Shown here: positions 1-64,000 of the stretch, piece by piece | Numbering within the stretch: position 1 is the stretch's first letter | Layout: the number at the start of each line of letters is the position of its first letter | Made by a program: the position numbers and the translations under genes | Source: Naegleria gruberi | Lineage: Eukaryota | Assembly: GCA_000004985.1 (NCBI GenBank) | Contig: GG738869.1 | Length of the DNA: 64,000 nt | Strand: one strand, 5' to 3' | The notes under the pieces: generated by a model | What the model was told of the DNA's origin: nothing | Database searches by the model: none | The model's input: the letters and a program-made list of their open reading frames with translations, nothing else

Positions 1-508
1 AAAGCATTGTAGAATCCGTGTGCTCAAGTGTAAATTTGTGATTGCAATTTGGACAATGCAGAGGTGATGTTTGAGAAAATTTGGAATTGTCCACAATTGT
101 TTGAATACCAACAGATCTTGTTTCAATAGATTGGATTGAAAAATCTCTGATTGGTGTTGGTGTTGATGTAAGTGATGTGTTTGTTGATGAAGAAATTTCC
201 AAATCTTCAGGGGTTGTTTGGGTTGTTTGTACAATATGGAAGGATACTTTCTTTGGAGTATTAATGATTTCCTTCTCGTTTTTTTCTTTTATCTCAAATT
301 TGTTGGTACCACTAATTATCATACTTGAGTGCTGATTTGGATTAGAAAGATCAGGAATAATCTTGGTTATTGGTAGCGAGCTATTTCCAAAGGTTTCATC
401 ATCCATAGTTGGAGATTCGTTTTGAAGAAAGTCCAATTTTTTAGCAACTGAAATCCTCTTTTTAGTAAATTCTCCATCCTTTGTTTTCACAGTACTATTT
501 TGAGCGAG
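1..508 (-). CDS. Partial coding exon of a minus-strand gene continuing beyond the window start. It may be the downstream exon of the 538..1309 gene, or a separate gene starting near 404. The C-terminal-ward part carries a C2H2-like motif (HCPNCNHKFTLEH).
   Basis: The reverse-strand frame is open for about 168 codons from ~508 to position 1 without a stop, which is improbable in AT-rich non-coding DNA. It is preceded by ...aataatag|CTCGCT, which looks like a 3' splice acceptor. The ORF track does not list it because it has no stop in the window. I could not find a frame-compatible donor in the upstream ORF, so connectivity is unresolved. Confidence 0.4.
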
Positions 509-537
509 CTATTATTTCTTGAATTATATTAAAAAAC

Positions 538-1309
538 CTACCTTATTGATTTCAAAATCTTATGTTCAGGAGTAAGAAGTGGACTCGATGGTGCATTTGA
601 ATTTCCAGTGCTTCTTATTGGGGAAAGGAATGATATATCAATTTCTCCAGTCCTAGGGCTTGACTTGCTTGGAGAGAAGAAAAAGTCTTCACGTCTATTT
701 TCCCCAATAATTGGTGACATAAATTGAGGTGGAGAACTAAAACTAAATTCTTCCTCATCATCCATATAATTATTATTCTTCCTTGGAGTAAATGAAAGAT
801 TTTCATTTTGTTCCTGTAATTGCTTATTATTTTCATCCATAAATGAACTATATAATACTACAGCCTTTCCCTTTTTTGATTGTGGTGACAAATCCTCCTT
901 TCTTTGCTTAAAATATTCACTATCCTCCCTTTCAATTGTGCTTCTTTGGGATTCCTTATTATAAATGATTAAAATTACAAAAATTCTTTCAAAACATACT
1001 TCAAAGAATTCTTCTTGTTGCTTCTCTTTCAAAAAATCTGAAATATTTGAAATGTCCACTGGTTTAATTTTTGCAAGTGTATCAATACTCAAATTTAGAC
1101 TAACATTGGATGTATTATGAAATATTTCTTCTGGTTCATCTTCAAAATCGTCATCATATAAAAGTTCTTCATCAAGTGGAGGAAAATTTTCATGATTATC
1201 GGAAAGAAAAGGATTGATCGGAACGTAATTTATAGTATCAGCAACATTAGAGGAGGGAGAGAAGGAATGTTTTGGACTGGAAAGATTAAGTTCTCTTTGT
1301 TTTGGCATT
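538..1309 (-). CDS. Hypothetical acidic, Ser/Asn/Glu-rich protein. The listed ORF is 538..1329, but the first in-frame ATG is at 1309. The listed M at 1329 is a TTG.
   Basis: 263-codon open frame on the minus strand with a protein-like, low-complexity acidic composition (DEEL, SP-rich). The stop is TAG at 538-540. The TAG is followed by a GTAGGT-like donor at ~532-537, but I could not make a frame-consistent splice to the downstream exon. Confidence 0.5.
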
Positions 1310-1385
1310 GAAACTCTCCAGTATTGCAAAAGAGTGAGACAGAGAGCGAGTCTTTTTTTTGGCTTTGCTTCTTGTCCTTTGGCAA

Positions 1386-1460
1386 TTTTGCGCCTTAATT
1401 TTGCGCCAAAAATGTAGTCAACCTATGAAGCAAAATGCTATTCAACATTGGCGCCAATTA
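1386..1460. promoter_or_regulatory. Cluster of three GC-core motifs in the AT-rich promoter of the 538..1309 gene. Two are TTTTGCGCC (1386-1394, 1398-1406) and one is a perfect palindrome TTGGCGCCAA (1448-1457). All resemble E2F sites (TTTSGCGC).
   Basis: Read directly from the sequence. GCGCC cores are conspicuous in otherwise AT-rich intergenic DNA, and the motifs sit 60-130 bp upstream of the putative start. Confidence 0.3.
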
Positions 1461-1590
1461 TTTATGAAGTACCCTATGAACTCATTCAAAGGCATTTGAA
1501 AGGGTTGCTGCGAAGTATATCATTCGAATCGACTTGAAACTCTATTTTTCACTAACAACAACAAGAATATATTAAGAGTGAAATAATAAT

Positions 1591-3300
1591 TTAATAATCT
1601 TCTACGACTGCAGAACTAAAAACTGATTTCTTAGATTTGTTGTTACTCTTCTTTGAGGAGGATTTCAAGTCTGCATACGAACTTTCAAAGAGTTCTTCTT
1701 CATCATCGAAGGAACGATGAATTGGTTCAGCATTTGGGACAGCAGTCTTTCTGAGAACTGGAGTTTCAAATTTGATATTACTAAAGTCATCTTCTTCCTC
1801 ATCGTCATCAGACATTTCCAATAGACTTGGATCATCCACTTGAATGGCTTCATCATCGATTAATTCATCATTTTCTGGTGATTTAATCTTGAGTGGAGGT
1901 GAGATGAATCTAACAGATGGAAGTGCCTCTCTTGTCTTTATGGCAGGCTGTTGTTGTTGTGTGTTGGATTGTGTTTGAGAATTTGTTGAGGATTTAAAAG
2001 TTGGAGGAGCATCACAATCGTCCTCTTCAATATTTGTCGTAGCAAGTAGAGTGTGAAGAGATTTAATACTCTTTGATGAAACATCTTCCTTATCCAATTC
2101 TTCCAAACCATCAGTGAGTTTTTGAGATTTAAGTTTCTTTAAACGTTTGGCAAGTAACATGTTTTCTTCTTCCAATCTTTCAACTTCTTTCTTTTTTCTT
2201 GTCAATTGGTCTCTCATATCTTCCAATAATTTTTCATATTTAACTTCAGTTCCAATTAACTTTTCATTCAAATCATCAATCTTCTTCTTTAACATGATAA
2301 TAGTTTCATGATCAGCAGAATCATGTGAATGACTTGTTGATTTTAATGAACTCTTAAAATCATCATCTTTTGACAACTCAATACTAATACGTTTCTCTCT
2401 GGTAACAACTGTTTTAGAGACAGGTTGTGGTTTAACTTGATTTTCCATTGACTTTTTCATATCCCTCTCCATTTCACGTTGTTCTTTTTGAAGATCTAAA
2501 ACCATTTGTTGTCTCATTTGTTTGAGTTCTCTTTTAATTTTATCCTCTTCTATTAATTTAAACTTTTCAACTTGTTGTTTAATTAAATCGAGTTGTTCTT
2601 GTTTATATTGTTTCAATTCCTTATCAATTTCCATTTTAGATGATGGGGTAGTTTGTTCTGTTTTTTCCTCAACTGGTGATTTGTTAATAGAAGAAACTGG
2701 TGAGGTAGCTTTTGATGATGAAGCAACTGGTGTTTCAACTTTTTCATTTGATTTAATAGAACTGATACTAAATGTTTTCCCAAATGTTACTGAATCTGGA
2801 TTAATAGTCAAGAGTGGACCTTTGTATTGTTTTTGGGATGCATAATCAGACAAGTCAACTAGACCTCTCAAAATTCCAGCAATAATTGGTGATTTTTCAT
2901 CAAAGGTAGCACATAATTTGTGGAAATCCTTTGAATTAAATGTTGATAGTTCACTGTTGTTTGTCAATAATAATTTCTTTTTGTATTTTAATTATTATTA
3001 ACTAACATAATTGTTATCTTGAAAACTTACAATTTCCTTTAGGAAGGTTTCACAATTTTCTTGTTCCATAAATTCCATTCCTCTCGGATTCTTGTTGAAC
3101 ATTACGAAACGTCCTTTCAATTTTGTGATTAATTTACAAAGAGCAACACCATCTTTGAATGAAGAGAAAAATGTAGAGATTGGAGTAGGAGATTCCAAGT
3201 TAATAGACACTTCTTCTGATTTGTTTGTTTCGTTTATCCAATCACGAAGTGCAATTAGTGTTGGTGATGACTTTAAACAATCATCAGATAATTTAGACAT
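1591..3300 (-). CDS. Calponin-homology (CH) domain protein with a long C-terminal coiled-coil. Two exons: 3031..3300 and 1591..2976, with a 54-nt intron at 2977..3030.
   Basis: Exon 1 translates to MSKLSDD...FKDGVALCKLITKLKG..., which carries the CH-domain signature. The donor is GAAATT|gtaagt and the acceptor is ...aaaaag|AAATTATTATTG, which keeps the frame into the 458-aa ORF listed at 1591..2967 (whose 'M' is a TTG). The downstream part is rich in heptad-like E/K/L repeats (LKQYKQEQLDLIKQQVEKFKLIEEDKIKRELKQMRQQM). Confidence 0.7.
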
Positions 3301-3386
3301 TTTTTTTTACTGATTGGTGACGTTGATGATTTATTTGATCTTATAGATCCATTCGTTATTGTGCACTTGTTAGCTTTTTGTGTAAA

Positions 3387-4453
3387 TTATTTGTTTAATC
3401 TCAATTTATCATATTGAGAAAGTGCTTCAAAATCAAAAGTATATTTGTAAGCTCCTGAATAGTCAGAAATGAGAACAGAATTATCAATCTTTGGAGTTAA
3501 CAAAGCATTAAGATCCTTTTCTTTCAATGTACCTTGAATATTGTACTTGTCAATTGTTTGTTGAGTTAAGAACATTTTAACAATACCCCACAAAAACTTG
3601 AGAGACCATGGAGTGTTAATAACAACAATAGCAGCCAATCTTTCAACATAATAAGTACCCTTTTAAGAGTGTTTGAGTATTTTCCAATAATTTAAAAAAT
3701 ACTTACAAGTTCAATAAACATATCCTTGGTTGATTTGATCATATTAGCACTCAATGATGAATCAGTAAGATCAACAATCCAAGTAGTTTGATAAACATTT
3801 TGTGGCATTCTTCTACTGCAAAGTTCATACAACCAAACAAAGAATCTGAATTTCATTTGTTTGCTTTCTTCCTTTTCATTGTCCATCTATTAAATTATTC
3901 AAATTATTATTATTAAACTAAATTTCAATTATGTACTAACCTTATCATTTCCGAGTCTGACATAGATAACTGGGTGTCCAACCTTATCAAAACCACTATG
4001 GAAAAGACTTCCTTGTGATGCAAATTGCTTCACATCACTAATATCAATATTCCAAGGTTGATACTTCTTTCTCCATTCACAAGCTCCCTTTAAAACAGGT
4101 TCTGCTTCATCAACATTCCAATTATATCCCGATAAGAATCTATAAAGTGTCAAGTCAGAGAGGAAATATTCAGCACCGAATGTATTTTCCTTCTTATCGT
4201 GATCGTGCAAAAGTTCATTTTCATTCCATTTGGTATTAATTCTCTCTCTAAAATCGTTAATTTTCTTCTTCTTTTCATCATTTAATGTATCCAAAATTGA
4301 TGATACGGTAATATTTGGAATTTCACCAAAGAGTTTATCCTCTATACACAATAATGAATAATAATATTAATTATAAATAATTTAAAAACAAGCCGTTCGG
4401 ATCCAATACAAAATTTGCAACAACCACTTACCAAGTTCCTTCAAGCTAGCCAT
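3387..4453 (-). CDS. Sec14-like phosphatidylinositol/phosphatidylcholine transfer protein (CRAL-TRIO domain), about 291 aa. Four exons: 4432..4453, 3941..4341, 3707..3886, 3387..3659.
   Basis: The ATG at 4453 opens MASLKEL+g. The three introns are gtaagt...tatag (4342..4431), gttagt...ttaatag (3887..3940) and gtaagt...ttaaaag (3660..3706). Phases are consistent across all junctions (1, 0, 0). The spliced protein has a CRAL-TRIO N-terminal region (DTLNDEKKKKINDFRERI...LLHDHDKKEN...YFLSDLTLYRFLSGYNWNVDEA...KYQPW) and a CRAL-TRIO lipid-binding region (MPQNVYQTTWIVDLTDSSLS...YYVERLAAIVVINTPWSLKFLWGIVKMFL...). Confidence 0.75.
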
Positions 4454-4603
4454 TTTTTTCTTCTATTTTAAATAACAAGATCGATCTTGCAACTGGATGT
4501 ATTGATTGTAATATTGTGATGAAGTTTGATTCTTGACATTGAATAATGACTTGTCTCTTTGGTTTCAACAGAAAATGTTGAAGAACAATAGCAGCTTAAC
4601 CAA

Positions 4604-7438
4604 ATGCAAGTTGATACAAATTCCTCTTACAAAAAAATGTCTTTTCTCCATGCAACATCCTTTGCCTCTGTTGAAATGAAGGATGCAACGACTTGTTCCG
4701 AAAAATTTACTCTTCAAACACAAGTGGAATCCAATAGTAATGTTAAAGTACATTTATTTGAATTGGATGGTGATAATTATTTGATTGTTGCAAGAGAAAG
4801 GTGGATTGATATTTATTTATTACATGAGGAGGATAATCACTTGACAAAGGCTTGCTCAATTAAAAGTGATTTACAAATTATTGATTTTATATTTGATAAC
4901 TATAATATTTACGTATTGTGTTCCGATGGATCACTCTTACTCACAACACTATCATATCATCAAGATGCAAATATTTTCACATTTTCGTCATGGAACCAAT
5001 TAAATACTAATACTACCAATTTTCCTGTTAAATTGTTGAGATATAATGATGCAATAGTTGTGTGCTATATTGAGAATGAGATACAATTTATCAATTTATC
5101 AAATGGCAAAATATTTACTTATCAATATAATGGAGTTCATTTTGACAGTTGTGTTCTTGGTAGTTACTTTTATTTGTGTATCAATAGTACACTAGTTTAC
5201 AAAATGAAATTTAATGAGGAATATAGTTTGATTGAATCTGAGAAAATTAAATCACCATTTGATATTATATCTTTACATACAAGCGAATCTAAAATTATTG
5301 CAATTACTGCTGATTCTAGGATTATTGATATTGAAACATTAGACCAATTACTTAAGATTGAAACTGATCAATATATTTCTGACTATCATCTTTTGCAAAA
5401 AGGTTATTTATGCACTGAACATGGTGATATTTATTCGATTGATGGAAATCAAGCAAATATGCTCTATTCTAAACTTGGTGTTGACAAGATTTGCAAATCA
5501 AGTCAAGAAGCTAATTTCCTTATTGGTTATTCTTCTGTTAGTGATTTGATTTACATACCGTTAGAAGAATCAATGACTGATCTTCAACCTCGATCCCTAC
5601 TGCCAAATATTTCATATGTCATAGATTTTGATAAGAAGGGAGATGATTTTATTATTGCTACTCCAAAACGCCTCTGTAGTGTTAAGAAAGGAATGTCATG
5701 TAGAGTTACTTCTCTAACAGACGAATCTTATGATGGAATAGATAATGTTTTCACTCCAACAACAGATTTTATCATTTTGAGTTTTGTAAATCAAAGTAAG
5801 GTACTTAGAATTTCTGAAGACTCCATTGATGAATGCAATAACAATGTATTCGAATCAAGTCAGGCCACATTTTACTGTAATCAAATTCTTAATTCGTTTA
5901 TTTTACAAGTAACAGCCACTGAAATGAGATTAATGGATTTACAATTAAGTACATTGCTTTCTTCCATTAAAATTAATAGCACAGTTATTACTAGTAAGGC
6001 TAATAATATTTATGTAAGCTATGAAAATAAGATTACTAAATTTGAGGTCAGTCAAGAAGGACAAATAACTGAATCATTTTCCATTACCTTAGATAGAGAC
6101 ATATCTTCAATGAGAGCAACTGATGGTAATCATTTAATTGCCAGCACCTACTCTGGCATTATTTATTTCATTTCAGGAAATACAATTTCTAAAACTATTG
6201 ATATTAACAGTCAGCAAATTGAAACAAATATTGTGGAATCCATTTTCTATACTGGCTCACTTTTACTTCTGGGGTTACGAGATGGTCACTTATTGGTTTA
6301 CGATATTGATCAACTCATTAAAAAGTTCAAATTGGGCGATGTACCTGTACAGCTTAGAGAAACATTTGATGATATAATTATTGCTGTTTCTAACAACTGC
6401 TATTATATTTCTGTAGATTCTTCTATGAATCTCAACATTTCTAATTTATTAGTCAACGATCACATCCTTTCAGTTCAAAACTTTAATGTTACAGGTTATG
6501 AAAACTCCCTGTTGTGTCTTTCTAGTGATAGTAAGATTAAGGTGATCAGTATTGAAACTACCAATTTCCAACCAATGATTAAAGAAATTTATTCCAATGA
6601 AGATTGTCAAAGAGTTCATGTAAACGAAGAGGATAATTCCATAATTTATGTATGCAACAATTATAGTAGTTTGAGATATATTGACGATAGCAAGGAGACA
6701 TTAACACTCTACACATTCCCTCCTTCAGAAAAAATCTACTCAATTACTTCATTTAAGGTAAAGAATGACGATTCACATGATAGTAATTTTGTCATTGTTG
6801 GTACAAAATACACTCGCCATCACAATAATATTATCATGAATAAGGACCCAACTAGTTTATCTCATGGATTACTGCACGTACTGAAACTAGGAAAAGTATC
6901 TGATTCCTACAAATGTGAACATGTTGGATCATGCGAACTTCCTTACATGGTTTATTCTATCAAACAGTATAACAGTCAATATTTGCTTGTTGGTTACGGT
7001 GAAAGACTTGGATTATTTTATTTTGATCAAAAAGAAATGAAATTAGTTGACCAAGCTAGTGTAAGACATTTTGTTAATAGTATTGATATTTGTGATAATT
7101 TGATATGTATTACAGATAGATTTGATGGACTACTTTTCTACATTATTCAAGAGGGTAAATTTTATTATTTGAGTAATGTTAGCTTGAGATTAGATGCATT
7201 GAATTCATCTACATGCAGATTTATCAACTCCAAACGATTAGCAACAATTGATAGAAGCCACCAATTAATTATTTGGAGAATTAATAACATCAATACATCA
7301 ACACATACTATTTCACTTTCCAAAGAAAAATCATTTGATACAAAAGAACTTGCTCTCAAAGTTATTCCAATTTCTAATCATCAACTTTTCTACATTACTT
7401 TGAATGGTAGTATTAATTATTTAAATATAGAGGAATAA
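4604..7438 (+). CDS. Large (944 aa) predicted beta-propeller protein. Its C-terminal region resembles the CPSF-A/DDB1 family, but the family assignment is uncertain.
   Basis: Single long open frame starting at the ATG at 4604. It contains repeated beta-strand-like blocks throughout. The C-terminal segment LVGYGERLGLFYFDQKEMKLVDQASVRHF...DNLICITDRFDGLLFY is reminiscent of the CPSF_A region of DDB1/CPSF160/SF3b130-type proteins. It is shorter than canonical members (>1100 aa). Confidence 0.5.
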   Translation: MQVDTNSSYKKMSFLHATSFASVEMKDATTCSEKFTLQTQVESNSNVKVHLFELDGDNYLIVARERWIDIYLLHEEDNHLTKACSIKSDLQIIDFIFDNYNIYVLCSDGSLLLTTLSYHQDANIFTFSSWNQLNTNTTNFPVKLLRYNDAIVVCYIENEIQFINLSNGKIFTYQYNGVHFDSCVLGSYFYLCINSTLVYKMKFNEEYSLIESEKIKSPFDIISLHTSESKIIAITADSRIIDIETLDQLLKIETDQYISDYHLLQKGYLCTEHGDIYSIDGNQANMLYSKLGVDKICKSSQEANFLIGYSSVSDLIYIPLEESMTDLQPRSLLPNISYVIDFDKKGDDFIIATPKRLCSVKKGMSCRVTSLTDESYDGIDNVFTPTTDFIILSFVNQSKVLRISEDSIDECNNNVFESSQATFYCNQILNSFILQVTATEMRLMDLQLSTLLSSIKINSTVITSKANNIYVSYENKITKFEVSQEGQITESFSITLDRDISSMRATDGNHLIASTYSGIIYFISGNTISKTIDINSQQIETNIVESIFYTGSLLLLGLRDGHLLVYDIDQLIKKFKLGDVPVQLRETFDDIIIAVSNNCYYISVDSSMNLNISNLLVNDHILSVQNFNVTGYENSLLCLSSDSKIKVISIETTNFQPMIKEIYSNEDCQRVHVNEEDNSIIYVCNNYSSLRYIDDSKETLTLYTFPPSEKIYSITSFKVKNDDSHDSNFVIVGTKYTRHHNNIIMNKDPTSLSHGLLHVLKLGKVSDSYKCEHVGSCELPYMVYSIKQYNSQYLLVGYGERLGLFYFDQKEMKLVDQASVRHFVNSIDICDNLICITDRFDGLLFYIIQEGKFYYLSNVSLRLDALNSSTCRFINSKRLATIDRSHQLIIWRINNINTSTHTISLSKEKSFDTKELALKVIPISNHQLFYITLNGSINYLNIEE

Positions 7439-7439
7439 A

Positions 7440-8180
7440 TTATTTGGTAATCCACCAATTTTCATCTTCATCATTCAAAGTTGTTGGAATATGTGAATAT
7501 TTCATATCTTCACTTGAAATGAAAGCCAATTCACTCATATAGCCTCCAATAGCTTTTTCATCTCTAAAAGATTCTTGTTCTCTTCTATTAGTTGGAATAT
7601 CTCGCAGTGGATGATTAAAGTGACAAGCATGTGTACCAGAGTGACCTGGTTTTAATACACACGGTGCCTCACAAAATCTACAATCACACAAATGTCCACA
7701 TTTCAAAATTGGTTCACCTTCAACATGTCCAAATATACATTCATGTTTATGAGGATGACCAAGAGGTAATTTACAAATATGACCATCTTCACAAACCCAA
7801 GAACATAGTAATTGTACTTGAGTTGTTGGTCTGAAAAAGAAATTCATTATTGGAATATTTTGTAATTGATTATCTCTTAATCTGGGAAATAAAAAAGCAA
7901 CCAATGGATCAATAAATAAATTTGAAATAACTGTTTGATATACTCTTGTAATGGTTGGTTTTGTTTGTTGTACTAATTGAGTCCGAAGTGAATAAGTATC
8001 GCTCAATCTTTGAGATCTTAAAGAAGAAATTAAATTATTATTTGATAAATTATCATTAGAATCATCATCCATTAAATTATCATCCAAAGAAAACGATGGT
8101 GGTTGAACAAGTAAAACTCCTCCAGGTGCATTTCCGACAGTTGGGCTTGTTGTAGATTTTTTATCACTCAAAGCCTTCAT
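7440..8180 (-). CDS. Hypothetical Cys/His-rich, probably metal-binding, protein of 246 aa.
   Basis: ATG at 8180 (MKALSDKKSTT...). The C-terminal half has dense Cys/His spacing (CSWVCEDGHICKLPLGHPHKHECIFGHVEGEPILKCGHLCDCRFCEAPCVLKPGHSGTHACHFNHP). I recognise no family for it. The stop lies 1 bp from the stop of the convergent 4604..7438 gene. Confidence 0.5.
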   Translation of the reverse strand: MKALSDKKSTTSPTVGNAPGGVLLVQPPSFSLDDNLMDDDSNDNLSNNNLISSLRSQRLSDTYSLRTQLVQQTKPTITRVYQTVISNLFIDPLVAFLFPRLRDNQLQNIPIMNFFFRPTTQVQLLCSWVCEDGHICKLPLGHPHKHECIFGHVEGEPILKCGHLCDCRFCEAPCVLKPGHSGTHACHFNHPLRDIPTNRREQESFRDEKAIGGYMSELAFISSEDMKYSHIPTTLNDEDENWWITK

Positions 8181-8422
8181 TTTTTTAAATTATTAAAAAA
8201 ACTTTTTTTAAATGAAAAAACTACTTAGTATTTAATAACGTTTTGTAAACTATCCAATTCATTTAATATGCATTTTTGCTATCCCTTTTTTGTAAGTGGG
8301 CATTTAATAATTGAAACTTTTCATGGAGCAATAGCCCCTCCCGCAGGAGTAGTTCTTTTATTGAAATGTGTCTCTGAGCCCTGAATCAATCAGAACATCA
8401 CAGTCAAAAAAAACGTTTCAAT

Positions 8423-9982
8423 ATGAGCCGTTCAATATCTTCCGCCACAATCATCTTGTTGATTGTTGGCATTAGCATGATCATGTTAAATTCATCTTCC
8501 TCATTCGTAAATGCTCAAGATCCAAAATCAAATGTTACCCAATTGATTCAATATTGGGGTTATCCAGTTGAACAACATTATGTAACCACAACAGATGGTT
8601 TTATTCTCTCCGTGTAGGTAATCAGGATTTTTTTTCATCATTTAATATTTATTCATCATCCATATCGTCATCATCATTAATTTTCATACTGACCAATTTG
8701 TTCATGATCGTTATCCAACATTTACAATTATTTATAATTTCATAAACAATTGATAGTCAGAGAATTCCATATGGACGTTCAAGTTTAAGTAGACAAATTC
8801 CAAAAGATAAAAAGAAGGTAGTTTTCCTTCAACATGGTTTTTTGGATTGTTCTGCTACTTGGGTTAATAATTTACCATATCAATCATTGGGATATATTTT
8901 AGCTGATGCAGGATTTGGTTTGTATTTGTTTTTTTCTAATAATTTGTTAATAATTTTAAATTATTGTCTCTTAAATTTCCATATTCGGACAATTTCAAAA
9001 AATTCCGTGGACAATAGATGTTTGGTTGGGTAATGCTAGAGGAAATGAATATTCCAATAGAAATATTTACCACTCTAAACATGATAAACAATTCTGGAAT
9101 TTTTCATGGGATGGTAAGTTTGAATATTTATTACAAAAATTGTAACAAGAAATTTCAATTCTAAATGAAGAAATGGCAATTTATGATCTTACTGCAATGG
9201 TTGATTATGCACTTAAAGTCAGTGGCCAACCAAAATTAGCCTATGTTGGTCACTCTCAAGGTACAACTATGGGATTTGAATGTTTTTCTAGTAATGCTGA
9301 TTCAAATACTAAATATCCAGCATGTCCAAAGGATTTCACAAACAAAATTTCCATTTTTATTGCTATTGCTCCAGTAACTTATTTGGAACATGTTAATAGT
9401 CCAATGATGGAAGCTCTTGCAAAACTTCATGTTGATGAAATTTTAGAATTCCTTGGTGTTGGTGATTTTTTACCAACCACTCAACAATTAGAAAAGTGGA
9501 TTCCTGGAATTTGTTCAAATTCAATTCTTCAAAAAGCTGTCTGCATGAACGTTTACTGTATAATGAGTGGTTGTGATGGTTTGGAAAATAAGGCAAACTC
9601 CTCTCGTTTACCTTTATATATGGATCGTTTACCTGCAGGAACCTCAACAATGAATGCTGGACATTGGGCCCAATTAGTTAGATCTAAGAAATTCCAAATG
9701 TTTGATTATCATTTTGGTAATTATGATCATTATCATCAAGTATCTGCTCCACAAATTGAATTGTCAAATTTACATGTTGATATTGCAATTTATCATGGAG
9801 GTTTGGATATTTTGGCAGATTACAATGATGTTAAGAAATTATTGAGCAAACTTCCAAAAGAACGTCTCAAGAATGTAATGTTCTTTAGTGATTTTGGTCA
9901 TATCGATCTCGTTTGGGGTATTAACAATTATCAACTTTTCTTCAATGATATTGTTAAAAGAGTTTCTGATTCTTTCAATTAA
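8423..9982 (+). CDS. Acid lipase of the gastric/lysosomal type (alpha/beta-hydrolase, abhydro_lipase N-terminal domain), about 417 aa with a signal peptide. Four exons: 8423..8611, 8761..8917, 9018..9113, 9171..9982.
   Basis: The N-terminus is hydrophobic (MSRSISSATIILLIVGISMIML). It is followed by QLIQYWGYPVEQHYVTTTDGFILS|RIPYGRSS...KKVVFLQHGFLDCSATWVNN...ADAGF|DVWLGNARGNEYS...FWNFSWD|EMAIYDLTAMVDYAL...AYVGHSQGTTMGF. This contains the GxSxG nucleophile motif and matches the gastric/lysosomal lipase family. Introns are gtgtag..tcag, gtttgt..caatag and gtaagt..atgaag. Phases are consistent (0, 1, 1). Confidence 0.8.
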
Positions 9983-10097
9983 ACGAAACAGAAAGGAATA
10001 ATAAATTATCTCTTTGCTATCCATATGAAAATGCATTTTCCATAATTGTTCTCTGACAATCAAATTTTCAATTCTAATAAATAAAAATCTTTAAAAA

Positions 10098-10515
10098 ATG
10101 TCTGATCTCGCAAGCAAGTTTGAACTCGCCGTCAAGTACGTCCAAGACGGAATGGCCAAGGATCAATACAAGGTATGTTATGATTTTTAATGAATTAATA
10201 GTAGTGATCATCATCGATATCTATTTGCAATTAATAATATCAAAATAATAATTGAATATTTTCTAGGATTCTAACAAGGAATTGACTGATGATGATCGTC
10301 TTCTCTTCTATGCTTTCTACAAGCAAGTTACTGAAGGTGATGTTAAGGGATCTCAACCATACGCTATCAACTTTGTTGCTAGAGCCAAATGGGATGCCTG
10401 GAACAAGGTCAAGGGTTTGTCAAAGGAAGATGCTATGCAACAATATGTTGATTTGTTGAGTCAAATGGCTCCAGAATGGTTCTCTTATTCTGGTTTGGAC
10501 AAGTACAGAAAATAA
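10098..10515 (+). CDS. Acyl-CoA-binding protein (ACBP/ACB domain), about 107 aa. Two exons: 10098..10172 and 10267..10515.
   Basis: Exon 1 is MSDLASKFELAVKYVQDGMAKDQYK, ending at AAG|gtatgt. Exon 2 follows the acceptor ttttctag| and reads DSNKELTDDDRLLFYAFYKQVTEGDVKGSQPYAINFVARAKWDAWNKVKGLSKEDAMQQYVDLL. This carries the canonical ACBP motifs (YKQ..GD....P.......KAKWDAW..LKG.SKEDAM..Y). Codon choice is C-ending, which suggests high expression. Confidence 0.8.
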
Positions 10516-10620
10516 ACATAGCCTGATTGTATTATTATTCATCATCCATACTTATTTTAATTTCATCAAATAAGTTAAAAATTAATTTCAATCAAATTGA
10601 ATTGTTGAGTTTGAAAAAAA

Positions 10621-11430
10621 ATGATGAACAATATGATGTTACGTTTTGGCAAGAAGTTAACTTCAACTCACTCTAATCAATTCATTTTCGGAAGTGGATT
10701 AATTTTGAATCAAAGAAATGTTAAAACTGATATCAACAAAATTTCAAGAGGAGACATTATTAAAGATGGACCAAATAAATATCTTCAAATTGAAAGATAT
10801 GTTTTTTCAAAGAGAGGACGTTGTAATGCTATTGTTACAGTTGAAACTGTTGATATGTTATATGGAAAAAAGATTAGTAAAAAGTATAGAGGAGGTGAAT
10901 CAGTGGATTTATGTGAATATACAACAAAGGATGTAGTTTATTCATCGGAAAATAATAAGGGATTTGTTTTTGAAGATATGAAGGATGGTACTGAATATGT
11001 TGCCTCAAAGACACTTCTTACTCCTGAAATGACACAAATCATGCAAGGAGGTTTTCTCAAAAAGATGGTTATCGGAATTGATGAAGAAACCAATCTTGCT
11101 GTTAAGGTCATGTTCCCAACAGCCCTTGTTTCAACTGTTGAGGAAACAGAAGATCCAATAAGTGGTGTACCAAATGATAGACATTCTCCAGTCACAAAGA
11201 ATGCACTCTTGGATAATGGTATTTCTATCAAAGTGCCTGGATTTATTGCAAATGGTGACAGAGTCAAATTCTCTACACGTGATTGGTCCTATGTTGCTAG
11301 AGCCACTGAAGAGGATGAAGATGATATTGAATTTGAAGATGAATCATCGAAATATGAAGACAATGAGTCGGTAGAGGAAATTGAAGAGGATGAGAATGCA
11401 GAAGATGAAGAAGACAATAAGAGGAGATAA
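10621..11430 (+). CDS. Bacterial-type translation elongation factor P (EF-P) homolog with an N-terminal presequence and an acidic C-terminal tail. Probably organellar (mitochondrial).
   Basis: 269-aa ORF starting at an ATG. The core aligns to EF-P in its KOW-like domain I (ISRGDIIKDGPNKYLQIERYVFSKRGRCNAIVTVETVDMLYGKKISKKYRGGESVD), in the OB domains (GFVFEDMKDGTEYVAS...) and in the C-terminal signature (ISIKVPGFIANGDRVKFSTRDWSYVARA versus bacterial VVKVPLFV..GE.IKVDTR.GEYV.R.). The ~45-aa N-terminal extension (MMNNMMLRFGKKLTSTHSN...) looks like a targeting peptide. The tail EEDEDDIEFEDE... is a eukaryotic-style add-on. Confidence 0.7.
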   Translation: MMNNMMLRFGKKLTSTHSNQFIFGSGLILNQRNVKTDINKISRGDIIKDGPNKYLQIERYVFSKRGRCNAIVTVETVDMLYGKKISKKYRGGESVDLCEYTTKDVVYSSENNKGFVFEDMKDGTEYVASKTLLTPEMTQIMQGGFLKKMVIGIDEETNLAVKVMFPTALVSTVEETEDPISGVPNDRHSPVTKNALLDNGISIKVPGFIANGDRVKFSTRDWSYVARATEEDEDDIEFEDESSKYEDNESVEEIEEDENAEDEEDNKRR

Positions 11431-11562
11431 ATTTAAATAATAAATAATTTAATTGTGATTTTTGGTGCCTAGGAATTGTACATTTAGGTGAGAAGAACAC
11501 TAGTCTCCATGACTAGTATGCCTTTCGGTTTAGTTTGGAAGTTATTTGAGTTGATTGCTAAT

Positions 11563-11940
11563 TTACTCTTTCTTTTCCTCTTCTTTCTTTTCTTCGTCCT
11601 TCTTTTCTTCCTTCTTTTCGTCCTTTTTAGTCTTCTTTGTGGTGGTGGTCTTTTTAGTCTTCTTTGGCTTTTCAATCTTCTTAGCAGCAGCTCTCTTTTC
11701 ATAAGTGTTTGCTGTGGCTCTCTTTACAGTCTTTACATCACCAGATTGAGCAACGGTCTTGTAGTCAATATTCTTTCTCTTTCTTGGAGTAGCAATAATG
11801 TTAGCAGCATCAATCTTGGATCCTTCAACAGCTGATCTCTTTGTCTTATCGACTTCAGTACTTCTTCTCTTAGTCCAGTGGTCTTCGTTGACTTCACCCT
11901 TGGCAGCGGTTTTCTTGGTATCTTTCTTAGCAGCTGGCAT
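11563..11940 (-). CDS. Small lysine-rich basic protein (125 aa) with a C-terminal K/E repeat tail. It could be a chromatin- or nucleic-acid-associated protein.
   Basis: ATG at 11940 (MPAAKKDTKKTAAKGEVNEDHWTKRRS...KKTKKTTTTKKTKKDEKKEEKKDEEKKEEEKKE). It is very basic and has no recognisable fold. The overlapping plus-strand ORFs (11488..11835, 11798..12010) are low-complexity mirror artefacts. Confidence 0.5.
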   Translation of the reverse strand: MPAAKKDTKKTAAKGEVNEDHWTKRRSTEVDKTKRSAVEGSKIDAANIIATPRKRKNIDYKTVAQSGDVKTVKRATANTYEKRAAAKKIEKPKKTKKTTTTKKTKKDEKKEEKKDEEKKEEEKKE

Positions 11941-12237
11941 TGTTTTACTAGTTTTTTTTGTTGAGTTGAAATGTGAGTGGATCCATCATAGAATTTATGT
12001 GGATTATTAAACAAAACGGCTCGATTTCAATTTGGCGGTAAAGCTTTAAAGCACAACGGTTTTTGTAAACTTTACACAAGCGTTAATTTGATTGGTCAAA
12101 ATGAAATGTGAGAGTTGAGAAAGAATATTCTTAAAGAGAATCATACTATCAATGTTCCAACTATCATTTAACTTCAACACAACATAACAGGTATGGTGTA
12201 TTTTATCTTACAATGGTACTACCAATTGCAATATATT

Positions 12238-14073
12238 TTACGAAACTTTTATTCTTCCATAAAACAGAACATATGCTGAACTATCATTTGTGTTAAAGTA
12301 GTGTACATTCTTTACAGCACTATCGTTATATTCTATCCATTGTCCTTCTGCATTCCTCACTTGGCAAATGTAGTGCCCTCCTCGTAAACTTCCAAAATGT
12401 TTAATCACTCCCATTAGTTGATATGTTATTGGTTGATTGTTGTAAATCTTATCGGCAGCTTCTGGTGCTACGTAATTATTGAATTCTAATAATTCACAAA
12501 GATTAACTTGATCCAACAACTTTTGGTCATTGGAAAATCGTTTCAATTGTATTACTAAGACTTCAGGAACTCTAAAGAAAGACAATACTTTGGAAGTGTC
12601 CTGATGTTTTTTACACGAACTACAGTAAACTTGTTCAATTCCGCCCAAACACTCTTCTTCCGTAAACTTTAACAAACACTCCTCCAATGAAACATCTCTG
12701 TCATATGAAATATAGGACTTTCTCCCTCTTTTCAAATTGATGGGAAGGCAAATATCAAGGAATGGATCAAACGTTACTGATTGCCTTCCACACACCAAAC
12801 ACTTAATTTCAGATTTGAGTTGTCCAAGAAATAAATCAGTAACAAAACTACTGCTTCTCTCAATGTAATTTCGAAACCATCTGTTAGACTGGTCAATAAT
12901 GTTCTCGTTTGCTATATCTTCAAGCTCTTCATATTTTGGTTTTTCAACAATTCTGTTTGTATCTTCACTCAATCCATCTAGTACATATCTTAAAAACTCT
13001 TGAGAGTCTTGTTGATCATTTCCTCTGAAAAGGGAAGTGTATTGATTAAGAGTTCTTTTGAAATCAATTGGATTGACAGGGGTGTAAAGATCATCTACTG
13101 AGGTTAGAGAACGAAGAAGGGCAGAAAACTGTGTAGCCAAATTACCTTCCTTCTTTGGATTAATTTTGAATTGAGATAAAAAATAATCTCTTATTGGCTG
13201 AATTGAGCACAGACATTGTAAGGTTGAGTTCATGAAACAAGTGTTTCCAATATTTTTCAGTCCTCTATTTTTTCCGTATCCAAGTAAATAACTTGTTGTT
13301 GGTCTCTCTTCCTCTTCGCTTGATCCACTATCGTATTCAATATCACTCTTTGAGAGGGAAAGAAGGGATTCTGGTGTCGTAGAATTAAGTCCTCCTGTAT
13401 CAAAATAAGTTAAATGTGACTCTATATCTGATGTCGAGGAATTGATTTTTTGTTTGGATTTGAAAAAATTACTAACAACATTCTTGATGGAGGATGCTTT
13501 TTCAAGTTTCGAAGTTGGCCTTAGAACAGGTATTTTTGGTTTTTCCTCTTGTTTAGGCTGATTTAACGGAGGGAGAATTTTTCGGATCGATCTTGGTTGG
13601 GATTTTGATCTCTCTTTACTGTATTCAAAACTCATGTCAAGACTTCTATTCATATCTTGTTTCATGGTTGAATATTTGGGAGATTTATCTTCAGTAAAGG
13701 TGTAGTAATTTCCAAAGGTATCATTATTTCTTTTTGAAACAAGAGAGCTTGTTGGTCTTCTTTTAATTCCTCCATTAGAGAGGATTGAATAAGCAGAGGG
13801 TGTTTCATGTGTCTTATTAAGAGAAGATTTTATCGTTGTTGATTGTGTTGGTGTGGCTGTTGAAAATTGTTGTTGGGATTGATTCGCAAAATTGTATCTA
13901 TGGGAAAACTTTGAATTTATACTTGTAGGGGAGGTGATATTAGTTGGGGAAAGGGGTTGATTACTTCTTGGAGATGAAATTGAAGACACTTTCAAGGCTG
14001 ATGATCTTAATGAGGTGGCGTTTGATGACTGAGAATTAAATCTATTCCTCACCGGATTACTTGCGTGAATCAT
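12238..14073 (-). CDS. Ubiquitin carboxyl-terminal hydrolase (USP/UBP family deubiquitinase) of 611 aa. The N-terminal half is Ser/Thr/Asn-rich and the USP domain is C-terminal.
   Basis: ATG at 14073. The Cys box is GLKNIGNTCFMNSTLQCL. The USP core includes QQDSQEFLRYVLDGL and a zinc-ribbon CLVCGRQS...CSSCKKH. The His box is GSLRGGHYICQVRNAEGQWIEYNDSAV, and the protein ends YVLFYGRIKVS. Confidence 0.85.
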   Translation of the reverse strand: MIHASNPVRNRFNSQSSNATSLRSSALKVSSISSPRSNQPLSPTNITSPTSINSKFSHRYNFANQSQQQFSTATPTQSTTIKSSLNKTHETPSAYSILSNGGIKRRPTSSLVSKRNNDTFGNYYTFTEDKSPKYSTMKQDMNRSLDMSFEYSKERSKSQPRSIRKILPPLNQPKQEEKPKIPVLRPTSKLEKASSIKNVVSNFFKSKQKINSSTSDIESHLTYFDTGGLNSTTPESLLSLSKSDIEYDSGSSEEEERPTTSYLLGYGKNRGLKNIGNTCFMNSTLQCLCSIQPIRDYFLSQFKINPKKEGNLATQFSALLRSLTSVDDLYTPVNPIDFKRTLNQYTSLFRGNDQQDSQEFLRYVLDGLSEDTNRIVEKPKYEELEDIANENIIDQSNRWFRNYIERSSSFVTDLFLGQLKSEIKCLVCGRQSVTFDPFLDICLPINLKRGRKSYISYDRDVSLEECLLKFTEEECLGGIEQVYCSSCKKHQDTSKVLSFFRVPEVLVIQLKRFSNDQKLLDQVNLCELLEFNNYVAPEAADKIYNNQPITYQLMGVIKHFGSLRGGHYICQVRNAEGQWIEYNDSAVKNVHYFNTNDSSAYVLFYGRIKVS

Positions 14074-14436
14074 TGATAAGTTTGTTTCTCAATATCATAA
14101 TAATAAATTACAGTGATTAGATGATATCCAGTGATAAGGAATAAAAAGAATCCGAAATAAGTTTGATGAAGGAGTTTGCTTTTTTTTGAAAAAGTGTAAG
14201 AGTTTATGGCGCAATTTATTGAGGAGATGATCATCTCTAACGCAATTCATGACAATTCATCTCCACTCAATTGAAGTCAACTCAAGGCTTATTTTGAGGA
14301 AAAAACTCATTTGTGAGGATTCCTTTGTGCTTTGTTAGCCATTAAACTTTGTTTATCATGTTTATTATCCATTTTGAATGCAATTTCAACCATTCCTCAA
14401 TCAACAGAACTATTGAAATTGCACCACAACAAAAAA

Positions 14437-15447
14437 ATGCTCCACAACCAACAAGAAGAAAATTCTTCATCAAATACCAACAACACTGTTTCATCATCGG
14501 ATGAAAATATTCAAGTGAATCGTGAGAATATTGACAATTCACCACTCTTAGGAATGGTTTATTCTCACTTTAAAATTAGCCCATTTACAAATCCAACACT
14601 CTCACACATTGCCAAGTATGATGACAAACCTAAAACACCATGCCCACACTGTACAAAGAATAGAAAGTACTTTTGTTATGATTGTTGTACACCAATGATT
14701 GAAAATCCACCAACCATCTCTAAATTACCACTCCACTGTGTCATTATCCAACACAAACAAGAAAGAAAGGGTAAATCAACAGCCATTCATGCTAAAGTAG
14801 TTGCTCATTCAAGTGCTGATTTATATGAATTCCCAGATATTCCATCATTCCTTACACCACAAAATTGTGTTCTTGTCTATCCTTCAAAGACTGCTAGATT
14901 GGTTTCTCAATTATTTAAAAAGCCTACCGATGATAACAATACAACAACAACATCTTCATCATCAACCTCATCGGAAACAGCACCAACAATTAATGTTTCA
15001 ACATTGAAATATGCTGTATTCATTGATTCTACTTGGCCACAAGCGAAACAAATCTATCGTAATGAATTTGTTAAGAGTTTGCCATGTGTCATTATTGAAG
15101 AAAAGGAAACACTCTTTTGGAGATATCAAAGAGAAGGACAAAAGTTCCTGTCGACCATTGAAGCTATCTTTTACTTTTACAGAGAATATCTTCAAGCCTT
15201 AAATGAATATGGAGATGAAGAAACAAAACAATCCACTCCAAGTGATGTACCTTTGGAAAATTTACTCTACTATTATATTCATCAATATTGTTTGATACAG
15301 AGTTACTATGCAAAGGATTTAAATAAGAAGATTACAACAAAGAAGGCCGATAATCAGAATTACATCAAGTATGATTTGATGGGAGTTGCTGATGAAAATA
15401 ATTCTTCTAATTTAGAACCTCCACTCAAGAAATTAAAGGAAGATTAA
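14437..15447 (+). CDS. DTW-domain protein (DTWD-type tRNA-uridine aminocarboxypropyltransferase family), about 336 aa.
   Basis: The ORF track begins at 14332 with a TTG. The first in-frame ATG is at 14437 (MLHNQQEEN...). It contains the N-terminal Cys cluster CPHCTKNRKYFCYDCCTPM and the DTW-domain motif FIDSTWPQAKQIYRNEFVKSLPCVII. An additional upstream exon is possible: there is a candidate acceptor ...caatcaacag at ~14400. Confidence 0.65.
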   Translation: MLHNQQEENSSSNTNNTVSSSDENIQVNRENIDNSPLLGMVYSHFKISPFTNPTLSHIAKYDDKPKTPCPHCTKNRKYFCYDCCTPMIENPPTISKLPLHCVIIQHKQERKGKSTAIHAKVVAHSSADLYEFPDIPSFLTPQNCVLVYPSKTARLVSQLFKKPTDDNNTTTTSSSSTSSETAPTINVSTLKYAVFIDSTWPQAKQIYRNEFVKSLPCVIIEEKETLFWRYQREGQKFLSTIEAIFYFYREYLQALNEYGDEETKQSTPSDVPLENLLYYYIHQYCLIQSYYAKDLNKKITTKKADNQNYIKYDLMGVADENNSSNLEPPLKKLKED

Positions 15448-15631
15448 ATTATTCAATTTTACAATTATACTCATTTGTCTTTTTGATCATCAGCATAACT
15501 CATATTTGTAATTACATAAAGCAATAGGAGATGGATGATAATTTAACTTTTCGGAGATGATGAAAAATCTTTAAAAAAATATTCAAAAGCCTTCTTCTCT
15601 CTTTGTAAATCTTCTTCATCAACAAGACATT

Positions 15632-16648
15632 ATGCAAAGCGTGGAAATTCAATTAAAAAAGGCTGATCGTACCTATTTCTCAGGTGAAAAAGTTAGAGGA
15701 GTTGTAAAAATTAATGCCAAACAAGGTGGATTTAAATCATCGGCAATTAATTTAAAGGTAGAAGGAACAGTATCATTTCAATATAGCGGAACTAGTAATG
15801 TGAATATATTTGATGTTGTGATGAATTCATTTAAACCAATTAAATTAATTGATTTACAAATACAATTGGATAAAGGAGGTACTAAATTCCCAAGTGGAAA
15901 CACTGATATTCCTTTTGAATTTGTTTTACAACCTTTAAATAAGAAAATACCACTCTATGAAACTTATGCTGGTGTCTATTTATCATGCCGTTATAAGATT
16001 TCATGTGAAGTCAAGATGGGTCTTTTCAGTAAGGATCAAAACACATCTGTTGACTTTACAGTTTATAATAGAGGACAAGGTGTTGCAATTGCTAGAAATT
16101 TATCATTATTAACATCAAATGATTCACAACAAATTGAAGCTCTTCCAGAAGAAACAAATATTGTAATTCCTAAACAAATTAAGCAATTTCTTCTCACTCC
16201 TCAAACATTACAAAATGTTATACGTCAAAATGTAACTGGTATTCCAGAATATGAAATTAGAGGATTTGTTTCTGATACTATTTGTGATATTACTGACCCA
16301 TTGGATGGAGAAATTGAAATTGTAAAATCATCTTCCAGAATTAAATCTCTCGAAGTTCAATTAGTCAGAGTTGAAAGTTGCAGTGTTGAAGGAGGAAACA
16401 TGATAAAGGAAGCAACAGAAATTCAAAATATTCAAATGGGAGAAGGAAATGTTTGTAAAGGGTTGAAGATTCCAATCTACATGATTTTCCCAAGATTATT
16501 CACATGTCCTACTTTAATTGGTGCTAATTTCAGAATTCAATTCGAAATTAACATTATTGTAATTTTTGCTGACGGATATCAAATTACAGAGAATATTCCA
16601 ATCATTCTTTATCGTAAACATGACGATAACAAGAAATACATTATTTAA
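15632..16648 (+). CDS. VPS26C / DSCR3 homolog (retriever complex arrestin-fold subunit), 338 aa.
   Basis: It aligns along its whole length with DSCR3. The N-terminus MQSVEIQLKKADRTYFSGEKVRGVV...NLKVEGTV matches DSCR3 'IKIKRANKVYHAGEVLSGVV...SLTMEGTV'. The stretch KFPSGNTDIPFEF is shared, as is the C-terminal block ATEIQNIQMGEGNVCKGLKIPIYMIFPRLFTCPTLIGANFRIQFEINIIV...ITENIPIILYR. It is a single exon. Confidence 0.8.
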   Translation: MQSVEIQLKKADRTYFSGEKVRGVVKINAKQGGFKSSAINLKVEGTVSFQYSGTSNVNIFDVVMNSFKPIKLIDLQIQLDKGGTKFPSGNTDIPFEFVLQPLNKKIPLYETYAGVYLSCRYKISCEVKMGLFSKDQNTSVDFTVYNRGQGVAIARNLSLLTSNDSQQIEALPEETNIVIPKQIKQFLLTPQTLQNVIRQNVTGIPEYEIRGFVSDTICDITDPLDGEIEIVKSSSRIKSLEVQLVRVESCSVEGGNMIKEATEIQNIQMGEGNVCKGLKIPIYMIFPRLFTCPTLIGANFRIQFEINIIVIFADGYQITENIPIILYRKHDDNKKYII

Positions 16649-16659
16649 ATAAAAAACAT

Positions 16660-18036
16660 TTAGAGACTTGACTTTTTAATGACTCCCTTTTGAATACCAA
16701 CTTCAATGAAAGCATCAATAGCTCTTTGAACTTGTTCTGTGGTATGTCCAGCAGATAATTGAACTCTGATACGAGCCATATCTCTTGGAACAACTGGGAA
16801 TGAGAAACCAATAACGTAAATTCCTCTCTTGAGCATTTCATCAGCGAATTCACTTGCCAAACGAGCATCTCTCAACATGACAGGACAGATTGGACAAGAA
16901 TCATCACCAAGAATTTCAAAACCAGCCTTCTTCATGCCTTCTCTGAAAAGCTTAGTATTATCCATAAGTCTATCTCTCAAAGTAGTATCCTTTGAAATCA
17001 TTTCAAAGACCTTCAATGAAGCACCAACAACAGCTGGAGCCAAAGAGTTAGAGAAGAGGTATGGACGAGCACGTTGTCTCAAAAGATCAATAACTTCCTT
17101 CTTACCAGTAGTGTAACCACCAGTTGCACCACCCAAAGCTTTACCCAAAGTTGAGTTAATAATATCAATCTTTCCTTCAAGTCCAAAATGTTCTGGAGTA
17201 CCACGACCAGTCTTACCAAAGCTTAACAAAATTGTGTGTGAAATTTTCAATCTCAATAAAAATACTTACAATCCAGTAGCGTGACATTCATCAATGAAAA
17301 TAATTGCCTTGTACTTTTCAGCGAGAGCAACAATTTCATGAAGTGGAGCAACATCACCATCCATACTGAAAACACCATCGGTGGCGATCAATCTAGTACG
17401 AGCATCTTGAGTTTCTTGTAAAATCTTTTCCAATTCAGCCATATCCATATGCTTATATCTGTAACGACGAGCCTTACACAAACGAATACCATCAATAATG
17501 GAAGCATGATTCAAAGCATCACTGATAACAGCATCTTCTTCAGTGAGTAAACATTCAAACAAACCACCATTGGCATCAAAACAACTTGGATATAAAATTG
17601 TGTCTTCAGTTCCGTGGAATTCAGAAATCTTTTGTTCTAATTCCTTGTGAATATCTTGAGTACCACAAATAAATCTGACAGAACTCAATCCACAACCATG
17701 AGTATCCAATGCCTTCTTAGCTGCTTTGATAAGATCTGGATGATCACTCAATCCCAAATAATTGTTAGCACAGAAATTCAAAACTTCAGTGGTACCAGTT
17801 TGAGATGTTGTAATTTTAGAGGCTTGTGGTGAAGTAATAATACGTTCCTTCTTGTATGTTCCGGCTTCTTTAATATCATTTAATTGTTTTTCAATAATTG
17901 GTTTAAGATGTTCATTATAAATAGCATTATTATTATTTGTAGTTGATGATGAAAATTGTCTCATGATGATTGATGATGTTGGGAGGTTATTCTTTCTGAT
18001 GAGTGAGTGGATAATGGAAGCGGAGACTCTTTGCAT
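16660..18036 (-). CDS. 2-amino-3-ketobutyrate CoA ligase / glycine C-acetyltransferase (PLP-dependent, alpha-oxoamine synthase family), about 442 aa with a probable mitochondrial presequence. Two exons: 17270..18036 and 16660..17221.
   Basis: ATG at 18036 ([31 protein letters not shown]...). Exon 1 ends ...[11 protein letters not shown] (GGATT|gtaagt), and the 48-nt intron 17222..17269 ends ttgttaag. Exon 2 continues [14 protein letters not shown]...[17 protein letters not shown]..., which contains the PLP-lysine region and matches KBL/GCAT. Confidence 0.85.
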
Positions 18037-18583
18037 TTTTTTTTAAAGACGTCCATTAAAATGAGCCTAAGGTTCAATTATGAGCCTAGTTTTTTTGCCC
18101 TGAGTCAGAGTTTACAATATTATAAATTATTTACTCAGTTTTCAAACAATTTGAAATAATAAATAAATATTCTTATTCATTTACATATTCCAAGCAGAAT
18201 CAAAATAAAGATTAAAATTTTAAAAAAAAGAATTAAAAATTAATGAGGGAACCACAAGTTTTTTTAAAAATATTTGATGCGCAATTGTTTGCGAGTTAAC
18301 CTACTCCAATAAGGTATGTCAATCACCCTCTCTTATGTTGCTGTCTGTTTCAGTTGTAGAGAAGCATTCAGCGTCGAAGGATAGGCATAAGAAGCCACTC
18401 TAAGACAGTTCCTTGGTACCTCTCAGAGATTGTGCCTTGTAATTCATTCAGAGTTGATACATTTTACCTTTTTCACAAATCAATTGAATTTCTCGGAAGC
18501 AAAAAAACAAATTCCGAACCTATTTTTATCTCAAATTTAAAAGCTCAAGATTCCACTTAATTCTATTTTTCAATTTGAAAAAA

Positions 18584-21034
18584 ATGATTAAAAGGCTTGT
18601 TAATAATACTCAATCAACACACAAATTGATTGGAAAGCAATGCGGACATTCATTGAGCAAATTTAATCCATCACCACTGATTGGCTTATCATTTAATTCT
18701 ATTGGTGGTATTAATAGTAGTAGTATTAATAGAAGTGGTAGCAATGTGTCAAGCTTTGGTAATAATCATTTCGGATCAATTGTGTCACAAATTAAATCCT
18801 ATCATACATCTCAATCTAATAGATTCGGAATGGGAGGAGGAAAGATGCCATGGCAAGAGACACAGTATGAAAAGGGAGAAGCCTTGAAAAAGTTTGGTAC
18901 AGATTTAACAGAAGAAGCTAGAAAGGGTAAATTGTATCCAATCATTGGTAGAGATGATGTAATTCGTAAGATATTACAAGTTCTATCAAGACAAACAAAG
19001 AGTAATCCAATCATAACAGGTGTTCAAGGTTGTGGTAAAACAGCTGTATTGGAAGGATTAGCTCAAAGAATTGTAAAAGGTGAAGTGCCTGATTCAATTA
19101 AGAATAAGAGATTAATAGCATTGGATTTGGCATCCATCATTTCTGGTAGTAAATTTAGAGGTGAATTTGAAGAACGTGTACAGGCAATTCTAAGAGATGT
19201 TAAGGAACATCAGGGAGAAATTATTCTATTCATTGATGAAATTCACATGATTGTAAGTGCTGGTAGTGCTCAAGGTTCTCTTGATATGGCAAATATGTTA
19301 AAACCATATTTAGCAAGAGGAGAACTTCATTGTATTGGTGCTACAACTTTGGATGAATATAGATTATATATTGAAAAAGATAAGGCACTTGCACGTAGAT
19401 TTGAACAAGTCACATTGAGTGAACCAACTGTTATTGATACAATTGCAATGTTGAGAGGTAGAAAGGCTAACCTGGAAGCTCACCATGGTGTTAGAATTAC
19501 AGATTCTGCCATTGTTCAAGCTGCTATTTTATCAGATCGTTATATTACTGATAGATTTTTACCTGATAAGGCAATTGATTTAATTGATGAATCATGTGCC
19601 TGTATTAAATTAGAGCAAGAATCAAAACCAGAAGCATTGGAAAAAATTGATCGTTCAATTATCATTTCACGTATTGAATTGGAATCTTTGAGAAATGAAC
19701 AAGATCCAGCAAGTATTGAAAGAAGAAAGAAAGTTGAAAAGAAAATTGAAGAAGAACAACGTGAAAGTGATAGACTCTCAAATATTTGGTATCAAGAAAG
19801 AGAAAAATTATTGAAAGCTAAAGAGTTGAAACAAAAATTAGTTAATTTGGGAAAGGAATTGGAAGAAGCTTTGAGAAAATCAGATTTCCAAACAGCTTCT
19901 GCATTGAAATACAAGACAATTCCAGATTTAAAGAAGGAAATTGAACAATCTTCAGTTGGATTCAAAATGATGAGTGATAGTGTACAAGTTGAAGATATTT
20001 CAAGAATTATTTCAAGAAAGACTGGTATTCCACTTGAAAGCTTAATGACTTCTGAAAAGGATAAATTGCTTCACATGGAAGAACACTTAGCTCAACAAGT
20101 TATTGGTCAACCAGAAGCTATCAGAGCTATTTGTAATACCATCAGAGTTTCTAGAGCTGGTCTCAGTGATCCAAAGAGACCACTTGGTTCATTCTGCTTC
20201 TTAGGTAGCTCAGGAGTGGGTAAAACATGGATTACAAAACAATTAGCTAAATTCCTATTCAATGATGAAAATGCTATGGTCAGAATTGATTGTTCCGAAT
20301 TAATGGAACCACATTCTGTCTCTAAATTAGTAGGATCACCACCTGGTTATGTTGGTTATGAAGATGCACCACAATTAACTGAATCAATTAGAAGAAAACC
20401 ATATCAGATTGTTTTATTTGATGAAATCGAGAAGGCTCACAAGGATGTTTTGAATATTTTACTTCAAATTCTTGATGAAGGTCACATTACAGATTCACAT
20501 GGTAATCATGTTAACTTTAAGAATACTATTGTTGTCATGACAAGTAATGTTGGATCTGAAATATTTACAAATTTACCTGAAGGTGTTCCATCTTATCAAG
20601 CCAAAGATGATGTTTCACAAGTTCTCAGACACTACTTTAGACCTGAATTTTTAAATCGTATTGATAATATTATTTACTTTAATAGATTGGGTAAAGAAAG
20701 TATGAGAAAGATTATTGATTTACAATTGGATGTAATTGAAAAACAATTGAGAGAAAGAAGAATGCTCCTTCAAGTAACACCAAGTGGAAGAGAATTCCTA
20801 TCACGTGTTGGTTATGATATTTATTTTGGTGCTAGACCTTTAAAGAGAGCTATTCAAGTTCACTTGTTAAATCAATTGGCAACTTTATTATTGGAAGGTC
20901 AAGTTAAGGAAAATTCTGAAATACTTGTTGATTACGTTCCTGGAAAATTGAATGAAGATGGTGAAGAAACTTTACAAATTACTGGAAAGATTTTACCTGA
21001 ACAAATTGTTGAAACTAATGTTGAAAGAGATTAA
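18584..21034 (+). CDS. ClpB/Hsp104/Hsp78-family AAA+ disaggregase with two nucleotide-binding domains. The N-terminal presequence suggests a mitochondrial Hsp78-type protein.
   Basis: The ORF track starts at 18575 with a TTG. The first ATG is at 18584 ([18 protein letters not shown]...). NBD1 Walker A is [10 protein letters not shown] and its Walker B is ILFIDEIH. It has a ClpB-type middle coiled-coil ([11 protein letters not shown]...LKKEIEQ). NBD2 Walker A is GSSGVGKT, with a sensor/arginine region [24 protein letters not shown]...R.EFLNRID.IIYFN. Confidence 0.85.
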
Positions 21035-21197
21035 GAATCAACACTTATGTAAATATTATTGAATAATTCAAAGACATTCCCAGTTAACTGAATGGTATTT
21101 AGATGAGAAGAAGTGAAAGCAAATCTCACATTTCTAATGAAAGACAAATATTCCAATAAAATGTCAAACAGATGTTGCAATGTAATAATTTACTCTT

Positions 21198-22373
21198 TTA
21201 TTCTAAACACAATCTTTTCATATCTTCCAAAATTGAGCAACAAACTTCTTCGCTTCTCCTTCCAAGTCCACAACTAGTCGCAACACCAATTGGATATTTG
21301 AAGCTCTTACAAATATCAGAAATGTGTTTCAAAATGAGACTTTGATTTTCCTTTGAGGATTTTTCATGAATAAATCCAGCATGATATTGAATTTGATTAT
21401 TAAGATCTCCAAGTGGTTCATAAAACTTTCTATCAACACTTGGTTCAATATCACCCTCAGCAAGTGGTAAATGAATAAATTCAATACTTCTATCATATGG
21501 GAATATGTAAACTAAATTATTTGAGAAATTGACAATTGACTGAACGTTCTCATCCTTTGAAAGATTAATAGAAGCCTTATTATTAATATCTCCCAAACAA
21601 ATGTGAAAACCTATTGGAATATCCTTATCAATTTTAGAAACTAAATGTGAAATTGATTCCATAGCCCACATTCTGAATAATGGAAATTGATAATACATTG
21701 TAAATTCAATAGGAAGTTCAATTTGAACTACAAAGTCAACTGTACCACTTTCTTTAATGGAAATCTTTTTCATTTCATTAACTTCATAAGCAATTCTATC
21801 AATATTAAATAAGCAATCAGAAGATCTACATAAAATAACTTACCTATCATTGAATGATTTGTAAGTCCACCAAGACCAAAATAAACTCTTTGTTAGTGAT
21901 AAAGAAATGGCAAGACCAGTCGGAATTCCAACTTGAAATTTCACATTTGATTTCAAATTATTTTCACTTGCCAACTTTTTAAAAGTAGGAAAACTCTTTT
22001 CAAAATATTCCAAATAAGTTAGAGGCATATCTAGAATAAATCCAGTTGACCAACTTTTAGGTCTAAATTCAGGTAAATACTTAAAATCCACAGGAAAACC
22101 CTTTTCATTCAAAACTGGAGTTTCCTTCATTGGAAGAGAATACCATTTATCTGTAAAATGATCCAAAATTCTCTTTATAATAATTTGAACCCAACTCTGA
22201 CGATCACCACCAGTGAAACGTTCACTCTTCTCACCAATTTCACCATCAGGAATTGTCTTGAGAAGAATTCCAAATTTTTCAATGCATGTTTTTAAGGCTA
22301 CTGATTCACTTTCTAATGGTAAACTACCAACAAGATGACAACAACGACAATGTGTTGAATTTATCATGCTCAT
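21198..22373 (-). CDS. Cobalamin-independent methionine synthase (MetE) C-terminal-like domain protein, a putative zinc-dependent homocysteine-type methyltransferase of about 375 aa. Two exons: 21843..22373 and 21198..21794.
   Basis: ATG at 22373 (MSMINSTHCRCCHLVGSLP...). The donor is AATGATAG|gtaagt and the 48-nt intron 21795..21842 ends attgatag. Frame continues as ...NDRIAYEVNEMKKISIK.... The downstream exon has IGFHICLGD (His-x-Cys), an intervening Glu, and GVATSCGLGRRSEE. These are spaced like the MetE/UroD-like zinc triad (HxC...E...C). Confidence 0.6.
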
Positions 22374-22835
22374 GTTATTTTGATGGAATTTATATAGATT
22401 GTTAGGAGGGAGTTGTGAGTTGTTTGTTGTTTTTTTTTCAATGAGTTCTTGTGATGGTGGTAATTGTGTGTTGTGAATTTAAATGAATGAGGAAAATGTA
22501 CGCAGCACCCGACAAAACCAATCAAATAAAAATTGTCTTATTACAATGAATAATAAACGTTTCCTGGTGATTCATTTGTACTAAATTGGAAGAACTATTG
22601 TGATAGGATTTTCAATATCTATATCGAACCTTCAGTTGGAAGAATGGTGTAAAGATTTTCAATAATTATTTGTTAAAGAGCTTTGAAAGATTGGAATTCA
22701 AGTTGATAATCTTGGTAACCTTATCTATGGCTGAACAAAAACTGAATGGTTTTACCAAACATTTAAAAGAGGCAATTACCGTCTCCAAAGATATATTCCA
22801 AATTAAAACAATCGCATAAAACATTTTTTGAAAAA

Positions 22836-24899
22836 ATGATGCAAAGTGAAGAGGATGCATCCTCACTAAAATCCTATCCATCCTCTAATCATCATCATCA
22901 TTATGATCATCATCATCGTACCGGTAGTAGTAGTGGTACTGGTAATGGTGTTAGTAGTACAACCACTACACCTGTTTCTCCAGTAAAGAAAAAAGTAGTA
23001 GCCTTTGGATCCGATGTTAGTGATGATGAACAACAAGATGAAGATAGTGAATTAATTGTTTATATGGATGAGAGTAGATTATTTAACAAACATCGTAATC
23101 ATTATTCATCTTCCAATAATACCTCATCCAATTCTACTGTTAATAATTCATCTAATCAAGGCTCAAATGATGAAGAATTAACAGCCTTTGAAAATTTCTC
23201 AAATTCAGTTTCGGGAACTAAAATTTCATATTCAAGTCGTAAAAGAAGAGTATCTGTTTGGATACCAACTTTATCAAATGGTTTAATTTCATCACTAACT
23301 GCTAAAATTACAAATACTGTTGAATTTGATTTTAATAAGAAGAATTTAGATTCAAATGCTAGTCCTATGAAAGAAAAGAAATATGTTGGATATTCTATTG
23401 ATATTACAATTGGATTTAATAATGATCATACTAAATGTCAATGGTCTGTTATAAGAAGATATAATGAATTTAAGAAGTTTTATTCACTTTTAAAGAAAAC
23501 ATGTACAAATAAGGATAAATTTGGATTAATTAAATTTCCAAATAAGAGTCCAATTACAAGTTTTAACGATTCAAATTTATTAGAATTTAGAAAAAAGATA
23601 TTTAATGAATTTTTGAGTTCAGTCATTTCAATGGCTTCACATGAAACTGAAGAAGGAAAGAAAATTTCTTCTTTTGAATTTTTGATTTATTATTTTTTAG
23701 ATATTCATAATTCACCTGTTTCATTTTTATTTGATCATCCATATGGAGAAGTTTTTAAACAAATTAATCAATTTTATCAAACAACAAGAGAAGAAAAGAG
23801 AAGATTAAAAAGATTAATTGAAATTGAAAGAAATTATGATGAAGAACAAGAAAGTGATAATGCTCAATATTTATTAAGAGAACAAGAATGGTATGAATAT
23901 AAATTTCAAAGACTTGAAGAATTAAATAGAGAATTAAATGAATTAAGATTAGGAGGTGATGATTTTTTTATAGATTTAAAAGGAAAACCACATATTCTTT
24001 CAGTTGATAAATTATCAAGTTCACTTCATATTTATTTATTAAGTGAAAATACATCTGATAGATTAGAACATACATTTGTACAACAAATTTATATAGATTC
24101 AATTCAAATTATTAGAGAATGTAATTCAACATATAGAGGAGATGGATTTGAAATGATTGATATTCAATTATTGAATGGTGAATCTTTTCAATTTTATGTT
24201 TTTGATAGAAAGGAATTAATTTACTCTGTTGGTGCTCAAGTTAATCAGTACAAATTAGCAAAAGCTAAATTTATTAACTATCTTGTTTGTACAGTTTTAA
24301 GATTGAAAAAGGAAAAATATGATGAAAGTAATCAAATTCATGAACAAGATTTAATGGAACTTTATTCATTACTTAAACCTGATGATCCACTTACAAAGAG
24401 AAAATCAAGACAATGGATTAATATTGGATTTCAAGGTGATAATCCTTCAACAGATTTTAGAGGAGGTGGTTACATGTCATTGAGAATGTTATTATTCTTT
24501 GCTCAAAATGAAAGTGAAACGATGAAATTATTATTAAGTGATCATGCTGATTATCCATTGTGTGTATCTGGAATTAATTTATTCTTTACTTTATGTACTT
24601 TATTAGATTTGGATAATATTTCAACATCACCTACTATTGAAAGTATTGAAGAGAAATTTCCACTTTTCAGATTTTTATGTCTTTTATTGAAGAATAATTA
24701 TGAACAAGATTGTGAACATTTATTTGGACAAGCATTCATTCTATTATGTAGATTATTACACAAAATATTCATTGATGAATGTGCTGGATATATGGACTAT
24801 CCAAATATTGTGGAAAAGTGTAAAAAATTATTAGAGGAGGCACTTGTAAAGAGACCAAATGATTTTGATAGTTTGAGAGTTTCACTTGGTCTTTTATAA
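22836..24899 (+). CDS. PX (phox-homology) + ELMO/CED-12 domain protein, 687 aa.
   Basis: ATG at 22836. The N-terminus is low-complexity with a His run (HHHHYDHHHR). The PX-like region is YSIDITIGFNNDHTKCQWSVIRRYNEFKKFYSLLKK...FPNKSPI...LEFRKKIFNEFLSSV. The C-terminal ELMO-domain signature is KRKSRQWINIGFQGDNPSTDFRGGGYMSLRMLLFFAQ. Confidence 0.75.
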   Translation: MMQSEEDASSLKSYPSSNHHHHYDHHHRTGSSSGTGNGVSSTTTTPVSPVKKKVVAFGSDVSDDEQQDEDSELIVYMDESRLFNKHRNHYSSSNNTSSNSTVNNSSNQGSNDEELTAFENFSNSVSGTKISYSSRKRRVSVWIPTLSNGLISSLTAKITNTVEFDFNKKNLDSNASPMKEKKYVGYSIDITIGFNNDHTKCQWSVIRRYNEFKKFYSLLKKTCTNKDKFGLIKFPNKSPITSFNDSNLLEFRKKIFNEFLSSVISMASHETEEGKKISSFEFLIYYFLDIHNSPVSFLFDHPYGEVFKQINQFYQTTREEKRRLKRLIEIERNYDEEQESDNAQYLLREQEWYEYKFQRLEELNRELNELRLGGDDFFIDLKGKPHILSVDKLSSSLHIYLLSENTSDRLEHTFVQQIYIDSIQIIRECNSTYRGDGFEMIDIQLLNGESFQFYVFDRKELIYSVGAQVNQYKLAKAKFINYLVCTVLRLKKEKYDESNQIHEQDLMELYSLLKPDDPLTKRKSRQWINIGFQGDNPSTDFRGGGYMSLRMLLFFAQNESETMKLLLSDHADYPLCVSGINLFFTLCTLLDLDNISTSPTIESIEEKFPLFRFLCLLLKNNYEQDCEHLFGQAFILLCRLLHKIFIDECAGYMDYPNIVEKCKKLLEEALVKRPNDFDSLRVSLGLL

Positions 24900-25276
24900 C
24901 AATTTTAATTAAATTTAGTAATTTAAGTTCAGTTGTAAATTTCATCATCCACCATGATGGATCTTCAAAATAACTCATTTTCAAAGACTAGTTGGAGTAT
25001 CTCATCAAATCTTGAGGTTTAGGATCAAACAGTAATTATGCCAAAGTTTCTTCAATTTCTTTTTCACCAATTTGCATTTGTTTACAGTTTCGATCAAACG
25101 TGATGTGGTTCAATGAATCCATTACAAGTTGTTTGAATGACAAAGTCTTTGCAATCCAAAGCTGTGCAGAAATGAACCTTTCATAAGGCTTTCATTATCT
25201 CCACACTCCGTAAGCAACAGGAGTTTAGGTCCTACCTAATTAATCATTCTCATCACAATGCCAGCTGTCAAAAAAA

Positions 25277-26956
25277 ATGGGTTCAACGATTTCACAAAGT
25301 GAAAGTAATGTTGCTTCTTTTTTTGCGGAAGATGATATTGTTGGTGATGATGGATCCATCTATAATCACCAACAATATTCAACAAAAAACAATTCAGCCA
25401 CCACTTCTAATTCTACTAATTCTAATTCTAATAATTCTAATGTTTCTAATAATAATACTATTAATAATAATATATATTGTGTTGGATGTAGTGATGGAGG
25501 TAAAACTTCATTTCACAATCAATTAAAATCCAAATTTCACATGAAAATTCACAAGAATGAAAAAATCAGAGCTACACTCATCATTAAAACTTGTCTATCA
25601 TCAATTCAAGATATAATTTTCATTGTCATGTCAGATCAAGAAAGAAATGATTTTATTCATAAAATTAAAAAATCAGATCCACAAATTTATGATTTTTTAC
25701 TCAACTTGACAAATATTACAAGAAAATGGGAATTTACAAAATCAGAATCAATTCAATATGGACAATATATTAGAATGATATGGTCTAAATATAAAATAAT
25801 ACAAGAATTATATTATCTATATAAGGATTCTCATCATTTAATTGATAATATTGATGTGTTGTGTAATGAAATGAATATTATTATTTCACAATTATCAGAT
25901 CATCAGAAAAATCAATTTTTAAAAAATACTAAACGACGATTAAATCAACGTTTAAATTCTACCACTGAAATTGTAACAAGTAATTCTTTAAATTGTAATC
26001 AATTGGAAAATAATTTATATGATCAAGATGATGAAGAAGATGGAGAAGAACAGCAACAACAAGATGCTGAAGATTTATATCAATTAGATAATCATATTAA
26101 TAATATTATGAATTCAAAAAAAAAGTCAAAAAAAATTTCAATATTTTCATCTAAATTTAAATCTAATTTTAATTCATCTCAACAAAATAATAATAATACA
26201 TCTCTAAATAATGAAAATAATAATGAAAATAATAATACTAGTCATTATGATAAATATTCACCACTTATTAAATTTTTAACAATTGGTAAAAATGAAACAA
26301 AATTTCAATTTGATTCTAAAAATTTATTTACAATTTTAGATTTAGGTGGAAGAGGAGCAGAAAAAAAGAAATGGGAATTCTTTTTAAATGAAACTAATGC
26401 TGATTTTGTTTTATTTTTTGTCAGCATGTCTGAATTTAATCAAAATTTAATTGAATCTGATAATATAAATAGATTACATGAAAGTTTAACTATATATAGA
26501 GATATTATTAATAGAGCTTTATTAAGAAATACTAAAGATATTATTTTAATATTTACTAAACCTGATATATTTTTACATAAAATGGAAAATAATATTGAAT
26601 TTAAATTACCAAATATAGAAGGATTAAATATTCCTAAAATGGAAACTATTAGACCTGAATTATTAAAATTAAAAGATAATATTAAATTAGAAATTAATAA
26701 TTTAATTAATTTATTTGAAAATATTCATTTAAATTCATTTAATAATATAACATTTAAATATCATATTGTAAATATAATAAATATTAAAGAATGTCAAGAA
26801 TTTATTGAAATTTTATTAAGACAAACAATTGTAAAAGATTATATTGAAAATTCATTACATAAATTGACAAGTATAAATTATTCTCCTTTTATATCAAAAT
26901 GTTTATTTAAGGAAAGTAAATTTGAAATTCAAAGATTTTTATTTTTCAGATTGTAA
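25277..26956 (+). CDS. Highly divergent heterotrimeric G-protein alpha-subunit-like GTPase (559 aa) with long Asn-rich insertions.
   Basis: The G1/P-loop is VGCSDGGKTSF (compare GAGESGKST). The G3/switch II is ILDLGGRGAEKKKWEFFLNETNADFVLFFVSMSEFNQ (compare DVGGQRSERKKWIHCFE.VTAIIFCVALS.YDQ). The G4 is IFTKPDIF (compare NKKDLF). N-runs and the block (NENNNENNN) lie between the Ras-like segments. Confidence 0.65.
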   Translation: MGSTISQSESNVASFFAEDDIVGDDGSIYNHQQYSTKNNSATTSNSTNSNSNNSNVSNNNTINNNIYCVGCSDGGKTSFHNQLKSKFHMKIHKNEKIRATLIIKTCLSSIQDIIFIVMSDQERNDFIHKIKKSDPQIYDFLLNLTNITRKWEFTKSESIQYGQYIRMIWSKYKIIQELYYLYKDSHHLIDNIDVLCNEMNIIISQLSDHQKNQFLKNTKRRLNQRLNSTTEIVTSNSLNCNQLENNLYDQDDEEDGEEQQQQDAEDLYQLDNHINNIMNSKKKSKKISIFSSKFKSNFNSSQQNNNNTSLNNENNNENNNTSHYDKYSPLIKFLTIGKNETKFQFDSKNLFTILDLGGRGAEKKKWEFFLNETNADFVLFFVSMSEFNQNLIESDNINRLHESLTIYRDIINRALLRNTKDIILIFTKPDIFLHKMENNIEFKLPNIEGLNIPKMETIRPELLKLKDNIKLEINNLINLFENIHLNSFNNITFKYHIVNIINIKECQEFIEILLRQTIVKDYIENSLHKLTSINYSPFISKCLFKESKFEIQRFLFFRL

Positions 26957-27241
26957 TTTTATTTGTTTACAGTAATAAATTATTTAAATAATATTATAAA
27001 ATATTCAATTACTATTCTTCTCCAATCAGCTGTATTCACTAACTTATTTACATAAAACGAATAGGTAGCATAGATCTTACTCAGAGATCTTATCCTCTAA
27101 ACTAGATTCGAACTATTACAAGTATAATATTACAAATATATCAGTTTCTTCATAATTATCTTTTGATTTTTGTAATTGTTAAATTAGAAGCTAATTAGAT
27201 CTCTAACAAAGGCTAAAAAAAAACTTCTTCAAATAAAAAAA

Positions 27242-29703
27242 ATGTCTTCAACCGATAATCACCAACAACAACAACAATTATTAAAATTTGAACTTGTTCA
27301 ATCACTTGTTGATCATGAATTTTGGTACGATCTGGAAAATAAAAAGTTATTAGAATACAAATTAGATAACAAGCCTAAACAAATTCAAGCCTCCTATAAT
27401 ACTGGTAAATTATTTAATTCTCAAGTATTAAATGCTACTCATCATACTAATGATCAAGTAAATCTTAGTTCCAAGTTGAGATTGGGTGAAAATGCTTTTG
27501 ATCATCATCATTTAAATACTTCCAATACTATTAATACTATTAATACTACTATTAACAATAATAATAATTTATATTATTCAAATGGTACATTATATAATGC
27601 TAATACTATTGAAGAATTTAATAATTATGATAAAAAGAGTATTTTAAGAAATGTTGGATTAGAAACAATTTATAACAAAATTGTTAATCAAGAATGGTTA
27701 AAAAATCCAAATGAATTAACTCACTTTTTATTATTAACATTTGCAGATTTAAAACAACATGCTTTCCATTATTGGTTTGCATTTCCATCTTTATCTTTAT
27801 CTGATATGGAAATTAAATATGAAAAATCAGAATTATTAAATGAAGAAATTCAATTAAAATTACAAAATGAATTATTAACATTTAAATCTAATCATTCTAA
27901 AGAAGAACATGGATTTTATTTAATTATTGAAAATGAAAATTCTTATCAAATTAAATCACTTTCTGAATTTGAAAATGTTATAAATGGAAATGAAAAGTAT
28001 TATTTAGGATTTTCAGATCCATCTGCATTGAATGAATATCCATCAATGATTTTAAGAAATTATTTATTAGCAAGTTATTTAACATTTAAAAAAGATTTAT
28101 TTAATGTTATTGCTTTTAGACAAGATCAAAGTTTATTATTAAAAAATGTTAAAATTACAACAAGTATTGAAAATATTGAAAATATTCAAGAATTAAAAGA
28201 TAAAATTTCAGTTATTGGATGGGAAAAGAATACTAAAAATAAATTAGGACCTAGATTTACAAATATGGGAAGTACAATGGATCCAATTAAATTAGCAGAA
28301 AGTTCAGTAACATTAAATTTACAATTAATGAAATGGAGAATGTTTCCAACACTTAATTTAGATAAATTAGGTAAAACTAAATGTTTATTAATTGGAAGTG
28401 GAACACTTGGATGTCATGTTGCAAGAAATTTAATGGCGTGGGGAATATTTAATATAACATTTGTTGATAGAACACGTGTTAGTTTTAGTAATCCAGTTAG
28501 ACAACCATTATATGAATATGAAGATTGTTTAAATGGTGGTAAAGATAAAGCATCATGTGCTGCTGAACATTTACGTAGAATTTATCCAAATGTTAATGTT
28601 CAATCACATAGTTTAGATATTCCAATGCCAGGTCATTTCATTACAGATCGTCAAAAAACTTTAGAATCCTATAAGAAATTACATGACCTCATTGAAGAAC
28701 ATGATGTTATTTATTTATTAACTGATACAAGAGAATCAAGATGGTTACCTTCGTTAATTGGTATTAGAAAAAAAAAGATTATTATTAATGCTGCTTTAGG
28801 TTTTGAATCTTATCTTGTTATGAGATATGGTGTTTATGGTGATAATAGCAATGATAACAACAATAATGATAGTACTAATGAAAACAATGATGAATTTAAA
28901 GAAATGACATCAAAGAGATTGGGTTGTTATTTCTGTAATGATGTTGTTGCTCCTGTTAATGTAAGTAAGAATAATATGACAATTTCATGTGTGATAATGA
29001 ACTATATATTGAACTAACTATATATTGAAATATTTTATAGAGTACAAAGGATAGAACACTTGATCAACAATGTACTGTAACAAGACCAGGAGTTAGTGCC
29101 ATTGCAGGATCCTTAGCAGTTGAATTACTTGTTTCATTGACACATCATCCAGAATATAAATATGCTTCTGCATATAATCCAACAAGTCAAAATAATGATG
29201 GACATGTTGAGTCAGATTTAGGAGTTGTTCCTCATCAAATTCGTGGATCAATTTCAAATTATCAAACCAATTTATTATATGGTTCAAGTTATAATCAATG
29301 TACTTGTTGTTCTCCAATTGTTTTGCAAAATTATGCAAAGGATGATTTTAATTTCTTGGAACGTTGTTTTAATGATTCTAAATATTTGGAAGAATTAACT
29401 GGTTTAAAACAATTACATGAACAAACTTTGAAATTATTGCAAGATTTTGATTATTCAAGTGAAGAAGAAGAGGATGATGAAAATATTAATGAAAAATCGT
29501 CAACAACAAAGGAGCAACAAGCCTCCACAATTACTACCACAGAAAAGAAGGAAGAAGCATTGACAGAAATGAGTAAAGAAGCACTTATTGAAAAGATTAA
29601 ACAACTTGAAAAGGAGAATCAACAATTGAAAAAGACTCACCCACCTTCCAAGGCTACTGCTACAGATGAAGAGGATGATTTGGATGGATTTGAGGTTCTT
29701 TAA
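27242..29703 (+). CDS. atg7: Autophagy E1-like enzyme Atg7, about 789 aa. Two exons: 27242..28960 and 29053..29703.
   Basis: The N-terminal domain (FELVQSLVDHEFWYDLENKKLLEYKLD) is Atg7-specific. The adenylation domain is KCLLIGSGTLGCHVARNLMAWGIFNITFVDRTRVSFSNPVRQPLYEYEDCLNGGKDKASCAAEHLRRIYP. Exon 1 ends CNDVVAPVN|gtaagt. The 92-nt intron carries an ACTAAC branch-like motif and ends ttttatag. Exon 2 reads STKDRTLDQQCTVTRPGVSAIAGSLAVELLVS (catalytic Cys region), followed by a C-terminal coiled/acidic tail. Confidence 0.85.
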
Positions 29704-29839
29704 AATATTTGAACAACATTAATATTCAATATTATTTTCATATAAAATGTACCACAATTTTTTAGGACATTAATGGTGCGTCTAAGCCCAATAAATAAAT
29801 GTGAGAAATTCCTCTCTCTTAAAATTGGTTCTTTTAATA

Positions 29840-29962
29840 TGATGCAGAGGTGCTACTCTATTCTTCTCTGAGAGATGTGCAGTGGTTTCCCCAATTGTTA
29901 CGACTAAAAGCGTAATTACCACTTTCGAGGTGCTGACTACCTTGAACCCCTTGGTTTTTTAC
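29840..29962 (+). ncRNA. Candidate small non-coding RNA: a GC-richer ~120-nt block ending in a T-run, with possible C/D-box-like elements. Its class is unassigned.
   Basis: In the 29704..30338 intergenic region, the segment gatgcagaggtgctactctattcttctctgagagatgtgcagtggtttccccaattgttacgactaaaagcgtaattaccactttcgaggtgctgactaccttgaaccccttggTTTTTT is markedly less AT-rich than its flanks. It ends in T6, which is a Pol III-like terminator. Just upstream there is ATGATGC (C-box-like) and CTGA (D-box-like). The only ORF here (29882..30109) has no credible protein features. I found no match to U1/U2/U4/U5/U6 consensus boxes. Confidence 0.2.
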
Positions 29963-30023
29963 TTTTTTAATTTTAATAGAAATTTAAAAACAATAAGAAA
30001 GGCTTTGTTCACCCTCACCAATA

Positions 30024-30224
30024 ATGGAAAGGAATGTAAATGGAGAGGAGTCTGTATCCACTGCTTCTATTGGTTCTGTTCAACAACAGGTTGCTACAGA
30101 GCAGGGTAATGATGAATTGAAGAAGGAAAATATTAAAATTGAAACTTTATCGGAACTACAACAATTACGTTATATTTTGTATAATTATTTAAAGGATGAA
30201 AAAGATAACAATATCAACAATTAA
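30024..30224 (+). CDS. Small hypothetical ORF (66 aa). This is a weak call.
   Basis: ATG-initiated (aataATGgaa). The sequence MERNVNGEESVSTASIGSVQQQVATEQGNDELKKENIKIETLSELQQLRYILYNYLKDEKDNNINN is protein-like and is not mirrored by a longer antisense gene. No homology is recognised. Confidence 0.2.
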   Translation: MERNVNGEESVSTASIGSVQQQVATEQGNDELKKENIKIETLSELQQLRYILYNYLKDEKDNNINN

Positions 30225-30338
30225 TTATATAGATGATTTCCATTCTTTGAATTTACTTATCGGAAGTTGTTTCTCCACAAACTTTTGTTATTATTAAATA
30301 TGTCATAGCAATAAAAAATATCATCACAATTAAATATC

Positions 30339-30778
30339 ATGCCTATTATTACAACATCTTCATTGTTACATTCATCATCGGGTAGCAGTCATCATTCATC
30401 CAATACAACAGCAACATCACCCACTGGCAGTAGTGGTAATATAGGTAGTTTAACCTCCTCCTCAACTACGACAACAACACTCCTCGAACAACCACCTTCA
30501 TTTCAACCAAGTGAAGTTAGCCTTGTCAAATTAAAATTAAAATCACAAAGAGCAAAAAAGAAAGTAGCCTTTGATAATACAGTTGAAGATAACGAATTTA
30601 AACCAATGAGAACATCTAAAAGTAAGTTTAGATTGTTTTTACTAATTTAATTAAACAACAATTAGAATGTTGTATTTTCCATCGTAAGAAGAGGTATGAT
30701 GAAAGTGATACAGAAAGTGATAGTAGTAGTGATGAAGAAGAAGATTCTAATTGTCCACAATGTAATAGTAATGAATAA
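30339..30778 (+). CDS. Protein phosphatase 1 regulatory subunit 11 (inhibitor-3) / Ypi1-like protein, about 131 aa. Two exons: 30339..30621 and 30666..30778.
   Basis: Exon 1 is an S/T-rich N-terminus followed by KKKVAFDNTVEDNEFKPMRTSK (an RVxF-like KKVAF PP1-docking motif). The donor is AAAA|gtaagt. The 44-nt intron has a TACTAAT branch-like motif and ends caattag. Exon 2 reads CCIFHRKKRYDESDTESDSSSDEEEDSNCPQCNSNE*, which is the CC[IV][YF]..(K/P)R...ESSSDS...acidic signature of PPP1R11/YPI1. Confidence 0.65.
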
Positions 30779-30779
30779 T

Positions 30780-32657
30780 TTATTGTTTCTTCTTTTTAGA
30801 AGGAGAAAAGTATTCTAACAAATTACTAGATTTTGATTTGGGTGTTGTTTTCTTATTAGGTGATGAATTATTCTTATTTTCAAAATGTGAATTAACATGA
30901 ACATCTATTAAACTTGGAAAACACTCCTTACCACATATTATACATTTAACTTTTCCACTTGTAATACTATTGTCATCATTAGATGATGATTGATTATTAT
31001 TACTAATAGTATTTTGAATAGTACTATTACTATTAGCACTAATAGTAATATTATTATTGGATGATGATTGATTGGAAATTAAACTTGTTGTAATATTACT
31101 ATTATTATTATTACTAGTCAATTTGGAAATATTAGGAATCTTTTCAGATAAATATCTTTGATTGTCATCATTAGCAGAAGATGATAATGTTACATTATCG
31201 GAATGACAACTGGTTTCCTTGCTTGTTTGATTAAATACTAGTAATGTATTATTGTTATTACTACTACCATTCTTATTATTACTATTATTACTATTACTAC
31301 CACTACTACTATTGGATGAATGTGTTGTTGAAATATTTAAAGATGGATAAATAAAATTAGTATAACTTAATGAAATCCATCTTAATTGTAATTTTGAATC
31401 TTTTAATAAATTTTTATCATTTACTTGTTCATATGAATCATAAATTGATGAATATTTGAGAATGGATGTTAGTTTTTTACTCATTCTCAAGACTCTAATT
31501 GAAATTTCAATTAATTGTTCAACATTTAAATATTTTTCCTTTTTTGTTTGAAATATTTTCCAAAGTTGTGAAATTGTTAAAGTTGATTGTTCTTCCTTTT
31601 CATCATCAAATCTAAATTTAAAAATTAAATTTAATGGAATTCTTGAATATTTTTGATTATTTACAAATTTTTCATATAAAAGTCCATCTTCATGAATTCT
31701 TTCAAATAATTCCATTGCTATATATGAAATTACTTTCCTAATTGAGGTATGTAAATTTGAAATATTAATGGGAGTTAAAGACATTGAAGTTGAAACTGTT
31801 TTTGGAGGTGAAGATTCTTTTACAATTTCTTCATCAATTCCATTTAATAATTTATAAACTTGTTCAAATAAATTTTCATTTTTTAATAAATTTTTAAAAT
31901 CATTTTTAGAAATTCTTGTTAATAAATCCAATACATTTTCAATTTTATAATCATTTTCTAATATATTTATAAAATCTTTTAATAAATTTGATATTTTTGG
32001 ACATTTTTTTAAAGTCAAAGTTTTAAAAATTTCATTTAAATTTCTTCCTAAAAAAATTGATTGTTTAAATGGTTTAAATTTACTTGATAAAATTTTAGAT
32101 AAAAATTTACAATGTGAAATTCCAGCAGACAATTCAAAATTTAATTTATCTTTAATACTATTCCTAATATAGAGTGTTAAATAATTTGTAAAATATAATT
32201 TCCACATGTAATCATTTAATTTTCTATTTTTTAATAATAATTCCCAATTAATTAAATTACCATTAACATCTAAACATGTATCTAAATTTTTATTTAAATA
32301 ATTTATATTACTAAATATATTATTAATTAATTCAAAATTAAATTTTTTAATATTTGAAATAAATTTAATTAAATTATTAATAGATTTAGTAACATCAATA
32401 TAAATTTCATCAATTGATGATTTTTCAATAATAAAATTCCAATATTTATAATAATTATCCATTTCCAAATTTAAATGTTTTAAAATTAAATTAAAAAATT
32501 CAAAAATAATTAAATTTTTAATTTCAGAAATAAAAATTTGATAAGAAAATTCTCTATAAAATTTATAAGTAACTTTAGTTGTATTTGGAAACATTGGAAC
32601 ATGAATTAATTTTAAATTTGGACATTTTTGTATTGCTATATTTGGTTTATCATGTTT
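30780..32657 (-). CDS. DNA polymerase eta (Y-family; Rad30/XPV-type), 5'-truncated by the assembly gap at 32658..32707.
   Basis: The minus-strand frame is open from the gap edge. It reads ...NIAIQKCPNLKLIHVP..(about 50 aa)..SIDEIYIDVT (Y-family motif III with the catalytic D/E). It continues to SAGISHCKFLSKILSSKFKPFKQSIF (compare pol eta SAGISHNKMLAKLACGLNKPNRQT). The C-terminus has a UBZ-type zinc finger, KCIICGKECFPSLIDVHVNSH, and a PIP-box-like end, SSNLLEYFSPSKKKKQ. The first catalytic motif (DxD) is missing and presumably lies in or beyond the gap. Confidence 0.75.
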   Translation of the reverse strand, partial: KHDKPNIAIQKCPNLKLIHVPMFPNTTKVTYKFYREFSYQIFISEIKNLIIFEFFNLILKHLNLEMDNYYKYWNFIIEKSSIDEIYIDVTKSINNLIKFISNIKKFNFELINNIFSNINYLNKNLDTCLDVNGNLINWELLLKNRKLNDYMWKLYFTNYLTLYIRNSIKDKLNFELSAGISHCKFLSKILSSKFKPFKQSIFLGRNLNEIFKTLTLKKCPKISNLLKDFINILENDYKIENVLDLLTRISKNDFKNLLKNENLFEQVYKLLNGIDEEIVKESSPPKTVSTSMSLTPINISNLHTSIRKVISYIAMELFERIHEDGLLYEKFVNNQKYSRIPLNLIFKFRFDDEKEEQSTLTISQLWKIFQTKKEKYLNVEQLIEISIRVLRMSKKLTSILKYSSIYDSYEQVNDKNLLKDSKLQLRWISLSYTNFIYPSLNISTTHSSNSSSGSNSNNSNNKNGSSNNNNTLLVFNQTSKETSCHSDNVTLSSSANDDNQRYLSEKIPNISKLTSNNNNSNITTSLISNQSSSNNNITISANSNSTIQNTISNNNQSSSNDDNSITSGKVKCIICGKECFPSLIDVHVNSHFENKNNSSPNKKTTPKSKSSNLLEYFSPSKKKKQ

Positions 32658-32707
32658 NNNNNNNNNNNNNNNNNNNNNNNNNNNNNNNNNNNNNNNNNNN
32701 NNNNNNN
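32658..32707. other. Assembly gap of 50 N.
   Basis: Run of N. It interrupts the 5' part of the DNA polymerase eta gene. Confidence 0.99.
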
Positions 32708-33754
32708 TCCCCTTACATTCACAATGAAATTACGCTATTTACGAACAAGATTCAATATGTTCTTTAAACTATGTACGAATAGAGTGTTTGTTGTGGAATT
32801 TTGTTATTCCATTATTATATTTAGTTTTACAATTGGATGTTTACAAAACGAGATTTTATTTTTGACTTATGTAAAACGTAAATTAAAAACTATTCGAATC
32901 GAGACTACCTTTCTCATTAAGAATCCAAAAACGTGATTTTAAATTTATCAAAACAAAATGCTAGAACACATCGCCAGGTATTTGGTGGCTTTCTTTGTGG
33001 GCTTGCAATACTGTGCACTCACGTAGTCCAATTCAAAGAAGCGGTTTCCAATATTGAAAGTATTGAATTGGCCCAATCTGAAGTTTCTATTGGTGAACAG
33101 GTTTCAAGTATTGTTGTTTCAAGTGAGCTGTCTCATAATAACGAATTAGTTTTGGTTTCGTCTCAGGAATTATCCGACATGTTTGGCAAAAAGATGAATT
33201 GTCATTGGATTAAGCAACATTTTATTTTGGATATTGTGGGGAGTTGGTAGAGATTTGGTGGAAAGATATTGGCGTTTCAAATCTTCATCCGAAAATGAAA
33301 ATTCGAAACTTCCCAATAAGGAAGGCTCAATAGAATTCGAGTTCCAATAATTGTTACTCAAAATTATGGATCTGGATGTTATGATATTCAAACATTACTC
33401 AATGAACTCAACTCTAAATGCACAAAATACAGTTTCGAATTGGTGGCCGAATCTGAGACTAATCCTCCCTACCTAATTCGATGATTCCACTCTCTACATT
33501 GTTAATGCAAAATTTTCTGAAAGTATTAACAGACCGAAAATGTACATTTGTGCTCATACTAAAAATATGCTAGAATTGAAAAGTTTACAACCATTGGAAC
33601 AATATCTTTAATCACAATTTATTCACAATAGATTATAATATAATCAATATTGTAAAAAATTAATAAAAAAATAATTGGATTTTTATAAATTTCCTTTTTA
33701 GTCAATTTGTTCTATTTTAAAAAACTTTGAAAAATCAAAAAATTTCAAAAAAAA

Positions 33755-35854
33755 ATGCAATCATTTCAATCTTCACCACCATCCGAACCTCTTCCCTCCT
33801 GCTCTTCAACCACTTGCCAATCCTGCAGAAAACTCCACAGAAAATGTGATAAACTTCTTCCGTCCTGTTCCTACTGCACAAAAAGAGGCTACGTTTGTTG
33901 TTATGAAAAAACCAGAGATGAACAATCGGTTGTAATCCGAAAAAAGAATGAAAACCCTTCGTTAAATTATCATCTCCATCATGACAATGATACAACTCTT
34001 GTAAATAATAGTAATCATCATAATAATAATAATAATTTAGTATCATCTGGATTTGATAGTAGTAGTAATAATATGATGATGGTGATGAATAATAGTAATA
34101 ATAATTTTAATGTAAATAATAATAAGCAAAATAGGTATAGATCGGTTCCTTATCAATCGACTGCTGGTTCTTCGTTGATATTTTCCTCTCAAAGAAATGA
34201 AAACAATTCTATGAATTATTCAATGATGATGAATGATTATCAACAGCAGCAGCAATCAGCAGCTTTTGTAAATATTGCAAATATGTTTAATNNNNNNNNN
34301 NNNNNNNNNNNNNNNNNNNNNNNNNNNNNNNNNNNNNNNNNNNNNNNNNNNNNNNNNNNNNNNNNNNNNNNNNNNNNNNNNNNNNNNNNNNNNNNNNNNN
34401 NNNNNNNNNNNNNNNNNNNNNNNNNNNNNNNNNNNNNNNNNNNNNNNNNNNNNNNNNNNNNNNNNNNNNNNNNNNNNNNNNNNNNNNNNNNNNNNNNNNN
34501 NNNNNNNNNNNNNNNNNNNNNNNNNNNNNNNNNNNNNNNNNNNNNNNNNNNNNNNNNNNNNNNNNNNNNNNNNNNNNNNNNNNNNNNNNNNNNNNNNNNN
34601 NNNNNNNNNNNNNNNNNNNNNNNNNNNNNNNNNNNNNNNNNNNNNNNNNNNNNNNNNNNNNNNNNNNNNNNNNNNNNNNNNNNNNNNNNNNNNNNNNNNN
34701 NNNNNNNNNNNNNNNNNNNNNNNNNNNNNNNNNNNNNNNNNNNNNNNNNNNNNNNNNNNNNNNNNNNNNNNNNNNNNNNNNNNNNNNNNNNNNNNNNNNN
34801 NNNNNNNNNNNNNNNNNNNNNNNNNNNNNNNNNNNNNNNNNNNNNNNNNNNNNNNNNNNNNNNNNNNNNNNNNNNNNNNNNNNNNNNNNNNNNNNNNNNN
34901 NNNNNNNNNNNNNNNNNNNNNNNNNNNNNNNNNNNNNNNNNNNNNNNNNNNNNNNNNNNNNNNNNNNNNNNNNNNNNNNNNNNNNNNNNNNNNNNNNNNN
35001 NNNNNNNNNNNNNNNNNNNNNNNNNNNNNNNNNNNNNNNNNNNNNNNNNNNNNNNNNNNNNNNNNNNNNNNNNNNNNNNNNNNNNNNNNNNNNNNNNNNN
35101 NNNNNNNNNNNNNNNNNNNNNNNNNNNNNNNNNNNNNNNNNNNNNNNNNNNNNNNNNNNNNNNNNNNNNNNNNNNNNNNNNNNNNNNNNNNNNNNNNNNN
35201 NNNNNNNNNNNNNNNNNNNNNNNNNNNNNNNNNNNNNNNNNNNNNNNNNNNNNNNNNNNNNNNNNNNNNNNNNNNNNNNNNNNNNNNNNNNNNNNNNNNN
35301 NNNNNNNNNNNNNNNNNNNNNNNNNNNNNNNNNNNNNNNNNNNNNNNNNNNNNNNNNNNNNNNNNNNNNNNNNNNNNNNNNNNNNNNNNNNNNNNNNNNN
35401 NNNNNNNNNNNNNNNNNNNNNNNNNNNNNNNNNNNNNNNNNNNNNNNNNNNNNNNNNGATCTATTTACAGCAGAGAAATAGTGCATCGGGAATAGAGTCA
35501 TTATTTGATTTTGGAGAGGATATCTTTTCCATAGAGTCTCTTTCCAATTCATCACCAAGCTCATCAAATTGCTCGAAAGAAAATCTAACACCACAAACCA
35601 TTTTCGATACCTATCAGTCAGATTACGCCCCACTTTTCCGAGACTTTGGTATAGATATGGAAATAGTTGATGTATTCATTGAGAATATGAGTGAACAAGA
35701 AAAATTATTTCATAATGACAAGACGAAACTAGCAGAAAAGAGAATGGAACTTGTAGAATCTTTCAAGGCAATATCTGGAAAGAAGAAGGATGTATTTGGC
35801 ATTGTAGCTTGTGAATTTTTAAAGAAACAACTTCTTTTTAATGAAAATAACTAG
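33755..35854 (+). CDS. Zn(II)2Cys6 binuclear-cluster (Gal4-type) DNA-binding protein, Asn-rich. The coding region is interrupted by the 1166-N gap (34292..35457), so length and frame continuity across the gap are unknown.
   Basis: ATG at 33755 (MQSFQSSPPSEPLPSCSSTT). It is followed by CQSCRKLHRKCDKLLPSCSYCTKRGYVCCY, which matches C-x2-C-x6-C-x6-C-x2-C-x6-C spacing. Downstream are N/M/Q-rich tracts (NNNNNN, MMMVMNN, QQQQQ). After the gap an open frame continues to a stop at 35854 (…IESLFDFGEDIFSIESLSN...KKQLLFNENN*). Confidence 0.55.
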   Translation: MQSFQSSPPSEPLPSCSSTTCQSCRKLHRKCDKLLPSCSYCTKRGYVCCYEKTRDEQSVVIRKKNENPSLNYHLHHDNDTTLVNNSNHHNNNNNLVSSGFDSSSNNMMMVMNNSNNNFNVNNNKQNRYRSVPYQSTAGSSLIFSSQRNENNSMNYSMMMNDYQQQQQSAAFVNIANMFNXXXXXXXXXXXXXXXXXXXXXXXXXXXXXXXXXXXXXXXXXXXXXXXXXXXXXXXXXXXXXXXXXXXXXXXXXXXXXXXXXXXXXXXXXXXXXXXXXXXXXXXXXXXXXXXXXXXXXXXXXXXXXXXXXXXXXXXXXXXXXXXXXXXXXXXXXXXXXXXXXXXXXXXXXXXXXXXXXXXXXXXXXXXXXXXXXXXXXXXXXXXXXXXXXXXXXXXXXXXXXXXXXXXXXXXXXXXXXXXXXXXXXXXXXXXXXXXXXXXXXXXXXXXXXXXXXXXXXXXXXXXXXXXXXXXXXXXXXXXXXXXXXXXXXXXXXXXXXXXXXXXXXXXXXXXXXXXXXXXXXXXXXXXXXXXXXXXXXXXXXXXXXXXXXXXXXXXXXXXXXXXXXXXXXIYLQQRNSASGIESLFDFGEDIFSIESLSNSSPSSSNCSKENLTPQTIFDTYQSDYAPLFRDFGIDMEIVDVFIENMSEQEKLFHNDKTKLAEKRMELVESFKAISGKKKDVFGIVACEFLKKQLLFNENN
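34292..35457. other. Assembly gap of 1166 N.
   Basis: Run of N inside the Zn2Cys6 gene. The X-only ORFs in the track (34275..35495 on the plus strand, 34287..35633 on the minus strand) are artefacts of translating N. Confidence 0.99.
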
Positions 35855-36064
35855 TTAATTACCTATATAATTTATTTTTCTAGTTCAACAAGTTGACATT
35901 TGTGAAACAATCTGAACATGTGAAAAAGATGAAATAGTTATTAATTTAAGGAATTAAGGAATTAAGAAAAGGTAGCTTTTTTAAATTTTAATTTTTATTA
36001 TTTCAATGCTTGATTGTTCAATTATTACATTAACAATATTGCACTGAAAGTGAGATTAATGGAT

Positions 36065-36694
<630 letters not shown>

Positions 36695-39600
36695 NNNNNN
36701 NNNNNNNNNNNNNNNNNNNNNNNNNNNNNNNNNNNNNNNNNNNNNNNNNNNNNNNNNNNNNNNNNNNNNNNNNNNNNNNNNNNNNNNNNNNNNNNNNNNN
36801 NNNNNNNNNNNNNNNNNNNNNNNNNNNNNNNNNNNNNNNNNNNNNNNNNNNNNNNNNNNNNNNNNNNNNNNNNNNNNNNNNNNNNNNNNNNNNNNNNNNN
36901 NNNNNNNNNNNNNNNNNNNNNNNNNNNNNNNNNNNNNNNNNNNNNNNNNNNNNNNNNNNNNNNNNNNNNNNNNNNNNNNNNNNNNNNNNNNNNNNNNNNN
37001 NNNNNNNNNNNNNNNNNNNNNNNNNNNNNNNNNNNNNNNNNNNNNNNNNNNNNNNNNNNNNNNNNNNNNNNNNNNNNNNNNNNNNNNNNNNNNNNNNNNN
37101 NNNNNNNNNNNNNNNNNNNNNNNNNNNNNNNNNNNNNNNNNNNNNNNNNNNNNNNNNNNNNNNNNNNNNNNNNNNNNNNNNNNNNNNNNNNNNNNNNNNN
37201 NNNNNNNNNNNNNNNNNNNNNNNNNNNNNNNNNNNNNNNNNNNNNNNNNNNNNNNNNNNNNNNNNNNNNNNNNNNNNNNNNNNNNNNNNNNNNNNNNNNN
37301 NNNNNNNNNNNNNNNNNNNNNNNNNNNNNNNNNNNNNNNNNNNNNNNNNNNNNNNNNNNNNNNNNNNNNNNNNNNNNNNNNNNNNNNNNNNNNNNNNNNN
37401 NNNNNNNNNNNNNNNNNNNNNNNNNNNNNNNNNNNNNNNNNNNNNNNNNNNNNNNNNNNNNNNNNNNNNNNNNNNNNNNNNNNNNNNNNNNNNNNNNNNN
37501 NNNNNNNNNNNNNNNNNNNNNNNNNNNNNNNNNNNNNNNNNNNNNNNNNNNNNNNNNNNNNNNNNNNNNNNNNNNNNNNNNNNNNNNNNNNNNNNNNNNN
37601 NNNNNNNNNNNNNNNNNNNNNNNNNNNNNNNNNNNNNNNNNNNNNNNNNNNNNNNNNNNNNNNNNNNNNNNNNNNNNNNNNNNNNNNNNNNNNNNNNNNN
37701 NNNNNNNNNNNNNNNNNNNNNNNNNNNNNNNNNNNNNNNNNNNNNNNNNNNNNNNNNNNNNNNNNNNNNNNNNNNNNNNNNNNNNNNNNNNNNNNNNNNN
37801 NNNNNNNNNNNNNNNNNNNNNNNNNNNNNNNNNNNNNNNNNNNNNNNNNNNNNNNNNNNNNNNNNNNNNNNNNNNNNNNNNNNNNNNNNNNNNNNNNNNN
37901 NNNNNNNNNNNNNNNNNNNNNNNNNNNNNNNNNNNNNNNNNNNNNNNNNNNNNNNNNNNNNNNNNNNNNNNNNNNNNNNNNNNNNNNNNNNNNNNNNNNN
38001 NNNNNNNNNNNNNNNNNNNNNNNNNNNNNNNNNNNNNNNNNNNNNNNNNNNNNNNNNNNNNNNNNNNNNNNNNNNNNNNNNNNNNNNNNNNNNNNNNNNN
38101 NNNNNNNNNNNNNNNNNNNNNNNNNNNNNNNNNNNNNNNNNNNNNNNNNNNNNNNNNNNNNNNNNNNNNNNNNNNNNNNNNNNNNNNNNNNNNNNNNNNN
38201 NNNNNNNNNNNNNNNNNNNNNNNNNNNNNNNNNNNNNNNNNNNNNNNNNNNNNNNNNNNNNNNNNNNNNNNNNNNNNNNNNNNNNNNNNNNNNNNNNNNN
38301 NNNNNNNNNNNNNNNNNNNNNNNNNNNNNNNNNNNNNNNNNNNNNNNNNNNNNNNNNNNNNNNNNNNNNNNNNNNNNNNNNNNNNNNNNNNNNNNNNNNN
38401 NNNNNNNNNNNNNNNNNNNNNNNNNNNNNNNNNNNNNNNNNNNNNNNNNNNNNNNNNNNNNNNNNNNNNNNNNNNNNNNNNNNNNNNNNNNNNNNNNNNN
38501 NNNNNNNNNNNNNNNNNNNNNNNNNNNNNNNNNNNNNNNNNNNNNNNNNNNNNNNNNNNNNNNNNNNNNNNNNNNNNNNNNNNNNNNNNNNNNNNNNNNN
38601 NNNNNNNNNNNNNNNNNNNNNNNNNNNNNNNNNNNNNNNNNNNNNNNNNNNNNNNNNNNNNNNNNNNNNNNNNNNNNNNNNNNNNNNNNNNNNNNNNNNN
38701 NNNNNNNNNNNNNNNNNNNNNNNNNNNNNNNNNNNNNNNNNNNNNNNNNNNNNNNNNNNNNNNNNNNNNNNNNNNNNNNNNNNNNNNNNNNNNNNNNNNN
38801 NNNNNNNNNNNNNNNNNNNNNNNNNNNNNNNNNNNNNNNNNNNNNNNNNNNNNNNNNNNNNNNNNNNNNNNNNNNNNNNNNNNNNNNNNNNNNNNNNNNN
38901 NNNNNNNNNNNNNNNNNNNNNNNNNNNNNNNNNNNNNNNNNNNNNNNNNNNNNNNNNNNNNNNNNNNNNNNNNNNNNNNNNNNNNNNNNNNNNNNNNNNN
39001 NNNNNNNNNNNNNNNNNNNNNNNNNNNNNNNNNNNNNNNNNNNNNNNNNNNNNNNNNNNNNNNNNNNNNNNNNNNNNNNNNNNNNNNNNNNNNNNNNNNN
39101 NNNNNNNNNNNNNNNNNNNNNNNNNNNNNNNNNNNNNNNNNNNNNNNNNNNNNNNNNNNNNNNNNNNNNNNNNNNNNNNNNNNNNNNNNNNNNNNNNNNN
39201 NNNNNNNNNNNNNNNNNNNNNNNNNNNNNNNNNNNNNNNNNNNNNNNNNNNNNNNNNNNNNNNNNNNNNNNNNNNNNNNNNNNNNNNNNNNNNNNNNNNN
39301 NNNNNNNNNNNNNNNNNNNNNNNNNNNNNNNNNNNNNNNNNNNNNNNNNNNNNNNNNNNNNNNNNNNNNNNNNNNNNNNNNNNNNNNNNNNNNNNNNNNN
39401 NNNNNNNNNNNNNNNNNNNNNNNNNNNNNNNNNNNNNNNNNNNNNNNNNNNNNNNNNNNNNNNNNNNNNNNNNNNNNNNNNNNNNNNNNNNNNNNNNNNN
39501 NNNNNNNNNNNNNNNNNNNNNNNNNNNNNNNNNNNNNNNNNNNNNNNNNNNNNNNNNNNNNNNNNNNNNNNNNNNNNNNNNNNNNNNNNNNNNNNNNNNN

Positions 39601-42600
39601 NNNNNNNNNNNNNNNNNNNNNNNNNNNNNNNNNNNNNNNNNNNNNNNNNNNNNNNNNNNNNNNNNNNNNNNNNNNNNNNNNNNNNNNNNNNNNNNNNNNN
39701 NNNNNNNNNNNNNNNNNNNNNNNNNNNNNNNNNNNNNNNNNNNNNNNNNNNNNNNNNNNNNNNNNNNNNNNNNNNNNNNNNNNNNNNNNNNNNNNNNNNN
39801 NNNNNNNNNNNNNNNNNNNNNNNNNNNNNNNNNNNNNNNNNNNNNNNNNNNNNNNNNNNNNNNNNNNNNNNNNNNNNNNNNNNNNNNNNNNNNNNNNNNN
39901 NNNNNNNNNNNNNNNNNNNNNNNNNNNNNNNNNNNNNNNNNNNNNNNNNNNNNNNNNNNNNNNNNNNNNNNNNNNNNNNNNNNNNNNNNNNNNNNNNNNN
40001 NNNNNNNNNNNNNNNNNNNNNNNNNNNNNNNNNNNNNNNNNNNNNNNNNNNNNNNNNNNNNNNNNNNNNNNNNNNNNNNNNNNNNNNNNNNNNNNNNNNN
40101 NNNNNNNNNNNNNNNNNNNNNNNNNNNNNNNNNNNNNNNNNNNNNNNNNNNNNNNNNNNNNNNNNNNNNNNNNNNNNNNNNNNNNNNNNNNNNNNNNNNN
40201 NNNNNNNNNNNNNNNNNNNNNNNNNNNNNNNNNNNNNNNNNNNNNNNNNNNNNNNNNNNNNNNNNNNNNNNNNNNNNNNNNNNNNNNNNNNNNNNNNNNN
40301 NNNNNNNNNNNNNNNNNNNNNNNNNNNNNNNNNNNNNNNNNNNNNNNNNNNNNNNNNNNNNNNNNNNNNNNNNNNNNNNNNNNNNNNNNNNNNNNNNNNN
40401 NNNNNNNNNNNNNNNNNNNNNNNNNNNNNNNNNNNNNNNNNNNNNNNNNNNNNNNNNNNNNNNNNNNNNNNNNNNNNNNNNNNNNNNNNNNNNNNNNNNN
40501 NNNNNNNNNNNNNNNNNNNNNNNNNNNNNNNNNNNNNNNNNNNNNNNNNNNNNNNNNNNNNNNNNNNNNNNNNNNNNNNNNNNNNNNNNNNNNNNNNNNN
40601 NNNNNNNNNNNNNNNNNNNNNNNNNNNNNNNNNNNNNNNNNNNNNNNNNNNNNNNNNNNNNNNNNNNNNNNNNNNNNNNNNNNNNNNNNNNNNNNNNNNN
40701 NNNNNNNNNNNNNNNNNNNNNNNNNNNNNNNNNNNNNNNNNNNNNNNNNNNNNNNNNNNNNNNNNNNNNNNNNNNNNNNNNNNNNNNNNNNNNNNNNNNN
40801 NNNNNNNNNNNNNNNNNNNNNNNNNNNNNNNNNNNNNNNNNNNNNNNNNNNNNNNNNNNNNNNNNNNNNNNNNNNNNNNNNNNNNNNNNNNNNNNNNNNN
40901 NNNNNNNNNNNNNNNNNNNNNNNNNNNNNNNNNNNNNNNNNNNNNNNNNNNNNNNNNNNNNNNNNNNNNNNNNNNNNNNNNNNNNNNNNNNNNNNNNNNN
41001 NNNNNNNNNNNNNNNNNNNNNNNNNNNNNNNNNNNNNNNNNNNNNNNNNNNNNNNNNNNNNNNNNNNNNNNNNNNNNNNNNNNNNNNNNNNNNNNNNNNN
41101 NNNNNNNNNNNNNNNNNNNNNNNNNNNNNNNNNNNNNNNNNNNNNNNNNNNNNNNNNNNNNNNNNNNNNNNNNNNNNNNNNNNNNNNNNNNNNNNNNNNN
41201 NNNNNNNNNNNNNNNNNNNNNNNNNNNNNNNNNNNNNNNNNNNNNNNNNNNNNNNNNNNNNNNNNNNNNNNNNNNNNNNNNNNNNNNNNNNNNNNNNNNN
41301 NNNNNNNNNNNNNNNNNNNNNNNNNNNNNNNNNNNNNNNNNNNNNNNNNNNNNNNNNNNNNNNNNNNNNNNNNNNNNNNNNNNNNNNNNNNNNNNNNNNN
41401 NNNNNNNNNNNNNNNNNNNNNNNNNNNNNNNNNNNNNNNNNNNNNNNNNNNNNNNNNNNNNNNNNNNNNNNNNNNNNNNNNNNNNNNNNNNNNNNNNNNN
41501 NNNNNNNNNNNNNNNNNNNNNNNNNNNNNNNNNNNNNNNNNNNNNNNNNNNNNNNNNNNNNNNNNNNNNNNNNNNNNNNNNNNNNNNNNNNNNNNNNNNN
41601 NNNNNNNNNNNNNNNNNNNNNNNNNNNNNNNNNNNNNNNNNNNNNNNNNNNNNNNNNNNNNNNNNNNNNNNNNNNNNNNNNNNNNNNNNNNNNNNNNNNN
41701 NNNNNNNNNNNNNNNNNNNNNNNNNNNNNNNNNNNNNNNNNNNNNNNNNNNNNNNNNNNNNNNNNNNNNNNNNNNNNNNNNNNNNNNNNNNNNNNNNNNN
41801 NNNNNNNNNNNNNNNNNNNNNNNNNNNNNNNNNNNNNNNNNNNNNNNNNNNNNNNNNNNNNNNNNNNNNNNNNNNNNNNNNNNNNNNNNNNNNNNNNNNN
41901 NNNNNNNNNNNNNNNNNNNNNNNNNNNNNNNNNNNNNNNNNNNNNNNNNNNNNNNNNNNNNNNNNNNNNNNNNNNNNNNNNNNNNNNNNNNNNNNNNNNN
42001 NNNNNNNNNNNNNNNNNNNNNNNNNNNNNNNNNNNNNNNNNNNNNNNNNNNNNNNNNNNNNNNNNNNNNNNNNNNNNNNNNNNNNNNNNNNNNNNNNNNN
42101 NNNNNNNNNNNNNNNNNNNNNNNNNNNNNNNNNNNNNNNNNNNNNNNNNNNNNNNNNNNNNNNNNNNNNNNNNNNNNNNNNNNNNNNNNNNNNNNNNNNN
42201 NNNNNNNNNNNNNNNNNNNNNNNNNNNNNNNNNNNNNNNNNNNNNNNNNNNNNNNNNNNNNNNNNNNNNNNNNNNNNNNNNNNNNNNNNNNNNNNNNNNN
42301 NNNNNNNNNNNNNNNNNNNNNNNNNNNNNNNNNNNNNNNNNNNNNNNNNNNNNNNNNNNNNNNNNNNNNNNNNNNNNNNNNNNNNNNNNNNNNNNNNNNN
42401 NNNNNNNNNNNNNNNNNNNNNNNNNNNNNNNNNNNNNNNNNNNNNNNNNNNNNNNNNNNNNNNNNNNNNNNNNNNNNNNNNNNNNNNNNNNNNNNNNNNN
42501 NNNNNNNNNNNNNNNNNNNNNNNNNNNNNNNNNNNNNNNNNNNNNNNNNNNNNNNNNNNNNNNNNNNNNNNNNNNNNNNNNNNNNNNNNNNNNNNNNNNN

Positions 42601-45600
42601 NNNNNNNNNNNNNNNNNNNNNNNNNNNNNNNNNNNNNNNNNNNNNNNNNNNNNNNNNNNNNNNNNNNNNNNNNNNNNNNNNNNNNNNNNNNNNNNNNNNN
42701 NNNNNNNNNNNNNNNNNNNNNNNNNNNNNNNNNNNNNNNNNNNNNNNNNNNNNNNNNNNNNNNNNNNNNNNNNNNNNNNNNNNNNNNNNNNNNNNNNNNN
42801 NNNNNNNNNNNNNNNNNNNNNNNNNNNNNNNNNNNNNNNNNNNNNNNNNNNNNNNNNNNNNNNNNNNNNNNNNNNNNNNNNNNNNNNNNNNNNNNNNNNN
42901 NNNNNNNNNNNNNNNNNNNNNNNNNNNNNNNNNNNNNNNNNNNNNNNNNNNNNNNNNNNNNNNNNNNNNNNNNNNNNNNNNNNNNNNNNNNNNNNNNNNN
43001 NNNNNNNNNNNNNNNNNNNNNNNNNNNNNNNNNNNNNNNNNNNNNNNNNNNNNNNNNNNNNNNNNNNNNNNNNNNNNNNNNNNNNNNNNNNNNNNNNNNN
43101 NNNNNNNNNNNNNNNNNNNNNNNNNNNNNNNNNNNNNNNNNNNNNNNNNNNNNNNNNNNNNNNNNNNNNNNNNNNNNNNNNNNNNNNNNNNNNNNNNNNN
43201 NNNNNNNNNNNNNNNNNNNNNNNNNNNNNNNNNNNNNNNNNNNNNNNNNNNNNNNNNNNNNNNNNNNNNNNNNNNNNNNNNNNNNNNNNNNNNNNNNNNN
43301 NNNNNNNNNNNNNNNNNNNNNNNNNNNNNNNNNNNNNNNNNNNNNNNNNNNNNNNNNNNNNNNNNNNNNNNNNNNNNNNNNNNNNNNNNNNNNNNNNNNN
43401 NNNNNNNNNNNNNNNNNNNNNNNNNNNNNNNNNNNNNNNNNNNNNNNNNNNNNNNNNNNNNNNNNNNNNNNNNNNNNNNNNNNNNNNNNNNNNNNNNNNN
43501 NNNNNNNNNNNNNNNNNNNNNNNNNNNNNNNNNNNNNNNNNNNNNNNNNNNNNNNNNNNNNNNNNNNNNNNNNNNNNNNNNNNNNNNNNNNNNNNNNNNN
43601 NNNNNNNNNNNNNNNNNNNNNNNNNNNNNNNNNNNNNNNNNNNNNNNNNNNNNNNNNNNNNNNNNNNNNNNNNNNNNNNNNNNNNNNNNNNNNNNNNNNN
43701 NNNNNNNNNNNNNNNNNNNNNNNNNNNNNNNNNNNNNNNNNNNNNNNNNNNNNNNNNNNNNNNNNNNNNNNNNNNNNNNNNNNNNNNNNNNNNNNNNNNN
43801 NNNNNNNNNNNNNNNNNNNNNNNNNNNNNNNNNNNNNNNNNNNNNNNNNNNNNNNNNNNNNNNNNNNNNNNNNNNNNNNNNNNNNNNNNNNNNNNNNNNN
43901 NNNNNNNNNNNNNNNNNNNNNNNNNNNNNNNNNNNNNNNNNNNNNNNNNNNNNNNNNNNNNNNNNNNNNNNNNNNNNNNNNNNNNNNNNNNNNNNNNNNN
44001 NNNNNNNNNNNNNNNNNNNNNNNNNNNNNNNNNNNNNNNNNNNNNNNNNNNNNNNNNNNNNNNNNNNNNNNNNNNNNNNNNNNNNNNNNNNNNNNNNNNN
44101 NNNNNNNNNNNNNNNNNNNNNNNNNNNNNNNNNNNNNNNNNNNNNNNNNNNNNNNNNNNNNNNNNNNNNNNNNNNNNNNNNNNNNNNNNNNNNNNNNNNN
44201 NNNNNNNNNNNNNNNNNNNNNNNNNNNNNNNNNNNNNNNNNNNNNNNNNNNNNNNNNNNNNNNNNNNNNNNNNNNNNNNNNNNNNNNNNNNNNNNNNNNN
44301 NNNNNNNNNNNNNNNNNNNNNNNNNNNNNNNNNNNNNNNNNNNNNNNNNNNNNNNNNNNNNNNNNNNNNNNNNNNNNNNNNNNNNNNNNNNNNNNNNNNN
44401 NNNNNNNNNNNNNNNNNNNNNNNNNNNNNNNNNNNNNNNNNNNNNNNNNNNNNNNNNNNNNNNNNNNNNNNNNNNNNNNNNNNNNNNNNNNNNNNNNNNN
44501 NNNNNNNNNNNNNNNNNNNNNNNNNNNNNNNNNNNNNNNNNNNNNNNNNNNNNNNNNNNNNNNNNNNNNNNNNNNNNNNNNNNNNNNNNNNNNNNNNNNN
44601 NNNNNNNNNNNNNNNNNNNNNNNNNNNNNNNNNNNNNNNNNNNNNNNNNNNNNNNNNNNNNNNNNNNNNNNNNNNNNNNNNNNNNNNNNNNNNNNNNNNN
44701 NNNNNNNNNNNNNNNNNNNNNNNNNNNNNNNNNNNNNNNNNNNNNNNNNNNNNNNNNNNNNNNNNNNNNNNNNNNNNNNNNNNNNNNNNNNNNNNNNNNN
44801 NNNNNNNNNNNNNNNNNNNNNNNNNNNNNNNNNNNNNNNNNNNNNNNNNNNNNNNNNNNNNNNNNNNNNNNNNNNNNNNNNNNNNNNNNNNNNNNNNNNN
44901 NNNNNNNNNNNNNNNNNNNNNNNNNNNNNNNNNNNNNNNNNNNNNNNNNNNNNNNNNNNNNNNNNNNNNNNNNNNNNNNNNNNNNNNNNNNNNNNNNNNN
45001 NNNNNNNNNNNNNNNNNNNNNNNNNNNNNNNNNNNNNNNNNNNNNNNNNNNNNNNNNNNNNNNNNNNNNNNNNNNNNNNNNNNNNNNNNNNNNNNNNNNN
45101 NNNNNNNNNNNNNNNNNNNNNNNNNNNNNNNNNNNNNNNNNNNNNNNNNNNNNNNNNNNNNNNNNNNNNNNNNNNNNNNNNNNNNNNNNNNNNNNNNNNN
45201 NNNNNNNNNNNNNNNNNNNNNNNNNNNNNNNNNNNNNNNNNNNNNNNNNNNNNNNNNNNNNNNNNNNNNNNNNNNNNNNNNNNNNNNNNNNNNNNNNNNN
45301 NNNNNNNNNNNNNNNNNNNNNNNNNNNNNNNNNNNNNNNNNNNNNNNNNNNNNNNNNNNNNNNNNNNNNNNNNNNNNNNNNNNNNNNNNNNNNNNNNNNN
45401 NNNNNNNNNNNNNNNNNNNNNNNNNNNNNNNNNNNNNNNNNNNNNNNNNNNNNNNNNNNNNNNNNNNNNNNNNNNNNNNNNNNNNNNNNNNNNNNNNNNN
45501 NNNNNNNNNNNNNNNNNNNNNNNNNNNNNNNNNNNNNNNNNNNNNNNNNNNNNNNNNNNNNNNNNNNNNNNNNNNNNNNNNNNNNNNNNNNNNNNNNNNN

Positions 45601-48600
45601 NNNNNNNNNNNNNNNNNNNNNNNNNNNNNNNNNNNNNNNNNNNNNNNNNNNNNNNNNNNNNNNNNNNNNNNNNNNNNNNNNNNNNNNNNNNNNNNNNNNN
45701 NNNNNNNNNNNNNNNNNNNNNNNNNNNNNNNNNNNNNNNNNNNNNNNNNNNNNNNNNNNNNNNNNNNNNNNNNNNNNNNNNNNNNNNNNNNNNNNNNNNN
45801 NNNNNNNNNNNNNNNNNNNNNNNNNNNNNNNNNNNNNNNNNNNNNNNNNNNNNNNNNNNNNNNNNNNNNNNNNNNNNNNNNNNNNNNNNNNNNNNNNNNN
45901 NNNNNNNNNNNNNNNNNNNNNNNNNNNNNNNNNNNNNNNNNNNNNNNNNNNNNNNNNNNNNNNNNNNNNNNNNNNNNNNNNNNNNNNNNNNNNNNNNNNN
46001 NNNNNNNNNNNNNNNNNNNNNNNNNNNNNNNNNNNNNNNNNNNNNNNNNNNNNNNNNNNNNNNNNNNNNNNNNNNNNNNNNNNNNNNNNNNNNNNNNNNN
46101 NNNNNNNNNNNNNNNNNNNNNNNNNNNNNNNNNNNNNNNNNNNNNNNNNNNNNNNNNNNNNNNNNNNNNNNNNNNNNNNNNNNNNNNNNNNNNNNNNNNN
46201 NNNNNNNNNNNNNNNNNNNNNNNNNNNNNNNNNNNNNNNNNNNNNNNNNNNNNNNNNNNNNNNNNNNNNNNNNNNNNNNNNNNNNNNNNNNNNNNNNNNN
46301 NNNNNNNNNNNNNNNNNNNNNNNNNNNNNNNNNNNNNNNNNNNNNNNNNNNNNNNNNNNNNNNNNNNNNNNNNNNNNNNNNNNNNNNNNNNNNNNNNNNN
46401 NNNNNNNNNNNNNNNNNNNNNNNNNNNNNNNNNNNNNNNNNNNNNNNNNNNNNNNNNNNNNNNNNNNNNNNNNNNNNNNNNNNNNNNNNNNNNNNNNNNN
46501 NNNNNNNNNNNNNNNNNNNNNNNNNNNNNNNNNNNNNNNNNNNNNNNNNNNNNNNNNNNNNNNNNNNNNNNNNNNNNNNNNNNNNNNNNNNNNNNNNNNN
46601 NNNNNNNNNNNNNNNNNNNNNNNNNNNNNNNNNNNNNNNNNNNNNNNNNNNNNNNNNNNNNNNNNNNNNNNNNNNNNNNNNNNNNNNNNNNNNNNNNNNN
46701 NNNNNNNNNNNNNNNNNNNNNNNNNNNNNNNNNNNNNNNNNNNNNNNNNNNNNNNNNNNNNNNNNNNNNNNNNNNNNNNNNNNNNNNNNNNNNNNNNNNN
46801 NNNNNNNNNNNNNNNNNNNNNNNNNNNNNNNNNNNNNNNNNNNNNNNNNNNNNNNNNNNNNNNNNNNNNNNNNNNNNNNNNNNNNNNNNNNNNNNNNNNN
46901 NNNNNNNNNNNNNNNNNNNNNNNNNNNNNNNNNNNNNNNNNNNNNNNNNNNNNNNNNNNNNNNNNNNNNNNNNNNNNNNNNNNNNNNNNNNNNNNNNNNN
47001 NNNNNNNNNNNNNNNNNNNNNNNNNNNNNNNNNNNNNNNNNNNNNNNNNNNNNNNNNNNNNNNNNNNNNNNNNNNNNNNNNNNNNNNNNNNNNNNNNNNN
47101 NNNNNNNNNNNNNNNNNNNNNNNNNNNNNNNNNNNNNNNNNNNNNNNNNNNNNNNNNNNNNNNNNNNNNNNNNNNNNNNNNNNNNNNNNNNNNNNNNNNN
47201 NNNNNNNNNNNNNNNNNNNNNNNNNNNNNNNNNNNNNNNNNNNNNNNNNNNNNNNNNNNNNNNNNNNNNNNNNNNNNNNNNNNNNNNNNNNNNNNNNNNN
47301 NNNNNNNNNNNNNNNNNNNNNNNNNNNNNNNNNNNNNNNNNNNNNNNNNNNNNNNNNNNNNNNNNNNNNNNNNNNNNNNNNNNNNNNNNNNNNNNNNNNN
47401 NNNNNNNNNNNNNNNNNNNNNNNNNNNNNNNNNNNNNNNNNNNNNNNNNNNNNNNNNNNNNNNNNNNNNNNNNNNNNNNNNNNNNNNNNNNNNNNNNNNN
47501 NNNNNNNNNNNNNNNNNNNNNNNNNNNNNNNNNNNNNNNNNNNNNNNNNNNNNNNNNNNNNNNNNNNNNNNNNNNNNNNNNNNNNNNNNNNNNNNNNNNN
47601 NNNNNNNNNNNNNNNNNNNNNNNNNNNNNNNNNNNNNNNNNNNNNNNNNNNNNNNNNNNNNNNNNNNNNNNNNNNNNNNNNNNNNNNNNNNNNNNNNNNN
47701 NNNNNNNNNNNNNNNNNNNNNNNNNNNNNNNNNNNNNNNNNNNNNNNNNNNNNNNNNNNNNNNNNNNNNNNNNNNNNNNNNNNNNNNNNNNNNNNNNNNN
47801 NNNNNNNNNNNNNNNNNNNNNNNNNNNNNNNNNNNNNNNNNNNNNNNNNNNNNNNNNNNNNNNNNNNNNNNNNNNNNNNNNNNNNNNNNNNNNNNNNNNN
47901 NNNNNNNNNNNNNNNNNNNNNNNNNNNNNNNNNNNNNNNNNNNNNNNNNNNNNNNNNNNNNNNNNNNNNNNNNNNNNNNNNNNNNNNNNNNNNNNNNNNN
48001 NNNNNNNNNNNNNNNNNNNNNNNNNNNNNNNNNNNNNNNNNNNNNNNNNNNNNNNNNNNNNNNNNNNNNNNNNNNNNNNNNNNNNNNNNNNNNNNNNNNN
48101 NNNNNNNNNNNNNNNNNNNNNNNNNNNNNNNNNNNNNNNNNNNNNNNNNNNNNNNNNNNNNNNNNNNNNNNNNNNNNNNNNNNNNNNNNNNNNNNNNNNN
48201 NNNNNNNNNNNNNNNNNNNNNNNNNNNNNNNNNNNNNNNNNNNNNNNNNNNNNNNNNNNNNNNNNNNNNNNNNNNNNNNNNNNNNNNNNNNNNNNNNNNN
48301 NNNNNNNNNNNNNNNNNNNNNNNNNNNNNNNNNNNNNNNNNNNNNNNNNNNNNNNNNNNNNNNNNNNNNNNNNNNNNNNNNNNNNNNNNNNNNNNNNNNN
48401 NNNNNNNNNNNNNNNNNNNNNNNNNNNNNNNNNNNNNNNNNNNNNNNNNNNNNNNNNNNNNNNNNNNNNNNNNNNNNNNNNNNNNNNNNNNNNNNNNNNN
48501 NNNNNNNNNNNNNNNNNNNNNNNNNNNNNNNNNNNNNNNNNNNNNNNNNNNNNNNNNNNNNNNNNNNNNNNNNNNNNNNNNNNNNNNNNNNNNNNNNNNN

Positions 48601-51600
48601 NNNNNNNNNNNNNNNNNNNNNNNNNNNNNNNNNNNNNNNNNNNNNNNNNNNNNNNNNNNNNNNNNNNNNNNNNNNNNNNNNNNNNNNNNNNNNNNNNNNN
48701 NNNNNNNNNNNNNNNNNNNNNNNNNNNNNNNNNNNNNNNNNNNNNNNNNNNNNNNNNNNNNNNNNNNNNNNNNNNNNNNNNNNNNNNNNNNNNNNNNNNN
48801 NNNNNNNNNNNNNNNNNNNNNNNNNNNNNNNNNNNNNNNNNNNNNNNNNNNNNNNNNNNNNNNNNNNNNNNNNNNNNNNNNNNNNNNNNNNNNNNNNNNN
48901 NNNNNNNNNNNNNNNNNNNNNNNNNNNNNNNNNNNNNNNNNNNNNNNNNNNNNNNNNNNNNNNNNNNNNNNNNNNNNNNNNNNNNNNNNNNNNNNNNNNN
49001 NNNNNNNNNNNNNNNNNNNNNNNNNNNNNNNNNNNNNNNNNNNNNNNNNNNNNNNNNNNNNNNNNNNNNNNNNNNNNNNNNNNNNNNNNNNNNNNNNNNN
49101 NNNNNNNNNNNNNNNNNNNNNNNNNNNNNNNNNNNNNNNNNNNNNNNNNNNNNNNNNNNNNNNNNNNNNNNNNNNNNNNNNNNNNNNNNNNNNNNNNNNN
49201 NNNNNNNNNNNNNNNNNNNNNNNNNNNNNNNNNNNNNNNNNNNNNNNNNNNNNNNNNNNNNNNNNNNNNNNNNNNNNNNNNNNNNNNNNNNNNNNNNNNN
49301 NNNNNNNNNNNNNNNNNNNNNNNNNNNNNNNNNNNNNNNNNNNNNNNNNNNNNNNNNNNNNNNNNNNNNNNNNNNNNNNNNNNNNNNNNNNNNNNNNNNN
49401 NNNNNNNNNNNNNNNNNNNNNNNNNNNNNNNNNNNNNNNNNNNNNNNNNNNNNNNNNNNNNNNNNNNNNNNNNNNNNNNNNNNNNNNNNNNNNNNNNNNN
49501 NNNNNNNNNNNNNNNNNNNNNNNNNNNNNNNNNNNNNNNNNNNNNNNNNNNNNNNNNNNNNNNNNNNNNNNNNNNNNNNNNNNNNNNNNNNNNNNNNNNN
49601 NNNNNNNNNNNNNNNNNNNNNNNNNNNNNNNNNNNNNNNNNNNNNNNNNNNNNNNNNNNNNNNNNNNNNNNNNNNNNNNNNNNNNNNNNNNNNNNNNNNN
49701 NNNNNNNNNNNNNNNNNNNNNNNNNNNNNNNNNNNNNNNNNNNNNNNNNNNNNNNNNNNNNNNNNNNNNNNNNNNNNNNNNNNNNNNNNNNNNNNNNNNN
49801 NNNNNNNNNNNNNNNNNNNNNNNNNNNNNNNNNNNNNNNNNNNNNNNNNNNNNNNNNNNNNNNNNNNNNNNNNNNNNNNNNNNNNNNNNNNNNNNNNNNN
49901 NNNNNNNNNNNNNNNNNNNNNNNNNNNNNNNNNNNNNNNNNNNNNNNNNNNNNNNNNNNNNNNNNNNNNNNNNNNNNNNNNNNNNNNNNNNNNNNNNNNN
50001 NNNNNNNNNNNNNNNNNNNNNNNNNNNNNNNNNNNNNNNNNNNNNNNNNNNNNNNNNNNNNNNNNNNNNNNNNNNNNNNNNNNNNNNNNNNNNNNNNNNN
50101 NNNNNNNNNNNNNNNNNNNNNNNNNNNNNNNNNNNNNNNNNNNNNNNNNNNNNNNNNNNNNNNNNNNNNNNNNNNNNNNNNNNNNNNNNNNNNNNNNNNN
50201 NNNNNNNNNNNNNNNNNNNNNNNNNNNNNNNNNNNNNNNNNNNNNNNNNNNNNNNNNNNNNNNNNNNNNNNNNNNNNNNNNNNNNNNNNNNNNNNNNNNN
50301 NNNNNNNNNNNNNNNNNNNNNNNNNNNNNNNNNNNNNNNNNNNNNNNNNNNNNNNNNNNNNNNNNNNNNNNNNNNNNNNNNNNNNNNNNNNNNNNNNNNN
50401 NNNNNNNNNNNNNNNNNNNNNNNNNNNNNNNNNNNNNNNNNNNNNNNNNNNNNNNNNNNNNNNNNNNNNNNNNNNNNNNNNNNNNNNNNNNNNNNNNNNN
50501 NNNNNNNNNNNNNNNNNNNNNNNNNNNNNNNNNNNNNNNNNNNNNNNNNNNNNNNNNNNNNNNNNNNNNNNNNNNNNNNNNNNNNNNNNNNNNNNNNNNN
50601 NNNNNNNNNNNNNNNNNNNNNNNNNNNNNNNNNNNNNNNNNNNNNNNNNNNNNNNNNNNNNNNNNNNNNNNNNNNNNNNNNNNNNNNNNNNNNNNNNNNN
50701 NNNNNNNNNNNNNNNNNNNNNNNNNNNNNNNNNNNNNNNNNNNNNNNNNNNNNNNNNNNNNNNNNNNNNNNNNNNNNNNNNNNNNNNNNNNNNNNNNNNN
50801 NNNNNNNNNNNNNNNNNNNNNNNNNNNNNNNNNNNNNNNNNNNNNNNNNNNNNNNNNNNNNNNNNNNNNNNNNNNNNNNNNNNNNNNNNNNNNNNNNNNN
50901 NNNNNNNNNNNNNNNNNNNNNNNNNNNNNNNNNNNNNNNNNNNNNNNNNNNNNNNNNNNNNNNNNNNNNNNNNNNNNNNNNNNNNNNNNNNNNNNNNNNN
51001 NNNNNNNNNNNNNNNNNNNNNNNNNNNNNNNNNNNNNNNNNNNNNNNNNNNNNNNNNNNNNNNNNNNNNNNNNNNNNNNNNNNNNNNNNNNNNNNNNNNN
51101 NNNNNNNNNNNNNNNNNNNNNNNNNNNNNNNNNNNNNNNNNNNNNNNNNNNNNNNNNNNNNNNNNNNNNNNNNNNNNNNNNNNNNNNNNNNNNNNNNNNN
51201 NNNNNNNNNNNNNNNNNNNNNNNNNNNNNNNNNNNNNNNNNNNNNNNNNNNNNNNNNNNNNNNNNNNNNNNNNNNNNNNNNNNNNNNNNNNNNNNNNNNN
51301 NNNNNNNNNNNNNNNNNNNNNNNNNNNNNNNNNNNNNNNNNNNNNNNNNNNNNNNNNNNNNNNNNNNNNNNNNNNNNNNNNNNNNNNNNNNNNNNNNNNN
51401 NNNNNNNNNNNNNNNNNNNNNNNNNNNNNNNNNNNNNNNNNNNNNNNNNNNNNNNNNNNNNNNNNNNNNNNNNNNNNNNNNNNNNNNNNNNNNNNNNNNN
51501 NNNNNNNNNNNNNNNNNNNNNNNNNNNNNNNNNNNNNNNNNNNNNNNNNNNNNNNNNNNNNNNNNNNNNNNNNNNNNNNNNNNNNNNNNNNNNNNNNNNN

Positions 51601-54600
51601 NNNNNNNNNNNNNNNNNNNNNNNNNNNNNNNNNNNNNNNNNNNNNNNNNNNNNNNNNNNNNNNNNNNNNNNNNNNNNNNNNNNNNNNNNNNNNNNNNNNN
51701 NNNNNNNNNNNNNNNNNNNNNNNNNNNNNNNNNNNNNNNNNNNNNNNNNNNNNNNNNNNNNNNNNNNNNNNNNNNNNNNNNNNNNNNNNNNNNNNNNNNN
51801 NNNNNNNNNNNNNNNNNNNNNNNNNNNNNNNNNNNNNNNNNNNNNNNNNNNNNNNNNNNNNNNNNNNNNNNNNNNNNNNNNNNNNNNNNNNNNNNNNNNN
51901 NNNNNNNNNNNNNNNNNNNNNNNNNNNNNNNNNNNNNNNNNNNNNNNNNNNNNNNNNNNNNNNNNNNNNNNNNNNNNNNNNNNNNNNNNNNNNNNNNNNN
52001 NNNNNNNNNNNNNNNNNNNNNNNNNNNNNNNNNNNNNNNNNNNNNNNNNNNNNNNNNNNNNNNNNNNNNNNNNNNNNNNNNNNNNNNNNNNNNNNNNNNN
52101 NNNNNNNNNNNNNNNNNNNNNNNNNNNNNNNNNNNNNNNNNNNNNNNNNNNNNNNNNNNNNNNNNNNNNNNNNNNNNNNNNNNNNNNNNNNNNNNNNNNN
52201 NNNNNNNNNNNNNNNNNNNNNNNNNNNNNNNNNNNNNNNNNNNNNNNNNNNNNNNNNNNNNNNNNNNNNNNNNNNNNNNNNNNNNNNNNNNNNNNNNNNN
52301 NNNNNNNNNNNNNNNNNNNNNNNNNNNNNNNNNNNNNNNNNNNNNNNNNNNNNNNNNNNNNNNNNNNNNNNNNNNNNNNNNNNNNNNNNNNNNNNNNNNN
52401 NNNNNNNNNNNNNNNNNNNNNNNNNNNNNNNNNNNNNNNNNNNNNNNNNNNNNNNNNNNNNNNNNNNNNNNNNNNNNNNNNNNNNNNNNNNNNNNNNNNN
52501 NNNNNNNNNNNNNNNNNNNNNNNNNNNNNNNNNNNNNNNNNNNNNNNNNNNNNNNNNNNNNNNNNNNNNNNNNNNNNNNNNNNNNNNNNNNNNNNNNNNN
52601 NNNNNNNNNNNNNNNNNNNNNNNNNNNNNNNNNNNNNNNNNNNNNNNNNNNNNNNNNNNNNNNNNNNNNNNNNNNNNNNNNNNNNNNNNNNNNNNNNNNN
52701 NNNNNNNNNNNNNNNNNNNNNNNNNNNNNNNNNNNNNNNNNNNNNNNNNNNNNNNNNNNNNNNNNNNNNNNNNNNNNNNNNNNNNNNNNNNNNNNNNNNN
52801 NNNNNNNNNNNNNNNNNNNNNNNNNNNNNNNNNNNNNNNNNNNNNNNNNNNNNNNNNNNNNNNNNNNNNNNNNNNNNNNNNNNNNNNNNNNNNNNNNNNN
52901 NNNNNNNNNNNNNNNNNNNNNNNNNNNNNNNNNNNNNNNNNNNNNNNNNNNNNNNNNNNNNNNNNNNNNNNNNNNNNNNNNNNNNNNNNNNNNNNNNNNN
53001 NNNNNNNNNNNNNNNNNNNNNNNNNNNNNNNNNNNNNNNNNNNNNNNNNNNNNNNNNNNNNNNNNNNNNNNNNNNNNNNNNNNNNNNNNNNNNNNNNNNN
53101 NNNNNNNNNNNNNNNNNNNNNNNNNNNNNNNNNNNNNNNNNNNNNNNNNNNNNNNNNNNNNNNNNNNNNNNNNNNNNNNNNNNNNNNNNNNNNNNNNNNN
53201 NNNNNNNNNNNNNNNNNNNNNNNNNNNNNNNNNNNNNNNNNNNNNNNNNNNNNNNNNNNNNNNNNNNNNNNNNNNNNNNNNNNNNNNNNNNNNNNNNNNN
53301 NNNNNNNNNNNNNNNNNNNNNNNNNNNNNNNNNNNNNNNNNNNNNNNNNNNNNNNNNNNNNNNNNNNNNNNNNNNNNNNNNNNNNNNNNNNNNNNNNNNN
53401 NNNNNNNNNNNNNNNNNNNNNNNNNNNNNNNNNNNNNNNNNNNNNNNNNNNNNNNNNNNNNNNNNNNNNNNNNNNNNNNNNNNNNNNNNNNNNNNNNNNN
53501 NNNNNNNNNNNNNNNNNNNNNNNNNNNNNNNNNNNNNNNNNNNNNNNNNNNNNNNNNNNNNNNNNNNNNNNNNNNNNNNNNNNNNNNNNNNNNNNNNNNN
53601 NNNNNNNNNNNNNNNNNNNNNNNNNNNNNNNNNNNNNNNNNNNNNNNNNNNNNNNNNNNNNNNNNNNNNNNNNNNNNNNNNNNNNNNNNNNNNNNNNNNN
53701 NNNNNNNNNNNNNNNNNNNNNNNNNNNNNNNNNNNNNNNNNNNNNNNNNNNNNNNNNNNNNNNNNNNNNNNNNNNNNNNNNNNNNNNNNNNNNNNNNNNN
53801 NNNNNNNNNNNNNNNNNNNNNNNNNNNNNNNNNNNNNNNNNNNNNNNNNNNNNNNNNNNNNNNNNNNNNNNNNNNNNNNNNNNNNNNNNNNNNNNNNNNN
53901 NNNNNNNNNNNNNNNNNNNNNNNNNNNNNNNNNNNNNNNNNNNNNNNNNNNNNNNNNNNNNNNNNNNNNNNNNNNNNNNNNNNNNNNNNNNNNNNNNNNN
54001 NNNNNNNNNNNNNNNNNNNNNNNNNNNNNNNNNNNNNNNNNNNNNNNNNNNNNNNNNNNNNNNNNNNNNNNNNNNNNNNNNNNNNNNNNNNNNNNNNNNN
54101 NNNNNNNNNNNNNNNNNNNNNNNNNNNNNNNNNNNNNNNNNNNNNNNNNNNNNNNNNNNNNNNNNNNNNNNNNNNNNNNNNNNNNNNNNNNNNNNNNNNN
54201 NNNNNNNNNNNNNNNNNNNNNNNNNNNNNNNNNNNNNNNNNNNNNNNNNNNNNNNNNNNNNNNNNNNNNNNNNNNNNNNNNNNNNNNNNNNNNNNNNNNN
54301 NNNNNNNNNNNNNNNNNNNNNNNNNNNNNNNNNNNNNNNNNNNNNNNNNNNNNNNNNNNNNNNNNNNNNNNNNNNNNNNNNNNNNNNNNNNNNNNNNNNN
54401 NNNNNNNNNNNNNNNNNNNNNNNNNNNNNNNNNNNNNNNNNNNNNNNNNNNNNNNNNNNNNNNNNNNNNNNNNNNNNNNNNNNNNNNNNNNNNNNNNNNN
54501 NNNNNNNNNNNNNNNNNNNNNNNNNNNNNNNNNNNNNNNNNNNNNNNNNNNNNNNNNNNNNNNNNNNNNNNNNNNNNNNNNNNNNNNNNNNNNNNNNNNN

Positions 54601-57600
54601 NNNNNNNNNNNNNNNNNNNNNNNNNNNNNNNNNNNNNNNNNNNNNNNNNNNNNNNNNNNNNNNNNNNNNNNNNNNNNNNNNNNNNNNNNNNNNNNNNNNN
54701 NNNNNNNNNNNNNNNNNNNNNNNNNNNNNNNNNNNNNNNNNNNNNNNNNNNNNNNNNNNNNNNNNNNNNNNNNNNNNNNNNNNNNNNNNNNNNNNNNNNN
54801 NNNNNNNNNNNNNNNNNNNNNNNNNNNNNNNNNNNNNNNNNNNNNNNNNNNNNNNNNNNNNNNNNNNNNNNNNNNNNNNNNNNNNNNNNNNNNNNNNNNN
54901 NNNNNNNNNNNNNNNNNNNNNNNNNNNNNNNNNNNNNNNNNNNNNNNNNNNNNNNNNNNNNNNNNNNNNNNNNNNNNNNNNNNNNNNNNNNNNNNNNNNN
55001 NNNNNNNNNNNNNNNNNNNNNNNNNNNNNNNNNNNNNNNNNNNNNNNNNNNNNNNNNNNNNNNNNNNNNNNNNNNNNNNNNNNNNNNNNNNNNNNNNNNN
55101 NNNNNNNNNNNNNNNNNNNNNNNNNNNNNNNNNNNNNNNNNNNNNNNNNNNNNNNNNNNNNNNNNNNNNNNNNNNNNNNNNNNNNNNNNNNNNNNNNNNN
55201 NNNNNNNNNNNNNNNNNNNNNNNNNNNNNNNNNNNNNNNNNNNNNNNNNNNNNNNNNNNNNNNNNNNNNNNNNNNNNNNNNNNNNNNNNNNNNNNNNNNN
55301 NNNNNNNNNNNNNNNNNNNNNNNNNNNNNNNNNNNNNNNNNNNNNNNNNNNNNNNNNNNNNNNNNNNNNNNNNNNNNNNNNNNNNNNNNNNNNNNNNNNN
55401 NNNNNNNNNNNNNNNNNNNNNNNNNNNNNNNNNNNNNNNNNNNNNNNNNNNNNNNNNNNNNNNNNNNNNNNNNNNNNNNNNNNNNNNNNNNNNNNNNNNN
55501 NNNNNNNNNNNNNNNNNNNNNNNNNNNNNNNNNNNNNNNNNNNNNNNNNNNNNNNNNNNNNNNNNNNNNNNNNNNNNNNNNNNNNNNNNNNNNNNNNNNN
55601 NNNNNNNNNNNNNNNNNNNNNNNNNNNNNNNNNNNNNNNNNNNNNNNNNNNNNNNNNNNNNNNNNNNNNNNNNNNNNNNNNNNNNNNNNNNNNNNNNNNN
55701 NNNNNNNNNNNNNNNNNNNNNNNNNNNNNNNNNNNNNNNNNNNNNNNNNNNNNNNNNNNNNNNNNNNNNNNNNNNNNNNNNNNNNNNNNNNNNNNNNNNN
55801 NNNNNNNNNNNNNNNNNNNNNNNNNNNNNNNNNNNNNNNNNNNNNNNNNNNNNNNNNNNNNNNNNNNNNNNNNNNNNNNNNNNNNNNNNNNNNNNNNNNN
55901 NNNNNNNNNNNNNNNNNNNNNNNNNNNNNNNNNNNNNNNNNNNNNNNNNNNNNNNNNNNNNNNNNNNNNNNNNNNNNNNNNNNNNNNNNNNNNNNNNNNN
56001 NNNNNNNNNNNNNNNNNNNNNNNNNNNNNNNNNNNNNNNNNNNNNNNNNNNNNNNNNNNNNNNNNNNNNNNNNNNNNNNNNNNNNNNNNNNNNNNNNNNN
56101 NNNNNNNNNNNNNNNNNNNNNNNNNNNNNNNNNNNNNNNNNNNNNNNNNNNNNNNNNNNNNNNNNNNNNNNNNNNNNNNNNNNNNNNNNNNNNNNNNNNN
56201 NNNNNNNNNNNNNNNNNNNNNNNNNNNNNNNNNNNNNNNNNNNNNNNNNNNNNNNNNNNNNNNNNNNNNNNNNNNNNNNNNNNNNNNNNNNNNNNNNNNN
56301 NNNNNNNNNNNNNNNNNNNNNNNNNNNNNNNNNNNNNNNNNNNNNNNNNNNNNNNNNNNNNNNNNNNNNNNNNNNNNNNNNNNNNNNNNNNNNNNNNNNN
56401 NNNNNNNNNNNNNNNNNNNNNNNNNNNNNNNNNNNNNNNNNNNNNNNNNNNNNNNNNNNNNNNNNNNNNNNNNNNNNNNNNNNNNNNNNNNNNNNNNNNN
56501 NNNNNNNNNNNNNNNNNNNNNNNNNNNNNNNNNNNNNNNNNNNNNNNNNNNNNNNNNNNNNNNNNNNNNNNNNNNNNNNNNNNNNNNNNNNNNNNNNNNN
56601 NNNNNNNNNNNNNNNNNNNNNNNNNNNNNNNNNNNNNNNNNNNNNNNNNNNNNNNNNNNNNNNNNNNNNNNNNNNNNNNNNNNNNNNNNNNNNNNNNNNN
56701 NNNNNNNNNNNNNNNNNNNNNNNNNNNNNNNNNNNNNNNNNNNNNNNNNNNNNNNNNNNNNNNNNNNNNNNNNNNNNNNNNNNNNNNNNNNNNNNNNNNN
56801 NNNNNNNNNNNNNNNNNNNNNNNNNNNNNNNNNNNNNNNNNNNNNNNNNNNNNNNNNNNNNNNNNNNNNNNNNNNNNNNNNNNNNNNNNNNNNNNNNNNN
56901 NNNNNNNNNNNNNNNNNNNNNNNNNNNNNNNNNNNNNNNNNNNNNNNNNNNNNNNNNNNNNNNNNNNNNNNNNNNNNNNNNNNNNNNNNNNNNNNNNNNN
57001 NNNNNNNNNNNNNNNNNNNNNNNNNNNNNNNNNNNNNNNNNNNNNNNNNNNNNNNNNNNNNNNNNNNNNNNNNNNNNNNNNNNNNNNNNNNNNNNNNNNN
57101 NNNNNNNNNNNNNNNNNNNNNNNNNNNNNNNNNNNNNNNNNNNNNNNNNNNNNNNNNNNNNNNNNNNNNNNNNNNNNNNNNNNNNNNNNNNNNNNNNNNN
57201 NNNNNNNNNNNNNNNNNNNNNNNNNNNNNNNNNNNNNNNNNNNNNNNNNNNNNNNNNNNNNNNNNNNNNNNNNNNNNNNNNNNNNNNNNNNNNNNNNNNN
57301 NNNNNNNNNNNNNNNNNNNNNNNNNNNNNNNNNNNNNNNNNNNNNNNNNNNNNNNNNNNNNNNNNNNNNNNNNNNNNNNNNNNNNNNNNNNNNNNNNNNN
57401 NNNNNNNNNNNNNNNNNNNNNNNNNNNNNNNNNNNNNNNNNNNNNNNNNNNNNNNNNNNNNNNNNNNNNNNNNNNNNNNNNNNNNNNNNNNNNNNNNNNN
57501 NNNNNNNNNNNNNNNNNNNNNNNNNNNNNNNNNNNNNNNNNNNNNNNNNNNNNNNNNNNNNNNNNNNNNNNNNNNNNNNNNNNNNNNNNNNNNNNNNNNN

Positions 57601-60600
57601 NNNNNNNNNNNNNNNNNNNNNNNNNNNNNNNNNNNNNNNNNNNNNNNNNNNNNNNNNNNNNNNNNNNNNNNNNNNNNNNNNNNNNNNNNNNNNNNNNNNN
57701 NNNNNNNNNNNNNNNNNNNNNNNNNNNNNNNNNNNNNNNNNNNNNNNNNNNNNNNNNNNNNNNNNNNNNNNNNNNNNNNNNNNNNNNNNNNNNNNNNNNN
57801 NNNNNNNNNNNNNNNNNNNNNNNNNNNNNNNNNNNNNNNNNNNNNNNNNNNNNNNNNNNNNNNNNNNNNNNNNNNNNNNNNNNNNNNNNNNNNNNNNNNN
57901 NNNNNNNNNNNNNNNNNNNNNNNNNNNNNNNNNNNNNNNNNNNNNNNNNNNNNNNNNNNNNNNNNNNNNNNNNNNNNNNNNNNNNNNNNNNNNNNNNNNN
58001 NNNNNNNNNNNNNNNNNNNNNNNNNNNNNNNNNNNNNNNNNNNNNNNNNNNNNNNNNNNNNNNNNNNNNNNNNNNNNNNNNNNNNNNNNNNNNNNNNNNN
58101 NNNNNNNNNNNNNNNNNNNNNNNNNNNNNNNNNNNNNNNNNNNNNNNNNNNNNNNNNNNNNNNNNNNNNNNNNNNNNNNNNNNNNNNNNNNNNNNNNNNN
58201 NNNNNNNNNNNNNNNNNNNNNNNNNNNNNNNNNNNNNNNNNNNNNNNNNNNNNNNNNNNNNNNNNNNNNNNNNNNNNNNNNNNNNNNNNNNNNNNNNNNN
58301 NNNNNNNNNNNNNNNNNNNNNNNNNNNNNNNNNNNNNNNNNNNNNNNNNNNNNNNNNNNNNNNNNNNNNNNNNNNNNNNNNNNNNNNNNNNNNNNNNNNN
58401 NNNNNNNNNNNNNNNNNNNNNNNNNNNNNNNNNNNNNNNNNNNNNNNNNNNNNNNNNNNNNNNNNNNNNNNNNNNNNNNNNNNNNNNNNNNNNNNNNNNN
58501 NNNNNNNNNNNNNNNNNNNNNNNNNNNNNNNNNNNNNNNNNNNNNNNNNNNNNNNNNNNNNNNNNNNNNNNNNNNNNNNNNNNNNNNNNNNNNNNNNNNN
58601 NNNNNNNNNNNNNNNNNNNNNNNNNNNNNNNNNNNNNNNNNNNNNNNNNNNNNNNNNNNNNNNNNNNNNNNNNNNNNNNNNNNNNNNNNNNNNNNNNNNN
58701 NNNNNNNNNNNNNNNNNNNNNNNNNNNNNNNNNNNNNNNNNNNNNNNNNNNNNNNNNNNNNNNNNNNNNNNNNNNNNNNNNNNNNNNNNNNNNNNNNNNN
58801 NNNNNNNNNNNNNNNNNNNNNNNNNNNNNNNNNNNNNNNNNNNNNNNNNNNNNNNNNNNNNNNNNNNNNNNNNNNNNNNNNNNNNNNNNNNNNNNNNNNN
58901 NNNNNNNNNNNNNNNNNNNNNNNNNNNNNNNNNNNNNNNNNNNNNNNNNNNNNNNNNNNNNNNNNNNNNNNNNNNNNNNNNNNNNNNNNNNNNNNNNNNN
59001 NNNNNNNNNNNNNNNNNNNNNNNNNNNNNNNNNNNNNNNNNNNNNNNNNNNNNNNNNNNNNNNNNNNNNNNNNNNNNNNNNNNNNNNNNNNNNNNNNNNN
59101 NNNNNNNNNNNNNNNNNNNNNNNNNNNNNNNNNNNNNNNNNNNNNNNNNNNNNNNNNNNNNNNNNNNNNNNNNNNNNNNNNNNNNNNNNNNNNNNNNNNN
59201 NNNNNNNNNNNNNNNNNNNNNNNNNNNNNNNNNNNNNNNNNNNNNNNNNNNNNNNNNNNNNNNNNNNNNNNNNNNNNNNNNNNNNNNNNNNNNNNNNNNN
59301 NNNNNNNNNNNNNNNNNNNNNNNNNNNNNNNNNNNNNNNNNNNNNNNNNNNNNNNNNNNNNNNNNNNNNNNNNNNNNNNNNNNNNNNNNNNNNNNNNNNN
59401 NNNNNNNNNNNNNNNNNNNNNNNNNNNNNNNNNNNNNNNNNNNNNNNNNNNNNNNNNNNNNNNNNNNNNNNNNNNNNNNNNNNNNNNNNNNNNNNNNNNN
59501 NNNNNNNNNNNNNNNNNNNNNNNNNNNNNNNNNNNNNNNNNNNNNNNNNNNNNNNNNNNNNNNNNNNNNNNNNNNNNNNNNNNNNNNNNNNNNNNNNNNN
59601 NNNNNNNNNNNNNNNNNNNNNNNNNNNNNNNNNNNNNNNNNNNNNNNNNNNNNNNNNNNNNNNNNNNNNNNNNNNNNNNNNNNNNNNNNNNNNNNNNNNN
59701 NNNNNNNNNNNNNNNNNNNNNNNNNNNNNNNNNNNNNNNNNNNNNNNNNNNNNNNNNNNNNNNNNNNNNNNNNNNNNNNNNNNNNNNNNNNNNNNNNNNN
59801 NNNNNNNNNNNNNNNNNNNNNNNNNNNNNNNNNNNNNNNNNNNNNNNNNNNNNNNNNNNNNNNNNNNNNNNNNNNNNNNNNNNNNNNNNNNNNNNNNNNN
59901 NNNNNNNNNNNNNNNNNNNNNNNNNNNNNNNNNNNNNNNNNNNNNNNNNNNNNNNNNNNNNNNNNNNNNNNNNNNNNNNNNNNNNNNNNNNNNNNNNNNN
60001 NNNNNNNNNNNNNNNNNNNNNNNNNNNNNNNNNNNNNNNNNNNNNNNNNNNNNNNNNNNNNNNNNNNNNNNNNNNNNNNNNNNNNNNNNNNNNNNNNNNN
60101 NNNNNNNNNNNNNNNNNNNNNNNNNNNNNNNNNNNNNNNNNNNNNNNNNNNNNNNNNNNNNNNNNNNNNNNNNNNNNNNNNNNNNNNNNNNNNNNNNNNN
60201 NNNNNNNNNNNNNNNNNNNNNNNNNNNNNNNNNNNNNNNNNNNNNNNNNNNNNNNNNNNNNNNNNNNNNNNNNNNNNNNNNNNNNNNNNNNNNNNNNNNN
60301 NNNNNNNNNNNNNNNNNNNNNNNNNNNNNNNNNNNNNNNNNNNNNNNNNNNNNNNNNNNNNNNNNNNNNNNNNNNNNNNNNNNNNNNNNNNNNNNNNNNN
60401 NNNNNNNNNNNNNNNNNNNNNNNNNNNNNNNNNNNNNNNNNNNNNNNNNNNNNNNNNNNNNNNNNNNNNNNNNNNNNNNNNNNNNNNNNNNNNNNNNNNN
60501 NNNNNNNNNNNNNNNNNNNNNNNNNNNNNNNNNNNNNNNNNNNNNNNNNNNNNNNNNNNNNNNNNNNNNNNNNNNNNNNNNNNNNNNNNNNNNNNNNNNN

Positions 60601-63600
60601 NNNNNNNNNNNNNNNNNNNNNNNNNNNNNNNNNNNNNNNNNNNNNNNNNNNNNNNNNNNNNNNNNNNNNNNNNNNNNNNNNNNNNNNNNNNNNNNNNNNN
60701 NNNNNNNNNNNNNNNNNNNNNNNNNNNNNNNNNNNNNNNNNNNNNNNNNNNNNNNNNNNNNNNNNNNNNNNNNNNNNNNNNNNNNNNNNNNNNNNNNNNN
60801 NNNNNNNNNNNNNNNNNNNNNNNNNNNNNNNNNNNNNNNNNNNNNNNNNNNNNNNNNNNNNNNNNNNNNNNNNNNNNNNNNNNNNNNNNNNNNNNNNNNN
60901 NNNNNNNNNNNNNNNNNNNNNNNNNNNNNNNNNNNNNNNNNNNNNNNNNNNNNNNNNNNNNNNNNNNNNNNNNNNNNNNNNNNNNNNNNNNNNNNNNNNN
61001 NNNNNNNNNNNNNNNNNNNNNNNNNNNNNNNNNNNNNNNNNNNNNNNNNNNNNNNNNNNNNNNNNNNNNNNNNNNNNNNNNNNNNNNNNNNNNNNNNNNN
61101 NNNNNNNNNNNNNNNNNNNNNNNNNNNNNNNNNNNNNNNNNNNNNNNNNNNNNNNNNNNNNNNNNNNNNNNNNNNNNNNNNNNNNNNNNNNNNNNNNNNN
61201 NNNNNNNNNNNNNNNNNNNNNNNNNNNNNNNNNNNNNNNNNNNNNNNNNNNNNNNNNNNNNNNNNNNNNNNNNNNNNNNNNNNNNNNNNNNNNNNNNNNN
61301 NNNNNNNNNNNNNNNNNNNNNNNNNNNNNNNNNNNNNNNNNNNNNNNNNNNNNNNNNNNNNNNNNNNNNNNNNNNNNNNNNNNNNNNNNNNNNNNNNNNN
61401 NNNNNNNNNNNNNNNNNNNNNNNNNNNNNNNNNNNNNNNNNNNNNNNNNNNNNNNNNNNNNNNNNNNNNNNNNNNNNNNNNNNNNNNNNNNNNNNNNNNN
61501 NNNNNNNNNNNNNNNNNNNNNNNNNNNNNNNNNNNNNNNNNNNNNNNNNNNNNNNNNNNNNNNNNNNNNNNNNNNNNNNNNNNNNNNNNNNNNNNNNNNN
61601 NNNNNNNNNNNNNNNNNNNNNNNNNNNNNNNNNNNNNNNNNNNNNNNNNNNNNNNNNNNNNNNNNNNNNNNNNNNNNNNNNNNNNNNNNNNNNNNNNNNN
61701 NNNNNNNNNNNNNNNNNNNNNNNNNNNNNNNNNNNNNNNNNNNNNNNNNNNNNNNNNNNNNNNNNNNNNNNNNNNNNNNNNNNNNNNNNNNNNNNNNNNN
61801 NNNNNNNNNNNNNNNNNNNNNNNNNNNNNNNNNNNNNNNNNNNNNNNNNNNNNNNNNNNNNNNNNNNNNNNNNNNNNNNNNNNNNNNNNNNNNNNNNNNN
61901 NNNNNNNNNNNNNNNNNNNNNNNNNNNNNNNNNNNNNNNNNNNNNNNNNNNNNNNNNNNNNNNNNNNNNNNNNNNNNNNNNNNNNNNNNNNNNNNNNNNN
62001 NNNNNNNNNNNNNNNNNNNNNNNNNNNNNNNNNNNNNNNNNNNNNNNNNNNNNNNNNNNNNNNNNNNNNNNNNNNNNNNNNNNNNNNNNNNNNNNNNNNN
62101 NNNNNNNNNNNNNNNNNNNNNNNNNNNNNNNNNNNNNNNNNNNNNNNNNNNNNNNNNNNNNNNNNNNNNNNNNNNNNNNNNNNNNNNNNNNNNNNNNNNN
62201 NNNNNNNNNNNNNNNNNNNNNNNNNNNNNNNNNNNNNNNNNNNNNNNNNNNNNNNNNNNNNNNNNNNNNNNNNNNNNNNNNNNNNNNNNNNNNNNNNNNN
62301 NNNNNNNNNNNNNNNNNNNNNNNNNNNNNNNNNNNNNNNNNNNNNNNNNNNNNNNNNNNNNNNNNNNNNNNNNNNNNNNNNNNNNNNNNNNNNNNNNNNN
62401 NNNNNNNNNNNNNNNNNNNNNNNNNNNNNNNNNNNNNNNNNNNNNNNNNNNNNNNNNNNNNNNNNNNNNNNNNNNNNNNNNNNNNNNNNNNNNNNNNNNN
62501 NNNNNNNNNNNNNNNNNNNNNNNNNNNNNNNNNNNNNNNNNNNNNNNNNNNNNNNNNNNNNNNNNNNNNNNNNNNNNNNNNNNNNNNNNNNNNNNNNNNN
62601 NNNNNNNNNNNNNNNNNNNNNNNNNNNNNNNNNNNNNNNNNNNNNNNNNNNNNNNNNNNNNNNNNNNNNNNNNNNNNNNNNNNNNNNNNNNNNNNNNNNN
62701 NNNNNNNNNNNNNNNNNNNNNNNNNNNNNNNNNNNNNNNNNNNNNNNNNNNNNNNNNNNNNNNNNNNNNNNNNNNNNNNNNNNNNNNNNNNNNNNNNNNN
62801 NNNNNNNNNNNNNNNNNNNNNNNNNNNNNNNNNNNNNNNNNNNNNNNNNNNNNNNNNNNNNNNNNNNNNNNNNNNNNNNNNNNNNNNNNNNNNNNNNNNN
62901 NNNNNNNNNNNNNNNNNNNNNNNNNNNNNNNNNNNNNNNNNNNNNNNNNNNNNNNNNNNNNNNNNNNNNNNNNNNNNNNNNNNNNNNNNNNNNNNNNNNN
63001 NNNNNNNNNNNNNNNNNNNNNNNNNNNNNNNNNNNNNNNNNNNNNNNNNNNNNNNNNNNNNNNNNNNNNNNNNNNNNNNNNNNNNNNNNNNNNNNNNNNN
63101 NNNNNNNNNNNNNNNNNNNNNNNNNNNNNNNNNNNNNNNNNNNNNNNNNNNNNNNNNNNNNNNNNNNNNNNNNNNNNNNNNNNNNNNNNNNNNNNNNNNN
63201 NNNNNNNNNNNNNNNNNNNNNNNNNNNNNNNNNNNNNNNNNNNNNNNNNNNNNNNNNNNNNNNNNNNNNNNNNNNNNNNNNNNNNNNNNNNNNNNNNNNN
63301 NNNNNNNNNNNNNNNNNNNNNNNNNNNNNNNNNNNNNNNNNNNNNNNNNNNNNNNNNNNNNNNNNNNNNNNNNNNNNNNNNNNNNNNNNNNNNNNNNNNN
63401 NNNNNNNNNNNNNNNNNNNNNNNNNNNNNNNNNNNNNNNNNNNNNNNNNNNNNNNNNNNNNNNNNNNNNNNNNNNNNNNNNNNNNNNNNNNNNNNNNNNN
63501 NNNNNNNNNNNNNNNNNNNNNNNNNNNNNNNNNNNNNNNNNNNNNNNNNNNNNNNNNNNNNNNNNNNNNNNNNNNNNNNNNNNNNNNNNNNNNNNNNNNN

Positions 63601-64000
63601 NNNNNNNNNNNNNNNNNNNNNNNNNNNNNNNNNNNNNNNNNNNNNNNNNNNNNNNNNNNNNNNNNNNNNNNNNNNNNNNNNNNNNNNNNNNNNNNNNNNN
63701 NNNNNNNNNNNNNNNNNNNNNNNNNNNNNNNNNNNNNNNNNNNNNNNNNNNNNNNNNNNNNNNNNNNNNNNNNNNNNNNNNNNNNNNNNNNNNNNNNNNN
63801 NNNNNNNNNNNNNNNNNNNNNNNNNNNNNNNNNNNNNNNNNNNNNNNNNNNNNNNNNNNNNNNNNNNNNNNNNNNNNNNNNNNNNNNNNNNNNNNNNNNN
63901 NNNNNNNNNNNNNNNNNNNNNNNNNNNNNNNNNNNNNNNNNNNNNNNNNNNNNNNNNNNNNNNNNNNNNNNNNNNNNNNNNNNNNNNNNNNNNNNNNNNN
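36695..64000. other. Terminal assembly gap or padding. 27,306 consecutive N, about 43% of the window.
   Basis: Uninterrupted N run to the end of the window. Confidence 0.99.

What the first reader, a model, noticed from the sequence alone, without database searches (positions are those of the whole stretch)
7430..7445. Three convergent gene pairs with stop codons 1-11 bp apart, so 3' ends must overlap
Three convergent pairs have nearly abutting stops. The beta-propeller gene (+, stop at 7436-7438) and the Cys/His-rich gene (-, stop at 7440-7442) are 1 bp apart. VPS26C (+, stop 16646-16648) and KBL (-, stop 16660-16662) are 11 bp apart. PPP1R11-like (+, stop 30776-30778) and pol eta (-, stop 30780-30782) are 1 bp apart. 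Any 3' UTR and polyadenylation signal of one gene must therefore lie inside the coding region of its partner. This implies overlapping antisense 3' transcript ends and possible mutual regulation. Three instances in 36 kb suggests a genome-wide architectural habit rather than chance.
Basis: seen in the sequence. Interest (0 to 1): 0.5.

Follow-up and report, generated by a model that had tools for sequence, protein, structure and literature searches.

The report
Abutting convergent genes in Naegleria
In this compact amoeba genome (Naegleria gruberi), many tail-to-tail gene pairs have almost no DNA between their stop codons, so each gene's very short 3' tail must run into its neighbour; this is real and typical of the group, but it is an expected result of genome compaction, not a new kind of system.

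Summary
The stop codons lie at 7436-38(+)/7440-42(-), 16646-48(+)/16660-62(-) and 30776-78(+)/30780-82(-), giving gaps of 1, 11 and 1 bp. Orthologues support all six coding ends, so no hidden 3' intron or earlier stop separates them.

The window is Naegleria gruberi NEG-M. Only 36.7 kb is real sequence; the rest is N padding.

Tiny gaps are specific to convergent pairs. In 68 adjacent gene pairs from N. gruberi, N. fowleri, N. lovaniensis and Willaertia magna:
- Convergent gaps have a median of 45 bp, and 6 of 18 are 11 bp or less.
- Tandem gaps have a median of 154 bp and divergent gaps 321 bp; none of these 50 is below 38 bp.

Pair 1 stays convergent in four Naegleria lineages (gaps 1, 3, 0 and 77 bp).

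Published direct-RNA data for N. gruberi (PMC11529991) report an AAUAAA signal, cleavage 15-20 nt downstream, a median 3' UTR of 39 nt, and "dual-use" stop codons with 22-nt UTRs. One gene in each pair has AATAAA overlapping its stop. Its signal therefore sits at the junction, and only about 20 nt of UTR plus the cleavage site lie antisense in the partner's last codons.

3' overlap is close to unavoidable. Mutual regulation is untested. This is a new example of a known phenomenon, of low to moderate interest.

The parts
4604..7438 (+). DDB1/CPSF_A-like beta-propeller gene (944-aa ORF), the + member of pair 1. Its stop is TAA at 7436-7438.
   Evidence: PF23726 at E = 6.5e-22. It is 100% identical to the N. 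gruberi model P0122, which ends at the same residue. The C-terminus aligns without indels to orthologues in three other Naegleria lineages.
7434..7444 (.). Pair 1 junction, AATAAATTATT. It holds AATAAA (7434-7439) overlapping the + stop, one spacer base (7439), and TTA (7440-7442), which is the - stop. The reverse strand reads AATAATTTATT.
   Evidence: Sequence read. The AATAAA overlap with the stop was found. Orthologous junctions have gaps of 3 bp (N. lovaniensis L005), 0 bp (N. fowleri-like L007) and 77 bp (metagenome L009).
7440..8180 (-). Cys/His-rich 246-aa gene, the - member of pair 1. Its stop is at 7440-7442. Its last ~6 codons (7443-~7460) are predicted to be antisense to the beta-propeller gene's 3' UTR.
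   Evidence: ORF; no Pfam family. The C-terminus ...MKYSHIPTTLNDEDE(N/H)WW..K* is conserved in L005, L007 and L009.
15632..16648 (+). VPS26C-like gene, the + member of pair 2. Its stop is at 16646-16648, and AATAAA at 16648-16653 overlaps the stop by one base.
   Evidence: PF03643 at E = 8e-30. The C-terminus ...YRKHDDNKKY(I/T)I* aligns to the last residue in N. fowleri, a metagenome Naegleria and Willaertia. AATAAA position.
16649..16659 (.). The 11-bp spacer of pair 2 (ATAAAAAACAT).
   Evidence: The same pair has spacers of 24 bp in N. fowleri (L002), 55 bp in N. lovaniensis (L006) and 21 bp in a metagenome Naegleria (L008).
16660..18036 (-). 2-amino-3-ketobutyrate CoA ligase-like aminotransferase with two exons (16660-17256 and 17266-18036, approximate), the - member of pair 2. 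Its stop is at 16660-16662.
   Evidence: PF00155 on both ORFs. The C-terminus ...[15 protein letters not shown] matches the N. fowleri and metagenome orthologues up to the last few residues.
30339..30778 (+). Ypi1/PPP1R11-like gene, the + member of pair 3. Exon 1 is 30339-30621, a 44-nt GT..AG intron is 30622-30665, and exon 2 is 30666-30778. Its stop is at 30776-30778.
   Evidence: Splice model. The spliced product scores E = 1.9e-12 and 47 bits against PF07491, above the cut-off. The Willaertia orthologue has an intron at the same place.
30774..30784 (.). Pair 3 junction, AATAATTTATT on +. On the - strand it reads AATAAATTATT, the same 11-mer as at pair 1, with AATAAA (30784-30779) overlapping the pol-eta stop.
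30780..32594 (-). 3' part of a pol-eta-like Y-family polymerase gene, the - member of pair 3. Its stop is at 30780-30782. The gene continues upstream across a 50-N assembly gap at 32658-32707.
   Evidence: PF00817 (IMS) at E = 1e-7. The C-terminal zinc-finger-like CxxC...HxxxH and the ...LLEYFSPSKKKKQ* tail align with N. lovaniensis P0121 ...LFNYFSPPEKKKKK*. N gap.

Best explanation
These are ordinary protein-coding genes in the gene-dense nuclear genome of Naegleria gruberi. The DNA between convergent genes has shrunk until the two stop codons nearly touch.

This is tolerable because 3'-end formation in N. gruberi needs very little sequence. The signal is AAUAAA. It often overlaps the stop codon itself (a 'dual-use' stop), and cleavage follows 15-20 nt later.

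In each of the three pairs, one gene has such a stop-embedded AATAAA. Its predicted ~20-nt 3' UTR and cleavage site are therefore encoded antisense in the last 3-6 codons of the partner. The other gene has only AAUAAU-type variants near its stop, so it must end somewhere inside its partner's coding region.

The two mRNAs of a pair should thus be complementary over at least a few tens of nucleotides at their 3' ends. I read this overlap as a passive by-product of compaction, not a dedicated regulatory device.

Shown here: the stop positions, the gene identities, the conserved coding ends, the orientation-specific gap distribution, AATAAA at the stops, and the depletion of AATAAA in sense coding sequence.

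Inferred: the actual poly(A) sites, the length of the overlap, and the absence of a regulatory role.
For: - Stops and gaps were read directly.
- Organism: the beta-propeller ORF is 100% identical to an N. gruberi protein.
- Coding ends are conserved in orthologues.
- Convergent gaps have a median of 45.5 bp, against 154 bp for tandem and 321 bp for divergent pairs. Gaps of 11 bp or less occur in 6/18 convergent pairs and 0/50 others. The sample covers N. gruberi, N. fowleri, N. lovaniensis and Willaertia magna.
- No coding overlap was seen. The smallest gaps are 0, 1, 1, 1 and 3 bp, as expected if shrinkage stops at the stop codons.
- AATAAA overlaps the stop in 5 of 21 window genes, including one gene in each abutting pair.
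- AATAAA occurs 6 times in sense and 70 times in antisense within 25.5 kb of coding sequence, so it is a selected signal. AATAAT (65/81) and ATTAAA (69/45) are not depleted.
- Published nanopore direct-RNA data for N. gruberi report: AAUAAA as the top signal, 15-20 nt upstream of cleavage; a median 3' UTR of 39 nt; 11-13% dual-use stops with a median UTR of 22 nt; and weak downstream-element bias (PMC11529991).
- Gap size drifts between species: pair 1 has 1/3/0/77 bp and pair 2 has 11/24/55/21 bp. In N. lovaniensis, pol eta faces a different gene at 21 bp. This fits neutral shrinkage, not a fixed functional spacing.
Against: - No transcript ends were seen for these six genes. N. gruberi gene positions are not in the look-up index, and the paper's supplementary tables are not held.
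- Three of the six genes lack a canonical AATAAA within 270 nt or more downstream, so how and where they terminate is unknown.
- The gap sample is small: 68 adjacent pairs. Some are orthologous between species and so not independent.
- The tandem and divergent gaps in the window rest on ORF coordinates, not curated models.
- Pair 1 keeps a gap of 3 bp or less in three lineages despite about 45% protein identity. That could also reflect selection.
Confidence: 0.8

Rival explanations
1. The overlaps are functional. The complementary 3' ends of the two mRNAs form duplexes, or the converging polymerases interfere with each other. Either would couple the expression of the partners, as reported for closely spaced convergent genes in budding yeast. 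In Naegleria the duplexes could also feed an RNAi pathway.
For: - In yeast, 645 convergent pairs have overlapping 3' UTRs and negatively correlated expression (PMC3900390).
- In yeast, mRNA duplexes form only at short intergenic distance, and convergent orientation is preferentially conserved there (PMC6993858).
- Pair 1 keeps its orientation in four Naegleria lineages, with gaps of 0-3 bp in three of them.
- N. fowleri has candidate Dicer and Argonaute homologues (PMC13315211).
Against: - The partners have no evident functional link: a DDB1-like protein with an unknown Cys/His protein, VPS26C with KBL, and Ypi1 with pol eta.
- Pair 3 is not conserved in N. lovaniensis, and pair 2 is not convergent in Willaertia.
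- Gap lengths drift from 0 to 77 bp.
- The predicted overlaps are short, a few tens of nucleotides.
- No expression or small-RNA evidence exists.
Confidence: 0.12
2. The quasi-palindromic junction AATAA-N-TTATT is a selected, shared bidirectional module. It supplies a stop codon and a poly(A)-type hexamer to both genes at once, and this is why the gap is exactly 1 bp in pairs 1 and 3.
For: - Both 1-bp junctions are the same 11-mer (AATAAATTATT, or its reverse complement).
- All four genes end in an NAA codon, against 2 of the 17 other window genes.
- A stop followed directly by ATTATT occurs in 4 of 21 window genes (binomial p about 6e-7).
- Four of the five AATAAATTAT occurrences in the window lie at 3' ends.
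- A U-rich element downstream of AAUAAA is reported for N. gruberi (PMC11529991).
Against: - The reverse strand reads AAUAAU, which is not depleted in sense coding sequence (65 vs 81), so it is probably not a strong signal.
- Two of the four TAA-ATTATT stops (1591-93 and 15445-47) have no convergent partner, so the motif belongs to 3'-end formation in general and not to abutment.
- The orthologous pair 1 junctions in N. lovaniensis and N. fowleri lack AATAAA.
- The sample is tiny.
Confidence: 0.06
3. This is an annotation or assembly artefact. One member of each pair would really end earlier or have an unrecognised 3' intron, or the ORFs are spurious.
For: The window is a draft scaffold with N gaps. 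The official models for two of the genes differ from the ORFs elsewhere: an N-terminal truncation and a doubtful internal intron.
Against: - All six C-termini align to orthologues up to or within a few residues of the stop.
- The official N. gruberi models P0122 and P0002 use the same stops.
- An independent assembly (ENA contig L001) has the identical pair 2 junction.
- NCBI annotations of N. fowleri, N. lovaniensis and Willaertia show the same class of tiny convergent gaps.
Confidence: 0.02

Closest known systems
Convergent gene pairs with overlapping 3' UTRs (tail-to-tail cis-natural antisense pairs) in compact genomes, best studied in Saccharomyces cerevisiae (PMC3900390; PMC6993858)
   Same: Two protein-coding genes lie tail to tail, with less DNA between the stops than the two 3' UTRs need, so the mRNA 3' ends are complementary. 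Convergent orientation is conserved across related species for at least pairs 1 and 2.
   Different: The spacer here is far shorter (0-11 bp), so the UTRs lie in the partner's coding sequence and not merely in its UTR. The UTRs themselves are about 20-40 nt. No expression coupling has been shown in Naegleria.
[quoted passage not shown]
   Same: One gene in each pair (stops at 7436-38 +, 16646-48 +, 30780-82 -) has AATAAA overlapping its stop, exactly as that paper defines the feature. The published median UTR of 22 nt for such genes sets the predicted overlap.
   Different: The paper, as far as its text could be searched, does not discuss what lies downstream of such stops. Here the downstream sequence is the partner's coding region, and the partner's own stop follows after 1-11 bp.
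Overlapping transcription of adjacent genes in highly compacted eukaryotic genomes (microsporidia, nucleomorphs). This comes from my own knowledge; the source paper was seen only as a citation in the hits and was not read.
   Same: Shrinking intergenic DNA forces the transcripts of neighbouring genes to overlap.
   Different: Naegleria is free-living. From memory, and not checked here, its genome is about 41 Mb. Its tandem and divergent spacers are ordinary (medians of 154 and 321 bp in the sample). The extreme shrinkage is confined to convergent spacers.
Bidirectional termination zones between convergent yeast genes (bioRxiv 10.1101/2022.11.02.514956; title and abstract only)
   Same: A single short region would serve 3'-end formation on both strands.
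   Different: In Naegleria the 'zone' would be an 11-nt junction plus flanking coding sequence. Its use on both strands is not shown.

Membership tests
Tail-to-tail cis-natural antisense gene pairs (convergent genes with overlapping 3' UTRs) | Two genes on opposite strands with their 3' ends facing each other | tested here: met
   ORF coordinates, Pfam identities and orthologue-supported C-termini for all three pairs.
Tail-to-tail cis-natural antisense gene pairs (convergent genes with overlapping 3' UTRs) | The mature transcripts share complementary sequence at their 3' ends | not testable with these tools
   No transcript or poly(A)-site data for these genes could be reached. The overlap is inferred from gaps of 1-11 bp against published median UTRs of 22-39 nt (PMC11529991).
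Tail-to-tail cis-natural antisense gene pairs (convergent genes with overlapping 3' UTRs) | Both genes are expressed in the same cells at the same time, so the overlap can matter | not testable with these tools
Dual-use stop codon / poly(A) signal (as defined in PMC11529991) | An AAUAAA hexamer overlaps the stop codon | tested here: met
   AATAAA lies at 7434-7439 (+), 16648-16653 (+) and 30784-30779 (-), one gene per pair. The three partner genes do not have it.
Dual-use stop codon / poly(A) signal (as defined in PMC11529991) | An ultrashort 3' UTR (about 22 nt), with cleavage 15-20 nt after the hexamer | not testable with these tools
   This is published as a genome-wide median. Per-gene tables are not held.
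Dual-use stop codon / poly(A) signal (as defined in PMC11529991) | The hexamer is a functional signal in this organism | tested here: met
   AATAAA is about 10-fold depleted in sense coding sequence (6 sense vs 70 antisense in 25.5 kb). This agrees with the paper's finding of few coding-sequence instances.
Antisense overlapping coding genes (shared nucleotides between two CDSs) | The two coding sequences, stops included, share at least one nucleotide | tested here: not met
   The gaps are +1, +11 and +1 bp. The smallest gap in any related locus is 0 bp (L007), and none of the 18 convergent pairs has a negative gap.

The most novel reading that the evidence does not exclude
Near-zero convergent spacers in Naegleria could be a selected architecture and not passive shrinkage. 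The AATAA-N-TTATT junction would act as one bidirectional stop-plus-polyadenylation module. The short 3' duplexes it forces would couple the expression of the partners, possibly through the candidate Dicer/Argonaute machinery. Pair 1 would then be held at 0-3 bp across deeply diverged Naegleria species for that reason.
Probability: 0.1. Interest if true: 0.6.

Novelty: new member of a known kind. Interest (0 to 1): 0.27.

Why it matters
If the small sample holds genome-wide, about a third of convergent pairs in Naegleria have essentially no spacer, and more than half have spacers shorter than two median 3' UTRs. From memory, N. gruberi has about 15,700 genes; about a quarter of neighbouring pairs are expected to be convergent. 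That would put the affected genes in the thousands.

Three consequences follow:
- Annotation: UTR models must be allowed to overlap the neighbour's coding sequence.
- Strand-specific expression analysis: reads at gene ends are ambiguous.
- Transgene and knock-in design in N. gruberi and N. fowleri: tagging or replacing the 3' end of one gene will disrupt its partner's UTR, cleavage site or last codons.

The pairs also offer a natural test of how little sequence eukaryotic 3'-end formation needs, because the region downstream of the signal is constrained by the partner's protein sequence.

It does not reveal a new mechanism.

Tried and rejected
- Transcript evidence. Exact-protein look-ups for window genes found no N. 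gruberi records apart from one 5-kb ENA contig identical to the window. The N. fowleri hits were genomic contigs only. The supplementary 3' UTR tables of PMC11529991 are not held.
- Naegleria-specific literature on convergent genes, intergenic distances or antisense overlap. Four searches and two full-text scans found nothing relevant. A Discoba gene-order preprint says only that Heterolobosea have about 2 genes per same-strand run and yeast-like spacer ratios.
- Unbiased k-mer enrichment, comparing sense with antisense in the 50 nt after stops. It gave only weak contrasts, partly because the motifs are near-palindromic and the sample is small. I therefore treat the extended TAA-ATTATT motif as a side observation.
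- An upstream UGUA element. It is absent from the last 45 nt of the three genes with stop-embedded AATAAA, and present only near the Ypi1 and KBL ends.
- Bacterial-style ORF and terminator logic was not applied, because the sequence is eukaryotic.
- A ciliate-type genetic code, in which TAA is not a stop, was considered. I rejected it because ORFs of up to 944 aa close at TAA exactly where orthologues end.
- Coding overlap (a negative gap) was looked for and not found.
Full report
**What is in the sequence**

The three sites are as described. TAA at 7436-7438 (+) is followed one base later by TTA at 7440-7442. TAA at 16646-16648 (+) is followed after 11 bases by TTA at 16660-16662. TAA at 30776-30778 (+) is followed one base later by TTA at 30780-30782.

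Only bases 1-36694 of the window are real. The rest is N padding, and there are assembly gaps at 32658-32707 and 34292-35457.

**Organism**

The 944-aa ORF at 4604-7438 is 100% identical to a Naegleria gruberi predicted protein (P0122). The VPS26C ORF matches the N. gruberi model except for a 24-aa stretch that the model splices out. The window is therefore N. gruberi NEG-M nuclear DNA.

**Are the six coding ends real?**

The gene identities are as follows.
- 4604-7438 (+) is a DDB1/CPSF_A-type beta-propeller.
- 15632-16648 (+) is Vps26-family.
- 16660-18036 (-) is a two-exon class I/II aminotransferase (KBL-like).
- 30780-32594 (-) carries an IMS (Y-family polymerase) domain.
- 7440-8180 (-) has no Pfam family.
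- The Ypi1/PPP1R11 gene has a 44-nt GT..AG intron (30622-30665). Its spliced product passes the Pfam cut-off at 47 bits against 27.

Every C-terminus is supported by orthologues.
- The beta-propeller and its Cys/His partner align without indels to N. lovaniensis, an N. fowleri-like assembly and a metagenome Naegleria. The partner ends ...NDEDE(N/H)WW..K* in three of them.
- VPS26C ends ...YRKHDDNKKY(I/T)I* in all Naegleria, and Willaertia aligns to the last residue.
- KBL ends just after the conserved ...IEVG.QKG.IK.
- The pol-eta-like protein ends ...YFSP.KKKK.*, as does its N. lovaniensis counterpart.
- The official N. gruberi models use the same stops.

**Is it more than chance?**

I mapped the genes in the window by ORFs and Pfam. 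I then took the NCBI gene calls for syntenic or nearby loci in N. fowleri (L002), N. lovaniensis (L005, L006) and Willaertia magna (L004).

Of 68 adjacent pairs:
- The 18 convergent pairs have gaps of 1, 1, 1, 3, 8, 11, 21, 24, 36, 55, 68, 132, 139, 144, 145, 163, 210 and 210 bp, with a median of 45.5.
- The 31 tandem pairs have a median of 154 bp and a minimum of 38.
- The 19 divergent pairs have a median of 321 bp and a minimum of 49.
- Gaps of 11 bp or less occur in 6 of 18 convergent pairs and 0 of 50 others (Fisher p = 1.7e-4). Convergent against tandem gives Mann-Whitney p = 2e-4.

The window itself holds six convergent pairs, with gaps of 1, 11, 1, 132, 163 and about 210 bp. The last is provisional, because its + ORF spans an N gap.

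No coding overlap was seen. The distribution stops at 0-1 bp, as expected if spacers shrink until the stop codons collide. Willaertia has its own unrelated 1-bp pair (4967/4969 in L004). The habit therefore extends beyond Naegleria.

The caveats are a small sample, some orthologous pairs counted in more than one species, and ORF-based coordinates for the non-convergent gaps in the window.

**Conservation**

- Pair 1 is convergent in four lineages, with gaps of 1 bp (N. gruberi), 3 bp (N. lovaniensis), 0 bp (N. fowleri-like, TAATTA) and 77 bp (metagenome species).
- Pair 2 has gaps of 11, 24, 55 and 21 bp in four Naegleria lineages and is not convergent in Willaertia.
- Pair 3 is not conserved. 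In N. lovaniensis the pol-eta-like gene faces a ubiquitin hydrolase gene, again at only 21 bp.

Orientation is often kept, spacing drifts, and new neighbours also end up close. This looks like a general shrinkage pressure, not a fixed functional spacing.

**How the 3' ends can work**

A 2024 study sequenced N. gruberi mRNA directly (PMC11529991). It reports:
- AAUAAA is the top poly(A) signal and lies 15-20 nt upstream of cleavage.
- The median 3' UTR is 39 nt.
- 11-13% of stop codons overlap AAUAAA ('dual-use'), and those UTRs have a median of 22 nt.
- UGUA acts as an upstream element.
- There is only a weak U-rich downstream element.

In the window, AATAAA overlaps the stop in 5 of 21 genes, and one such gene sits in each abutting pair: 7434-7439 (+), 16648-16653 (+) and 30784-30779 (-).

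AATAAA is clearly under selection here. It occurs 6 times in sense and 70 times in antisense in 25.5 kb of coding sequence. AATAAT (65/81) and ATTAAA (69/45) show no such depletion.

For the beta-propeller, VPS26C and pol-eta genes, the signal therefore lies in their own last codon and stop. Only about 20 nt of UTR and the cleavage site lie antisense in the partner's last 3-6 codons. The predicted ends are near 7455-7460, 16670-16675 and 30758-30763.

The three partners (the Cys/His gene, KBL and Ypi1) have only AAUAAU near their stops. They have no AATAAA for 276, more than 600 and 574 nt respectively. Where they end is unknown, but it must be inside the neighbour's coding region.

The UTR must lie in the partner, but the signal need not.

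**The junction motif**

Pairs 1 and 3 share the same 11-mer, AATAAATTATT or its reverse complement AATAATTTATT. More generally:
- A stop followed directly by ATTATT occurs in 4 of 21 window genes (p about 6e-7).
- Four of the five AATAAATTAT copies in the window lie within 22 nt of a same-strand stop.

This is probably the poly(A) signal plus the U-rich downstream element reported in the paper. Because TTA follows AATAAA by zero bases, a dual-use signal of this extended form supplies a reverse-strand stop exactly one base after the forward stop. That may explain the repeated 1-bp gap.

Two of the four such stops have no convergent partner. The motif therefore belongs to 3'-end formation and not to abutment.

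**Regulation**

In budding yeast, closely spaced convergent genes form 3' mRNA duplexes and show reciprocal expression (PMC3900390, PMC6993858). N. fowleri has candidate Dicer and Argonaute genes (PMC13315211). Coupling is therefore conceivable.

Nothing here shows it, however. The partners have no evident functional link, the spacing drifts, and pair 3 is lineage-specific.

**Verdict**

It is now quantitatively grounded in published UTR lengths. The 'architectural habit' is supported by a small multi-species sample.

The phenomenon belongs to a known class: overlapping 3' ends of convergent genes in compact genomes, helped by dual-use stop codons already described for this species. I found no paper that describes the abutting convergent pairs in Naegleria themselves. 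I therefore rate it a new example of a known kind, with low to moderate interest.

Noticed in passing
window 1-36694, coding ORFs listed: AATAAA is about 10-fold depleted on the sense strand of coding sequence: 6 sense against 70 antisense in 25.5 kb. AATAAT (65/81) and ATTAAA (69/45) are not depleted. This fits selection against premature polyadenylation. It also means that antisense read-through into a gene meets an AAUAAA roughly every 360 nt.
   Followed up: partly
window stops at 1591-1593 (-), 7436-7438 (+), 15445-15447 (+), 30780-30782 (-); also 10000, 21192, 26974: An extended 3'-end motif, (A/T)TAAATTATT. The stop is followed directly by ATTATT in 4 of 21 genes (p about 6e-7), and four of the five AATAAATTAT copies in the window lie at gene 3' ends. 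It is probably the poly(A) signal plus a U-rich downstream element. It was not obvious in the N. fowleri, N. lovaniensis or Willaertia loci.
   Followed up: partly
window 15632-16648 vs protein P0002: The public N. gruberi VPS26C model (314 aa) splices out an in-frame 24-aa stretch (GVAIARNLSLLTSNDSQQIEALPE). N. fowleri and a metagenome Naegleria keep it as coding sequence, so the intron in the model is probably false.
   Followed up: partly
window 4604-7438 vs P0122; L005 9402-12226: The public N. gruberi (744 aa) and N. lovaniensis (741 aa) models of the DDB1-like gene lack about 200 N-terminal residues. These are present in the 944-aa ORF and in the 942- and 949-aa orthologues. In N. lovaniensis, a separate 168-aa 'gene' 92 bp upstream is probably that missing N-terminus.
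   Followed up: no
L004 (Willaertia magna) 3171-4967 (+) / 4969-6663 (-): An unrelated convergent pair, a WD40 gene and a transglutaminase-core gene, also has exactly 1 bp between its stops. The - gene has AATAAA overlapping its stop (GAATAAATTAA).
   Followed up: partly
L001 (ENA ERZ929261, contig k127_558317): A 5-kb contig from a sample filed as a metagenome encodes a VPS26C protein identical to the window's and has the identical pair 2 junction; one base upstream of the junction differs in the stretch compared. It could be N. gruberi or a very close relative, either contamination or presence in the sample.
   Followed up: no
window 33755-35854 (+), N gap 34292-35457: An ORF with a fungal-type Zn(2)-Cys(6) binuclear cluster domain (PF00172, E = 5.7e-6) runs across a 1,166-N assembly gap. 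The 699-aa 'ORF' is partly an artefact of N codons, and the link between its 3' end and the N-terminal domain is unproven.
   Followed up: no
window 36065-36694 (-): The C-terminal half of a tubulin gene (PF03953, E = 1.6e-47) runs off the end of the real sequence. Its stop is also embedded in AATAAA (CAATAAATCC).
   Followed up: no
window 7440-8180 (-) and orthologues in L005, L007, L009: The Cys/His-rich 246-aa protein has no Pfam family. Its C-terminal 40 residues are nearly invariant across Naegleria lineages whose neighbouring DDB1-like proteins share only 41-46% identity. It is a conserved protein of unknown function.
   Followed up: no

Follow-up and report, generated by a model that had tools for sequence, protein, structure and literature searches.

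Mitochondria are generally held to lack elongation factor P (EF-P) (PMC11381339, PMC12856214), a statement that rests on human and yeast mitochondria. In these organelles, stalling of the mitoribosome at proline motifs is eased by TACO1/YebC (PMC11381339), which binds at the A-site side (PMC13602936). Two papers mention mitochondrial EF-P-like proteins, both in passing. For the jakobid Andalucia godoyi, EF-P is listed, without characterisation, in the predicted mitochondrial proteome (Gray et al. 2020, PMC7050145), and for Plasmodium falciparum the EF-P-like protein PF3D7_0913400 is predicted to be mitochondrial (van Esveld et al. 2021, PMC8550323). Our literature searches under “mitochondrial EF-P” or At4g26310 returned nothing, and those pairing EF-P with either Naegleria or mitochondrial translation in Arabidopsis turned up nothing relevant.

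Here, we analysed an EF-P homologue gene in a window of 64,000 nucleotides of DNA from Naegleria gruberi. The Naegleria protein thus joins the Andalucia and Plasmodium precedents. Naegleria has no plastid, and mitoribosomes are its only bacterial-type ribosomes. Judging from sequence comparison and a structural model, this nuclear gene is likely to encode a mitochondrion-targeted orthologue of bacterial EF-P. Its features, all on the + strand, are as follows.

10621..11430, + strand: EF-P homologue gene, a complete intronless ORF from ATG to stop (stop codon 11428-11430), 269 aa
10621..10722, + strand: N-terminal extension, residues 1-34, a putative mitochondrial presequence; net charge +4, no Asp or Glu
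10714..10722, + strand: junction R32-N33-V34 before K35, a motif of the R-2/R-3 type as at mitochondrial processing peptidase (MPP) sites
10723..10911, + strand: domain I (KOW-like), residues 35-97; Pfam EFP_N at residues 39-95, model strands in 34-97 with pLDDT ~95; boundary with domain II transferred from E. coli residue 64
10810..10830, + strand: β3-β4 loop K64-R65-G66-R67-C68-N69-A70, between model strands 54-63 and 71-78
10819-10821, + strand: tip Arg67, codon CGT, at the centre of the seven-residue loop
10912..11115, + strand: domain II (OB fold), residues 98-165; model pLDDT 86-95, superposes on bacterial EF-P
11116..11304, + strand: domain III (OB fold), residues 166-228; Pfam Elong-fact-P_C, holds D186, Y224 and R227
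11305..11427, + strand: acidic C-terminal tail, residues 229-269; 41 aa with 8 Asp and 16 Glu, net charge -20, ending in KRR

The product of the open reading frame matches, at 100% identity from end to end, an uncharacterised NCBI entry, “predicted protein [Naegleria gruberi]”, encoded on a contig of 747 kb; the gene therefore has no introns. Its GC content (0.338) and GC3 (0.237) agree with those of the neighbouring genes, which encode an ACBP, a ubiquitin hydrolase, Vps26, a DTW protein, an RSE1/DDB1-type protein, a G-alpha and ATG7; the eukaryotic ACBP gene lies 105 bp upstream. Long contigs (716-814 kb) that are assigned to two further species, N. lovaniensis and N. fowleri, carry orthologues. 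Because of these eukaryotic neighbours, the local GC and GC3 values and the orthologues on long Naegleria contigs, the gene is a native nuclear gene of N. gruberi, and the eukaryotic origin asserted by the first-pass annotation is borne out by an ordinary nuclear context. EF-P is otherwise a bacterial protein and horizontal transfer of its genes between bacteria is documented (PMC11388002), so that one might think of bacterial contamination of the assembly, or of a recent transfer whose product acts outside mitochondria. This is scarcely credible: not only do the position next to ACBP among typical eukaryotic genes, the base composition and the presence in two other Naegleria species speak against it, but the protein also bears eukaryote-specific extensions and its nearest relatives appear to be eukaryotic, with no particular bacterial group among them. 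Contamination as such is effectively refuted by gene context and base composition. An antisense ORF at 10938-11267 was also considered and rejected, as it lies wholly within the conserved EF-P coding frame and has no other support.

The protein falls into the EF-P family by several comparisons. Residues 172-227 match Pfam Elong-fact-P_C (E=1.7e-14, 53.7 bits), well past the cut-off of 25, while residues 39-95 match Pfam EFP_N (KOW) with E=2e-4 and 21.7 bits, slightly below a cut-off of 23 that was set for bacterial proteins. The NCBIfam EF-P models match the 269-aa protein at E=3e-24 and 2e-23, values that put homology beyond doubt. The scores (TIGR00038, 82.7 bits against a curated cut-off of 185.8; NF001810, 85.6 against 161) lie below thresholds that were likewise set for bacterial proteins. 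In sequence terms, it is thus a divergent EF-P homologue rather than a typical bacterial equivalog. Domain II gave no Pfam match from sequence. Solved EF-P structures are matched by sequence with E-values down to 8.5e-13, and an AlphaFold2 model has a pLDDT of ~95 across residues 34-228. In Foldseek, this model matches full-length bacterial EF-P structures at E=2e-15 to 1e-12 over ~195 aligned columns with a target TM-score of ~0.8, whereas against eIF5A only two domains align (~135 columns, E ~1e-6). Sequence and model together describe a complete three-domain EF-P, with a KOW-like domain followed by two OB domains, and the earlier view of a bona fide EF-P, as opposed to a member of another KOW-domain family, is upheld by the Pfam and NCBIfam matches, the predicted fold and Foldseek. 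An eIF5A paralogue was ruled out by the third domain, which eIF5A lacks, by the tip Arg and by the weaker fold match. Besides this protein, Naegleria has an eIF5A of its own; that of N. fowleri is PDB 7n4d.

Residues expected of a working factor are in place. In E. coli EF-P, the D145 loop, Y183 and R186 reportedly touch the small subunit and the E-site codon (Huter et al. 2017). By alignment these residues correspond to D186, Y224 and R227, which are invariant in all four Naegleria-type orthologues. Seven near-universal EF-P positions (G44, P166, K193, G200, V205, P206 and G212) are also kept. The Naegleria-type orthologues are 73-78% identical in the core and diverge in the sequence of both extensions, a pattern consistent with a core under purifying selection. 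With a net charge of +1 and a pI of 7.9, this core is nearly neutral; bacterial EF-Ps have a pI of ~5.

We then consider the loop that in bacteria carries the modified residue. The string FSKRGRCNA spans residues 62-70 (nt 10804-10830), and the region of the protein that contains R67 reads YVFSKRGRCNAIV. In two independent MAFFT alignments R67 falls in the column of E. coli Lys34 (the E. coli reference sequence being identical to chain w of 6ENJ). R67 also aligns with the tip Lys of C. glutamicum EF-P, Arg32 of P. aeruginosa and Arg33 of E. coli EfpL. Alignments and predicted strands thus agree with the earlier placing of KRGRC at the tip of the EF-P β3-β4 loop. Among the four Naegleria-type sequences the loops are KRGRCNA, KRARSNA and KRARSSA, with K64, R65, R67 and A70 invariant. 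The first-pass annotation had drawn attention to the Arg tip; Arg67 is indeed present, but it is less singular than implied, since most eukaryotic EF-P homologues with an N-terminal extension (25 of 39) have Arg here. A tip Arg is also common among those bacterial EF-Ps that fit none of the described types.

The same annotation had likened the loop to the NKSGRNAA type, in which Arg32 is rhamnosylated by EarP. Were this so, Arg67 would be α-rhamnosylated by an EarP-like glycosyltransferase and the modification would be needed for activity. The two loops do have in common an Arg tip within seven residues, a K-x-G-R-x-x-A pattern (compare FNKSGRNAA of P. aeruginosa) and, in N. gruberi, Gly at position -1; position -2 (R65) is also not Pro, in keeping with the rule described for EF-Ps of the Arg type (PMC6544042). 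But all five EarP-type EF-Ps examined carry the loop KSGRN[SA]A, to which N. gruberi matches at 4 of 7 positions and the other three Naegleria-type sequences at 3 of 7. Moreover, these other three carry Ala at -1, and in P. putida EF-P the substitution G31A lowers the rhamnosylation rate to <1% of wild type (PMC6544042). In neighbour-joining (NJ) trees the five EarP-type sequences form a clade with 100% bootstrap that excludes Naegleria, and P. aeruginosa EF-P scores 35-37 bits against 47-52 bits for the Lys-type EF-P of C. glutamicum. Finally, both dTDP-rhamnose and EarP would be required within the mitochondrial matrix. To our knowledge, EarP occurs in bacteria only. For reference, a genuine EarP adjoins efp in Pseudomonas nitroreducens (Pfam PF10093, 530 bits), and when this EarP was used as query the best 120 of at least 8000 bacterial matches were Pseudomonas-like. 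The likeness to the rhamnosylated type is therefore not borne out, given the 3-4 of 7 shared loop positions, the Ala at -1 and the place outside the EarP-type clade, and we regard rhamnosylation of Arg67 as very unlikely.

Two other tip chemistries were compared. EfpL has a tip Arg that works without modification, in a loop longer by one residue and with a strictly conserved Pro at -3 (PMC11611912). The EfpL models score 65.1 and 58.3 bits on the Naegleria protein (cut-offs 216 and 264), below its EF-P scores, and the EfpL NJ clade excludes it (100% support for three sequences, 79% for all four); an EfpL orthologue is ruled out by loop length and by the missing Pro at -3. An unmodified Lys-type EF-P as in Actinobacteria (P30-G-K-G-P34) was rejected as well, the Naegleria loop KRGRCNA having no Pro and an Arg at the tip. 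By analogy with EfpL and the unmodified actinobacterial EF-Ps, Arg67 is probably used as it is, not rhamnosylated.

Both ends of the protein extend beyond the bacterial factor. Residue 1 of bacterial EF-P aligns with Naegleria residue 33. In the four orthologues the N-terminal extensions are 34-47 aa long, with net charges of +4 to +7 and no acidic residue at all; the chance of an acid-free extension given the composition of the core is 6e-3 for N. gruberi, and P is ~1e-3 to 6e-3 for each of the four. Their sequence is poorly conserved while their character is conserved, and the model has a pLDDT of ~50 here. Of 21 eukaryotic EF-P homologues with an N-terminal extension, 16 have an Arg in the same alignment column at the junction with the mature domain, and a further four have one 1-3 residues before it; the equivalent stretch in Andalucia is R-G-M-K. 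Assessed from composition and motif only, the extension has the character of a putative mitochondrial presequence, which is what had been proposed for it: it is basic, acid-free and ends in an Arg junction. The acidic C-terminal tail that had also been pointed out is equally plain in the composition, with Asp and Glu making up 24 of its 41 residues. It is probably disordered, as the model gives a pLDDT of 63-77. The other three Naegleria-type proteins end in similar tails, as do Dermamoeba P0116, P0008 and P0150, and the 41-residue tail has no counterpart in characterised EF-Ps.

Relatives of this protein are few. A profile search of 1.8 billion representative proteins retrieved only 503 at E<=1e-3. 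Once Naegleria itself is set aside, the top-ranking ones are for the most part metagenomic or carry an N-terminal extension, and the named sources among them are Cochliopodium, Phalansterium, Vermistella, Dermamoeba, Bangiopsis, Chlorokybus and land plants. Searching with a profile of trimmed eukaryotic EF-P cores yielded 18 proteins, with the plant Orobanche as sole new named source. The Andalucia protein aligns over the full EF-P length with 23% identity (E=5e-16). Andalucia and Naegleria both belong to Discoba and both have gene-rich mitochondrial genomes. In NJ trees Naegleria stands among the eukaryotic sequences, adjoining plants and a Rickettsiales-like group, with bootstrap values of only 1-33%, and on these values we do not claim an alphaproteobacterial origin for the Naegleria EF-P. 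A plastid EF-P was considered and rejected: plastid-like N-extended sequences carry PGKG loops and group apart, and the organism has no plastid.

How might such a factor act? The basic, acid-free presequence of 34 residues would direct import into the matrix, where MPP would remove it near R32-V34. The mature three-domain protein (~K35-R269) would then sit between the P and E sites of the mitoribosome, like bacterial EF-P. There, Arg67 with the flanking Lys64 and Arg65 would stand in for the modified Lys or Arg of the bacterial factors, and the Arg67 loop would stabilise the tRNA so that peptide bonds can form at Pro-Pro and related motifs of proteins encoded in the mitochondrion. Domain III, through the D186 loop, Y224 and R227, would touch the E-site codon as well as the small subunit. 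We infer localisation, cleavage, ribosome binding, polyproline rescue and the modification state alike.

The low scores against curated models, the small number of relatives and a domain II that Pfam does not see mean that the function may have changed. The protein could be an EF-P descendant that is still imported into mitochondria and has lost polyproline rescue, serving for example in RNA binding, ribosome assembly or hibernation, with the acidic tail as a feature that might supply the new activity. Such a change of function would go with the strong divergence just described, with the near-neutral core, with a long tail absent from characterised EF-Ps and with the loss of domain III itself in the Plasmodium relative. 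Yet the three domains and the loop geometry are retained at high model confidence, the basic tip and the residues that correspond to D145, Y183 and R186 do not vary among orthologues, and the seven nearly universal EF-P columns are kept. We therefore judge a loss of the ancestral function unlikely, and prefer a mitochondrial EF-P that would still act as one.

Together with its homologues in Amoebozoa, a red alga and plants, the Naegleria gene suggests that the absence of EF-P is true of humans and yeast and not of eukaryotes generally. A wider proposal, which we put forward tentatively and would sooner doubt than assert, is that these proteins form an ancient and distinct mitochondrial EF-P subfamily, derived from the alphaproteobacterial endosymbiont, kept in Discoba, Amoebozoa and Archaeplastida and lost in opisthokonts, which have TACO1 instead. 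Their unmodified Arg tip in a basic loop would then add a sixth EF-P type to the five distinguished in bacteria, and in several lineages a functional acidic tail would tune binding to the mitoribosome. If this were true, the statement that mitochondria lack EF-P would be wrong for much of eukaryotic diversity. If the Naegleria protein is active, it would provide a natural Arg-tip EF-P, probably unmodified, that bears on why most bacterial EF-Ps require elaborate modifications, and a route to asking how EF-P and TACO1/YebC share the work in organelles. In N. fowleri, a lethal pathogen, a mitochondrial factor of bacterial type would also be a conceivable target for selective drugs, because humans lack EF-P. 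At present, the Naegleria EF-P amounts to an annotation with good support and does not establish a new mechanism.

Set against known systems, the Naegleria protein differs from eIF5A/aIF5A, which have two domains and a hypusinated Lys tip where it has three domains and an Arg tip. TACO1/YebC presumably does the same job with an unrelated fold and is a functional analogue, not a homologue. With canonical bacterial EF-Ps (E. coli 6ENU/3A5Z, T. thermophilus 1UEB and the unmodified C. glutamicum 6S8Z) it has in common the fold, a seven-residue loop with a basic tip and the domain III residues; it differs from them in having Arg and not Lys at the tip, no Pro at -2 and no PGKGP motif, in its presequence and acidic tail, and in an identity of ~21-27% with scores below the curated family cut-offs. 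The EarP-type EF-Ps of β- and γ-proteobacteria, with their rhamnosyl-Arg32, resemble it in the tip Arg, the seven-residue loop and the lack of Pro at -2, and are set apart by the KSGRN[SA]A signature and a clade of their own, three of the four Naegleria-type sequences having Ala at -1. EfpL (YeiP) of enterobacteria has a tip Arg too and offers the best precedent for how the Naegleria tip would act, although its loop, QSPSARGAST, contains an insertion and a Pro where Naegleria has canonical length and K64 at -3.

Further counterparts are found among eukaryotes. The extended EF-Ps of Amoebozoa, red algae and streptophytes are like Naegleria in architecture, in the Arg tip and in the seven-residue loop without Pro at -2, and rank among the stronger matches to the Naegleria profile, while being only 20-30% identical to the Naegleria protein; with bootstrap values of 1-33%, a shared ancestry with it has no statistical support. 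Of these, the Dermamoeba EF-P has an acidic tail with a basic end as in Naegleria, whereas plant EF-Ps differ from it by a QGRGGA loop and an ...IQVELRD motif that resembles Rickettsiales-type KPGKGGAFVQ sequences. PF3D7_0913400 of Plasmodium is likewise a bacterial-type EF-P homologue with a proposed mitochondrial role and a basic residue at E. coli position 34, but it has no C-terminal OB domain, while Naegleria retains all three domains. The Andalucia EF-P, like that of Naegleria, is nuclear-encoded and has three domains, an N-terminal extension and an Arg-x-x-Lys junction before the mature domain; unlike it, Andalucia and its metagenomic relative P0010 have the loop FNRTAQRAA, with Gln in the tip column and Arg one position later, and end without an acidic tail.

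The EF-P gene of Naegleria gruberi is a complete open reading frame whose product matches, at 100% identity from end to end, an NCBI entry, "predicted protein [Naegleria gruberi]", carried by a 747-kb contig. Orthologues of 63-70% identity were found in N. lovaniensis, N. fowleri and one further ENA contig, giving four Naegleria-type proteins. The features discussed below are:

10621-11430, + strand: EF-P gene, ATG to stop, 269 aa
10714-10725, + strand: junction R32-N33-V34 / K35, end of the N-terminal extension
11305-11427, + strand: acidic tail (residues 229-269), 24 acidic residues, net charge -20, ending in KRR

An acyl-CoA-binding-protein gene lies 105 bp upstream, and the other genes around it encode an RSE1/DDB1-type protein, a ubiquitin hydrolase, a DTW protein, Vps26, a ClpB-like ATPase, an ELMO/PX protein, G-alpha and ATG7, all typically eukaryotic. 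Because of these neighbours, and because its GC (0.338) and GC3 (0.237) are in line with those of surrounding genes, the gene is a native, intronless gene of N. gruberi nuclear DNA, and contamination is ruled out as its source.

Several other features of the locus were recorded. GC3 is only 0.09-0.11 in three successive genes (ELMO/PX protein, G-alpha and ATG7; 22836-29017), well below the 0.17-0.39 of genes at 4.6-21 kb; composition appears to vary regionally here, and the genes themselves are ordinary eukaryotic ones. A 125-aa ORF on the - strand (11563-11940) converges on the EF-P gene, whose stop is 133 bp away. The ORF is highly Lys-rich with KKTKK and EEKK repeats and gave no match in a Pfam search; it may encode a small basic nuclear protein or be spurious. 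The gene at 18575-21034 (+ strand) encodes a ClpB/Hsp104/Hsp78-type double-AAA+ disaggregase with AAA_2 and ClpB_D2-small domains, a second product of bacterial ancestry at this locus, which may be organellar. Runs of N occupy 32658-32707, 34292-35457 and 36695-64000; the last real base is thus 36694, followed by 27,306 positions of padding or scaffold gap. ORFs called across 34275-35633 lie mostly inside the second run and were rejected as artefacts.

The first-pass annotation had described a bona fide bacterial-type EF-P, and this holds. Pfam recognises the EF-P C-terminal domain (E=1.7e-14), with the KOW-like N-domain slightly under threshold (21.7 bits versus 23), NCBIfam EF-P models match residues 36-228 (E ~1e-23 to 1e-24), and the best match among solved EF-Ps has E=8.5e-13. 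An AlphaFold2 model built from a 97-sequence alignment has a pLDDT of ~95 over residues 34-228. Foldseek aligned this model over ~195 columns with the bacterial EF-P structures 1UEB, 6S8Z, 3OYY and 6ENJ (E=2e-15 to 5e-12; best target TM-score 0.81), while for eIF5A structures, including that of N. fowleri (7N4D), only two domains align (E ~1e-6). Seven nearly universal EF-P columns are kept, and so are D186, Y224 and R227, which correspond to D145, Y183 and R186 in E. coli. Nevertheless, the bit score is half of that required by NCBI for a bacterial EF-P equivalog, and when 1.84 billion representative proteins were searched exhaustively with a profile, only 503 matched at E<=1e-3 and just 8 at E<=1e-10. 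Thus, the protein belongs to EF-P, yet is very divergent.

The initial observation, including the Arg at the loop tip, was borne out in every particular. In the model, β3 spans residues 54-63 and β4 residues 71-78, so the predicted loop, K64-R65-G66-R67-C68-N69-A70, has the canonical seven residues, and the KRGRC segment does form its tip. In HMMER alignments R67 is matched with the tip Lys in C. glutamicum EF-P, with Arg32 in P. aeruginosa EF-P and with Arg33 in E. coli EfpL, and in two MAFFT alignments with E. coli Lys34 (the E. coli reference being identical to chain w of 6ENJ). All four Naegleria-type proteins have K64, R65, R67 and A70; residue 66 is Gly solely in N. gruberi.

Five EF-P types are recognised: Lys-EpmAB/C, Lys-YmfI, Lys-unmodified PGKGP, Arg-EarP and Arg-EfpL (PMC11388002). 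Judged by its sequence, the protein from Naegleria matches no type in this list. The Lys types are ruled out by the tip Arg. EfpL, whose loop is one residue longer and whose Pro at -3 is strictly conserved (PMC11611912), is ruled out since Naegleria has neither the additional residue nor the Pro; its scores against EfpL models are also below those against EF-P models. The suggested likeness to the EarP-rhamnosylated NKSGRNAA type found no support: all that is common is the tip Arg and the absence of Pro at -2. All five EarP-type EF-Ps examined (Pseudomonas, Aeromonas, Burkholderiales, Methylobacillus and Halothiobacillus loci) have KSGRN[SA]A loops, with which Naegleria-type loops agree at 3-4 of 7 positions. 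Position -1 is Ala in three of the four Naegleria-type proteins; in P. putida EF-P, G31A lowers rhamnosylation to <1% (PMC6544042). In a bootstrapped neighbour-joining analysis (70 sequences, 185 columns), the Naegleria clade has 99% support and falls outside two others: that of the EarP-type sequences, supported at 100%, and that of EfpL, supported at 100% or, once a fourth member is counted, at 79%. The point-estimate tree puts Naegleria inside a eukaryotic assemblage, with plants and a KPGKGGAFVQ group of Rickettsiales-like type next to it; support for this placement is only 1-33%.

Beyond Naegleria, most of the best profile matches either carry an N-terminal extension or come from metagenomes; the named ones belong to Amoebozoa (Cochliopodium, Phalansterium, Vermistella, Dermamoeba), algae (the red alga Bangiopsis, the streptophyte Chlorokybus) and land plants (Withania, Lonicera, Diphasiastrum, Orobanche). 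Extensions of 25 residues or more occur in 39 matches; at the position aligned with the tip, 25 of these have Arg, 8 have Lys (all with PGKG loops of plastid-like type), 4 have Gln, one has Glu and one has Asn. Many bacterial EF-Ps of ~187 aa that belong to no described type likewise have Arg at the tip, within x-G-R-G-G-A loops (P0017 from Chloroflexota, the profile matches P0019, P0025, P0042 and P0043, and similar sequences). These lack KSGRN[SA]A, the loop insertion and Pro at -3, and the five included in the tree lie outside the EarP-type clade; they appear to be neither EarP-type nor EfpL-type.

Residue 1 of bacterial EF-P aligns with residue 33, leaving an extension of 32-34 residues. 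Across the four orthologues the extension measures 34-47 residues, is Ser/Thr-rich with a net charge of +4 to +7 and contains no Asp or Glu; given a core that is 13-14% acidic, the probability of each acid-free extension is 1e-3 to 6e-3. Its sequence is poorly conserved and modelled with low confidence. Of 21 eukaryotic homologues with an N-terminal extension, 16 have Arg in the R32 column and 4 more have it 1-3 residues further upstream. An Arg-x-[V/Y/M]-Lys-[V/T] junction directly before the mature domain (alignment A3, around columns 105-125) is common to Naegleria, Andalucia (R-G-M-K), Amoebozoa and other eukaryotic homologues. The junction has the pattern of R-2/R-3 sites of the mitochondrial processing peptidase, at which cleavage is predicted; its sharing suggests that these proteins have their cleavage site in common and, possibly, that the presequence was gained only once, in an ancient event. 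To our knowledge Naegleria has no plastid, so its only bacterial-type ribosomes would be mitochondrial, making a mitochondrial location a strong inference, in support of the organellar reading first given.

The acidic tail noted initially is present and is treated as largely disordered on the basis of the model. Taken by itself, the core is close to neutral (net +1; pI 7.9, versus ~5 for bacterial EF-Ps). Similar tails with a terminal Lys/Arg cluster (last 41-51 residues, net -15 to -26) occur in the four Naegleria-type proteins, Dermamoeba algensis (P0116) and the eukaryote-like homologues P0008 and P0150; among the homologues compared, none was found in Andalucia, plants or other Amoebozoa. 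The tail may be ancestral or convergent. Speculatively, it could tune binding to a protein-rich mitoribosome or mask the RNA-binding surface.

Save for fold, register and conservation, we infer each step of the following mechanism. The protein would be imported into the mitochondrion and its presequence cut off near residue 34; the mature factor would bind the E-site region of the mitoribosome, domain III contacting the small subunit and E-site codon. R67 is judged to act unmodified, by analogy with EfpL Arg33, which is essential and unmodified (PMC11611912).

The literature on mitochondrial EF-P is split. PMC11381339 and PMC12856214 state that mitochondria have no EF-P homologue, whereas the predicted mitochondrial proteome of Andalucia godoyi lists one (Gray et al., PMC7050145) and an EF-P-like mitochondrial protein without domain III was proposed for Plasmodium (van Esveld et al., PMC8550323). 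Our literature search turned up no study of either the Naegleria protein or the plant EF-P group. The Naegleria gene is a real, well-supported mitochondrial-type EF-P with an Arg tip, a new member of a kind noticed earlier, never studied and overlooked by the mainstream literature. Andalucia EF-P is 23% identical to it (E=5e-16). In Andalucia (PMC7050145, supplementary file 1) and its metagenomic relative P0010 the loop reads FNRTAQRAA: the column aligned with the tip holds Gln, and Arg follows directly after it, whereas Naegleria has Arg at the tip; in these alignments, the tip residue is therefore variable even inside Discoba.

Follow-up and report, generated by a model that had tools for sequence, protein, structure and literature searches.

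Gα subunits are textbook timed switches. Mammalian Gzα, which has a serine in its P-loop (GTSNSGKS), is a very slow GTPase, and atypical small GTPases of the Rnd and RhoH type, with substitutions at the equivalents of G12 and Q61, hold GTP that they barely hydrolyze and are controlled through expression and localization. In Naegleria the G-protein system is expanded, with self-activating as well as receptor-dependent Gα subunits, and is of interest for drug targeting in N. fowleri; Anantharaman et al. (2011, Gene 475:63) reportedly describe this expansion of Naegleria Gα subunits together with inactive versions.

Oncogenic Gα mutants (Gsα Q227R/L and R201C/H, Gq Q209L/P, Gi1 G42V) bind GTP, fail to hydrolyze it and are constitutively active (PMC9959179, PMC9283941). 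Gsα Q227R is listed as a gain-of-function tumor variant, an effect attributed to inhibition of the GTPase (PMC9959179, Table 1, citing Landis 1989), and Gi1 G42V is described as GTPase-deficient (PMC9283941). All of these are somatic point changes in otherwise canonical proteins, which still couple to receptors, Gβγ and effectors. The plant proteins XLG1-3 are derived from Gα as well, have drifted in their motifs and function partly or wholly independently of the GTPase cycle. A review names Naegleria, beside plants and Dictyostelium, as having Gα subunits with deviant catalytic motifs (PMC8584482), so that the kind of protein described here is already known and the present one is a new member. 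The gene lies in a 64,000-nucleotide stretch of contig GG738869.1 of Naegleria gruberi (the window), and its product, judged by alignment, retains the residues for guanine-nucleotide and Mg2+ binding while those for GTP hydrolysis are replaced.

A divergent Gα gene and its fold

The locus at 25277..26956 on the plus strand is a single uninterrupted open reading frame of 559 codons and constitutes a complete, single-exon gene, the 559-residue product of which (P0001) is 100% identical to an uncharacterized N. gruberi "predicted protein". This match rejects a dictyostelid origin, for which the AT-richness and the Asn tracts might have spoken. The original prediction had proposed a very divergent Gα from motif resemblance, and profile searches bear this out: the Pfam G-alpha family PF00503 matches at 134.9 bits (E=4.8e-39), far above its gathering cut-off of 48.8 bits, and no other family, whether Ras, Arf or another GTPase or NTPase, was found in the Pfam scan at E≤10. 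A phmmer search of the PDB returned 353 sequences at E≤1, the best 60 of which are all Gα chains (top E-value 2e-14), and the best 50 Foldseek matches of the AF2 model in the PDB are likewise all Gα, with TM-scores normalized to the target of 0.65-0.78, the values against full-length Gα chains being 0.72-0.78. The model itself has a mean pLDDT of 74.8 (250 residues reach at least 90) and contains the Ras-like domain as well as the helical domain. The presence of the latter, together with the lack of any corresponding profile match, places the protein outside the small-GTPase or generic P-loop class, and a merely generic P-loop resemblance is ruled out by the strength of the profile match and by fold matches to Gα structures alone. 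By profile and fold, the protein is a genuine, though highly divergent, member of the Gα family.

Motifs and domains along the protein

All features described below lie on the plus strand, and column counts refer to a 93-sequence Gα alignment in which P0001 was compared with the 92 others. The protein starts with MGSTIS (25277..25294), a hexapeptide of the N-myristoylation type (Gly2, Ser6) that is identical in the ortholog described below, agrees with the MGxxxS consensus and is presumably a lipidation signal. It is followed by a disordered region (aa 7-64, 25295..25468), acidic and then rich in Asn, Ser and Thr, in place of the canonical αN helix: aa 1-23 and 26-48 are modeled at pLDDT values under 50, the sole helix there (aa 8-16) is of low confidence, and hence no confident αN is predicted in what is a low-confidence part of the AF2 model. 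The disordered stretch ahead of β1 comprises just 64 residues; in P0009 and P0012, two members of the clade described below, β1 is preceded by about 19-23 residues.

The G1, G3 and G4 cores quoted in the original prediction are all found, and the column counts confirm the departures it had named in the P-loop, in G4 and at the switch II glutamine. G1 reads GCSDGGKT (aa 70-77, 25484..25507), in a register supported both by the column counts and by the phmmer alignment to N. fowleri Gα7 (6ne6). It fits the GxxxxGK[ST] pattern, with Gly75 and Lys76 invariant in the alignment and Thr77 kept, and has Ser72 at its third position, where 71 of the 82 residue-bearing sequences have Gly; this column is the equivalent of Ras G12 and Gi1 G42, and it is the position at which Gzα has its serine. 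An all-α helical domain (approximately aa 95-204, 25559..25888) sits between P-loop/α1 and β2 in the AF2 model, with helices at 95-117, 120-133, 135-142, 144-149, 155-171, 173-182 and 192-204 modeled at pLDDT 87-96, and the Foldseek alignments cover the Gα targets over their whole length.

Between helix αF and switch I lies a 119-residue low-complexity insert (aa 206-324, 25892..26248), mostly at pLDDT below 50, which holds the tract NNNNTSLNNENNNENNNTS. Asn accounts for 52% of aa 296-322, within this insert, and for 47% of aa 36-65, so that Asn-rich inserts are present as predicted, although their description as "long poly-Asn" was overstated, the longest run of Asn being 4 residues. N. fowleri Gα6 (NF0049200) is described as having a low-complexity insertion likewise placed just N-terminal to switch I (PMC9283941), and the wild-type protein is apparently activated by AlF4-/Mg2+, which suggests competent catalytic residues, unlike those of P0001.

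Switch I, LIKFLTIGKNE (aa 330-340, 26264..26296), is placed by column counts with which the phmmer register against transducin agrees. Its arginine-finger position is occupied by Lys332 (R in 83/92), and the RxxTxG pattern is accordingly lost, with the Mg-binding Thr335 (T in 86/92) and Gly337 still in place; linker 2 is about 6 residues shorter than in Gi1. In G3/switch II, which by column counts is DLGGRGAEKKKW (aa 355-366, 26339..26374), Asp355, Gly358 and Trp366 are conserved, Arg359 takes the place of the catalytic Gln found in 80 of the 92 other sequences, which breaks the DxxGQ pattern, and Lys363 stands at the equivalent of Gi1 R208 (R in 91/92). G4 reads FTKPD (aa 426-430, 26552..26566; column counts), the Asn present in 82/92 being exchanged for Thr427 and both Lys428 (K in 91/92) and Asp430 (D in 90/92), the residue that specifies guanine, retained. 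The β6/G5 region, YHIVNIINI (aa 495-503, 26759..26785), was also placed by column counts and has VNII(N) where canonical proteins have TCAT(D). A long α5 helix (aa 503-532, pLDDT dropping from 92 to 77) and a clade-specific C-terminal extension complete the protein (26783..26953). The extension of 27 residues, in which AF2 models a helix (538-558) at a pLDDT of about 50, stands where canonical Gα subunits end in a short receptor-binding tail, and the two motifs of this region, PFISKCL (26885..26905) and QRFL (26930..26941), are conserved in the ortholog.

With canonical Gα subunits (transducin and Gi1, PDB 1TAD and 6OY9; N. fowleri Gα7, PDB 6NE6) the protein shares PF00503, the two-domain fold and the G1/G3/G4 cores, as well as the ExKKW block with its reporter Trp, the NR(M/L)xES switch III/α3 block and the MGxxxS start. 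Apart from the shorter linker 2 and the disordered insert, it differs from them not only in the exchange of Gln for Arg: the arginine finger (now Lys), the P-loop Gly (now Ser), G5 (TCAT to VNII), αN (no confident counterpart) and the C-terminal tail (swapped for the conserved PFISKCL...QRFL extension) are also changed or missing, and the original prediction was in this respect conservative. The oncogenic mutants are altered at the same three positions as P0001, and its Gln-to-Arg exchange is identical to that of Gs Q227R, yet the changes seen here are germ-line, evolutionarily fixed, combined in one protein and accompanied by remodeled N and C termini. XLGs feature a long N-terminal Cys-rich/NLS domain, keep Gβγ binding and have lost far more of their nucleotide motifs, whereas P0001 has a short disordered N terminus and no second Pfam domain, and keeps GK-T, the switch I Thr, DxxG and KxD; it is XLG-like in behavior at most, not in membership, and the origins of the two are independent. 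Rnd and RhoH belong to a different family (Rho), Gzα keeps both Gln and Arg, and none of these has the C-terminal module of the clade described below.

Ortholog, selection and clade

An ortholog is found in a second Naegleria-like genome within conserved synteny (DTW, Vps26, aminotransferase, PX-ELMO, Gα, ATG7). Its reading frame is intact once spliced, removal of a 102-nt intron yielding a switch II that reads DVGGRASEKKKW; it matches the Pfam G-alpha family at 124.5 bits and has the Gln-to-Arg exchange of switch II in common with P0001. Its switch I, LIRCLTIGKSE, has Arg at the arginine-finger position, so that loss of the finger in P0001 is not a conserved feature, and its P-loop, SCSDCGKT, is without the first Gly. 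Identity between the two proteins is 67% over the block from switch I to G4 (E=8e-51), 51% in the helical domain, 31% in the N-terminal region (aa 7-64) and 13% in the 119-residue insert, and an identity of 43% for this gene, compared with 55-81% for its neighbors, indicates that it evolves faster. As synonymous sites are saturated (pS 0.66-0.81) and a single pair of orthologs was compared, dN/dS is semi-quantitative here and we used just the contrast between pN and pS, which amounts to 0.21 versus 0.66 in the switch I-G4 block and to about equal values in the insert. Judged from these comparisons, the gene is intact and under selection and is not a pseudogene. Two scans of metagenome DNA turned up pattern matches, none of which was upheld by tblastn.

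The signature xKPD + YHIVN + ISxCL is common to P0001 and P0009, P0012, P0151, P0018, P0023 and P0125, its central part being generalized as [YF]H[IV]xN and the exact ISxCL match being found in P0012, P0151, P0018 and P0023 and missing in P0009 and P0125. Together with P0153, placed in the clade as the nearest relative of P0018, these proteins are monophyletic in 235 of 300 NJ bootstraps, and the members that were scanned (P0009, P0012, P0018, P0023 and P0151) all pass the Pfam G-alpha threshold, at 119-172 bits. Despite an overall identity of only about 25%, the K-P-D of G4 and the P-loop Gly (Gly75 of P0001) are invariant in the clade. Its members have R, R, V, Q, T, K, K and Y at the Gln position, which, on this alignment, is free to vary within a small group; P0018 and P0023 have lost the G3 Asp as well (TAGGK). 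The Lys/Arg pair of P0001 (K332/R359) is independently found in an unrelated Gα, P0014.

Readings of the protein

Most likely, in a reading that we hold with moderate confidence, P0001 is a lineage-specific Naegleria Gα paralog that acts as a myristoylated, guanine-nucleotide-binding and hydrolysis-impaired Gα-like switch. It would be anchored to the membrane through N-myristoylation and would still bind GTP, but with hydrolysis that is very slow or absent; it would then remain 'on', or be a very slow timer, without receptor-driven cycling. Given that no confident αN is predicted and that a conserved extension stands in for the receptor-binding tail, P0001 is probably not a classical Gβγ-bound, GPCR-activated subunit, and its regulation would then proceed via expression, localization or partner binding. 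The Asn-rich tracts would be disordered loops that are free of constraint and serve no particular function. The original prediction of a GTPase-deficient or non-canonical paralog is supported by these data, the deficiency itself being read from the sequence.

The degenerate G5, the lost G4 Asn and the SCSDCGKT of the ortholog suggest that nucleotide affinity may be low, as in XLG2, with the protein not locked in the GTP state. Taken to its end, this would make P0001 a nucleotide-free or very low-affinity pseudo-Gα and a pure scaffold like plant XLG2, an option that we regard as rather unlikely but that gains from the exchanges in G5 (TCAT to VNII) and G4 (Asn to Thr), from the first P-loop Gly missing in the ortholog, from the loss of the G3 Asp in P0018 and P0023 and from the precedent of the XLGs, with their weakly conserved nucleotide motifs, very low GTPγS binding and GTP-independent function (PMC8584482). 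It is at odds with the retention, in both orthologs, of the P-loop GK-T, Thr335, Asp355/Gly358 and Lys428/Asp430, which are needed only for nucleotide and Mg2+, and with the invariance of K-P-D and Gly75 in so divergent a clade. In canonical Gα subunits, moreover, G5 touches the guanine by a backbone contact, so that a side-chain change there is tolerated, which further counts against a pure scaffold.

Less probable again is a fully cycling GTPase with non-canonical catalysis, relying on Arg359 and/or Lys332 in cis or on the water-positioning residue of a dedicated GAP. RapGAP supplies such a residue to the Gln-less Rap, and the residues missing from P0001 could likewise come from a dedicated GAP; alternatively, a basic residue (Arg or Lys) in place of the Gln might in principle contribute to non-canonical catalysis. 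Positive charge does occur at both catalytic positions, as Lys/Arg in N. gruberi and as Arg/Arg in the ortholog, and the recurrence of the former pair in P0014 could mean a workable combination rather than a simply broken one; within the clade, however, the occupants of the Gln position (R, V, Q, T, K or Y) are chemically inconsistent, which looks like relaxed constraint and not like a newly acquired catalytic residue, and the same Gln-to-Arg change inhibits the GTPase of Gsα. PMC9283941 bears on both sides, as it describes a large RGS repertoire and GAP-limited Gα signaling in Naegleria, but also RGS proteins that steady the Gln and Arg of Gα itself and donate no catalytic residues. That the gene is a decaying pseudogene, an artefact of the gene model or a generic P-loop NTPase look-alike is highly improbable and effectively refuted. 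Such a view could draw on the unusual composition (CDS GC 20%, 14% Asn in the protein), on the evolution of the gene, faster than that of its neighbors, and on its annotation as a mere 'predicted protein'; it is contradicted by 559 uninterrupted codons at a GC3 of 0.09, by the intact ortholog in conserved synteny, by a core pN far under pS, by a Pfam score that is almost threefold the cut-off and unchallenged by any other family, and by the confidently modeled helical domain that defines Gα. Foreign origin or decay as the source of the odd base composition is ruled out by the equally low GC3 of neighboring genes.

Beyond the preferred reading of P0001 as a hydrolysis-impaired switch, a further and less probable possibility is that it and its relatives (TKPD / YHIVN / PFISxCL) form an undescribed, probably heterolobosean-specific class outside the receptor / Gβγ / RGS cycle, consisting of myristoylated membrane adaptors that are permanently GTP-loaded, or nucleotide-stabilized, and in which the C-terminal module would be a new interaction surface replacing the receptor-binding tail. 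The practical value is modest, namely a defined candidate and a clade signature for hydrolysis-independent Gα function beyond plants. Natural timer-less Gα subunits, which parallel the XLG proteins of plants and human oncogenic mutants such as Gs Q227R, reveal what signaling without cycling requires of the fold, and a conserved paralog lacking the catalytic Gln would represent a third behavior in the Gα repertoire of Naegleria, next to self-activation and receptor dependence.

A divergent G-alpha with replaced catalytic residues

The gene at 25277..26956 (+ strand) is a single unbroken ORF of 559 aa, exactly as originally delimited, and its translation is identical (100%, full length) to an uncharacterised N. 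gruberi "predicted protein" encoded on a 747-kb scaffold. Its AT- and Asn-rich character is thus that of a heterolobosean amoeba rather than of a dictyostelid. The Pfam G-alpha model PF00503 recognizes it at 134.9 bits (E=4.8e-39; gathering threshold 48.8), with no other GTPase family reported in the Pfam search even at E<=10. A phmmer comparison against PDB sequences retrieved 353 sequences at E<=1, the best 60 of which are all G-alpha chains, headed by transducin/Gi at about 2e-14. The AlphaFold2 model, built from a 93-sequence alignment (mean pLDDT 74.8, pTM 0.70, 250 residues with pLDDT of at least 90), features a Ras-like domain together with an all-helical domain at aa 95-204, and its best 50 Foldseek matches in the PDB are again all G-alpha (G13, Gs, Gq, G12, Gt, Gi and plant GPA1), with target-normalised TM-scores of 0.65-0.78 and alignments covering the whole target. 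As Pfam, phmmer and AlphaFold2 with Foldseek all give G-alpha, the likeness is more than a generic P-loop resemblance, and we assign the protein, with the substitutions described here, to the G-alpha family with high confidence, in keeping with the original prediction.

We aligned the protein with 92 G-alphas from an exhaustive HMMER search and counted residues per column. Preserved are Gly75, Lys76 and Thr77 of the P-loop, Thr335 and Gly337 of switch I, Asp355 and Gly358 of G3, the switch-II reporter Trp366, Asn398, Arg399 and Glu402 of the NRxxES block, and Lys428 and Asp430 of G4. The switch-II catalytic Gln, present in 80/92 sequences, is indeed replaced, as first proposed, here by Arg359, and the switch-I arginine finger (R in 83/92) by Lys332. 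Ser72 occupies the inner P-loop Gly position equivalent to Gi1 G42 and Ras G12 (G in 71/82), Lys363 that of Gi1 R208 (R in 91/92) and Thr427 that of the G4 Asn (N in 82/92), and G5 reads VNII instead of the canonical TCAT. Pairwise phmmer alignments arrive at the same register at the P-loop and at both switches. Compared with Gi1, the stretch between the conserved Pro and switch I has about six fewer residues.

Asn-rich tracts are present, but their earlier description as long poly-Asn was overstated, the longest Asn run being four residues. They comprise a 30-residue tract (aa 36-65, 47% Asn) and a 119-residue insert between helix alpha-F and switch I (aa 206-324), the last 27 residues of which are 52% Asn. 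The insert retains 13% identity to its counterpart in the orthologue described below, with pN about equal to pS, and the Asn-rich regions, modelled with pLDDT below 50, are unconstrained loops. N. fowleri G-alpha6 is likewise interrupted by low-complexity sequence at this site before switch I (PMC9283941).

A syntenic orthologue and the surrounding locus

Among 1.84 billion representative proteins, which yielded 2613 matches at E<=1e-3, the sole close relative is P0002 (E=5e-43), encoded in a second Naegleria-like genome on the 14-kb contig L001, where the order DTW, Vps26, aminotransferase, PX, ELMO, G-alpha, ATG7 is that of the window. Its gene carries a 102-nt phase-1 GTAAGT...CAG intron (L001 9246-9347) within the G3 motif (DVG|GR), a site at which the N. 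gruberi gene has none; the intron is thus gained or lost between the two genomes, and because it splits G3, a prokaryote-style caller reported two "proteins", the second of which has no Pfam match on record. The spliced product of 893 aa reads DVGGRASEKKKW at G3/switch II, so the Gln-to-Arg replacement is common to both species. Also shared are MGSTIS, the CSDxGKT P-loop, LTIGK(N/S)ET, FTKPD, YHIVN, PFISKCL and QRFL, while the arginine-finger position holds Arg in the orthologue versus Lys332 in N. gruberi.

From switch I to G4 the two proteins share 67% identity across 109 aa (E=8e-51), with pN 0.21 against pS 0.66, a comparison that is only semi-quantitative given saturated dS. Overall identity of the pair is 43%, against 55-81% for neighbouring genes of the same two genomes, indicating faster divergence, with the core on par with ATG7 and DTW. 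The pre-switch-I inserts are unalignable, and the orthologue alone bears a ~260-aa Ser/Thr/Asn/Met-rich in-frame insert after FTKPD of G4 (aa ~465-720, L001 approx. 9470-10250); low-complexity inserts come and go at different loops of one fold.

In both genomes the G-alpha gene is flanked by a PX-ELMO gene, here immediately upstream at 22836..24899 (+) and encoding a PX domain fused to an ELMO/CED-12 domain, and by ATG7, which starts at 27242; genes for a ubiquitin hydrolase, a DTW protein and Vps26 lie farther upstream. Between an aminotransferase-like ORF and the PX-ELMO gene, N. gruberi has a ClpB/Hsp104-type double-AAA+ gene (18575-21034, +; Pfam AAA_2, AAA_lid_9, ClpB_D2-small). The matching slot of the otherwise collinear L001 (4794-5121) is empty, which indicates insertion or loss of this gene between the two genomes. 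A 269-aa ORF at 10621-11430 (+) matches the C-terminal domain of bacterial-type elongation factor P (PF09285, E=1.7e-14), unusual for a eukaryotic nuclear gene, and its protein may be organelle-targeted. Real sequence ends at 36694, N runs (scaffold gaps and end padding) occupying 32658-32707, 34292-35457 and 36695-64000; the ORFs at 33755-35854, 34275-35495 and 34287-35633 each cross Ns and are artefacts.

The GC content of the G-alpha CDS is 20%, which is accounted for by amino-acid composition. Across the three adjoining N. gruberi genes (22836-29017), GC3 lies at ~0.09-0.11. Their L001 orthologues have GC3 of 0.29-0.32. The spacers at 21035-22835 and 24900-25276 have GC of 0.30-0.33, above the neighbouring coding sequences (0.20-0.27), the reverse of the usual pattern.

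A clade with a variable catalytic position

The protein and its orthologue share with several distant matches an xKPD G4, a [YF]H[IV]xN G5 and a C-terminal [FY]ISxCL, after which most members have [FL]xD[IV]x[IF]. Carriers of this signature are P0009, P0012, P0015/P0151, P0018, P0125 and P0023, the last being an N. gruberi paralogue (XP_002677043) on the same scaffold, outside the window; P0009 and P0125 have the G4 and G5 signatures and lack an exact ISxCL match. All five members scanned (P0009, P0012, P0018, P0023 and P0151) pass the Pfam G-alpha model. Neighbour-joining of 95 G-alphas groups the clade and P0153, which is the closest relative of P0018, as monophyletic in 235/300 bootstraps and recovers the query-orthologue pair in 300/300. 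The compact member P0018 is modelled by AlphaFold2 (pLDDT 78.5) with a short alpha-5, an ISxCL segment at pLDDT ~87 and a terminal helix.

Clade members carry R, R, V, Q, T, K, K or Y at the Gln position and K, R, S, H, S, K or Y in the Arg-finger column, whereas Gly75 and its P-loop equivalents and the K-P-D residues in G4 are invariant, a sequence pattern that points to constrained nucleotide binding with hydrolysis under relaxed constraint. Outside the clade, P0014, a 533-aa G-alpha from a Logan assembly (TVKVKTTG, DVGGRRNERRKW, G4 FTKYD), has independently acquired the same pair, Lys at the arginine finger and Arg at the catalytic Gln.

Proposed function and alternatives

From its sequence and by analogy, the protein is probably a GTP-binding but hydrolysis-impaired switch, for which there are precedents in Gs-alpha Q227R, a gain-of-function tumour variant whose effect is ascribed to an inhibited GTPase (PMC9959179, citing Landis 1989), and in Gi1 G42V, which is GTPase-deficient (PMC9283941). 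Such a protein would bind guanine nucleotide and hydrolyse GTP very poorly, and would therefore stay constitutively "on" or switch very slowly. Its N-terminus, MGSTIS, matches the MGxxxS myristoylation pattern, and the protein is probably myristoylated. In the AlphaFold2 model, aa 1-60 are disordered with no long alpha-N helix in this low-confidence region, and a long alpha-5 (aa 503-532) is followed by a 27-residue extension where the short receptor-binding tail would stand. The lack of a confident alpha-N helix and the conserved, remodelled C-terminus suggest that it does not act as a classical subunit bound to G-beta-gamma and activated by receptors; this step is the weakest of the proposal because the model region is of low confidence.

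A nucleotide-free, XLG-like scaffold would fit the degeneracy of G5, loss of the Asn in G4 and the SCSDCGKT P-loop of the orthologue, but is unlikely given conservation of GK-T, the switch-I Thr, DxxG and KxD. We consider it quite improbable that the protein is a cycling GTPase relying on non-canonical catalysis or a dedicated GAP: the basic residues at both catalytic positions and the independent recurrence of the K+R pair in P0014 speak for it, but the clade's residues at the Gln position are chemically inconsistent. The remaining explanation, a pseudogene or artefact, is effectively refuted by a syntenic orthologue sharing the Gln-to-Arg change and by the pN/pS contrast in the core.

Lineage-specific diversification of the N. 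gruberi G-alpha family is known (PMC3971589), and in N. fowleri six of the 13 G-alphas have been characterised (PMC9283941); the searched passages of that study hold no discussion of a Gln-less member. A review names Naegleria, with plants and Dictyostelium, among lineages whose G-alphas deviate in catalytic motifs (PMC8584482), so altered-catalysis Naegleria G-alphas in general are already on record; we found no description of this protein, its orthologue, the clade signature or the C-terminal module in the accessible literature. The hydrolysis-impaired G-alpha proposed here would be of greater interest should its clade turn out to form a separate class of non-cycling G-alpha adaptors.
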